Shown here piece after piece: positions 1 through 64,000 of a stretch of 64,000 nucleotides of DNA. Under the pieces are notes generated by a model, which had not been told where the DNA came from, ran no database searches, and worked only from the letters and a program-made list of their open reading frames with translations. A program made the translations under genes and the position numbers. Source of the stretch: Octopus vulgaris (lineage: Eukaryota); NCBI GenBank assembly GCA_951406725.2, contig OX597818.1, positions 96,410,001 to 96,474,000 on the forward strand, in the 5' to 3' direction. Position 1 is the stretch's first letter, and every line of letters starts with the position of its first letter.

Positions 1-1094
1 TGAACACAGTTACATATCTAGGTTTTGTTAATCTACACCGTGACACATACTCAAGAGATTTAAAGTAGATTAACAAACCAATTAGCTCTAGATTTTTTTA
101 TTAATTTCAAGTCGGTTGCTATTTACATGATGGAGAGATAATCGCTAGATCAATTGAGTACAGGAGCTAGCAGTGAAATCACATGTAGTTAAAGGCTTTT
201 GCTAATACTGTTGTTAAATTTAGATTTCTTGTACTTCTTTAGTGTTACTGACAAGCTAACGTATGTTGCGATTTCTACCTATCAGGATTTATTGCCATGA
301 TATGGAACATTCAACGAGCTTCTCATGCTAATAAAAGAGCTTCTATGTTGTCAATTAGAAGCTAAATTATCTTACACTAAAAACAATCGTTTTTAGATAA
401 TTTATGTTTTGTTATGTGTCTGCTAGAACAGAGCTAAGAAATGTCCATCCCAAAACAACATCACAAACGACATAATCTCCCCTAACAGCAATAGCAACAT
501 ATTATCAAGAAGGAGAAAAAAGCCTTCTGTATTATATTATGTAACATTCCGTTAGAAATGATGTCTTTGTGTCACAAAATCGTTGCCAATTGATCCAATG
601 TTGAGCATTCTGTATAAAAAAGATCGAAAATTCCAAACCTCAGAAACTGAGATAACGAAAAATGGAAACCTTGAAAATTAGAAATTGTTTGGGGCTTTTC
701 AAAACAATGAACTTGTAAACAACAGGTAAAAAAAGTACATGAGGAAAAGAAAAGAAAAGCATGCATATAATACCTTATAGTTACATAAATTCCGATTAGT
801 TTTCCTCGGAAACATATATAGTAAATATCTACCTATTCTATTCCCTAGACCTACAAATATATTTTTTTGAGGATCATCCCGCAAGGTGGGAGGATGACCT
901 GCAAAAGAAAATTATCTTTTTCAATTTTTCCCTTTAAAAGGCATGCATTTCTAAGAATATTATGACAAATCAAATTCGGGAGAAGGTCAGAATTATCGAA
1001 ACTACACTCCACTAACTTTTTCTAAGATACCTCTGAAAATTTTCATTCGAAATTATGCACTTTTAAGAAGTTTATGAGAATACTTATCCTCACT

Positions 1095-1404
1095 GTTCTC
1101 GAGCCTATGGGTTCAGTCCCACCGCGTGACACCCTGAGCAAGTGGTTATAGCCCCGAGCTAACCAAAGCCTTGGATTGGACTTGTTAGATAGAAACTGAA
1201 AGTAGTTCATTGTGTGTGTGCGTATTTGTTCCCCCATCAACTCTTGAGAACCGGTGTTAGTTTGTTTACGTCCGATTACCAAAACTATTCAGCAAATGAC
1301 CGATAGAATAAGTACCAAGCTATAAAAAATAAAACATAAGTACTGGTAGCAATGTGTTGGACTAAATTCCTTCAAAGCAGTGACCTCGCATAGCTGCAGT
1401 CTAA
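1095..1404 (+). mobile_element. SINE family A (tRNA-headed), degenerate copy
   Basis: Contains gggttcagtcccaccgcgtgacaccctgagcaagtg ... gaccgatagaataagtacc ... gcagtctaa. Colinear with the intact copies at 49891 and 58063. Confidence 0.75.
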
Positions 1405-1468
1405 TTATATATATATATAAGTTTATGAAAGAATGGAGTTGAACGACTTGTTAACAAATTTCCTTTAT

Positions 1469-1549
1469 TTTCGACATATGTTTCGAAGGCTGCATATTTC
1501 TAATTCCGAAGGAATAAGGAGTACATTATGCAGATTTCTCATCAGGAAA
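1469..1549 (-). ncRNA. Minimal type I hammerhead ribozyme, intact core
   Basis: Minus strand: tttc CTGATGA gaa..ctgcata..tatgcag..ttc GAAA catatg TC gaaa. Helix I tttc/gaaa, palindromic ACATATGT helix III, GUC site. Confidence 0.88.
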
Positions 1550-2104
1550 GTCAAGGAACTTATGTCGACATCAAAATGCACAAAAAGCTTTTAGCTGACT
1601 GCTCTCAAGGAGCCCATGGCGATAATGAGTGTCTGTTTATAAGGAGTGACGTCAGAGTTGCTGAATGTAGAAGAATCTAGAAGGATCTAAACGTTCAAGA
1701 GTTCAAACGAAGAGGAGGGAGGCATAAGAATAGTAAGTTGAGAGGGTGCAGGTCAAAAGAATGGTGGGTTTAATTGATTTCTTTTATGAATGAGTGCCTG
1801 TGCGTGTGACTGTATATAACTGTAATAATGTGTGTATGTGTGTGTGTGAATGCGTGATTGTGTTTGTGGATGGGTAGATGTCAGAAAACTGACAGCTGTG
1901 AGGTGAGAGGTCTGTGTATGTGTGTTCGATTGTGTTTGCTGTAGAGAAAGGGAAGTAGAGAGAGAAAGGGAGGAAGAGTTGGGCGAGGTGAGAGGCAACG
2001 CTGGAATGGGTAGTAGTTCTTGGAATTATAAGAAAATCTTTTGACTATTGGGGTGAAATATAACAAAACTTTTTTGGAAATCGAGGGGTTATCTATATTA
2101 GTCA

Positions 2105-2407
2105 CTATTCATATGAGCGAAAGGTGTGTCGTTTCCAGTGTAAACACCTGTACGACCTTTCGACGATTGTATTTATTAAAGGGACTTTGGCGAACAAAAT
2201 ATGAAAAAGTTCGGAATTACAGATGCCACAAAATTTTCTGCCCTTATCAAACGGGAAGGACACCGACAAAATGGACCATTCCAGCTTGAAAGTAGTATTA
2301 TTGTTCTTCAGACGCCAGACTAATTTGCTTAGCCCCGTGCTGTGTTGCTTTCTCTTATCTCTGAGGTATCGGTTATCTTTCGAATTATCCTTAATAAGAT
2401 AATTCAT
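2105..2407 (-). pseudogene. PLE GIY-YIG endonuclease C-terminal remnant
   Basis: Motif match as above. 5'-truncated at a (TA)n tract, and no RT is present. Confidence 0.75.
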
Positions 2408-2416
2408 TCAACTACT

Positions 2417-2480
<64 letters not shown>

Positions 2481-2572
2481 TTGAGGGAATATTAATCCTA
2501 ACTTACAGGGAAAAAATTCAATTTAGAAATACTAAATCAAATTTCACACAATATAATATATATTCTTTTATT

Positions 2573-2610
2573 CTTTTATATGTTTCAGCCCTGAGGCTGT
2601 GGTCACATAG
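2573..2610 (-). ncRNA. Hammerhead-like motif with G3-C8 core variant, partly decayed
   Basis: ctat GTGACCA c agcc tcag ggct GAAA cata TA aaag. Helix I has one mismatch and the helix III palindrome is imperfect. Confidence 0.5.
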
Positions 2611-2914
2611 GTATCTGCTTTTGAAGATAGATTTGTTTATTTGGCCACGCAGGGCCGAACACAGAGGGGATAATACAATGTAGAATTTTTCTTTTCAAAA
2701 TCAATCAATAGAGGTCCAAAACGTTTTGGGATGTGTACAAAAAGAGATAACAAGGTAGCGTTTTAACAACAGAAATTCCCAAAAGGGGTGGAGAAATATA
2801 ATACTGACTAGGATTATCCGTGGAAGCAAAAACCTACCAAAAAAACACCACGGTAACCTCGGAATATATATATATACACACACACATACACACACACACA
2901 CACATACATATATA

Positions 2915-3254
2915 GTGAAGGCGCATGGCTCAGTGATTAGAGCGTCGAGCTTACGATCGCGAGGTTGTGAGTTTGAATCCTGGAGCGGGCTGCATGTTGT
3001 GTTCTTGAGCAAGGTACTTTATTTCACGTTGCTCCAGTTCACTCAGCTGTAGAAATGAGTTGCGACGTCAATGGTGCCAAGCTGTATCGGACTTTGCCTT
3101 TCCCTTGGATAGCACTGGTGGTGTGGAGAAGGGAGACCGGTATGCATGGGCGACTGCTGGTCTTCCATAAACAACCTTTGCCCGGACTTGTGCCTGGGAG
3201 GGTAACTTTCTAGGTGCAATCCCATGGTCAGTCATGACCGAAGGGAGTCTCAGC
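2915..3254 (+). mobile_element. SINE family C (tRNA-headed), full length, in a (TA)/(CA) tract
   Basis: A box tggctcagtgattag, B box gtttgaatcc, and a cttgagcaagg...cactcagctg central domain typical of invertebrate SINEs. Confidence 0.85.
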
Positions 3255-3255
3255 A

Positions 3256-3294
<39 letters not shown>

Positions 3295-3469
3295 AATATA
3301 CACTCACATTTAGTGAAATACCCCATCTTATGATTTCGGAATCCAAAATTCAAGAAAGGATCCAAAAAGTTTGTAATATAGAAGATATTAAACTACTGAG
3401 AAAACAATACCTTAAGAGCTGCAATTACGTTTCTCAATGAAAATCAAGTTCGCCTCATTGCATTTCTAC

Positions 3470-3671
3470 TGGTTTCAAACTTTGGCACAAAGCCAGCAAT
3501 TTCGGTCGAGGGTATAAGTCGTTCGATCCCATTGATCAAGTGATACTTATTTGATCGACTCTAATTGGATGAAAGGCAAAGTCAACCTCGGCGGAATTTG
3601 AACTCAGAGCGCAAAGAAGAACTAAATGCCGCTAGGCTTTTTAACCAGTTTGCCAACGACTCTGCCGCCTT
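3470..3671 (-). mobile_element. SINE family B
   Basis: Reverse complement of ggcggcagagtcgttggc...ctgagttcaaattccgccgaggttgactttgcctttcatcc. Same family as 19339. Confidence 0.8.
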
Positions 3672-4623
3672 TAGCATTGCATTTACATCAACTGCAATGG
3701 CATGATTTAGAAGATTTACAGTCGAAAAGGAAACAGAAGGAAGGAAGAAAAGCAAAGACAGAAGTATGTGGTGTAAGATAAAGTAAAAAATACAACACGT
3801 TATGTTTAGAAAAATATGTTGAAAGATCGGTTACATTTACTTCTAAATTTTAATTAATTGAACAATGCTATTGTTTAAATAAACAAATCGATTTGTCGCT
3901 GATTAGCTAAAGCATATAAAGCAACATTGTTTTTAAAGAAAACTATTTTCTATTACAATTGAAAGATCCTGCAAACCGACAGTATAATTGATATCTAAAA
4001 CCATGTCGTTTGTTTAAATAATGTGTAAATAAACGTGTAGATAAATATATTTGCGTCGGTGAAAAACGTAAAGCGTACTGATTAATATTTATTTGCGAGC
4101 ATTTATTAATTGAGATCCGGATTAGATTAATTCGAAGGCGTTAAATTAATTGAAATTTATATTAGCATAAATCGAAGGGGTATTCGCAAATTTGGCAGGC
4201 TCTATTTAAATCAACAATTGTAAAAACCGGGGGAAAATTTAAGGAAACGAAAAATAAATAGTCATTTTGAAATATGATTTTACAGTTCATATAATTAGAA
4301 TAATTAATATAAATCCAGGATAGGGAATAAAATTCACTATATAGGGATAAAACAAACAGTTCTCAAAGTTGAAATCAATTTTCGTCTGCTACAGATTAAA
4401 TTTATGTGGTTTGAAGACTGTACGTCTATGAGAGAATACCACACTTAATTAGGTATTCTAGGATATATCTGCTTTGAATATGATACAGAGATTGCGATTT
4501 TAAAGTAATACTGCTTCTGTTGCACATAGTGAAAGCATACATATATATGGCCATACATATACACGTATATATGTATTTATATACGCACGTATGTGCTTTA
4601 TAAATATATATATGCGTACATAT

Positions 4624-4662
<39 letters not shown>

Positions 4663-4978
4663 TCTTTTCTTTTTGTTGGTCTAGTTATTTATCAGTTTGT
4701 CCTTCTATTATTCTGTCGCGTATGTCCATGCATTTATTGTATGCGGCAGTAAGTCTTTATCACTGCTAGCAATTCTATTTATAATACATCGATTTTTGCC
4801 AATAAGAAATAATTAATTCTTTTAATTAAAGTAACTTTCTCCGTTTTCATTATTTTGTTTTTCTCAATCACATTCTGTCTTACAGCAATATCTGCCTTGT
4901 TTGATATTCAGTCTGATTATTTTTGCAGCTCTGCCTCTACTTTCTCTCCCATTTACTCTTCTTTTCTCCCTTCTTTTC

Positions 4979-5052
<74 letters not shown>

Positions 5053-5342
5053 CACACACACATATATATACATATGCATATGCATATATACATATATGTG
5101 TGTGTATGCATACATGCAGACACACACACACACGCATACACACACACACGCAGACACTCATACTGCTTTCTCGCTCTCTTTTTCACCACAACTGTCAATT
5201 TGTCAATTGTTTATATTCACACATACACACACACATACACGTAGATAAATACATATATAGATAGAAATATATATTTATATTTATATGTGTGTGTTGTTAT
5301 ATATAATGTGTATATGTGTATATGTATATGTGCGCTTCTATA

Positions 5343-5397
<55 letters not shown>

Positions 5398-5967
5398 GTG
5401 AAGGTATGTACATATACATACATACATGGGTGCGTGTATCCATACGCTTAGCCATGCGTTCGTTTGTCTGTTTATGAAAAACAATATGAAAAAATAGCAA
5501 CTGTAACATTATACTGTACAGAGAATTGTTAAGACGAAATGCACACAAAATATATCTCATAAACGTCTTCAACATAGTTTTTAAGAATAGCTATTTTGTA
5601 AACATCACTCATTATTCGACTTTTGTTAGTCCATAAACTGGCTGTCTCTATCAGACACAGTAATCTATAAACTATAGATAGCTTGTAGTTTTATTCAAAG
5701 CCATCTGTTTTCCTTTTATTCCGTTTCTTTCCAACAATGGTAGATTATTAAATATAAAATATTAGACACATGCTCTCTGTTTGAGAATTTTAGGAAAAAA
5801 ATGCATAAAATACTTTCTCTTTTAGTTGAAATTGGTTAAAGTACTATTTTTATACTGTTTTCTCTTTTGTTCTTTTTGTTTTTCATTTGTTGGTGTTTTT
5901 GTTTTTGTTATTGTTTAACCCCAGGCCAATTCTAAATCGAGCAGCCTTTTCAGCAGTGACTATTAAA

Positions 5968-6408
5968 ACTTTTATTTTTTTACTTGTCTCAGTCATCGGA
6001 CTGCAGTCATGTTGGGGCACCGCCTTGGAAAACAAGTCGACCCCAATGCTCATTTTATGCCTGGGACTTAATCTGTCGGTTCTTCCCCGAGAACCGTTAA
6101 GTTATAGGGACAAGAAACCAAGACAAGTTGTCAAGTGCTGTGGTAAGGAAGTCAATGACTTTCATTTGTATAGATAAGTATGTACAGATATTCTCACACT
6201 CGCACATACACACATACACACACCCACACACGCACACACACACACACATACACACACACGCGGACACACACACACATCTAGTCACAAGGCATTGAGACGA
6301 CCGGAAGCTGTAGTAGAATACACTTGCCTAAGTTGTTGCACAGTGGGACTGAACCAGAAACAGTGTGGGTGGAAGCAAGCTTCTTACCAGAGAGCCAATT
6401 CTGCGTCC
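5968..6408 (-). mobile_element. SINE family A, degenerate
   Basis: Tail ttacttgtctcagtcatcggactgc, internal (CA)n, head cagtgggactgaacc...ctgcgtcc. Confidence 0.8.
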
Positions 6409-6599
6409 ATAGCTTCTTACTTCTTCCGCTGTATCTTTATTTATTGAAGAAATTGAAGAGCTAAAGTTATTTCTAAATGTTTCTGTCGCATATGGACACT
6501 CACTATTCGTTTCCTTATGTGTGTGTGAGCGAATGTGTGTATAGTTCTTTAGCTTTGGTTCGTTTTCAATTCATTAGCTTAGTAATGTATCTGTTTGTC

Positions 6600-7020
6600 T
6601 TTAGTTTTAGCTTTGTTAGTTCAAGGTCAAGTTTCGTAGATTCAAATACTATAGTAGTTGATCAATGTTCTAATCTTGTTGCTTCAGGTATTAATTTCAT
6701 TGAATAACAGATATTTTAAAACACCCGTTTCTGTTGTTCAAGCACTAATTCCTTTGGTTAAAAAACAAAACTAGTTCGATAGTTTCAAAAATTAGCTTTG
6801 TTTGTTCTCGTATTAACTTCGTTGGTTCAAACACCAGTTTTGTTGACTCAAGTAGATGTTTCGTTGTTCCAAATACCAGATTTGGTGGCCCAAGTACATA
6901 CTTCACTGAGTCAAGAACCAGCTTCGTTGATTCAAGTGTTAGTTTCATTGGTTTAAATACCATCTCCATTGGTTCAAGTACAATCTTCGGCGGTTCAAGT
7001 TCCAATTTCGTTGATTCAAC
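6600..7020. repeat. Degenerate 21-bp minisatellite (approximately ttcgttgattcaagtaccagc)
   Basis: gttg(a/g)ttcaa recurs about every 21 nt and produces the heptad pattern of ORF 6745-7005(-). Confidence 0.75.
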
Positions 7021-8459
7021 AGCAGCAGCAGCAGCAGCAACAACAACAACAACAGTGATAATAACATCAACAGTGAGCGTTAATCTAAATGAACTATGTA
7101 TTAATCATATAAAAAGAGTTCAAATAAAACTATCCCATAAGTCTTCATGGGTCATTGTATTACTATGAAATATTTTGTCTTCAAAGTTAAGGGAAAATTA
7201 AGGAAAATCAGAAATATTTGTCCGAGTGTGTAAGTAAAATGAAATGGTCCATCTGTAATTAGAATCTATTCTTATAACTGCTTTACGGTTTTCGATACGT
7301 AGTCTCCTCATTGGTGTAAGAGAAATTCAAGCTTTGGGATAGCGCTTAAATAAGTGCTACAGAATGGTACATGATGTTAGAATAAATGACAAAGATATTT
7401 GCCTTGTTCAATAATAAATGCCTAGAATAGACGAGAAATATTTTGTGAATAGCCATCAAATTGTATGACCAGTTTACAATTATATTTGAGAAATCGTATT
7501 TTATGACAGACACAAAAAAAGGTGAATAAAGAAATGGAAAAATATAAATAGAATTAGAGAAGGAAGTGAATTAGAGAAGCTTTGAAGAAAGGAAACTTCA
7601 ACAATGAATGATCAAAATGCGGAGATGACAGAGCAACATACTTTGTGAGACACAATGGAACTGGAACTCCATTGTATCACTATATTCAGCTCTATTTATA
7701 AACATATAGCTCGCGGAAGTATTTTCTAATGGCTATGGTATACACACACATTGTTTAATGTATACAATATATAATCATGAGCTACTAGTAGTTTCATACA
7801 TTGAAGATATCATCTAAGCAGGTTTTAAAATACACCTAGGGTCTCCAAGTAATCTGCAGGCTCTGGGCACATGGTCTATACAAGTTAGAAATCAGGGCAA
7901 TAGAACTAGAGAAATCCTGAGAAAAAACGAGAAGAAGGTGAGCTCAAGAAGTGGAATGAATAAAAAAAAGACGGAAAAAGTAAGGAAAAAAGAAAAAGGG
8001 AACTAGAGCTACGTCCCTTTTAACCGTAGAGCCGTGTGGCTAGATGGTGTAGAATCCAACGGAATGAGTCGAAAGTTTCCGATACTTCTGCTCAATCCGG
8101 AGAGGGTGGTATTCTCTAATTCACCAATAGAAACTTGTCCAGGTGTTTCCATTTGCCGAAAATTTCTGTTCTAAAATTCAGGAATGTGGTGGAATTCTTA
8201 GATCTATTAAGGAAATACGATCTTTCGGTGACGCACAAATTGCATGTTTTATCCATTAATATATGATATAGATTTTTCTACGGTTATGAGACGTGGTGTT
8301 GGTCTTCAGACATAGCTACGCTAACCATATATCTTCTATTAGTAGCTCATATTTTTATACCATGTACATTAAACAATATTTCAATATTTATCACTCACCA
8401 AATGGAGTACTTATTTGTTGATTTTACTTTAACGAGAAAGTAAATTATATATACTATAA

Positions 8460-8583
8460 ATTGCTTCCCGGCTGCATGGTTCTGGGCTCAGTCCACAGCG
8501 TGGACCCTTGGTCAAATATCTTCTACTATAGCCTCGGACCGATCCAAACTTTGTACATATAATTTCCGTCTGCCAAATCCACT

Positions 8584-8632
<49 letters not shown>

Positions 8633-8845
8633 ATTTATGTGAGTTTCTTTGTGTCTGTGTTTGTCACTCATCACTACCTGCCAACCAGTATTAGTCTATA
8701 TTCCTGTAATCTAGCGGTTCGGCAAAAGGAGTCGACAGAATAAGTGCCAGCCATGAAAAGAAAGTTCTGTGATCGGTTCATTCGACTAAAATTCTTCAAG
8801 GCAGTACCCCTGCATGGCCGCAGTCTAAGGTAAAAGATAAAAGAT
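8460..8845 (+). mobile_element. SINE family A with an internal micro-inversion
   Basis: Colinear with the family except 8563-8583 (tttccgtctgccaaatccact), which is the reverse complement of the normal agtggatttggtagacggaaa. Confidence 0.8.
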
Positions 8846-8858
8846 TTTCTTTTATTCC

Positions 8859-8892
8859 TTTCTGTCGAAGAGCTTAGGCTCGAAACGTAAAA
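8859..8892 (+). ncRNA. Minimal hammerhead-like motif (A6U variant) in a short repeat also present at 30240-30412
   Basis: ttt CTGTCGA a gagc ttag gctc GAAA cg TA aaa, with an ACGT palindrome. Downstream flank shared with 30301-30412. Confidence 0.55.
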
Positions 8893-9224
8893 TACTTTTT
8901 CATTTTCCGGAGCGTGAAACTAATACACCAATCTTCGTCTTTTATTTTTCTATAAATTTCAACTATATATTATGCCGATGAAGGAAATGAATATGTATAA
9001 TTCTAATCCAAAAACGCGTCAATAATTAATTGTAGACTGTTTGATTTCGTTATTTTTTCTTCTCTTTGCCTATGTAAGTTACAAATATTGTTGTCTGTAG
9101 AGTCATATTTGTAGTTAAAAGAATTAGCTGTCTTTTGGCTGCTATTTCAAAATTTTCGGTATGTGATGAAGCAACTTGTTGCTAAACTCTTAATTATATT
9201 TGTAATTATATATATATATATATA

Positions 9225-9347
9225 TATCACAGTGATCACCGTGACCGACCAGGCTATCAGATGTTGCTACACATCGCTGGTCACAATGCGCTTCTCATTG
9301 TTTTAGCCTTCAAATGACGCCACGCCGATGGCTAAGCGAGCAGGCCA

Positions 9348-9348
<1 letters not shown>
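9225..9348. repeat. Short interspersed repeat fragment in (TA)n; second fragment at 21655-21705
   Basis: cgtgaccgaccaggctatcagatgttgctacacatcgctggtca versus cgtgaccgattaggcaatcagactttgttatacattgctggtca. Confidence 0.6.
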
Positions 9349-9413
<65 letters not shown>

Positions 9414-9704
9414 GTATATATATCATTTACACACACAGAGTGAGTGAGAGAGAGAGTGCGAGTGAGAGAGAGCGAGTGAGAGAGAGAGAGAGAAAGTGAG
9501 AGGTAGGGCGAAAGAGCGAGTGAGAGTGAGAGGAGGTGGAGAGTGTGGAGTGAAATTATTTCAAAAGCATTGATTTTTCATTTCAAAACAATACGGAGAG
9601 CAAGAATATGGCGAAACATACCCAACGTAGCAGACGATTAGCAAACAGATGACAATGGTAATCATTTAGCTGTTACAATACCTGTTACATATATTTATTT
9701 ATTT

Positions 9705-10068
9705 ATTGCCGACAGAGGGCAAACAAGAACAAAGGGATGAAATCGATTACATCGACCTCAGTGCGTAACTGGTACTTATTTAATTGACCCCGAAAGTATG
9801 AAAGGCAAAGTCGATCTCGGTGGAATTTGAACTCAGAACATAACGGCAGACGAAATACCTATTTCTTTATTACCCACAAGGGGCTAAACACAGAGGGGAC
9901 AAACAAGTACAGACATAGGTATTAAATCGATTACATCGACCCAGTACGTAACTGGTACTTAATTTATCGACCCCGAAAGGATGAAAGGCAAAGTCGACCT
10001 CAGCGGAATTTGAACTCACAACGTAACGGCATTTCGCCCGGCATACTAACGATTCTGCCAGCTCGCCG
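9705..10068 (-). mobile_element. SINE family B, internally duplicated form
   Basis: Two successive aactggtactta..tcgaccccgaaaggatgaaaggcaaagtcgacctc blocks. Head gccagctcgccg at the right end. Confidence 0.85.
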
Positions 10069-10199
10069 TCGTACATGTTACATATATTGATTAAGAATGA
10101 ATGTGAGAGGTAGCTATACGTGGCCACACACCTTGACAGAAAAAATAACCAAATCTTCCTCAAATTACAATATGTTTGATACCTGTTAAAAATCTAAAC

Positions 10200-10560
10200 A
10201 GCCACCAACTTGAAGCACAACCTGCCAAATATTGTTCTGTGCAACCAAACGGAAAATTTATGTTCTATTGAGGAAATCAGCTGCTACCTGAACATCAATG
10301 TGGTTAGAGAAATAAGGAAGAAAGAAAACATGTATGGCCCATTGGAAATGAATTTGAAAATGCAGGACCCATGATACACTTTCAGCTTCATACCTATTAT
10401 TGTTCGAGCAACAGGATACATACCAATCCGTCTGGAGCAAAGTATGAACTTGGGATACTGAGAAGAGGGCGCAAATGTGTAATCCATACGCTGGAAATGA
10501 CCGCGAATCTGGGAGCATAGAAATGTGCAAAACTTCCTTAAGATTTAAAGGACGATGGTT
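10200..10560 (+). mobile_element. R4/Dong-type non-LTR retrotransposon, restriction-like endonuclease remnant
   Basis: Translates HNLPNIVLCNQTENLCSIEEISCYLNINVVREIRKKENMYGPL...YTFSFIPIIVRATGYIP. Confidence 0.7.
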
Positions 10561-10698
10561 AAATCAAGATTCTTTCCTTCATAACCTTGCTATCAAGTAT
10601 GTGGCAGGTGAAAACATATTCATAGTAAAAAAAAAGTAAGAGGACATACATACATACATGCATGCATACATACATACATACATACATACATACATACA

Positions 10699-10729
<31 letters not shown>

Positions 10730-10934
10730 GCATATATACATGCACGATTGTTCAGTTATATACTATACACATGCAATTACATCTTGCTTTCGGGAACAGC
10801 TGAGAAAAGAGAAGGTGGCTGAGAACTAAAGAATGTTACGACAGTAAAAAGCAAGAAGCGAAAGAGAGATAGAGAGGCAGAAAGTTTGATAGATGTTTTT
10901 GCATGTGGGAAGAGGGAGAGAGAAAGAAAAGTAG

Positions 10935-11016
<82 letters not shown>

Positions 11017-11264
11017 CTATTGCCATCAATGAGGCTATTTACATTAGCTATCTTTCGAACCGAAAACTAACCCGAGACACGAATTTATAATAGATGTCGC
11101 TTTTAAGAGTAATCGATTCAGTTAAATATTTTCTGAGTATTCGGTTTCCGTCATCATGGCATTATGAATTAAATCAGCTAATGGCTGAACACTACAATTG
11201 AATAGTATGTTTTTTTTCTCCATATACATAGCAAATGAATGATATACATCAATTAAGCAGACAC

Positions 11265-11623
<359 letters not shown>

Positions 11624-11649
11624 CATCATCATCATTATTACTATTATTA

Positions 11650-12646
11650 TTATTTCATTTATTGGCACTAGGGCTGCAAAATAGGGGACAATACAGTAGA
11701 TGTGGATAGTGGTCAGTAGTAAAGTCCTTTAACTCTTTGCACTTTTACCAGTTAGGGGCAGCAAACTCGAAAATGAGTAGGTTCTTCACAAACGAAACAG
11801 TGCGGCCTTTTGCCCTCAGTCATTATGTTCTGGAGACGGATGTAGTTCGGGATTTTTTTTATGTTTTCAGGCCTGATCAGGAGAAATATCTCTAGGTCAG
11901 ACCCGGACGAGTCCCCCCTGGCATATCTTGCCACCTCTATTGGGACGGTAACCGTCCCTTCCACAATTACGCATCTCAGAAGCTACCACATGTCAAGTCT
12001 TGGTGGGATCCTAGGAATGCGGACGTGTGCTGTACGTTTCCCCATGTGAGAGGGGCACATAATGATTTTGCTGGTCTTTCAAGGTGTCATTAAATGTTTC
12101 AAAGCGAGGGCTTCTGACTTAAACAGCACTGAAATGGTGTCGTATTGTTTGCTCCTCGCAATGTACTCGATGTCATCTCTGATGCACTTCAGCGCCGCTT
12201 CAGTATCTACTTGGGCTATTAAAGCTGCTCTTTTTGTCTCTGCTGAGATGCATCTGAAAAGCACCGTTCTTTTCTCCACTCCTTCAATTGCCTGTGACGG
12301 AATAGTTAAGTTGACCCAGGTTTGTTCTTGTTTAATCAGTTTCCATGTCTAGGTCAACATTTCATCTCTATCTCTGAGGTCCACGGTAAATCGTAGCTTC
12401 TTTTCGCTACTGGTGCCGCGAACGTGCTTTTGTTGTTGGTAATATTCTCGTTGTTGTTGTTGTTGTTAATGCTGCTGTTGCTGCTGCTACTGCTGCTACT
12501 ACTGCTGCTGCCATTGTTGTCATCTTTGTCCTTGTTGATGTTGTTGGTGTTGGTTTTGTTGCTACTGCTATCATAACTTTTGTCGTTGTTGTTGCCATCG
12601 CTGCTGCCGCTACTGTTGCTGTCTCTTTCATTGTTGTTGTTGTTGT

Positions 12647-12701
<55 letters not shown>

Positions 12702-12910
12702 GCAGCTGCTGCTACTACTACTGCTACTACTACTGCTGCTGCTGCCCCTGCAGCTGTCACTGTTGCTGCTACTGCTGTTGTCACTGCTACCGCTGTTGCT
12801 GTTACTACTACTACTACTGTTAATACGAGGTGGACTTTCTACTGCTCCAGTCTCGTTTTTCTTCTCCCCTTTTCCTGTACTGTTGCCAGTAACGTAGGGA
12901 AGTAACGTCA
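11650..12910 (-). mobile_element. Gag/ORF1-like retroelement remnant with CCHC zinc knuckle, ending in AATAAA and a (TAA)n-type tail
   Basis: ORF 11752-11964 ends RPHCFVCEEPTHFRVCCP (Cx2Cx4Hx4C). Frameshifted upstream pieces at 12079-12279 and 12354-12911. Confidence 0.65.
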
Positions 12911-12931
12911 ATGCTCTCTCTCTCTCTCCCC

Positions 12932-13009
<78 letters not shown>

Positions 13010-13054
13010 AAGAAGAAGAAGAAGAAGAAGGAGAAGAAGAAGAAGAAGAAGAAG

Positions 13055-13085
<31 letters not shown>

Positions 13086-13110
13086 CGAACAACAACAACA
13101 ACAACAATAA
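12445..13110. repeat. Compound trinucleotide microsatellites (TTG/CTA/CTG, then AAT/AAG/AAC)
   Basis: Visible directly in the sequence. Confidence 0.95.
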
Positions 13111-13124
13111 TGACAACTAATTTG

Positions 13125-15113
<1,989 letters not shown>

Positions 15114-15634
15114 AATACAACCTAAACAAGACAATAAAAAAAGACATACTATACGGCATTTACTTGGTGAAATAAACTCCCACTAGCAAGCCAGAAGGCT
15201 AAAGCATTGCACACTCAACACATAATACGAGCAGTAACACAATAAAAGACAGCACTACACCTCAACGAAAAAAAGCTAGCACAATACAGTACAGGGAAGA
15301 GTTCGCACACTCCCAACAGCAGAAAAACACACACCCAATGCTACACACACACACCAGCAACACGGAAGTGTAACAGGTGATGCAGTGGAAATTTGACTCA
15401 ATCTACTAAATATTGCAGTTATATTAATAGTTAAATGGCATAAACAGTTGAAATTGTGTTTGCTGTTCTGAAGAACAAAACGGTAAAGTGGACATTGTTA
15501 AAACAAAATGATATTTTGCACGGTCTTTCTCCATCCGACAGATAGACACACTATGCACATGCCCGTATGCACATATTCTTACACAAACGCATATGCGCAC
15601 AATCATATGTATATATTTTCATATGTGTGCATGT

Positions 15635-15681
<47 letters not shown>

Positions 15682-15917
15682 ATATATATATATATATATA
15701 TATAACAATGATAAATATCAATGTGAGTTATATACAGTAGCGGTAACACAACGTGATGTATTTTTGCCATTTCAATATGGCTAACCCCTAAGGGTGGATG
15801 CTACTGTAGATTTTAGCCCCAGGAGGACACACTCCTCCAGCTGGCCATAGACACACTTTCTGTGTCCTGTCAGTATTTGCAAAGGGAAGTCATCCTTCCC
15901 GTCTTCAACTTATGATA

Positions 15918-15962
15918 CACACGGACTCGAGTTTCGAGGTATTGACCTCTCGTCAGCGTGTG
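15918..15962 (-). ncRNA. Minimal type I hammerhead ribozyme, perfect consensus
   Basis: cacacg CTGACGA gaggt caat acctc GAAA ctcgag TC cgtgtg. Confidence 0.95.
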
Positions 15963-16403
15963 ACAATCATAGTTGTCGCCGAGAATTAGATTTCCTTCAC
16001 AAATACTTATACTTTTTCCAGCGTCCACTGTCGCTGATATTGAAAAAGTGAAATCAAACAATGATAAATATCAATGTGAGTTATATACAGTAGCGGTAAC
16101 ACAACGTGATGTATTTTTGCCATTTCAATATGGCTAACCCCTAAGGGTGGATGCTACTGTAGATTTTAGCCCTTAGCATCCACCTAGCATCCACCCTTAG
16201 CATCCACTGTAGCATCCACCCTTAGGGGTTAGCCATATTGAAATGGCAAAAATACATCACGTTGTGTTACCGCTACTGTATATAACTCACATTGATATTT
16301 ATCATTGTTTGATTTCACTTTTTCAATATCAGCGACAGTGAACGCTGGAAAAAGTATAAGTATTTGTGAAGGAAATCTAATTCTCGGCGACAACTATGAT
16401 TGT

Positions 16404-16448
16404 CACACGCTGACGAGAGGTCAATACCTCGAAACTCGAGTCCGTGTG
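16404..16448 (+). ncRNA. Minimal type I hammerhead ribozyme, perfect consensus
   Basis: cacacg CTGACGA gaggt caat acctc GAAA ctcgag TC cgtgtg. 6-bp helix I, 5-bp helix II, ACTCGAGT palindrome. Confidence 0.95.
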
Positions 16449-16615
16449 TATCATAAGTTGAAGACGGGAAGGATGACTTCCCTTTGCAAATACTGACAGG
16501 ACACAGAAAGTGTGTCTATGGCCAGCTGGAGGAGTGTCTCCTCCTGGGGCTAAAATCTACAGTAGCATCCACCCTTAGGGGTTAGCCATATTGAAATGGC
16601 AAAAATACATCACGT

Positions 16616-16646
<31 letters not shown>

Positions 16647-16718
16647 GCACACACACATATAATACTTATCTGTCTGTTTGTCTATCTGTTCCTGTTTGTC
16701 TGTCTATCTATCTATCTA

Positions 16719-16758
<40 letters not shown>

Positions 16759-17496
16759 TCTAGGAATATTCATATGAATATATGTGTGTGTGCTTACGTA
16801 TGTGTTCACGTGCGTGTGTGGTTGTGTGTGTGTGTGTGCGTGTGTGCGTGTGCATGTGTGTGTGTGCGCGCGCGCGCGCGCGTGTGTGTGCGTGTGCGCG
16901 TGTGCGTGTGTGTGTGTCTAAACGAAAACACTAAATGCAGACAAAACAAACAGTCATTATTTCTATTGTTTTCACTGAAAAGTTTACTGGATCTAAACAG
17001 AATTTTACTGAGCATACAACAAGACTTCCCTCGGGGTAGTAATAATTCCCAACAACACAAAGAAAACAAACATTTGTTGTCCGTGCATACAATGAAAACA
17101 TAGGGAATATTATGAATATTATTAATTTACGTGAGTAGGGCCGGATTAAGCTGAAACAAAAGGACAAAGATATGATTTAATTGATCCAAATTAGCTATAA
17201 TCTATATAAGAATAGAAATGACCGTTGGGAGGAGGATAACAACTGCGTTAAGAACAGCCTACATTAACCCATAAACTTTTAATATCATTGTAAAATCTGA
17301 CAAAAATAAATACTTGGAATAATATGTTCTTTTTACAAATATGTGACTCTCCGCAGTGATGCAAATATATGCTAAATGCAAGTTCAAACGCACTGTCTTT
17401 CCCTGTCTGTCTGTCTGACTGTCTCTCTCTCTCTCTCTTTCTGCCTTTCTTTCTCATTATCACTCTGTTCTTCATTCAACTTTATCTATCTATCTG

Positions 17497-17562
<66 letters not shown>

Positions 17563-17567
17563 AATCA

Positions 17568-17620
<53 letters not shown>

Positions 17621-18140
17621 CGTATCTATTTGTCTGTTTGTCTGTCTATCGATATGTATGACAAGACATAAATAATGGTCATTACATATTTCTTCACTTT
17701 AGGCTCATTATTTATGCGTTTACTCATTTGATCCATGGATCAGTTGAAACAAATTGAACGACCTAGAGAGTTAATAATGATTTCTTCAATGTGTGTGTAT
17801 GTGTGTTTGAACTGCATTTTATTTGTACATGACGTATTAACGACACAACTCTATACAAACCTAATCTTTTTTATTACGTTTCATCATAGTCGTATTTGCT
17901 TATCTGATCCTCGTAATTTATATGGAATAATAGTTTCCAAATCCACTTCATGAAGATTTTTAGATTGCCTCAGCCTCATCTTCAGGAAATGGAATAGTGT
18001 TTCCTTCTGTACAGTCTCTTATCATGATGGCCAGATTTTGTTTCTGATAGTCAGAAATTTGTTTGCGTAGATGTTTTTACTGATAGAAACTGACCGACAG
18101 AACGTTAAGTTCCACGTCTTCGTTGATGTGTTCATTGTGA

Positions 18141-18364
18141 TAGAGGAATAAATTTCAGAGCGAGCAAGTTAGGTCAGTCGATATACAAAAAATGGACTCT
18201 CTAAAACGCTTACTCAACCGTTTTAATTCCTGATATTATTTCTATTCTGTGTAAGTCGGACATTTTTATACGTATACGTATGTACATTTTTGTATTAAAC
18301 GTATTTAATATTTTTTTTGTATATCGACTGATCTAACTTGCTTGTCCTTATATTTGCTCCTCTA
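18141..18364. repeat. Inverted repeat with about 50-bp arms
   Basis: gcaagttaggtcagtcgatatacaaaaaa versus ttttttgtatatcgactgatctaacttgc. Confidence 0.75.
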
Positions 18365-18515
18365 TCTCTTGAACACTACGAAATGTATTCTAAACAGAGA
18401 ATACTTGTCTCTAGTCTATAAATTATATGTCTTGTTTCTGATATACATATTTATATATACATACATAGATATACACGCAGACACAGACAAGTAGAAAGAG
18501 ACACACACACACACA

Positions 18516-18872
18516 ACTACTTGTTTCAGTCCTTAGACTGTTGCCAAGCAGGGGCACTGCCTTGAAGAATTTTAGTTGAACGAATCAACACCAGCCTGGT
18601 ACTTATTCTGTCTTATTCCATCGGTTTCTTACAGTGAACCGCTAAGTCATGGTGCATAAACACACCAACACTGGTTGTCAAGCGATGGTGGTGGACAAAC
18701 AGACTTAAAGACACGCGCACAAAACGCGCGCACGCACACACGAACACACATATCTATGCCGCCCTTCTTTCAGTTTTCACATACCAAATCCACTCTTAAG
18801 GATTTGCCTAAATTGTAACTGAACCAGGAACTATGTGGTTGGGAAGCTTCTTACCACACAGCTACACACACG

Positions 18873-18875
<3 letters not shown>
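18516..18875 (-). mobile_element. SINE family A
   Basis: tacttgtttcagtccttagactg ... ccaaatccactc ... cttaccacacagc..cgcc. Confidence 0.85.
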
Positions 18876-18923
<48 letters not shown>

Positions 18924-19212
18924 GTTTGGATTAACTACATATATATATACATATATATGTATGTTTACGCGTTTTAGAAGCTGTTTTAAGAATGATATGT
19001 ATTGCTGATTACGCAAGTTCTTTGAACAATAGCAATCATTAGATATTGAAACATATCTGATCACACAATCTCATCTTTTGAATTTTTAAGTTGAGAAATA
19101 ATAGAATATAATCTCAATAGGAAAACATTGTCAATCTGAACATAAAGATAGCTAAAAGTGGTTTAGTCATAAAACAATGAAAGACTCTTTATGTAAGCCA
19201 TGCATATATGCA

Positions 19213-19292
<80 letters not shown>

Positions 19293-19338
19293 AATCTATT
19301 CATCCATCTATCTATTCTATCTATTCTATCTATCTGAA

Positions 19339-19710
19339 AGGCGGCGAGCTGGCAGAAACGTTAGCACGCCGGGCGAAATGCTTAGTGGTATTTCGTCTGC
19401 CGTTACGTTCTGAGTTCAAATTCTGCCGAGGTCGAATTTGCCTTTCATCCTTTTGGGGTCGATAAATTAAGTACCAGTTACGCACTGGGGTCGATGTAAT
19501 CGGCTTAATCCGTTTGTCTGTCCTTGTTTGTCCCCTCTGTGTTTGACCCTTTGTGGGTAGGAAAGAAATAGGTATTTCGTCTGTCGTTACGTTCTCAGTT
19601 CAAATTCCGCCGAGGTCGACTTTGCCTTTAATCCTTTCGGGGTCGATAAATAAAGTACCAGTCCTTGTTTGTCCCCTCTATATTTAGCCACTTGTGGGCA
19701 GTTAAGAAAT
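19339..19710 (+). mobile_element. SINE family B (tRNA-like head; gcctttcatcctttcggggtcgataaa domain, Meta-SINE-like), internally duplicated
   Basis: ggcggcgagctggcagaaacgttag...gagttcaaattc. The central block is repeated at about 19570-19710. Confidence 0.85.
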
Positions 19711-19934
19711 ATATTCTATCTATGTGTATGTATATCTGTATATATATATATATATATTTATATATTGCTTTTTATACGTACACACGCTGATATATGACCT
19801 ACGTTGAACTCCATATTCGCATAATCACCGAACCTGGAGCTTAACTATGGTCTATCCATAGCACTTACTCAGCATTAACTGACACCTTTGGATTTTACTG
19901 ACACCGTTACCTCTCATAACCTCCTATATATATA

Positions 19935-20322
19935 GTGGAGGCGCAATGGCCCAGTGGTTAGGGCAGCGGACTCGCTGGTCATAGGATCGCGGTTTCGATT
20001 CCCAGACCGGGCGTTGTGAGTGTTTATTGAGCGAAAACACCTAAAAGCTCCACGAGGCTCCGGCAGGGGATGGTGGTGATCTCTGCTGTACTCTTTCACC
20101 ACAACTTTCTCTCTTACTTCCTGTTTCTGTTGTACCTGTATTTCAAGGGGCCGGCCTTGTCACTCTCTGTGTCACGCTGAATATCCCCGAGAACTACGTT
20201 AAGGGTGCACGTGTCTGTGGAGTGCTCAGCCACTTACACGTTAATTTCACGAGCAGGCTGTTCCGTTGATTCGGATCAACCGGAACCCTCATCGTCGTAA
20301 CCGACGGAGTGCTTCCATCAAT

Positions 20323-20325
<3 letters not shown>
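19935..20325 (+). mobile_element. SINE family D (tRNA-headed), full length, in (TA)n
   Basis: A box tggcccagtggttagg, B box ggtttcgattcc. Head shared with 36771. Confidence 0.85.
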
Positions 20326-20387
<62 letters not shown>

Positions 20388-20397
20388 TGTATATATA

Positions 20398-20719
20398 TCT
20401 ATTATGTAAAATCCGTTCTGTCTGTGTGTGTGTGTCTTCTAGGATCTCGGGCATCCTCCATCCGATTGCGCTCAAATTTGATATGTAGATACCGACGGTA
20501 TCAGCGCGTGTATAAATCTTGAAAAACTTACAAAAATCGATTCCAGGTGAGAATGCGATCGATAAAACCGTGGGGACGTGCATTTGTACGCGCAGGTATA
20601 TCAGCTGTTGCGATCGATACAACCATTTTCGTTGTTTTTGTACTGCTTAATGGCACGTTTCTTTGGTTTAAAAGTTTGCCAACTCAGCTCCGTCCATTGG
20701 ACGGAGGGCGTTTTGCTCG
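20398..20719 (+). mobile_element. Non-autonomous Helitron-like element
   Basis: 5' TC start (tctattatgtaaaat...ctgtctgtgtg), subterminal hairpin ctccgtcca-t-tggacggag at 20688-20706, 3' CTCG (a CTAG variant), inserted between A and T. Confidence 0.65.
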
Positions 20720-20881
20720 TATATGTTTGTGTGTGTGTGTGTGTGTGTGCGTGCGCGTGCGTATGTGTGTGTGTGCGTGCGGGTGTGTGCGCGCGCACAA
20801 GTATGTAAGCAAATATGTGCGCATATGTAAGTATGATCTATATATAAATACACACACACACACCCACCCCCACACACACAC

Positions 20882-20955
<74 letters not shown>

Positions 20956-21071
20956 TTATATATATATATATATATATAAAAGTAGCAACAAAAGACTGAG
21001 ACCTCGATATTAGATAAACATAGGATTATTTATGCATGTTATAAATTAGAACAAACAGTAAAAGGTTGTCA

Positions 21072-21133
21072 TAAGAGTTCTCGGAGTTTCGAATGTCGCA
21101 GCGATGAGCTACGATACGTTCTCGTCAGCTATT
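21072..21133 (-). ncRNA. Hammerhead relic (cleavage-site U lost)
   Basis: aatag CTGACGA gaacgt atcgtagc tcatc gctgcga cattc GAAA ctc c gag AA ctctt. Confidence 0.6.
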
Positions 21134-21569
21134 AATAGCAACAGACGCTATGAATAACCGTTGAATAAAAGGGAAGTTACTCTAATATATACACATACAA
21201 ACAGATTTATAATAAACGTATAATATATGCTTTGAATGTTCCTATGGTAGGATATCGATTATTGACCTACACATGGTTTAGCACGATGATTTGAGAACGT
21301 AAATGTAACATAGTGTACAGTCTTATAGCTATTGCTCGTCGTACATAACTGTATGTACGATGTTCCGTTAGAATAAAATCTCTTAATGAAATAATGTAGC
21401 GACACCATATAAGCTATTCGTCTGTTTTTATTACTTACGTGTGTATATATGTGTGTGTACGTATGCATGTATCTATTTATCTATACATACATATGTATAT
21501 ATATATGCACACACACACATACACACACACATATATAAAAATGCATATGCAGATGTATGCATATATGGA

Positions 21570-21630
<61 letters not shown>

Positions 21631-21770
21631 ATGTGTATGTATATCCATTGATATATATCACGTGACCGATTAGGCAATCAGACTTTGTTATACATTGCTG
21701 GTCAGATATATATGCAAAGATCCCTATAATCCATTAAAGAAGGTCTCAATAATAATAATAATGATGATAT

Positions 21771-21829
<59 letters not shown>

Positions 21830-21882
21830 GTGATGACAACAACGACGACGACGATGACGATAATGATGATCATATGTGTTTT

Positions 21883-22060
21883 AAGGCGAACCATTTGTGG
21901 GGTGGGGAAAATCAATTGAGTCGAAATGAGTACTTGACTCGGTCATTGTTTTTATCGACCTCGGAACGAAAATTCACAAAGTTGATTTCGGCGGGGTTTA
22001 ACTCAACGCAGAGTAACAAGGACTTTTGTCTGACGCCTTAACGATTTTTCCAGGCCACTT
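21883..22060 (-). mobile_element. SINE family B, degenerate
   Basis: ttttatcgacctcggaacg...aaagttgatttcggcggggtttaactca. Confidence 0.6.
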
Positions 22061-22194
22061 CTCCACTTTAAAGGTTTTTGCTTACAGCACCTAAGTTCAC
22101 AATCGACCATATATCAAGACATTAACTAGAAAGAACGTTGTTTAACTTCGCTGATCAGACTAGAATCGGTCTAGTCAACGTGATATAACAACAA

Positions 22195-24270
22195 CAATAT
22201 AGGTGAAATTTACCGATTTTTACCTGCTTATTTGAAAAATTACAAAGAAATTATCCTATCACGTACAATTTCTTCACAAAGTTGATCATTGCATTTTACC
22301 ATTATGCCCGAATTTGACTACTGTCTCTTATTATTACTATTAATTGCCACAATTAAATAGACTACAACAGTATAACTAATAGGTGTAATTTTGAAAAATA
22401 AGCATCTGTCAACGTTTAGAGCGCTTCAGCTTGTCAGAACAGTTCCTGCATCAATGGAGCTTCAGTCACCCGCAAATAGTGAGGAGAGAATGACGCGCTT
22501 TACAAGGTCATGCTGCTTAGGTTAAAACGCATCTTTTATTCCAGTTTTTTCCCCATGCCTTTTTCAATGCATATATGCTACATACTTTGTTTTATTGTAT
22601 CATATGTTACAATTACAATGCACCTTTAATGATGTTATGTATGCATTTAGATGGTACATCAAATGCACGTTGTTAAAAAAATGTTCCATTTCCCTTTCTT
22701 TTACAGTCTTCCGTATCATTTGAAGCATGGATCTCTTCTCGAGGTTATAAAACAAGCCCGAATATCTTTTGCTACATTTGTGGTGAATTTATGACTAAGA
22801 AACGCCAGAGAAACATTACCGAATATCTTACTATCTCTACTTTGGTGTGAAGTTAGTAGACAACGATAAGAATTGAACACCTCATAAGGCCCGCTCAATT
22901 TGTTTTGGAGAACTAAGACAATGGACAAAATGTACAAAGAGGTCTTTTCGTTATGGGAGTTCAGTGATATAGAATGAGTCTAAAAATCAGTGATGACTGA
23001 TACTTTTGCTCATATAAGATGTAGGGACACAATTCAAAAACAGGAAAAACATTATTTATCCAAATCTCTCGTCTGAATTGTGAGCTGTTGTCCATGAACC
23101 AAATGTTCCGGGCCCACCACTGCAAAGAAATCTTGAAAATATAAATTTGAATTTTGAGTCACAAGTTATAGATAGTAATGGCGATGAAGAGCAGGTGATC
23201 ATGAAGGGAACATGAAAATTTGGTGTCACTCTTTCACATGATAAAATTCAAAGATCACAACTGGATTGTTTGCTGTAGCTAGAAAATAATTTTGCATGTT
23301 GTTTGGACAACAGTCAAGCTACAGAGAGTTTCCTTGTTTCATGGATGAATGGAATAGTAGAACCAGGAACCTCAATTGGCTTTAAAAAGAACGGTCAAGT
23401 TGGTATACTTTTATACCAGGGAAATGTTGGTTGATCCGAAAAGGGTTCTTTTGCCTCCTATTCATAAAAAAAAAACTTGGCCTCCTTAAACAATTTACAA
23501 TAGTTTTGCCACAGGATGGAGCGGGCTACATGTATTTGTGTAGCAAGTTTCCTACTCTACCGGATACCAAGGTTGAAAATGCTGTATTTGTAAGACTTGA
23601 TAATAGGAAACTCGTCATGGATGGAAATTTTGAAAAACAGGCATGTATTAGTTTTAAAGATGCGGTGAACTTCTTGGGTAACCAGGCGGATCCAAATTAC
23701 AATGACATAATGGGAAGAATACTGGAAAATTTCGAGTCCTTAGGATGTAAAGTTAGTATTAAGGAAAGTTAATTTCCTACAAGGCTATTTGGATTTCTTT
23801 TTGGAATATCCGGGAGATATCAGTGAGGAGCAGGAGGAAGGTGTCATCAAGACATAAAGGATATGGAAAGATGTCAGGGAAGTGACCGACCACTACTGGA
23901 TGTTGCATCGTAAATGTCTATCAAATGCTCACAAACGAAACGTTTCCAGGCGTCGTTTCCAAATGAAAAAGAAGAGATTTTGAGGTGCTGAGCATAAAAC
24001 ATTAATGGAACCCCTATAAAAATCTATTTTCGCATCTTTCAGTTGCATTTGTGCCATTTTATTTTGCTAAAGACAGTACCAAATTCATTTTTATTACTTT
24101 CATTTTGTCCTACCATATGTAGATTTATTTAGAAATTATGGTATAATTCGTCATTAAGTTGTGACAAAACCTTGTGTAAAGAACCTTTTTGATATTTCGA
24201 ATTAGCACCACAAATATATATATATATAAAGTAGCATAGAATTATCAAACAATTTTCGCGGACCTATGTT
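22195..24270 (+). mobile_element. Decayed DNA transposon, Sola1-like transposase pseudogene
   Basis: Frameshifted motifs PNIFCYICGEF, YFGVKL, KLGLLKQF, YLCSKFPTL, FLGNQ, FESLGCKVSIK, SEEQ, HQDIKDME, DHYW at 22750-23910. Superfamily name is from recall and the ends are approximate. Confidence 0.7.
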
Positions 24271-24271
24271 A

Positions 24272-24470
24272 TAGGCATAAAGACGGAAATTTTGGGGAAG
24301 GGAAGACTAGTCGATTACATCGACCCTAGTGCGCAATTGGTACTTACTTTATCAACCCCGAAAGTATGAAAGGCAAAGGCGACCTTGGCGGAATTTGAAC
24401 TCAGAAGGCAGAGACAAACGAAATATCACTAAGTATTTTGCCTGGCGCGCAAACGATTTTGCCAGCTAGC
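24272..24470 (-). mobile_element. SINE family B
   Basis: gtcgattacatcgaccc...gaaaggcaaaggcgaccttggcggaatttgaactcagaa...gccagct. Confidence 0.85.
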
Positions 24471-24486
24471 CAATAATAATAATAAT

Positions 24487-24570
<84 letters not shown>

Positions 24571-25324
24571 GATGAGGTGGATGAGGGGGGATGATAAAAC
24601 AATTACAAGAATATACAGGTGGTGATATAATCTAACACATCTCTTCAGGGAGAGTACACAGCAAGTGCAGATATCAAACACACCCACATGTTCAGAGAGA
24701 GCAGATGTGTGCGTCCATATGTATGAGAGAGTAAGGAGAGAGAAAAGAGAAGAAAACAAGAAGAAAGCGCTAGAAGCTATTAGAAAGTGAGTGTGTGTGT
24801 GAGAGAAAGAGTTTGAGAAGGAGTCGGTGAGTGAGAGAGAGAGTGAGACAGATAGACAGAAATAGGAAGAGAACCAAAATGATAATCAAGACGCATAATG
24901 TATGCGTTTGTATGAATATAGAAACATCAAAGCACCAATGCAAACTTTTAGTCATATATTGATGTAGAATGTCTATGCATGGAAATTTATCTACGTGTGT
25001 GTGAAAGACACACACACACACACACATACACACGCGCATGTGTCTATGTATGTATATATATATAAAGTGGCTGTGTGGTTGAAACAATTAAACGATAAAA
25101 GATATGTATAATATATTCATATATAACTACAGACTCTTCTGTATACACATACATGTATGTGCATATGTATGGATATATACATGTGTATGCGTGATTGTAT
25201 AACACACGTATATAAATTTATACGTTGTGCACGCATGTGTATATATGTGTGTGTATGTGTGTGTGTGTGTGTGTTTGTGTGTGTGCGTGTGTGTGTGTGT
25301 GTGTCTATGTAAATCCACCACAAC

Positions 25325-25655
25325 GTCCAGTTCTTATTGCAGTATGGCGGTTTGTGTGCCTCACTGACACTGAGATCTATGCCAGCGGAGCCCACGTTTC
25401 TAGTAGGGCTTCCCATGCTGCACGAGACAAAGGACAGAGAGCAAACTAATATGGACTTTCACTTCACAGATCCAAAAATGGGTCTGCGTAGGACTATTAA
25501 CCTCACCTAGGAAAAAAAAAACGGACACACTATAAAAGCATCGATGTCAATTCAAAACTAAGACCTGGAGGACGAAACGATAGCATTGAGTCGAGAACAA
25601 CGAAAGTCGTCGATGGTTTATGAGCCGCAGAGAGCGAAGCTCTAAGTAAAGTAAA
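25325..25655 (+). mobile_element. Short RTE-derived non-autonomous element (5' leader joined to tail)
   Basis: ggcggtttgtgtgcctcactgacactgagatctatgccagcgg resembles RTE (BovB/Expander-type) 5' leaders. Ends in taagtaaagtaaa. Confidence 0.5.
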
Positions 25656-25952
25656 AATATAAATATGTATCCTATAGGCACCCATGCACTAGAATTTATT
25701 TTCCTACATCTCAGCGAGATATTTAATCTCTTAAAGTATACAGCCAGTCAAAAAGTAATCTCTGCTCTGAACATATGACTATATAAATTTAACAAACAAC
25801 AATGTATATATTAGATATGAAATAAAACACTAAAAATTGCTCCGCGATAAATCTACACACGGGGACTATTCACTTCGCCAGCTGCTGTTGAACTAAAAAT
25901 AACATGCTTAGCGGTTGACATTACAGGCCAATGGTATATGAATTAAGCAAGC

Positions 25953-27134
25953 ACGAGGATCGGTTGAAAAGTTCATAGGTTAACCAAGCTGCTCTCATAG
26001 AATGTGACCAAATGATGTTTATATTTCAATACAGACACCTTGCAGTTCACACACTTCTTCGATCAGTGATAGAATGCTTCGATCCCATTGGTAAAAAGCT
26101 TTCATCGTGTTGGTCAAAAAAGTCAACAGTATATATGGCGTCATCATCACTGCGACACTGGTTCCCAGTCGAGTGCTTTTTCATGTTGGGGAACAAATAG
26201 TTAGATAGGGCCAAATCAGCAGGGGAATAGGAAGCTGATTAATCAGTTCAAAGTTGCAACCACGCACAGCAGCCATGGAAACCAAGGATTTGTTTGCTGG
26301 ACCATTGTCCTGATGAAACAAGACCCCCTTTCGGCAGTTTTCCTGGGCGTTCGGTCTTGATAGCCTTTTGTAACTGCCTCAGCAAGTTGGCATATTACTC
26401 TACATTAAAGGGGTGGCCCTTTTGAAGATATTCAATAAACACAATGTCTTTTGTATCCCAAAGAACTGATGCCATCATCTTCCCTCCAGATGAAACGACC
26501 TTAGACTTGTTTGGAGCAGGTGAGGAGTAGTATTTCCTTTTCATGGATTGTCTCTGTCTCTAACTCAAAGTGATGAACCAAACACTCATCCTTGCTAAGA
26601 AAACATTCAAGGAATCCAGCTGGATCTGCCTGAAGCAATATCAGATTTTCCCGTAATGATCAACCTGGGGCGTCTTTAATCAGGTGTCAGAACAGAAAGC
26701 TTTGTGCCGCCAAGTTCATTGTGCAAAATATGCTCAACTTTCTCACATAGGATATGCTAATAGCATTAGTTATTTGATTTATAGTCAATCGCCCATCATT
26801 CATCAGCATATGATGAACATGATCAATGTGTTCCTCGGTGGTGGCGGTTGCAGGACCTCCAAACGTTGGATCTTCAAGTCTTTCTGCTCCCAAGTAAGTT
26901 CTGCTGCCCTCTTTTACTCTTTTACTCTTTTAGTTGTTTCGGCCATTTGACTGTGCCCATGCTGGAGCACCACCTTTAGTCAAGCAAATCGACTCCAGGA
27001 CTTATTCTTTGTAAGCCTAGTACTTATTTTATCGGTCTCTTTTGCCGAACCGCTAAGTTACGGGGACGTAAACACACCACCATCGGTTGTCAAGCGATGT
27101 TGGGGGGACAAACACAGACACACAAACGTATGCA

Positions 27135-27210
<76 letters not shown>

Positions 27211-27682
27211 TATATATACGACGGGCTTCTTTCAGTTTCTGTCTACCAAATCCACTCACAAGCCTTTGGTCGGCTCGAGGCTACAGTAGAAGACATTTGC
27301 CCAAAGTGCCACGCAGTGGGACTGAACCCGGAACCATGTGGTTTGTAAGCTAGCTACTTACTACACAGCCACTCCTACGCCTGTTGATAAAGATGGAGTG
27401 TCATCCACTAAAAGAGCAAGCAAGTTTGCATGAATTTTCTTGGTTGGGTAAAACCTTTTTCTAAAGGTACTTGATAACACCGCGATCCAAAATTTTGTCG
27501 ATTTTCAAGAGAAGTCGCTTCAAGTTACTTCGAAGTCTTATCTGAAGCGTCAGATGTTAGTTTTCCTGGAAAGAAACAATGCAGTTATTAATCGGAGAAG
27601 GTGATATTAATGCACGCAAGAATTCACCGCTCTAACGTCACTCTTTCATAGTCAGTCTATGAACTTCTCAGCCCACCCTCGT
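25953..27682 (-). mobile_element. mariner transposon, full-length but decayed, with a nested SINE A
   Basis: TIRs acgaggatcggttgaaaagttcatag / ctatgaacttctcagcccaccctcgt. EDPTFGGPATATTEEHIDHVHHMLMNDGRLTI and FHQDNG remnants. Confidence 0.88.
26908..27382 (-). mobile_element. SINE family A, full length
   Basis: Complete reverse complement of the family sequence with internal (CA)(TA). Confidence 0.9.
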
Positions 27683-28056
27683 AGTACGGCCAAGCGCACG
27701 AAGCAGTCATTGTATTCAAATACACATGCGCGCGCGGAAAACCACATAATATCTGCCATGCAAATATAGAAAATGAATTATAAATGCGCTACTAAAGTTG
27801 GGGCGTTTAGATATTTAGTGGCATATATACATGCATGTGTGTGCGTATGCGTGTCTGTATGTGTGTATGCATATGTGTGCGTGTGTAAATATAAATGCTC
27901 ACATACATACACATGCGCATATATATATGTTTATACATAAGTATATATGCAGACATTATTCTGCATAAAACTATGTTATAAAATTATCTATCCTCTAATA
28001 TTGTACACAATGTTCACGTGTATATATTATAGCATATATGGACACCTATGCATTCA

Positions 28057-28088
<32 letters not shown>

Positions 28089-28291
28089 TACATGCATAGA
28101 CACACACGCATACACACACACACATGTGAAGATAACTAGAAAGTATCTTTATATCTCGTATTTCTTGATGCAGATAAAGACAGGCAGATATAATACTTCC
28201 CTACTTATCGCAGCCTTACGAATACGTAAATATCTATGAATATCAATGATAATGTAAATATATACAAGGGAGTTAATAGAAATATTCTGAG

Positions 28292-28357
<66 letters not shown>

Positions 28358-28597
28358 TCTCTCTCTTTCCCTCTCTCTCCCCCTCTCTCTCTCTTATATG
28401 TAGTATACTGTCTAATGTGAAAGTAATTTAGGAGTTTAGGATCACATTGAAAGGGACCGTTTTCAGTTCAAAATAAATTTTGGCATTTCCCTCTTGGGTG
28501 TGTACGTTTGTCTATCGGACTGTATCTGTGCATTCATATATATATATATATGCATACACACACGCGCGCACACACAGACACACACTCTCACGTATAT

Positions 28598-28639
<42 letters not shown>

Positions 28640-28660
28640 GTATATATACACACACACACT

Positions 28661-28780
<120 letters not shown>

Positions 28781-29210
28781 CAGATAGATAGACAGACAGA
28801 CAGCCAAACAAATAGACAAACAGACAGACAGATAGACAGACAGATAAGTATTATATGTGTGTGTGCATTTATATATATTTATATATAATATATATATTGT
28901 ACATTAGCTACAGTTTGTTATTAAAGGAATACAATTTTAGAAAAATACATCTCTGATGTGAAAATTGCTGCAGTCGCATGTACGTAGATAGACCAAGGTA
29001 TACCAACAGTCATAAATCAATAGAGAACTTGTAATAAAAGCAGATCGATTAATGCCATTGATTTGTCGCTGGTCTCTTGTAAAACATGTGAGTGGTCGGG
29101 TAGGATAGTGTCCTTGTTCAAGGTCAGTATTGCTGAGAATGTCCCTCGGTCAGTGGCGATGCTTGTCTAGCAGTGTGGTACACACATGAACACACACACA
29201 CACACACATT

Positions 29211-29248
<38 letters not shown>

Positions 29249-29404
29249 AGTACATCTGTGTCTGTGTGTTTATCCGTGTAAGTGTATGTGTATATATATT
29301 TATGTATGTGTGTTTGTGCGTAAACATACACATTCATGCATATATACAAATATATATTTTAATATACCTACACATGTATACAGGCACCCACTCATATATT
29401 TACA

Positions 29405-29455
<51 letters not shown>

Positions 29456-29748
29456 GCATGTATATATGTAGGTTTTTAAATATAAGTATGTATGCATGTA
29501 TGTATGTATGTATGTATGCATGTATGTATGTATGTATGTATGTATGTATGTATGTATGTATGTATGTATGTACGTATGTATGTATGTATACACACACATG
29601 ATCATTACTAGTTACAGAAGAATGAGTGACGAAACGAAATCACAGATTTAGAGAGAAAGAGGGAAGAAAGTGTATGAAATAGGATTAGGATTTTGCGATG
29701 AGGCATGAGATGGAGCTGAGTCAGATAAGTAATAAGTTGTAAAGAGAG

Positions 29749-29801
<53 letters not shown>

Positions 29802-30076
29802 AAAACAAGGAGGGAGAGAGAGAAAAAAAAAAGAGAGAACACAAGAAAAAGAGAGGGTGCGGGGAAAAAGCGACTGAGAGCATGTGAATTATACGTTAAG
29901 AGAATGGGAGCTAGAGCGAGCGAGGGAGAGAGAGAGAGAAACTGAGAGAGAGATAAAGGCAACTCGGTGGATATATGCGTATGCAATTGTGTGTGTGTGC
30001 GTGTGTATATATATATATGTGTGTATATATAGGAGAGTATATGTATGTATATAGACATATATGTATATATAGGTAG

Positions 30077-30217
<141 letters not shown>

Positions 30218-30239
30218 TAGATATAGATATAGATCGCTA

Positions 30240-30411
30240 GCCACTTAAATATTTTTATTTTCTCTCCCTGTTTATATGTGTGTTCCTTTCTATGGCAGAG
30301 CGTAGGCTCGAAACGTAAAATACTTTCTCACTTCCCGAACGTCGTTAAAGTAATACATGTTTATTGTTTACGCATCCGCCTTCGTCATTTCTTTTTTTGT
30401 AAATTCTCACT

Positions 30412-30412
<1 letters not shown>
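30240..30412 (+). repeat. Second copy of the 8850-8965 repeat with a decayed hammerhead-like motif
   Basis: gagc gtag gctc GAAA cg TA aaatacttt at 30298-30325. Confidence 0.6.
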
Positions 30413-30479
<67 letters not shown>

Positions 30480-30507
30480 ATATGTATGTATGTATGTATG
30501 TATGTAA

Positions 30508-31447
<940 letters not shown>

Positions 31448-31524
31448 GCACATAAGTAAGCGCATAAATGCAAAACAAGGTGGCAAATGTAGTACTCGAA
31501 TACCTAAGGTAAAGTAATATACTC

Positions 31525-31665
31525 TTATTAAAGCTGTAAACTCTTCACATAACTGTTATTCAGAGCGTCATGTTCCCGTTCGTCGGACAATTGTGAATAC
31601 TCATCTGTCCGCCGAATGAAATCTTGAAACTCTGAGCAACAATTTTGCAGCTTTCATAACAGTAT
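31525..31665. repeat. Diverged fold-back with two head-to-head hammerhead relics
   Basis: Minus strand: tgt CCGACGA..GAcg ctctgaa TA aca. Plus strand: tgt CCGCCGA..GAAA ctctgag CA aca. Confidence 0.55.
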
Positions 31666-31674
31666 CCATGCTTA

Positions 31675-31741
<67 letters not shown>

Positions 31742-31746
31742 TATTT

Positions 31747-32127
31747 TTATTCTTTTTACTTGTTTCAGTCATTTGAATGCGGCCATGCAGGAACACCGCC
31801 TTTAGTCGAGCAAATCGACCCCAGAACTTACTCTTTGTAAGCCTAGTACTTATTCTATCGCTCACTTTTGCCGAACCTCTAAGTTACGAGGGCGCAAACA
31901 CACCACCACTCATTGTCAAGCGATGTTGGGGGAAAAACAGACACACAAACACACACACACATATATATATACATATATACATCGGGTTTCTTTCAGTTTC
32001 CGTCTACCAAATCCATCACAAGGATTTGGTCCGCCCGAGGCTATAGTAGAAGACACTTGCCCAAAGTGCCACGCAGCGGGACTGAACCCGGAACCATGTG
32101 GTTGGTAAGCAAGCCACTCCTGCGCCT
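31747..32127 (-). mobile_element. SINE family A
   Basis: Near-complete reverse complement of the family sequence. Confidence 0.9.
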
Positions 32128-32177
32128 ATTCATACATGGGCATGTATATACATATATATATATATTTACACATATAT

Positions 32178-32237
<60 letters not shown>

Positions 32238-32629
32238 TAGTGTGTGTGTGTGTGTATATATATATATACATACATATACACACACGCGCACACATGAACA
32301 CACGAACACACACATCTATATTTAAGTCGATCGCCAACGTATCAGTTACTGAGCATTTCGCAAACACAGAAAGAGCGCAGTCCAGGGATTCATAAGGTTG
32401 CACCTTTTGAATTATAGGTACAATTCACCTAGTAAAGTTCTGAATAGTTTCCATATACCTAATTATATTCGTGAGTCATGAGTTAATGCAGGAGGTTTAT
32501 CCCGTGCCGCTTGTGACAGATTGACCTTGAACTCTGTTATGTATGCACAGCAAGATTTAACGGTCTAGCTTACTACCGCTGTTTACAGCAGTGCTTGGGA
32601 GAAACGTGTGTAGCGTGTGATCGTCGCAT

Positions 32630-33030
32630 TAACTATAACAAAGAAAGTTGAGCAGAGAATGTCCATCAAATTTTGCTAAAGCTTGGTGATACTTGCTCAG
32701 AGGCCTACTCAAAAATTTCAGAAATATTCATCGACCTTGGCACAATCAAGGAGATCTTGTACAACTGAAACTCGAGTGTCATTTTGGTTAACTGAAAGCA
32801 GTTTAGGCACAAACGTGGCAGAGACGCGTCTCATACCCAAATCTTCAGAGATAATGGACTAGACTGAACCATAGCTAATCTGCACATTCTCTGATAATTC
32901 ACAGGTGGCGATTCAATGATTTCTCCTCACAGCTGCACGCACATCTGCGATGTTTTTCTTTGTTCACAACGTCCGTCAATATCGACATTTTCTTGATCAT
33001 CTAGGAAACATTTAAACAACTTGTATACTT
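32630..33030. mobile_element. mariner transposase fragments in both orientations
   Basis: Plus strand EQRMSIKFC*.LGDTCSEAY. 32750-33030 resembles the antisense of the same kind of N-terminal region. Confidence 0.55.
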
Positions 33031-33094
33031 GTGTGCTGCTCATACACTCTTCTCCATACACTTTCTGCAACCTTGCGTAGGCCTGCGGAACGGA

Positions 33095-33535
<441 letters not shown>

Positions 33536-33545
33536 TGGATTTATT

Positions 33546-33924
<379 letters not shown>

Positions 33925-33971
33925 AAGAAGAAGAAGAAGAAGAAGAAGAAGAAGAAGAAGAAGAAGAAGAA

Positions 33972-34185
33972 TCCTTTCTTCTGGAAGCACAAGGCCTGAA
34001 ATGTTAGGAGAGGGTAATAGTTGATTTCATCAACCCCAGTACTCAACTGTTACTTAATTTATCGACCCCAGAAGGATGAAACTTAAAGTCGACCTCAGTG
34101 GAATTTGAACTCAGAACGTAGCGGCAGACGAAATACTGCTATGCATTTTTTCTGACGTACTAACGATTCTGCCAGCTCACCGCCT
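33972..34185 (-). mobile_element. SINE family B
   Basis: aatttatcgacccc...gaatttgaactcagaacgtagcggcagacgaaatac...gccagctcaccgcc. Confidence 0.85.
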
Positions 34186-34207
34186 TAATAACAAAAATAA
34201 TTTCTTC

Positions 34208-34490
<283 letters not shown>

Positions 34491-35272
34491 CCTGAAATTA
34501 CCCGGTTCTCTTTAAATTCTTTTAAACTGAAATATCACAAATTTGACAGAATCTTAGTTCACAAATTGTGGTCTCAATTTTTCAACAACATATCAGTGCC
34601 AATCGTACATTAATACATCCAGCTTGCTGTTACTTGAGGTCTCTAGATTAGCCTTCGAACTGCTCCTATAAAACAAAGCAAAAACGACGTAAATAATAAC
34701 CTTTAGCTTCGTGTCCCTTTGAAAGATTTTTCGCCTCTCTTTAACTCAGCTTCTCAATTCTAATAACTAATGGGAAGTTACGTTTCATTCCCAGATTTTC
34801 TTACTTATTTATCACTTGTATTATTTCCACCAGTAATACAACTGTCGATTTATATATCCGTGATAATCAACATAACTTTTTTCTTACCAACATCATGTTC
34901 GGAACTGCCAGATTTTATTAATATGTTTGGAACTATCCAATTTACACACTCTAACCTTCTTGTCGTAGTAGTTATCATTACGAAACCCGAGCCGAATAGC
35001 GAGTCTCTGCAAGATCACTCAACTTGTTAAAAATCACACTCAGCTCAAATCCAACCCTAATGTCTTGAAAGAAAACAAGAAGGTTTAATTAGATCTGTTC
35101 AAGCTAATAACTTTGAACAAATAATATATCTGTCAAGAAAACCATCGTCACTATATTACAGATGTTATCTATAGGACTTGCTTTCGATTACATAAGCAAT
35201 ATTGTAACTGGTATGTTTTGCTCGAACGAACATTAAATTAATATTTTATACCTAAACAACATTTCTCTCATT

Positions 35273-36335
35273 ATACGAGGTTTGTACCAAAAGCAATGAA
35301 ATTGAGCGCAATTTTTTATTAACTAGTATAGATCGTTCAAATTGCATTTGTTCGCATGGTGCCTCTCTCTTTATAGTAACTCTTCATTTTCTTCTTCATT
35401 GCAGGCAAATAGTGACTTCGAAGAAGACGCTACGTGCCGTCCTTGTGTTTTTCAGGAAGTGCAGAGAGTAGACTATTTAATGTACACAAAATGCTACGAA
35501 GCTTACGGAAATGACACTATTAACAGATGGATAAGGAAGTTTAAAGAAAAGAAAATTAGGTATTGAAGACAAACCACACAGGGGAAGACACCAACTGCAA
35601 CAATTGACAGGATTCACCAGCGATTTGCGCGAACAGATATGTCAAAATCCATGAATTTGCTGCACAACTGGAGTGTGGTCACAATGCATTACAGAAGACA
35701 GAAGAGTTGGGTATCGGAAAGTTTGTGCAAAGATAGTATTTGAGCAGTTAACACCCGATGTGTAAAAGAGAAAGATGGAAGTCTCCTAAGGTTTACTGGA
35801 AACATTTCAAATGAATGAAGACACAGTTTTTCCGATCTGGTGACGGGGTAAAACGATGTTATGTCTTTATAATCCGGAAATAAAGGATTAGTTGATGGAA
35901 TGGTGTCACACCACTTTTTCAAAGCTTAAGCAGTTCAAGCGCCAACGATTGGCTCAAAAGCTATGATGATTGTTTGAGATGATGACAAAGGTAAAGTTAT
36001 CGTCCTTTGTTTTCTGTGGAGTAGCTGGAGTGGTAAATAGAGACACACAAAATGCCTAGAAAAGCCATTAAGAGGAAGAGACAGAACAAGGATCTACAAA
36101 CTAGGAACATTCTCTATGGCCATGCGTGACCACACACATCTTTGGCAACAAATCATGCAAGTGGCAAAGTTGGCTGTCAAGTGATCTCCTATCCACCATA
36201 AAAGCTCAGATCTGACGTTTTCTCATTCCAATTAAGGACTATCTTTGGGGTTTAAAATTTGATAACCAGACGAAGTAAGAATGGTTGTGACAACAATTCA
36301 GGCCGAATTTTTTTCTAGGAAGATTCAACAGATGA
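35273..36335 (+). mobile_element. mariner relic
   Basis: Starts tacgaggtttgtaccaaaag. KCYEAYG...INRWIRKFKE..EDKPHRGR, VTG and YPP*.SDL remnants. Confidence 0.75.
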
Positions 36336-36339
36336 CATT

Positions 36340-37490
36340 CTTCTTATATCCTCCCATAAAACACTAAAACAGCTAGAGTAAAATACCACAAGAAGACTTG
36401 GATGTGAAACGCTTAGCATACAAAACAAAGCTGTGTGGGTCACTTTCCCGAGGTCTTGAAGAAGACAGTAATATCATCATGAAGTGCAGCCTCCTTTGGA
36501 CTCGTGATCTCTGTATCATATTTCATTTCGAAAATTATGCATTTGCAGTCCAAGAATAGGGTGTTATTACGAAATAACTAATGAACAAAAGAGAGAGTGA
36601 AACTCTTGGAGCAATAAGATGTAACCGAAATCGTAGATTATGTTGTATTTCTGTGGAAGACAAGACATGTGATCAGCATCCACCCCCAAATGTCAAGGTA
36701 CTACCACCCTATGCGACACAACATTGTCGCTAAAACATTAAAAAGAAAAAAAACACTATCCCGTAATAAATGGAGGCACATGGCCTAGTGGTTACAGTAG
36801 CGGACTCGCGGTCGAGGGACGCGGGTTCGAATTTCAGACCGGGCGATGTGTGTGTTTATGAGCGAAACACCTAAGCTCCACGCGGCTACGGCAGAAGGTA
36901 ATGGCGAACTTCTGCTGTCTCTTTCGCCACAACTTTCTCTCACTCTTTCCTCCTGCATCTTGCAGCTCACCTGCTACGGACCGGCGTCCCGTCCAGGTGG
37001 GGAACCTATACGCCAAGGAAACCGGGGAACCGGCCCTATGACCCAGGCATGGCTTGAGAAGGAACAAACAACAAACAACAATCCCGTAATAAGTATAGAG
37101 AATCCCCTTGATATTGAATACAAACTTAAATATCAACATTGGTGGAACATACCCAACAAAACTTTAGTCGAGTATAAACATAACGGGCCGTATATTGTTT
37201 GGGACAAACAAGAAAAATGTATTACCGTCATAGGATTCAACTGTGAAAATTTCTTCGAAAATCAAAGAGAGAGTGAATAACTACGGGCATCTGATTCGAA
37301 ACCTCCAGCTTCTATATCCAGGTTATAAATCCACATTTATATTAATAATAATAAGTGTATTTAGTAAATGCCTAGGTAACAATCTGGATAAACTAAGGTT
37401 TTCAGAAAAAGAGATCAACCAGCTAATTTGCATATTTCAAATACGATATGTTATGTGAAACAATAAAAATATGCAAGACTGTTATCTAGT
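36340..37490 (+). mobile_element. R4/Dong 3' region (zinc motif plus endonuclease), interrupted by a SINE
   Basis: RLCCISVED, MSRYYHPMRHNIVAK, WWNIPNKT...IVWDKQEK, NYGHLIRNLQLLYPGYK. Confidence 0.75.
36771..37080 (+). mobile_element. SINE with family D head and a different 3' body; 12-bp target duplication
   Basis: A box tggcctagtggtta, B box ggttcgaattt, (AAC/AAAC) tail. atcccgtaataa at 36758-36769 and 37081-37092. Confidence 0.92.
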
Positions 37491-37889
37491 TTTTTGCATC
37501 TTCATACCAACGATGAAGCTTTGTATCTTTGTTGGAAATGAGTTCCAGACAGATTTGACAAAAATTAGCATAGCGATTTTATTTTAATGGTCTGTTGTAA
37601 TATTGTAATAGGCGGTCTTATAAACTGATTTTCTTACTTTCTATCGTGTTCCTGGTGATTGCAAAAATTCAATATGCATCAATTCCTTTGCTGCAGACCC
37701 ACAATCTGAAGACGTCAAGGACATCCGTGAAATGATCTGATCGATTTTTTCACGGATATCTTAATGACTTTAGCATTACTCCAAAAGATTTTAGAATAAA
37801 AATATGAGTAAAAATTAGAGCCTGCATGTAAATTCTCCAAACTTTAACTTAATAGTAGATCAGAAAATTGTGTGACTCCACGGATACAG

Positions 37890-38112
37890 TTAACCCATAA
37901 GAATTTAAACTGATCATATCCAGCTCAAATATTCCACTTGTTTTACATTCAAACTGGCAAGATCCTACCTCTCACACCTACTCCAGAATGTTATTCTAAA
38001 AATAAACAATCACGTCTTCGAAATCTCAGACATAAAATAATGCACGATTAATTCAAAAGTGAAAATATAAGCATTATATTTGACAAAGTAATCTGAATGC
38101 TAAAGAATTAAA
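37890..38112. mobile_element. TTAA-flanked piggyBac-like MITE, decayed
   Basis: Ends ttaacccataagaatt ... aatgctaaagaattaa. A related fragment lies near 19040-19165. Confidence 0.45.
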
Positions 38113-40254
38113 TAACTGTTAAAAATAAATTCCTTACCCAGTTAGTTAAATCAGCCATTCTAAAAACATGCAAATACAAATTAGAGAAAACCTGTCTCTC
38201 ATTCTGATTTTATCCCTTTATCTTACTACATAGCATTATATCACTTCCTCTCGAGCGCTCTCTCGAGAATAGGCTTCCTTCAACAGGAGTGTTCACTTAA
38301 AAAATCATTAGCGGAAAGTCATGACAGATCACAATTTTGATGCAGCATTGAGTATAGGACAGATTTCGCCAGAAATATGCGTAAAGACGATCAACTGGTG
38401 GTCATGAATATTAAAGGTAATTTCTTTTTTTACAACCAATGAATTATTTGTTTAAAATCGATCATTCTTAATGTGTCCTCTTGTTCACTTCTGTTTCACT
38501 GCATCTGTCTCTGGCCAATTGTATCAGTATCACCATCTCTTTTATTATAGGTTAATATATTCTCCACATTCTCAAAGTAGTTCTGCACGCAATTAATGAT
38601 TTTATTTTTATCTTTATCAGTGAATTTTTTTTTAGTACAATAGAGAGATACTAAGCACCTGAAGAAGAAATTTAGCAGACAAATAAATATTCAGATACGT
38701 TTATGATGAATGTTTTATTACAGCCAATGTCCCTTATAGCATCATCAATGTCTTAGATAATGGCAAATCAATGAGTCACTTTATCAGCTTGAATTAGCGG
38801 CCAATTCATTCTCAAATCACTCTCTGCAGTCTCAAAGAAGACCACGTTCGAGAAATGTAGTTTTAGTTACACTAATCCTAAATACAAAACAGTATTTTAA
38901 AATTCTTTACTTATATTCTTTTACTTCTTGAAGTCACTGGACTGCGGCCTTACTTGGACACCACATTCACACTAGTGCTCTTAATGTTTTACTTCACTCA
39001 AGTGCTTAAAATGTATGGATCTCTATATAAAAAAAACGAAGCTAGGTTACGTTTCCGTCATAAAGAAACGCAACTCAACACACCAGTACAAACAAACACA
39101 TACGTACACGTAAGCAGACACACACACACACACACACACACAACATCTTTCACTGAAAAGCGATATTATTACTACATCATTTTATTGCCGTTGTTGTTTA
39201 GGTACAATCCTATTCTAATTGAACAGGCATGTGATCAGAGGCGTTCCAGTCATGGTAATCCAAATTTTACTTATAAAATGGCAGATAGACCCATTCCGGT
39301 TAGTCTGCAATTTATGGAAAAAATCATCAGTCTCGGAGACCTAAAAAATGTCACGAGGACTGTTCTTTCACTTCTGAATATTGCAGATCATTTTGACCGG
39401 TGAATCCTTCTTTATTTAAAATGATAACGTATCATTCAATAGAAATGTGACTGCTTCTTCTAGCCGGTCGTTAGACCATATAGATCTGTTGAGCGCACGT
39501 CAGGATAGGAAACAGGTGCAAAAAAATTAATATTACTGCGTGAGTACATACACAAGTGCACTCATATACATGCATATACCTATACGCATGCGTACATACA
39601 TGCATACATACATTCGTACATACATACGTACATACATACATACATACATACATACATACATACATACATACATACATACATACGAGGACAAAGAAATAAG
39701 AACTCACCATATGGTAGAAGCCATAGTCACTCATAATAAAAAGGAGTATTGGTCGAGAGCCCCAGTGAAGACTTCAATAAAATGTAAGCACAGCAGATTT
39801 GATATAATGATTTGAGACAGGGAAGAGAAACTGTGTACAGTTGCGGAAATTAGCTGCTCAGCGGCTAACATAAAGCTGAAGATCAGTGAAAAAGAGAATA
39901 CCTACTTTGAACTATTGAGAAATCCGCTGTTACTCTTTCCAAATTACAGGTTCAAGTTTATATCTGGGATATGTAACGCACTGCCTAAATACCAATCTTG
40001 AGAAATTAGGCTTCTCAAAACCAGTAAGTAGAAAGCTAATTCGAAGACTACAGATCCAATCCATCACTGGAACTGTAAAAATCTGTAACACTTTCCAGAA
40101 GTTTATCATCTAAATATATATGAGCATCTCTAGATATGCAACTATATGAATGAAAATACATACATAAAGCAAAATATACAAATCTGCACATATACATACA
40201 TACATACATATTTACATACAAACAAACAAAAATACCTTGTTGATGTTGAAATTC

Positions 40255-40300
40255 CAATGAAGGAACTTTGAATCTAGGTTAGAAACCGGCTCTATCTCTA
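40255..40300 (+). repeat. Short repeat with possible hammerhead relic; related copy at about 45695-45745(-)
   Basis: CCAATGA aggaactttgaatctaggtta GAAA ccgg ct. Confidence 0.35.
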
Positions 40301-40780
40301 TTGGTAAGAAATCTTGAAAGAAAACTGAACAATAATATAAAAAACGTACATACATACTAATTCACAAAACCTGAAAGAGTACAGCTAATCAGAAGATTAC
40401 AGCTGTAATTTGCCAAAGGTACTGTCAAAACATGTAAAATATTCATGAAATTCAGCTTGTAATGAGATCCGAAAATGCAATGTCATACAAGTCTACATCT
40501 ATGTATATATGTGCCAATACATACATGAACATGCATAAATATGGGTTTATATACATACGTATATATAAATTCGTACATACACACATTCATACCTGTATGA
40601 ATATATACAAACATACTGCATACGTACATACGTATCTACATACAAAGCTATCTCAATTATGTCTACATTCCAGCAGTCAATCAAACTTCTTTATTGGCCC
40701 CAAACTAGCACTTTCTCCATTGGTGAGGAATTCGAAGAATAAACCTAGAAATGGATGTGTGTGCATATCTGTGTGTGTAT

Positions 40781-40852
<72 letters not shown>

Positions 40853-41091
40853 TTATCGCCAAGCTAACACAGCAGGCCAGAAATACCTCTATTAATACCC
40901 AGTAATGCTGCCTTAGTCTCCTTTAGAGAAATTTAGAAAGAATAATATTTATATATTCATTATACACTCGAAGGTCACACTTGACCGTCACGAAACATCC
41001 TAATTTCTTTAAATGTGTTCTTTATTCAGAGAGAGTACTCAAAACTCAGAAACTAGTCGGGGTTATGGCCAACATCTGTGAAATAAATGGC

Positions 41092-41600
41092 ATTATTATT
41101 ATTAGTTCGTCCGTCATTGTCGACGATGACCACGGGCATGACATGGGAGAACACGTAGCACGCTGAGTCCGGCTGTAACAGAGAAGTCCGATGCGTCCTC
41201 TGAATGTTCATACAAGGTGGTAACCTACTTACCTGATTTGCACTCTTCTCATCAGTGTGTAAATGCTTGGCAGATAAGCTAGAGAGGAGACTTCTGTGTC
41301 TGGGACCTTGTCTCGTCAGGTGATTCTCAACAGCTTTCTCAGTCAGTTCAAGTGGAAGCGGTCGAGCTTTTTGACGTAACGTTCATAAACCATGCAAGTC
41401 TCGCAGGCGTACAGTAGAGTAGGCTGTACATCTGCTTGGTACGCCTTCAACTTGGTGGCTAACTTAATGCCCGTCCTCTGCCACACTGATTCACGTAGCC
41501 ACCCGAATACTGAGCTTCCCTTGGCGAATCATATGTCGACCTCATCTTCAATGTTCACAGATCTGGAGAGTGTGCTAACGAGGTACGGGAACTTGGGAGG
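41092..41600 (-). mobile_element. RTE (BovB-like) LINE 3' fragment with internal deletion
   Basis: TKLKAYQADVQPTLLYACETCMVYERYVKKLDRFHLN*LRKLL. Tail catcgtcgacaatgacggacgaac(taa)n. Confidence 0.85.
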
Positions 41601-41774
41601 TAACATTCGCGTTGTCTCACGTCGGACACCGTCGCCGGCGGCGTCGCTCGCGCGCTATCCTTACCATGCCGACGTCATTAGCCGACTGGTTTGACGTTGG
41701 GAGAATCGTGCGCGTTTACGAAATAAATATTAAGACTGAGTCTTTAATATATCGATATTAAGAAATTATGCGTA

Positions 41775-41912
41775 TTCGAAATCCGGCGAGGTCGACTTTT
41801 CTTTTCATTTTTTCAGGATCGATATCATATGTACCAGTTGAGCACTTGGGTCGATGTAATCGACTAACGTCTTCTCCAAAATTTCAAGCATTTTGCCAAT
41901 AGTAGAAAGGAT
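41775..41912 (+). mobile_element. SINE family B, 5'-truncated
   Basis: cgaggtcgacttttcttttcatt...gtaccagttgagcacttgggtcgatgtaatcgac. Confidence 0.75.
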
Positions 41913-43337
41913 AATTTTGATTCTCGCTGTTCTACCTGCGCATGGTAACTTATCATCGGATCAGCAAATAATTTGTTTACTAAATCCATAAAATAATAAT
42001 CACTACTCTAGTTTCGTTGATCTGGAGTTAGCTTTCACTGAGGAGATGCAACCAGGCCGAAACTCCAGTGTCTCAAAGTCCCCTTATGCCATCGTTTTGA
42101 TTCTCACAGTTCTCCGTGCACATGATAATTTATTAGCAAGAATAAAGCTTGGCATTAATATTGATGAAGATGTAATGAAGGATGAGAGAATTTATCTTTA
42201 TTGCCGAATGGTCGTTAACCATGACAATTAATAGATTGCTGTATACTGTTAGCCATTAGTACGTTCAAGACTATTTCTTCCAAAGACTTCACTTATCGTT
42301 AGAATAACATATCTTATTGCTTCACTAAACAGAAGCTAGGTTATTTCATAGACCTTTGTTGGAATAAGTTGTGATATTAATATGAACATCAATAAAGCCA
42401 GTCACAGTCAAGAGACAAATCATAAATAAATATTCAGTGGACATATTAGGCATTTTGTTTACACATGCCGAGTAATTTGTAGACTTGCGAGAATGATTCA
42501 GATCAGATTATTAGGAGTGGACAAATTAGTTATTCAATTAAGATGAGGGTGAAACAGTTAAATAACCATATTTAAGATCATTTCATAGGCATGTGAAAAT
42601 GGTATGATTCGCTGTAATCTCTTCCTTTCTGTATCGTTTTCAGTCATACAGCCCTAAATCTTTTCTTTTTTTTCTGGTAACTTTTCTTCTTACTGTTACA
42701 AAAAAACTATCGCAACGTGATAAGTCCAGAGCTGTAAAGCTATGTATACTGTCAAAGGTATTCTCAGAAACTTTAAAAACCATTATCAAAGGCCTTCTGA
42801 ATTCGAGATTTTATTGTGACCAAAAATATCTGGTTACCACAAACTCGCGATTGCTGCAAGTCCTTTTGTATACTTTAATCTGTATCATACTCACGATAAC
42901 CAAACTAAACACTATCAGTAATATGGTGTCCATGGTTATATATCTCCAAACACCACTGTCTTTGAGATAACCTTTTTAATTCTAGTTATTAGATGGACCT
43001 TCCAATCTTCAAGTAACTTTTTTCATACTCAATACATTATAAGCAATCCTCAATATTGCTCTTGCAACAACATATTTATCAGTTTTTAGAATTTTCTGCA
43101 GTTTTACCTGATCCAAGAGCTTTTTCATTTTTCTGTTGCTCAATAGCTCAATGGCTATTAGCTCAATAGCTCAATTTCATTTATAGCCGCTTCCAGCACA
43201 TTTTGTCGGTCGGAAATTTTCTCCTTTTCGCCTTGTTAAATGTTTTGCTCGTGTTTGTATTAAAATGTTCCATCTATACGTTTAAGAACTTGTTTTGCAA
43301 AATTCCTAATGTAAGAAATTGTGTGTTGAAACAGATA

Positions 43338-43702
43338 CTGTTATATTTCGGGACGGTCATTTCTTTCTTGCCAAATAAACACACGCACAATTTATTCGTT
43401 CCTCACACGTTTATTATTGTTATTTTATCCTATGCCCATTGTCTGGAAATCATTCGTCATACACTTGTGACCTCTTCAGCGACACTTCCATCTATTTTGT
43501 TTAGTCCATTTAGAATGGACTAAACAGAACAGGAGAAGACACGTGGAAAGGAAGAGTCACTGAAGAGGTCACAGGTGTGTGACGAAAGATTTCCAGACAA
43601 TGGACATAAGCTAAAATAAGAACTATTATAAACGAGTGCAGAACGAATAAATAGTGCGTGTGTTTATTTGGCAAGAAAACATGACCATCCCGAAATATAA
43701 CA
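43338..43702. mobile_element. Fold-back PLE-type element with about 150-bp arms and two head-to-head hammerhead relics
   Basis: Arms about 43338-43490 and 43550-43702. Motif gtca CTGAAGA g gtcac aggtgt gtgac GAAA gatt TC at 43556-43593(+), mirror at 43441-43483(-). Central hairpin at 43498-43526. Confidence 0.75.
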
Positions 43703-45184
43703 ATATGTCCCGTCTATATTTATACCACATGTTATTAGTTTTCCAACGGTAATGAATACGAGTTGCCTTTAAGACTGTTGGAAGATTTGAAGCATTCAGT
43801 AACATAAAAATGATCATTGACGATGTGTTCAAGTCCATCACGAGATGTTGTAGAAAAAATGTATATGCATACATATTTTTCGTTGTCATAAAAAATGCGG
43901 CATTTAATGTTTGGGGAAAAGTACAACAAACTCTACAAGGGAAGATCATCTACATGCTTACACGATTGGCATGAAATAACGATCAAATTTCCATCAAATG
44001 AGGCACCATCTTGGGCAAAGGTTTGACTCTTGATGGTCAGGTTCTTCCTTGATTGACCCTAAAAGGAGGCCCTCGCGTATCAAGAGGACAACATGATCCA
44101 TGTATTCACATATTTGGCATACTTTGATTACCCTTTTTCTCATCTTTTCATTTCATCCCCCTTCTCCTCATTTAAAATTTTTTAAAATGTGGAAAAAACA
44201 GATTAGATTATGTGGTTTTAGATACACTACTTCGATAAACAAATATGATGAGATGGTCACGGCTAGAAAGACGTTTGATCAGAGGCCTACTAAATTAAAA
44301 TTGATCGCGTGCTAAACAACTACGGCACCTTACCGTTCTTCTAATTGATTTCTTAGATTTCATTGTGCCATAACTGTCGTATAAATCTTTTTTCACCCTT
44401 TTACACGAGTGATTTTTCAATCTCTCCCTCTCGTTCTCTCCCGCTCACTTTCTCTCTCTCTCTCTCTCTCTCTGCCGCTTTCCCTCTCTTCTCTCTAGCA
44501 CTTACTCTTAATGTGTTCTCATTTCGTCGTTTCTTTCTCTCTTTCTACTTTTCCTTCTGGTTTTCATATTTTCGCTGAAGCGTTTTTCATCGACATTTCT
44601 TCTCATACATCTGTATGTGTGTATACGTGTGTATATATATATATATGTGTGTGTGTGGGGGGTATGTGTGTGTGTGTGTGTGTCTATATCTGTTTGTATG
44701 TGTTTCTGTATGTGTCTCTGTGTGTGTGTCTTTGTGTGTGTGTGTAGGTTTGTGTTTCGTCGATGACATCTCTTTTTCCTTTCCTTTTTCTTTATTTCCC
44801 ATGTCTTTTAATAACATTATTTCTATTACTTGCTCTCTCCTACTCACGATTTATCCCTCTCTCTTTCCCGCCTTCTCTCTCTCTCTCCTTCTCTCTCCAT
44901 CTATACACACACATACACACAAATATTCACATATATATATATTTATATAGCTATCTACTTATTTATGCATATACCTAAACAATAATCTATCTACCACTAT
45001 AACTTTCTATCCGCATATCTAGTACATTTATCTAGTTATCTAATCTATCTATTGCTTTATCTATCACATATCTACCTCATTCTATAACACTTGATTCAGT
45101 CCTCTTATTATCTCAAATAATCTATCTATCTGTATCTTTTTATCCCCTTATATCTTCATATCCCTTTCAAAACTGTTTTCCTCG

Positions 45185-45260
<76 letters not shown>

Positions 45261-45261
45261 T

Positions 45262-45308
<47 letters not shown>

Positions 45309-45546
45309 GTCTCCTCCCTCCTTCCCTCTCTTTCCTCCTTTATATATTTATATACCACCTCCTCTACAGGAAGTTCCTATCTTCTCCTCTCTGACTATAT
45401 ACCTCCTTATCTACTTTTAGTCTTCCGATATATCTCTATTTGTGTCTTTGTCTCTATCTCCTTCAATTCCCCTTTGTCTCTATATTTTCGTGGTTCTGAT
45501 TCACTTAATTTCTGTTTCATTCCTTTAATTCTTGTTTTGATTCCGA

Positions 45547-45584
<38 letters not shown>

Positions 45585-45779
45585 TGCGCATGCGTATGCA
45601 TACATAAATATATACGCACGCATGCACACACTTAAGTACCTGTATATATGTATTATCTTCTCTTCTGTTTTTCTAATTATTTAAATTCTTTCTCCGGAGA
45701 AGGAGCTGGTTTCTAACAAAGATACGATGCTCCATCGCTGGAATGTAGATGACAAAAACAATATCACATTTTAAATTTG

Positions 45780-47665
45780 AGAAAAGATTTACATATTTTT
45801 ACTGATCCACTCACAGACTGTATTTATAATGTGTGAATTGGTTGCTTTTTTTTCCTGAAAATCGAAGCTCATCCAGACTGTCAGATATTTACTCACTAAA
45901 CCAAGTGCACCAATTATTGTTGGTATAAAGGTAAATTTGTCATCTGGATATAGAAGCTGGAGATTTCAAAGCAGTTGCCCATAGTTGTTCTCTTTAGTCT
46001 TATATTTTCAAAGAGATATTCATATCAGTAGCACAGCTGACCTCTATGATGGTACATACTCTTTTTTGTGTTTCCCAAGCATCAATATCCGACCTGTTAT
46101 GCTTACGCATGACATATGTTTTGATGGGATTGCTTCACTGATATTTTTTCTGTTGATGTTTGTGTGCATATTCAACAACTGGGAGATTTTCTATATTTAT
46201 TTCAGAACTGTCTTTTTTCGGATAGCATTTTATATTGTTTTTGAGACAGCATTGTGTTGCATAAGGAGGTAGTACCTTGGTGACATTTTTGAGAAGCTGC
46301 TAATCACATGTGTGATGTCTTCCACAGAAACATGGCATAATCAACATTTACACTTGCATCTTGGAACTCTAAGGGATTCACTGTGTCTATTGCTTATTAA
46401 GTATTTAGTAGCTATCACCTGTTCTTAGATTGCAAATGCATAGCCTTCGAAGTGTGATGTAGCGGTCACGAGTCCAAGAGAGGTATCACTTTATATCATT
46501 ATTACCGTTTTCTTCAATGTATGGTCATTTTTTGGTATGCTGAGCGTTTTACATCCCAGTTTTCTTTGAAGGTATGTTAATCCGGCTGTCTTGGGGTTGT
46601 ATACTCTTTACTCTTTTACTTGTTTCAGTCATTTGACTGCGGCTATGCTGGAGCACCCTCTTTAGTCGAGCAAATCGACCCTAGGACTTATTCTTTGTAA
46701 GCCTAGTACTTATTCTATCGGTCTTTTTTGCCGAACCGCTAGGTTACGGGGACGTTAAACTCACCATCATCGGTAGTCAAGCGAGGTTGTGGGGACAAAC
46801 ACAGACATACAAACACACACATACATATATATACATATAGTCAAAAAGAGGGTGAAAAAATTGGATATTAATTTAATAACATCAATTTAAACACCAGTGG
46901 CCTAGCGTATAAAAGACTGAGATTCAGTAAATATTATTAATACACAACTATGAGAGAGAATCCACTATGAGGTCGCTCTTACGCTAGATATAGATCCGAT
47001 ATACATATATACGACGGGCTTCTTTCAGTTTCCGTCTACCAAATCCACTCACAAGGCTTAGGTCGGCCCGAGGTTATACTAGAAGACACCTGCCGAAAGT
47101 GCCACGCAGTGGGACTGAACCCGGAAGCATGAGGTTGGTAAGCAAGCTACTTACCACACAGCCGCTCCTGCGCCTATGAACATGGGAGATTATTATGAAA
47201 AGAGCGCTTCCTGAAGATCTCGATGCCAGCAGGCAGGATATTATTCGCTTTACCATTCAACACTAAGTATTTACTTTTGCTGCTGTTGATTAGCAAATGC
47301 TCTCAGAGAAAGACCATACGATGTTCGAAGGCTGTCTGTACTGATATCAAGCTTCTACCTTCTTCATCTCTCCTTAGGTAAAGCCAATCGATATCACTAT
47401 CCTTGTGGAGATCTCCTGCTACTGTCAGTATCTTGCAGGTTTTACGTCTATGGAGTGGATTTCTTCTACAGAACAGTCCACTATCCCAAATGTTGGAATC
47501 AGCACTGGTATTACAAATGTATTGTGGAATACTTTCTTGTTGTTATGGGACAGTTCTGAATGCCAAATTTTTCTAAGTCTTGTATAATATTCTCGGACCA
47601 CTCTATCTTTATTCACAGTATCTTCATATGATATATTTTCATCAATGCCTAAGTACTTGTAGCAT
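45780..47665 (-). mobile_element. R4/Dong-type LINE remnant interrupted by SINE A
   Basis: YKYLGIDENISY..NKDRVVREYYTRLRKIWHSELSHNNKKVFHNTFVIPVLIPTFG at 47425-47660. EDITHVISSFSKMSPRYYL and KHNRSDIDAW near 46070-46330. Confidence 0.8.
46603..47176 (-). mobile_element. SINE family A with an insertion of about 160 bp in its internal microsatellite
   Basis: Family halves at 46603-46838 and 47000-47176. The insert at 46840-46998 resembles 30634-30700. Confidence 0.88.
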
Positions 47666-47733
47666 TTTTTGTGTAAGACAATAGAGATAGTGCGACGTAT
47701 GTATGTACGTTATACACACAAACACACACTTTT

Positions 47734-47799
47734 GGTCTCATGTTAGGAAAAAAATTAAGATATTAAGATATTTTTCTTAACTTGAAACCATTGGTAGCC
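47734..47799 (+). ncRNA. Hammerhead relic followed by AATAAA and a (TA)n/(TATG)n array
   Basis: ggt CTCATG ttaggaaaaa..tttttcttaactt GAAA ccattgg TA gcc. Confidence 0.4.
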
Positions 47800-47872
47800 T
47801 TAAATACACAAATAAAGAAATTTTATTCACCAATGTGGTATTGAACACTCATTCTCGTTGTTCAACATCTAC

Positions 47873-48313
<441 letters not shown>

Positions 48314-48314
48314 G

Positions 48315-48580
48315 CACAAGGTGTCCCAGAAAAGTTTGCCTATGTTTAAAACTCTTCCTAAAAAATATTATTTCAGGTGATATTATCTACATTTTAGATA
48401 CAGGTCTGCGTATGTCTTTTGTTCATGTGTATATTGTTTCATTCGTCTATAACAGGTTTGTAAGCAAACATGGCGTCGAAAGTAAAACATGACCAGTTTC
48501 TCGTTTTGAAAACAGTGGGAGTGAGCAAAAAGGACATAACAAAACAGTTGAATGTGTGCCGTAAAACTGTTCAATACATA
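48315..48580 (+). mobile_element. Tc1/mariner-type left-end fragment
   Basis: TIR-like caaggtgtcccagaaaag and HTH-like KDITKQLNVCRKTV. Confidence 0.45.
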
Positions 48581-49090
48581 GAAACAATATATAAATGTAA
48601 TTTCGCACAATGCAGTGAGAATGAATTTTGAGTAGCCGTTGACTTAATTTAATTAACTTTAAGGTATCGATGACTTAAGTTTACTTTTAACCTCTCCATT
48701 CTTATAAAAAACCAAGTAAATAACTAACTCGTTTTGTTATCATGATTGCACCAAACCTCATGTGTACGTATGCTCACATTTTTGCGGATGCTTGTATGAG
48801 CGAGTGTCCTCGCGCCATGTAGCTTGCCCGAGTGTATTTATACATCCATACCTATTAACGTTTATTTTCTCGCTGGATTGCGTGTTCGTTTCTCTTTTTG
48901 TCATCTGCGATTTTATTTTTGATCTTCTATATAAATGAAGATATTTCCTCCGTCTGGCTGTTTTTCTCTCTACAAAATGGAAGGTTACATTGCGGAGCAG
49001 TCATTTTAACAAGTTGTATTTATTTATATATTTATCACCCAACGAGAAACATCTGCACCACCGGATGCTCCTGAACTAGTTGTTAACTGT

Positions 49091-49146
49091 CCTACTCAAG
49101 AGGAATCGATGCTAGATGTGTCGAAACAATTGTCGCGATTAATAAA
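49091..49146 (+). ncRNA. Hammerhead relic related to the 57.2-57.4 kb family
   Basis: CTCAAGA ggaatcgatgctagatgtgtc GAAA caattg TC gcga ttaataaa. Confidence 0.55.
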
Positions 49147-49742
49147 TTCTCGTATACTCCATCGTCTGTCTTTCATTTGTTATATACCTGACGATCACTC
49201 TGAGAGTGACCGTGCTTTACCAATAAGCTACCAGGTGTAAACCATATATATATATATACATACATATCTATATGAATGTATATTTATGTATATACACATA
49301 TAGAAATTATATATATGCATGTATATTTATGTATACATACATATAGAAATTATATATATATATATACATATGGTATATCTACGTATGTTTCTCTTGTTGT
49401 TTATCCCCACCACCGCTTCGCAACCGGCGTCGGCGTTGGTTTGCTTATGTCCCTGTTATCAATAACTTGCTTTCATTTGACCAAACGCGATGCCCCAGCA
49501 TGAACGTTGTCCAGATGATTCCAACAAGTAAAAGGGTATTTTAAAAGATATTGAATAAATGATGTGTATATATCTATATCTTATATGTGTATATATGTGT
49601 GAATGAGTGTGTATGCGTGCGAGTGTGTGTGTGTGTGTGTGCGTATGTATAAGAGTGTGTTTGTGCGTGCGTGTGCACACACATTTCGCCATACATCTAT
49701 TTTATGCATGTTTATATATATATGTATATATCTATCTATCTA

Positions 49743-49807
<65 letters not shown>

Positions 49808-49822
49808 ATTTATATATATGTA

Positions 49823-49861
<39 letters not shown>

Positions 49862-49890
49862 CTATTTATATATATGTAATATATACATAT

Positions 49891-50300
49891 AGGCACAGGA
49901 GTGGCTGTGTGGTAAGTAGCTTGTTTACCAACCACATGGTTCCGGGTTCAGTCCCACTGCGTGGCACCTTGGGCAAGTGTCTTCTACTATAGCCTCGGGC
50001 CGACCAAAGCCTGTGAGTGGATTTGGTAGACGGAAACTGAAAAAAGCCCGTCGTATATATACGTATATATATGTATGTGTTCGTGTATGTTTGTGTGTCT
50101 GTGTTTGTTCCCCTAGCATTGCTTGACAACCGATGCTGGTGTATTTATGTCCTCGTCACTTAGCGGTTCGGCCAAATAGACCGATAGAATAAGTACTGGG
50201 CTTACAAAAAGAATAAGTCCCGGGGTCGAGTTGCTCGATTAAAGGCGGTGCTCCAGCATGGCGGCAGTCAAATGACTGAAACAAGTAAAATAGTAAAAGA
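49891..50300 (+). mobile_element. SINE family A, full length
   Basis: A box tggctgtgtggtaag, B box ggttcagtccc, ccttgggcaagt domain, tail cagtcaaatgactgaaacaagtaaaa. Confidence 0.92.
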
Positions 50301-50306
50301 GATAAC

Positions 50307-50495
50307 AATTGCAGCGTGGAAGGTGTTTATACGCCATTTAAAAACACTCAAAAAACCGTTAGATTCACTTCAGCATTTAAATTTTATTCGTCAAAATATT
50401 TTCGTCGCATTGAGACCGCGATCTGTTCACTGACAAAATTCCGTGCTGCATGTGTGTTTCTGAAATGGCTTATAAACACCTTCTACGCTGCAATT
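50307..50495 (-). mobile_element. 190-bp element with 33-bp terminal inverted repeats enclosing a hammerhead
   Basis: aattgcagcgtggaaggtgtttatacgccattt / aaatggcttataaacaccttctacgctgcaatt. Confidence 0.75.
50390..50434 (-). ncRNA. Minimal hammerhead with compensatory G3-C8 core
   Basis: gtca GTGAACA g atcgc ggtctcaat gcgac GAAA atat TT tgac. Helix I gtca/tgac, AATATT palindrome. Confidence 0.7.
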
Positions 50496-50946
50496 ATTTT
50501 CGTTCCAGTACACGATCTCAGATCAGGTTACTTGCTATGCATGTGCATCTCCGTATATATATATATATATATATATATAATATGTGTAATACATATTTGT
50601 ATATAGGTATATGTTTGTCTTCGTCCTTCTCCATTCCACACCTGTATACCTATTTGCATAGCTCTCTCCATCACTCTCCATCTCGCTGCATCTTCTACAT
50701 CGATCACTACTCATCCTGTCTATCAATTTCTGCATCTTTTTCCTTTTCAACTCATCTTTCATAATTTCCCCCAGTCCCCTTCTCAAAATCTATTTATAAT
50801 TCTTACCCCCTCACTATTACTGAAGGCTACCTCCTCTTTATTATCTTAATATCATTCAACTGCTTGACTCGTCTAGTTTTCTTTTTTCTGCCTTTTGTTT
50901 TCTTCTCCTGTCATTGTTACTGTTTCACCTCATTTCCGGTTTGCTT

Positions 50947-51003
<57 letters not shown>

Positions 51004-51274
51004 TTTTCTCCATTTACTCACACGTATACGCACGCACACACACTTTCTCTTTCTCTCTCCCTTTCCTTCCGTCTGTTTCTCTCTCTCTCTCTCTCAATCT
51101 CCCTTTCTCTTTTCCAAACACTTTACTCCTATCATCCGTTCTATCGTCGCCATCATCATTGGTACTGTTATCATTGCCATTGCACAATCCTTCATGTTCT
51201 CTTCGTCGTTGTCATTCAATTCTACCCTCCTTCAGTTTTCTTCCTCCCTCCTTCCCCTCCGCGTCTCCACATCG

Positions 51275-53095
<1,821 letters not shown>

Positions 53096-53396
53096 CCATC
53101 ATTGTCATCATCATCATCATCATCATCATCATCGTCGTCGTCGTCATCATCATCATCATCATCGTCATATTTCTTAGTTTTCCCCCTTATTAACAACTCC
53201 TTTTACATTTTCTTTATTTCTTCTCTCTCGTTCATTTCCTTTCACCCGTTCTCTCTCTCTCTATCTCATTCTTTCTCTTTCACTCGTTCTCTCTCTCCCA
53301 CACACCCACACACTCTCTCTCTCACTCACACATACACACACACACACATACATGCACACACTCTCATTCTTTCCCCTACACTTTCTCTCTCATACA

Positions 53397-53451
<55 letters not shown>

Positions 53452-53452
53452 A

Positions 53453-53498
<46 letters not shown>

Positions 53499-53654
53499 TA
53501 CACTCTCTCCGTCTCTTTCACACACTATTAGTTTATTACTATGTCTTTCTTATTGACTTTCCATTACGGATCGGGAATTCCATTCGAAAGATCCCCATCA
53601 CCACCATCATCACCACCCCACCATCACCACCACCTCCACCACCAAATTTTATCA

Positions 53655-53880
53655 CTACCACTTCCACGAGCTAGCGTGAAAGATGCGGTTTCTGTTTTTA
53701 GAGGTCAAGGGAACCTCTACGTTATAGGTCACTCGACCTCTAGAAATAGCAGCCAAATATCTCAGAAAGCACCCTTTCCCGTCTGTCTTCATATGAAGGT
53801 CACAATAAGCAAAGTAGTGCCATATAAACAAAAAGACAAGATGGTCACGGCTAGAGGACCCTTGATCATATTTCTACATG
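53655..53880 (+). repeat. Old dispersed repeat; fragments also near 35000, 39230-39470(-), 44250 and 60870
   Basis: Shared words ctagaaatagcagccaaat and agatggtcacggctag..tttgatca. Confidence 0.5.
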
Positions 53881-53942
53881 TTCAGGATTGACCTGTAGCT
53901 AAAACAAATAGATACTACTATTGCTGCGACTACTGCTACTGC

Positions 53943-53976
<34 letters not shown>

Positions 53977-54379
53977 ACTGCCGCTGCTGCCGCTGCTGCT
54001 GCTGCTGCTGCTGCTACTACTGCTACTACTACTACTACTACTACTACTACTATTACCACCACCACCATCACCACCACACCAACACAAAGCCACCCCAGTT
54101 AGTACTTCCAAAGATAACTCCAGAAACCTTCACAAACGATCACAGAAGCCTGTATCTAACCCATCACCACCGCTATCGCAGCCACCACTACAACCACCTC
54201 TACCCTCAACACCACGCCCACCCGTCCCCCGTGTGTCAACGGGTTCGCTACCCTTATGATTATAAAATTGTCATTCTTCAAATCACCTCAACTGAATAAA
54301 TATATATATATATATATATATACGTGTGTGTGTGTGTCTGTGTGTGTCTGTGTGTATGTGGGTGCTACATATATATCTC

Positions 54380-54610
54380 TTTACTCTTACTCTAATTTAC
54401 TCCTTTACTTGTTTCAGTCATTTGACTGCGTCCATGCTGGAGCACCGCCTTTAGTCGAGCAAATCGACCACAGGACTTATTCTTTGTAAGCCTAGTACTT
54501 ATTCTATCGGTGTCGTTTCGCCGAACCGCTTTGTTACAGGGACGTAAACACACCAGCATCGGTTGTCAAGCGATGTTGGTGGAGGAGACAAACACAGACA
54601 CACAAACATA
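54380..54610 (-). mobile_element. SINE family A, 3' half
   Basis: tacttgtttcagtcatttgactgcg...ggagacaaacacagaca. Confidence 0.88.
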
Positions 54611-55137
54611 TACACACCCATATATATATATATATATATATATACCATAACACAAACCACCACACCTCATTCACCACCCATTATCACCATTATCATCACC
54701 ACCGTCATCATCATCATCAGCAGCAGCAGTAGCAGCAGCAGCAGTAACAGCAGCAACAGCAGCAACAGCAGCAGCAGCATCGTCGTCGTCGTCGTCGTTA
54801 CCATCATCATCACTTGCATTTTGGCCACCATTTTGCCATTACTGTGGCCATCATGAACAGAAACAACAGCAATAACAACAAAAATACAATTACCACCATC
54901 ACACAACCACCACTACCATCTCCACTGCCTCTACCACCTCCACCACCGTCGCTACTACCTTACTGCCGCAATGCCTACCTACGTACCTACCTGCCTGCTT
55001 GCGCCTCATCCCTTCCTCATCTGCACACACGCAGTCTCCGGTTGTTATTGAATGTCGGGAAACGAGCAAACAGACTGGCGAGGACTTCTCGCTCGGCACG
55101 GCGACATCGACAGAAACTGAATAATGTGGGAAAGCAA

Positions 55138-55161
55138 GTAACCAAGGCAACAATGGATTGG
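55138..55161. promoter_or_regulatory. Candidate RFX X-box next to an inverted CCAAT box in a CpG-richer unique island
   Basis: GTAACCAAGGCAAC at 55138-55151 and ATTGG at 55157-55161. Confidence 0.3.
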
Positions 55162-55400
55162 TAAAACACAACTTTACTTGCCGCTCTCAAAACTGTTTCG
55201 ATAAATATAGTAACAGATCGATCGATTTTGAACAAGTTAACGGTGAAACCCACACGCTTCTGCATTTACAAATATTGATATGAAAAGCCTCCACACTCAC
55301 ATATGCACTACACAAACTTTTACGCATACAGATGCACATACACACACATGTGAGGTCTATGTTTATATACATACATATGTGTGTGTGTACGTATATACGT

Positions 55401-55473
<73 letters not shown>

Positions 55474-55911
55474 TATCTATATGTATGTATGTATGAATGT
55501 ATCTATATATGCATATACATATATATGCATAATACGCATATGTATTATTCATTTATTCATGTATGTATATTATGCATAGCAGAACAGGCGAGGATCCTAA
55601 AGGACTCCCTCGACCTAGGGAATATGGTTAACTCTAGAACGAAGGTCTTCGGGCCGTGCTTTCATTTCAGGAAATTCCTGCTGGCCTACTGGAACCCACA
55701 GGATGGCATGGTCACCGGAGATCGATAGCCAAAGGGAGACAATCCCCTTCGTTTATATTGAGTAGCGAGGTCCTTTGCGCTTCCATATTCTAGAAAGGAC
55801 ACTCGCTAGATAGACCCTAAACCAACAGGTTTTGGGATCTGATGCTACGCGCTTATGGACATGAAACCTTAGGTAATACTATAAACCGGCCTTATCTAAC
55901 TTTAAGATACA

Positions 55912-56170
55912 TGTGGCTGTCTGGCGACATGGCGAAGGAGTTCTCTTCACATGCACATAGCTTCGGGATCAGGTTCACTGCGTGCCACCAGGGGTAAGTG
56001 TCTTTTACTGTAGCCTCGAGTCGACCAATAATTGAATTTGATGAATGGAAGCTGTGTGTGTGTGTCTAGAAGCCAGTATTAGTTTGTTTACGTTCCCATA
56101 ACTTAGGGATGTAATAAGTAACAGACTTAAAATGGTTTGCGATGATTTATTCAAGTAAATGTTCCAAGAC
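55912..56170 (+). mobile_element. SINE family A, highly degenerate
   Basis: cactgcgtgccaccaggggtaagtgtcttttactgtagcctcgagtcgaccaa. Confidence 0.65.
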
Positions 56171-56487
56171 TGATAGTGATAATATACATATTATTATTAT
56201 TACTATTATATATATTATAATATACACTGCATTATATATTATATTTTATACTATGTATACACGTACATATGCATGTTAAAGAGACATTTATTTGTCGCTG
56301 CAATGTAGAGCAATAAAGTGTTCCATGACCTGTTATGGTTAAGCGGTCAATTGCACTTCGAACATCCAATGCTGAGGTACCAAACAACCACAACGGTGAA
56401 ACGTGCATAGAGAACAAATGTTAGAAATGCCTTTATCATAATTTATGTATATATATATGAATCTATAGCTGATACATACCTGCATAC

Positions 56488-56983
<496 letters not shown>

Positions 56984-57009
56984 TATATGTGTGTATGTAT
57001 GTATGTATG

Positions 57010-57040
<31 letters not shown>

Positions 57041-57199
57041 GTTAATATTTAAGTGTTGGGTACGTTCCTAATACTACGCCGATAAAGCACGTTCTCTACC
57101 TATGGCTACCTGACATCATCCACGGTAATTACCCAATTGTCGCTGGATCTACATCAGGAATTATTTAGTGTACATCGAGTATAAACGATAGAGATTGGA

Positions 57200-57470
57200 A
57201 ACGGAATACACGTAAAACGTTATTGCTCACAACAATTGTTTCAATACATCTTGCATCGATCCCTCGTGGTTGGGAAGCTATACAACTAGTTGTGGTGCAT
57301 CCCTCGGTCATTAACATATTGTATTACACCCGAGATGCCCCTAATTACATCACCTGACGATACACTTCTACCTGAGTGCTGCAGTTTTCGCCAGCGAGTG
57401 ATCGATGTCGGGTGTGTCGAAACGATCGTCGTGACCAATAACGTTTCCCGTGTATTTTCTGCCTCTATCA
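57200..57470. mobile_element. Diverged fold-back element with two head-to-head hammerheads
   Basis: About 57205-57310(-), ..gtatt GAAA caattg TT gtga gcaataacgtttt, mirrors 57350-57455(+). Confidence 0.7.
57350..57434 (+). ncRNA. Minimal type I hammerhead ribozyme, near-intact
   Basis: tcac CTGACGA tacac..gtgtc GAAA cgatcg TC gtga. Only the first helix II pair is mismatched. Confidence 0.82.
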
Positions 57471-58062
57471 TTATATATATATATATATAGTCATTTCAAA
57501 TAAGCAAACAATTCAAATGAAAAACGTGTGTGTGTGTGTGAGTGCCTGCGTGCGTGTATGTATATATGTGCGTGATAATGTGCGTCCACGCAGATATGTT
57601 TAAGACACACAAATGTCTTTCGGAAGGCGGTATGACATGGTAACATGTACAGTCGTTTGCCCATTGTTTTAGGTGGAGTGTACTCGTTATAGACACCTCT
57701 CGGTCCTCCAAATCTTTACGAAATGGAACAAAGTGAAAGAGATGGATGAAAACAATGGAGCGCTATCACTTGGGTGATACTGATCTCAACAGAGAAAACT
57801 GGAGTAGCGTGAAATAAAGTGATTTGCTTGATGATTCAAAGCGCCGAATGAACGACCTTAAAATTGTGAACCCCTAAAATTCTATAAGACGGTGCTCCAG
57901 TTATGTCTGCAATCTAAATGACTGAAACAATTAAAAAATAAAAGATACATATATATATATATAATATACATTTTATATATATATATTGTATATATATATA
58001 TACTATGTTATATATATATATTCTATATATATTATATATACTATTTTATATATATATATATA

Positions 58063-58443
58063 GGCGCAGGAGTGGCTGTGTGGTAAGTAGCTTACTAACC
58101 AACCGGGTTCAGTCCCACTGCGTGGCATCTTGGGCAAGTGTCTTCTGCTATAGCCTCGGGCCGACCAATGCCTTGTGAGTGGATTTGGTAGACGGAAACT
58201 GAAAGAAGCCTGTCGTATATATGTATGTGTGTGTTTGTGTGTCTGTGTTTGTCCCCCTAGCATTGCTTGACAACCGATGCTGGTGTGTTTACGTCCCCGT
58301 CACTTAGGGTTCGGAAAAAGAGACCTATAGAATAAGTACTGGGCTTACAAAGAATAAGTCCCGGGGTCGATTTGCTCGACTAAAGGCGGTGCTCCAGCAT
58401 GGCCGCAGTCAAATGACTGAAACAAGTAAAAGAGTAAAGAGTA
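58063..58443 (+). mobile_element. SINE family A, full length
   Basis: ggcgcaggagtggctgtgtggtaag ... gcatggccgcagtcaaatgactgaaacaagtaaaagag. Confidence 0.93.
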
Positions 58444-59944
58444 ATATGCATACACTTTAACACAAATTTTGTATTCTGTTTAGATCAACATTCCACTTCT
58501 ATATCCGTGTTACGAATTTGAGTAATCAACTTTCCCGACACTCCTTTTGGCAATGATCTAACCCAATCAGTAACGGCCATTTCACTACATACTTTGATGT
58601 TCGTATTAAAAGCATCTGAGCCAAAATTAGAAACGAAATCGTTGCACTTTTGGCTCACGCAGAGACGTTCAATTTCACTAGTCAAATGACCTTGTCAAAT
58701 TAATGGGGTTGTGAGGTTATTATCAGTTAATTAGATCTCTTCCATTAGGTGCAAATCCATTTTACCGACAGACTACTATGAAATTAGTGTTCATCATAAA
58801 AGGCTAGGTTGAACGCATGTTGTCCGAAATGACACTGTCAAACAGTTTCATTCATATATCAGCATATACTATGACAGAACAAAAATCAATTTATATTGTT
58901 AGGAAATTATTATGAGCACGCAAAACAGCGAGAATCAAATCAATAAATGTTCATATTCATTCTTAAGACGTTTTGGTAGATTAGAACATGAGCAAGCTAA
59001 CTGCCGTTATACTTCGTCTTTGCAGAAAAAACGTCGCCTGTCAGATAATGTATGCTGACAGCGCACTCGATTCAGTGACGTAAGGAGACTGAGACACTGG
59101 TGTTTCGACATTGTTTTTTGCCTTCAGTCAAATCTTCTGGATATATTTATCTAAACAAGGTTTCTGGTTCTCGTTTATAGAATTTAGCAAATTATTTCAT
59201 GATGTGCGGTGATGTCTGCCATGCAGATAATAAATCCTCAAGAGCATGTAAAAGTGCTAGAATCAATTTATCAATCTATCTACATATACAAAAATATACT
59301 TACCAAAATGAATGGAGCATTGGTCAGGAGCAAATGATGTCATCAAACGGTATCCAAAGATCATTGCGTATTTCGAGCCTGAATTGTAACACCTTCCTGT
59401 TGGTGGGTCAGCAGATGTGGCCAAATCACTACTCATCATCACCTCCTGGCTTCCAGCACAGCTCCTACTTATTGCTCCATAACTAGCAAGATTACCTTTC
59501 TGCTGCCTCTCCCATCCTGCTCACAGTCACCCACAGCTCTTTCCTTCTCATCCCAATGGCCAACCTTAATTGGAAAAGCTATGACAGCCAACCTCAATTG
59601 GAAAAAACCTTGACAGCCAACCTCAATTACAAAAAGGCTATTACAGTCATCCCTTCTCCTTGCAATACAGTAAAGGGTTCTCGTATTTGGCATGCTTCAA
59701 TTAGTAAGTCTGACCCCACCCTATTTCCCACGGGACTGTAGGCTCAATCAAGATTATTTTCTCATTCTTTTCGGACCACAGAACATATGGCCTCATGGAT
59801 GTATGGACGACATGGGGGAACTGCAGTCTCTCCCCCAGGTCCATTTCCATATCGCATGGTTGGGACCCATGTAGTAAGCTGTCTTTTTGCTGCCCTCACA
59901 GGCTTTTTCATTCTTTCATGAATTTAATTGCCGCTGTTGCTCTT

Positions 59945-60135
59945 TCCTTTGTCTGTGTTGTCCCCCACCACCACATGGCAACCGGTGTTGGTGCGTTAAC
60001 GTCCCTGTAGCTAATCGGTTCGGGAAAAGAGACAGACACAATGAGTATCAGGTTTTAAAAAATAAGTCCTGGGGTCAATTTCAAATTGGTACCCCATCAT
60101 TGTCATAGTCCAATCACTAAAACAGGTAAAAGAAT
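59945..60135 (+). mobile_element. SINE family A, 3' half, degenerate
   Basis: caaccggtgttggtg..cgtccctgtagc..cggttcgg..aataagtcctggggtc. Confidence 0.7.
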
Positions 60136-60149
60136 GGCAACACTCCTCT

Positions 60150-60489
60150 TCACCTATTCCAAAGAAAACCAAGGTTATTTCATCTCCAAGGAATGTGACG
60201 GCTTTAATTTTAGGGGATGTAAAAGGCACACCATCTATGGAGAATACTATGCTAACTTTTTGAGGCAGTTACGAAAAGCTGTCATGACCAAGCACATAGG
60301 AAAATTGACAAAAGAGGTCTTGTTTCATCAGGACAATGCTCTAGCAAGCCAGTCTTCGGTCTCATCGACTGCTGTGTGTAACTGGCTTTGAACTGGTTGA
60401 TCACCGTCCCTATTCTCCTGATTTGGCACCATCTGACTATCATCTGTTCCCCAACATCAAAAGTCACTTGGCTGGAACTAGTATCGCAG

Positions 60490-60521
<32 letters not shown>

Positions 60522-60698
60522 TCATATCTACTGTCGATGACGTTTTGACCAACAAGATGAAAGCTTCTTCACTAATGGGATCCAAGCAGTGGAAGGAGTA
60601 TGTGGTCTGCAAAAAGGACTGTTGTAAAATAAACCTCATTTGATAACATTCCATTTGAATATCTTGTTCAATCTATGAACTTTTCAGCTGACCTTCGC
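60150..60698 (+). mobile_element. mariner 3' half with right TIR, same family as 25953-27682
   Basis: TIYGEYYANFLRQLRKA...VLFHQDNA and DHRPYSPDLAPSDYHLFPNIK. TIR ctatgaacttttcagctgaccttcg. Confidence 0.9.
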
Positions 60699-61463
60699 AG
60701 TAGCAATCCCAACGATAGATTTACTTTAATCATATTCTTTACTCCCATCACAATTATCATTATCATCACCGTCATGACCATTGTAATCATCATGATCACG
60801 ATCATGACCATGGTCTTCCCTCTCTCTCCTACCTTTTCATTGTCATCGTCATGTCTATCATCATTCTGTCTACTAGAAATATCAGCCAAATCCTCCTTAA
60901 ATCACAGCCTACAGACATCAAAAAGGAGAAGCTCATTGGACAATCTATTGATAGTATTGGTGTTTTTTATCACGGCACTGGTATTAATATCTTTATATTT
61001 TAGAAATTATTTCCTTTTCTAACACGGTTTGCACGTTGAAGACTACGGTAAGCCCACTTTTAAACCATGTCCTCTATTTTCAGCTGACATACTAGACAAC
61101 CTTTGTACTAACCATATTATATAAATAGTAAAATCAGAAAAAGAATACAATAGAATTAAAGAATTCTCCAACTTATTTGCTTTCTCGATTCACTTCTCGA
61201 GACCGAATCAAAAGTGTTACTCTCATAAAATAAACTCTTGTATTTGTATTGCTTTTCTCTTTTCCTTTTCTATTTATCTATTTGTTTTTTATTTTTAGCC
61301 ATAATTACTACTTTCCAAGTATATTATTAGTTTCCTAGCTAATTAGCATTTTGCTTTAAATCTAACTTCAGCTTCGGAAATTAAAGAATATTTTCGAAGT
61401 CTAATTCAATTAATACATATCCGCCAAGTGTGAGCATATTTTGTTGATGTTGTTGTTTTTAAT

Positions 61464-61602
61464 AGGCGCAGGAGTAGCTGAGTGGTTAAGAAGCATGCTT
61501 CTCAACCACGCGGCCTTGGTTTCAGTCCCATTGCGCAGCAACTTGAGCCGACCAAAGCCTTGTGAGTGTATTTGGTAGACGGAAACTGAAAGAAGCCCGT
61601 CG

Positions 61603-61685
<83 letters not shown>

Positions 61686-61862
61686 GTGTCTTGTGTTTGT
61701 TCCCCTTCAAAACTTGACAGCCGGTGTTGGTGTCTTTGTGGTTCGGCAAAAGTCGTCGGTTGGCTAAATACCAGGCTTAAAAAATAAGAACTCGAGTCGA
61801 TTTGTTCGAATGAAGACTTCACTGGCCGCAGTCCAATGATTGAAGCAAGTAAAAAGTAAAAG
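61464..61862 (+). mobile_element. SINE family A
   Basis: ggcgcaggagtagctgagtggttaag ... tggccgcagtccaatgattgaagcaagtaaaaag. Confidence 0.88.
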
Positions 61863-62370
61863 TTTGAAGTCAAAAGTCAAATACATGTAGTAAATGCTAA
61901 CATCAACCATTGGTAAAAAAAAAACCCTTGTAGAAGGGAAGTAGTTGAATAAAGGCTACGAAACTTAGATTTCCTTTTGAAGTGAACCCCGGAGTTGCTC
62001 CAAAGAACGGTATTTAATGGTGAGCCTGTTCATTCAACGTATAATACTGGGATGGCTAAATTTCTTCCTGGATGAGAAACATTTTTTATGTAATAAAGCA
62101 ATACAAAAATGCTTATAAAAGCAAAACGTAGTCGTAAATATGAATAAACGAATGCCAGCCATTCAATAGCAAAGTAAAATAAGTTTATAAACAGCTTTTA
62201 TTTCAGATGTATTAAAGAAACACGTCCAACAAAAATAATAAAGGTAAGTTGAACATTTGCAACAGGGTTGAATATTGTGATAGAGTTTGATAGTGAAAGA
62301 AGCAAACAGTAAACAGCGATGCCCACAAGAAATCAGCTATAACAGGTATATGATGTTAGAATATTTAAAC

Positions 62371-62592
62371 CAGTGGTTCTCAACCTTTTTTTTACCTATA
62401 GACATCTTCGATTCTAATTTTACTTTACAGGACCTCCATATCCATTCATTGTTTTAAAAAACAATACTATTGTACTTTTATAATTAAATATTATTAGGGA
62501 TTATAGAAAAAATTAAAATATTCTGTGTATTTTAGAAGAATAAAGCAATTTTATTAACACAATCTTATATGGACCCCTGTTGAGAACCATTG
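62371..62592. mobile_element. hAT (Charlie-type) MITE
   Basis: TIRs cagtggttctcaac / gttgagaaccattg, with degenerate 8-bp flanks atttaaac / gtcgaaac. Confidence 0.7.
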
Positions 62593-63736
62593 GTCGAAAC
62601 AGAGTTTCTAATTACACTTCGTTGCAACAGACGAGAGAATAGCCCCTGTTATAGATCAGAACAGTGGGGATATAATTATCGAGGGGTCTCTGCCGACAGG
62701 ACCTGTTATAGAGGAGGTCTGCTGATACATCGGCTCGGGTATTGAAGAGCTAAGGATGAACAAGTAACTATCTGTTATGCCCCTTCCTAAATTTTACAAT
62801 CCCTTCAATTTTTCCCGGATACTACCTTCAAGGATCCGAAAGTACTTTTGTTCAACCGTGTCATATTTCCGCGGACATGTTTTAACTGGCTTCAAATAGA
62901 CGTGTAAAAATGTACATATTTTTCTTCAGTTTTGTAAGAATTGCAATATGTGAGGTGTTCTTTTTTTTTTATTTTAACCAAATACTTCGAGAACGCTTGT
63001 ATCAGACATTTGATCAAGGAGAGTATTACAGAGAAAACCATTTTTAAGAGAACGTATCGTATATTGTAACCAATATATCGTAGTATATTCTAGTAAACAC
63101 AAGAGATATTTTCCGGCTAAAAACATGGCTACTTGATATTCATGTACTTCTAGCGCTTCCTTTCTTCCGGAGAATAAGTCCCCAGTTGTGAATACAATTA
63201 TTCTTTTGTCTTTTTCTTAAGATACGTACATACTTCGTTATTCGAGTACTTACGTCTTACATCAGAATTTCAAAAAGAAAAGATTGCAAGATTACATGGA
63301 GATAACATTCCTATTGAGAGAATATAATATTTCTATATAAAAATTTGCACTGAGAATATCCATATCAAATCAATATATATTCATGAATATCAATAATATA
63401 AAGGTCAAGATATAAATAGCAAATGTATTGGAGATCTCCATATATTGACTTCTGTGAACTATACACAATGCAGTAGATTTATTACTTTTCGTAAATATCT
63501 ATTGGGTCTGCAGGTAATTTCAAATACCTTGTTTTGAAGAGCTAGCGGTTACAATACGGTATTCATCATTGTAATCCGCATATATATATGTTGAGAAGGT
63601 TAACGATGGTCATATTTTAATATGTTGATTATATGTGCAAATGTGTGTGTTTACAAATGTGTGTACACTAACAAACTTTACAATATAGAAATGTGTCAAC
63701 GTATAAAGAATGTGTGTGAATCATTATATCTATAAG

Positions 63737-63774
<38 letters not shown>

Positions 63775-63859
63775 AAATATTTTCACCAATCTCCAGTCAT
63801 GATTATCAAAACGCGAAGCCGGTGGACTATGATAATATATATGTATGTATATATACACC

Positions 63860-63896
<37 letters not shown>

Positions 63897-63900
63897 CATA

Positions 63901-64000
<100 letters not shown>

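Follow-up and report, generated by a model that had tools for sequence, protein, structure and literature searches.

A young family of two-armed hammerhead elements in Octopus vulgaris with integration marks of the Penelope-like type

The closest described relatives of the octopus element analysed here, a 353-nt unit that we call U, are the animal non-LTR retrozymes (PMC7229834; bioRxiv 10.64898/2026.07.22.740005), with which it shares a non-coding tandem unit (150–450 nt, GC below 45–50%), a single type I hammerhead in every unit whose helix III is short and palindromic, dispersal at high copy number and the presence of Penelope-like elements (PLEs) in the genome. Statements attributed in this text to these two sources, and to PMC8557442, PMC3846280, PMC4209133 and PMC13282606, refer to the portions of them that were accessible. 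Animal retrozymes have been argued to be non-autonomous derivatives of PLEs (bioRxiv 10.64898/2026.07.22.740005, 2026), and circular RNAs have been proposed for PLEs (PMC4209133). Endonuclease-bearing PLE units (PMC8557442; PMC3846280) share another set of features with U, namely a partial tandem with an adjacent inverted, 5'-truncated copy, a tail at only one end, a bias towards (TA)n and a long target duplication where one is visible; they differ in that U has no ORF and a tail of 46 nt rather than 30–40 nt. PMC8557442 lists among the open questions how PLEs come by their tandem and inverted structures and by their tail. The non-autonomous elements of Chlamys, for example MRC1 (PMC8557442), are likewise PLE derivatives with multicopy head-to-tail insertions; they generally resemble the 3' end of their autonomous partner, whereas no such partner was found for U. 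The Poseidon PLE of Anolis, a predicted dimer, nicks AT-rich DNA in vitro, extends both strands and uses two adjacent start sites, and the PLE tail has been equated with the stretch between these two sites (PMC11167929). Poseidon and U have in common two adjacent internal start sites downstream of the hammerhead, a structured region and an AT-rich target; the Poseidon start sites lie inside the ORF, unlike those of U, and their pairing per event is not reported in PMC11167929. Ribozymes go unmentioned in the accessible portion of the octopus repeat annotation (PMC13282606).

The window is a 64,000-nt stretch of the Octopus vulgaris genome (contig OX597818.1), and the insertion within it has the following parts:

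15638..15703, no strand: (TA)n target microsatellite, left flank
15704..16172, minus strand (hammerhead-sense RNA): tailed arm of 1.33 units, starting at site A (unit position 1)
15704..15749, minus strand: 'tail' of 46 nt that separates start site A from B; the right arm lacks it at its outer end
15704..15850, minus strand: 3' region of predicted structure (fold z -4.4), in which hairpins and a multibranch junction surround both start sites
15918..15962, minus strand: type I hammerhead, predicted cut at 15924/15923
16173..16209: central junction, parsed from the sequence as three short extra copies of unit 89–101 with realignment on CTA/GGG microhomology
16210..16616, plus strand: tail-less arm of 1.15 units, inverted, starting at site B (unit position 47, at 16616)
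16404..16448, plus strand: type I hammerhead, predicted cut at 16442/16443
16617..16643, no strand: (TA)n target microsatellite, right flank
11328..11500: another insertion of the family, two-armed, older (about 90%) and again within (TA)n, with a B arm of unit 50–124 and an A arm of unit 3–100

The unit U corresponds to 15704–16056 (353 nt, 42% GC), and the ORF listing holds no frame of 150 aa or more over it. The left arm consists of U1–353 followed by U1–116 with 100% identity in register, and the inverted right arm (16210–16616, 407 nt) of U47–353 followed by U1–101; the two arms differ at exactly two positions, 16538 and 16341. The word TAGCATCCAC occurs four times in the junction (16174, 16185, 16198 and 16210), and (TA)n adjoins the insertion on both sides. 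The anatomy given in the initial annotation, about 1.3 copies of a non-coding 353-bp unit, a four-fold stutter, about 1.15 inverted copies with two mismatches and a setting within (TA)n, is thereby confirmed as real. The 46-nt stretch at 15704..15749 would, by inference from its position between the two start sites, correspond to the PLE tail of PMC11167929. Fold z-scores favour neither strand, as both fold well (-7.2 and -6.5).

Each arm carries an identical 45-nt type I hammerhead (15918–15962 minus; 16404–16448 plus) made up of a 6-bp helix I, a CUGACGA core, a 5-bp helix II, GAAA, a palindromic ACUCGAGU helix III and a GUC site. An earlier reading as a perfect minimal hammerhead in each arm holds in so far as the motif is intact and identical in both; its class is another, since with a helix I of 6 bp, a helix II of 4–5 bp and a helix III of 2 bp with a palindromic tetraloop it is a canonical metazoan type I hammerhead in the terms of Cervera 2014, unlike the min-HHR of PLEs, in which helix I has 4–5 bp, helix II 7–8 bp and helix III is reduced or absent (PMC4209133), and the min-HHR identity was rejected. 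At the gathering score Rfam gave no match over the insertion, so that the hammerhead call depends on the anatomy of the motif and on covariation. Over 34 aligned sister copies, whose relatedness inflates the counts, 12 of the 18 hammerhead pairs vary on both sides, a figure reached in none of 500 shuffles and in no slid control. The palindromic loop pair, which can form only between two ribozymes, swaps from C-G to U-A in 11 of the 34 copies, and co-folding of two copies gives a predicted dimeric hammerhead, in keeping with the earlier suggestion that the palindromic helix III suits cleavage as dimers. The covariation and the loop-pair switch are good evidence, at the level of sequence and short of proving cleavage, that point to selection for a dimeric hammerhead.

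Cleavage-nucleotide variants were also seen: 14 such matches (L160–L175) have GUU or GUA and never GUG, the single GUG being in an old sister copy. Hammerhead cleavage sites follow the NUH rule, with which GUU and GUA agree. Other hammerhead-like motifs lie nearby or within copies. Beside a long (TA)n run, the fragment at 14710–14900 of the window has a hammerhead-like core (CTGAAGA...GAAA, near 14840–14865) and is probably the end of another PLE family; a CTGACGA...GAAA motif with a 3-bp helix II, on the minus strand at about 21090–21135, bears no relation to the unit; and one arm of L016 holds (about 2258–2362) a 105-nt foreign piece with a complete hammerhead of another family in opposite sense (CTGATGA...GAAA, palindromic ACGATCGT, GUA site).

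Among 2292 candidate places in the 2.8-Gb genome the best 40 are full units, mostly at 97–99% identity, and an exact 59-nt hammerhead stretch occurs in 386 perfect copies. Sister families at about 82–89%, 79%, 71% and 65% identity, several of them tandem and head-to-head, likewise consist of non-coding tandem units of about 320–360 nt. Judged by these identities, U is confirmed as a young multi-copy family with older sister families, as its earlier description as a young, multi-copy, non-coding hammerhead element had anticipated. One sister-family array (L192, G000:C11:18752500-18760500) has about 14 units of about 320 nt and is far longer than the arrays of the young family. Contigs of 287–383 nt with 1–5 differences from the unit are present in public runs under at least four organism labels, and seven labels among the public runs contain more than half of the unit's words (15704–16172 compared); such contigs may reflect close relatives, mislabelling or recent transfer. 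The surroundings hold other repeats: a common, (TA)n-flanked, non-coding repeat of about 110–160 nt (window 9203–9437; L196 1869–2030 and 4593–4755) recurs in many of the loci examined, and decayed fragments of a non-LTR retrotransposon frame, putatively R4/Dong-like, lie at 13301–13855 and about 14980–15130 of the window.

U has a non-coding tandem unit in arrays of up to six units per arm, in every unit a type I hammerhead whose core is intact and whose helices are conserved, and copies that are dispersed over many contigs, lack LTRs and abut (TA)n directly; neither the unit nor the sequence in line with it has an ORF, and thus not the RT and GIY-YIG frame of an autonomous PLE. On these features we place U as a new family in a known class, the animal non-LTR retrozymes, held to be non-autonomous PLE elements. 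It departs from the animal retrozymes as described in that most copies are short and two-armed, joined head-to-head and bounded by two fixed ends (the word 'inverted' has no occurrence in the main text of PMC7229834), and in that no homologous autonomous-PLE pLTR was found among the families checked. The initial annotation had thought the family possibly undescribed: the literature searched gave no account of the U family and no count of tail pairing, either of which Repbase, Dfam, subscription papers or supplements may hold, and the class itself has been described (PMC7229834; bioRxiv 10.64898/2026.07.22.740005).

A regularity concerns the outer ends of the copies, which fall at two sites 46 nt apart, A (unit 1–5, tailed) and B (unit 47–55, tail-less). 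Loci were chosen by two exact, (TA)n-flanked end patterns, which returned 54 B and 49 A ends in C1 to part of C5; these gave 77 loci, all of which were examined, and 76 were kept after removal of L035, a duplicate of L033. Two arms in head-to-head arrangement are present in 42 of the 76, with centres that differ among loci; both ends lie at the defined sites in 38 of these, the remaining four having one end elsewhere. A tabulation of ends of the kind proposed in the initial annotation gives one A and one B in 37 of the 38, one A/A locus (L094) and no B/B (binomial p 3e-10 against 1:1). The rule is obeyed by the insertion at 15704–16616 (A left, B right) and by that at 11328–11500 (B left, A right). 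Single arms make up the other 34 loci, and the 28 that have (TA)n on both sides divide into 25 B and 3 A (p 3e-5), counting as single A one locus, L090, that bears a few-base remnant of a B arm; the B pattern overlooked one subfamily, which makes the B excess conservative. Since the outer ends lie at two fixed sites in the loci sampled, with the few exceptions given, the copies are not circularly permuted, and the earlier claim to that effect has to be given up.

(TA)n flanks nearly all sampled loci, in a sample selected by a TATAT flank; the best 40 BLAST loci, drawn without that selection, are also mostly in (TA)n (30 stretches shown), and L016, a copy outside (TA)n, has an apparent 11-bp target duplication. 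In a young autonomous PLE of Neptune-like type, all 7 two-armed loci observed (two of them read across pairs of stretches) keep the one-tailed rule, as does, judged by eye, L195 from another family. The one-ended tail of PLEs is in print as 'often' or 'optionally' present in the accessible text (PMC8557442; PMC3846280); the present counts put figures on the one-of-each rule and on the excess of single arms that lack a tail.

In both arms the hammerhead RNA sense faces outward, so that the arms meet at their 5'-truncated ends. Arms of the same locus have 43 non-majority letters in common (mean 7.7, maximum 16 in 1000 shuffles), subfamily markers are concordant between arms in 34 of 36 cases, and the insertion at 15704–16616 has 54T and 107A in both; the two arms of a locus thus come from the same template lineage. 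Of 41 centres, BLAST shows an overlap, mostly of 1–8 nt, at 28 and a blunt joint at 2; the other 11 carry inserts, and several of these are templated from element sequence nearby. In the stutter at 16173–16209 the end of the B arm can be parsed as having realigned repeatedly on CTA before being joined on GGG/CCC, and L166 has a comparable triple stutter. Such stutters could result from reverse-transcriptase realignment or from end-joining repair; of the earlier proposal of repeated template switching, the templating from the element stands. An excess of inner arm ends at unit 98–108 (10 against 4.2 expected, p 0.012, post hoc) is only a hint.

We read these copies, with a probability of roughly 0.7, as non-LTR retrozyme insertions mobilised in trans by a PLE, in which two cDNAs begun at two sites were joined head-to-head. 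A PLE reverse transcriptase-endonuclease, the presumed driver, would act in trans on the 353-nt hammerhead element and nick both strands of the (TA)n target; two separate cDNAs would be primed from the two target strands, at B and at A, 46 nt apart, and copied from the same RNA or from sister RNAs, with the tail-less B end probably primed first. The template would be a longer-than-unit RNA, either an uncleaved multimer or a ligated circle, and the cDNA ends would be joined by microhomology-mediated repair or by realignment of the reverse transcriptase, leaving templated stutters. This reading builds on the A/B pairing in 37 of 38 loci, the variants common to both arms and the microhomology at the junctions, and the marks in (TA)n (two adjacent 3' ends, an inverted 5'-truncated arm, A/B pairing) agree with the involvement of a PLE put forward in the initial annotation. 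Against it stand the A/A locus, the two discordant markers among 36, arm ends that show no enrichment at the hammerhead cut, the absence of a U-like terminal repeat from the ORF-bearing PLEs checked, and the finding that start sites did not differ between the two strands in vitro (PMC11167929).

The form of the template can be taken separately, and it bears on the two-cDNA reading only in that respect. A circular RNA template is plausible, and the initial annotation had supposed reverse transcription around a 353-nt circular RNA. A template made up mainly of such monomeric circles, formed when the hammerhead cleaves and the ends are ligated, is a model compatible with the two-cDNA reading, and we give it slightly less than even odds. 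Arms longer than one unit (38 of 74, up to six units in one arm of L087) accord with it, and among locus-private variants 13 are fixed in every copy of a locus against 3 in a subset, which implies that the lineage is at times narrowed to a single unit, as it would be with a circle; DNA-level tandem expansion or jumping of the reverse transcriptase could likewise homogenise the arrays. The circle junction is identical in sequence to the tandem junction, and contigs do not separate the two; contigs from four public runs, presumed to be RNA, span the unit and were left out of the evidence, since they reveal neither strand nor ends nor circles. The cut site is passed 130 times with no arm ending there, one passage (L107) having a 14-nt insert exactly at the cut, and arm ends within unit 216–224 number 0 against 2.5 expected, no enrichment. 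Exact ends at the predicted cut are found in both arms of L166 and in the arm of L170, two loci genome-wide among 16 pattern matches, which is about the level of chance. Retrozymes of coral, mussel and axolotl have been shown to form circles (PMC7229834); on the other side, cleavage by the PLE hammerhead is dispensable in vitro (PMC11167929), and eight of nine Xenopus dimers failed to cleave (bioRxiv 2026.07.22.740005). L058 also weighs against the model: at a variant position successive copies have C, G, C and C in one arm and C and G in the other. This demands at least three distinguishable units in the template, more than a monomer circle can supply, and hence a linear multimer or a circle of three or more units.

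A bolder version, which we consider rather unlikely, would have U descend as an independent line of small circular RNAs with hammerheads that predates its current PLE partner and has no sequence in common with it; its insertions would then reflect a rule valid for PLE integration at large, by which a dimeric enzyme uses each site exactly once in an event, B first. If true, a dimer rolling on one RNA from both strands would account at once for the tandems, the inverted pLTR and the tail.

The arms might instead arise when a single cDNA folds back and copies itself into the inverted arm, later central deletions giving the asymmetry, but we regard this as improbable. Self-priming of this type has been proposed (PMC3846280), resolution by the endonuclease, to which PMC8557442 ascribes the tail, could account for the tail asymmetry, and fold-back would explain variants common to both arms, including the copy-specific variant found in register in each arm of L058. 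L166 and L045 are nearly symmetric about their centres, and the geometry fits 21 of 37 loci. In the other 16 neither arm contains the other, which is incompatible unless extra deletions are assumed; single arms are mostly B, yet a tailed arm that fits within its B partner is seen at only 10 of 37 loci; and the two arms of the composite L196, described below, derive from different elements. Arm lengths within a locus correlate (rho 0.50, p 0.0015), and central deletions after fold-back could imitate the independent arms of the two-cDNA reading.

It is very improbable that the copies are 5'-truncated ends of an overlooked autonomous PLE master rather than a self-propagating non-coding family. 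PLE ends of similar look exist in other genomes, the search for a partner covered few families, and best-match listings may hide rare ORF-linked copies. In U, however, one unit passes head-to-tail into another and no ORF intervenes, the sister families (65–89%) are built in the same way, and at none of the 76 sampled loci does U run into a PLE ORF in the same orientation. A U-like terminal repeat was absent from 30 GIY-YIG loci checked of 150 listed, from the full-length Neptune-like PLE copies checked, from 30 loci of the L196 family and from 36 loci of a very young long-ORF PLE family; apart from L196, U-like matches beside the checked PLEs are separate insertions in shared (TA)n. Two loose contig ends examined for an ORF are single old non-coding copies, and two spaced sister-family loci considered as pLTR-ORF-pLTR arrangements were rejected on inspection.

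Several young PLE families of this genome have open frames, and its PLE families outnumber those examined. One of them furnishes a candidate partner: L196 is a (TA)n-flanked composite in which a tailed, 5'-truncated PLE copy, presumably Neptune-like by its motifs, stands head-to-head with 1.9 units of U. The insert at the joint has 7 nt, of which 6 match U, and the U arm begins at the non-standard unit position 300. Copies of this PLE family are 97–99% identical and have intact 784-aa frames; compared with U, its tail is shorter (26–34 nt), its hammerhead is another one and it has no sequence similarity. As a single case L196 points to a young Neptune-like PLE as candidate partner, and it could alternatively result from a deletion between two neighbouring insertions. 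Two further PLE groups were observed. Loci L228–L263 (for example G000:C8:57973500-57981500) belong to a very young family with long direct terminal repeats, in which 90 of 150 scored places are identical over a 120-aa RT stretch and stop-free frames reach 1214 aa; L193 and L194 are a young Neptune-like PLE with an extra upstream frame (359–479 aa stop to stop) ahead of its RT-endonuclease frame of 781 aa, and the core of its hammerhead is UUGAUAAG.

An assembly or long-read chimera artefact, which a near-perfect palindrome within simple repeats might suggest, can be dismissed in view of the unequal fixed ends and two arm mismatches, the dozens of loci with different centres (42 of 76 head-to-head) and other head-to-head joints in contigs of another public run.

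As a small, young, high-copy and non-coding family, U makes the integration products of PLEs countable. The near-strict use of one site of each kind, together with an independent origin of the two arms, predicts an outcome that can be checked in the existing in vitro PLE system, and a retrozyme family would be linked to the PLE machinery by its integration marks instead of by homology or co-occurrence.
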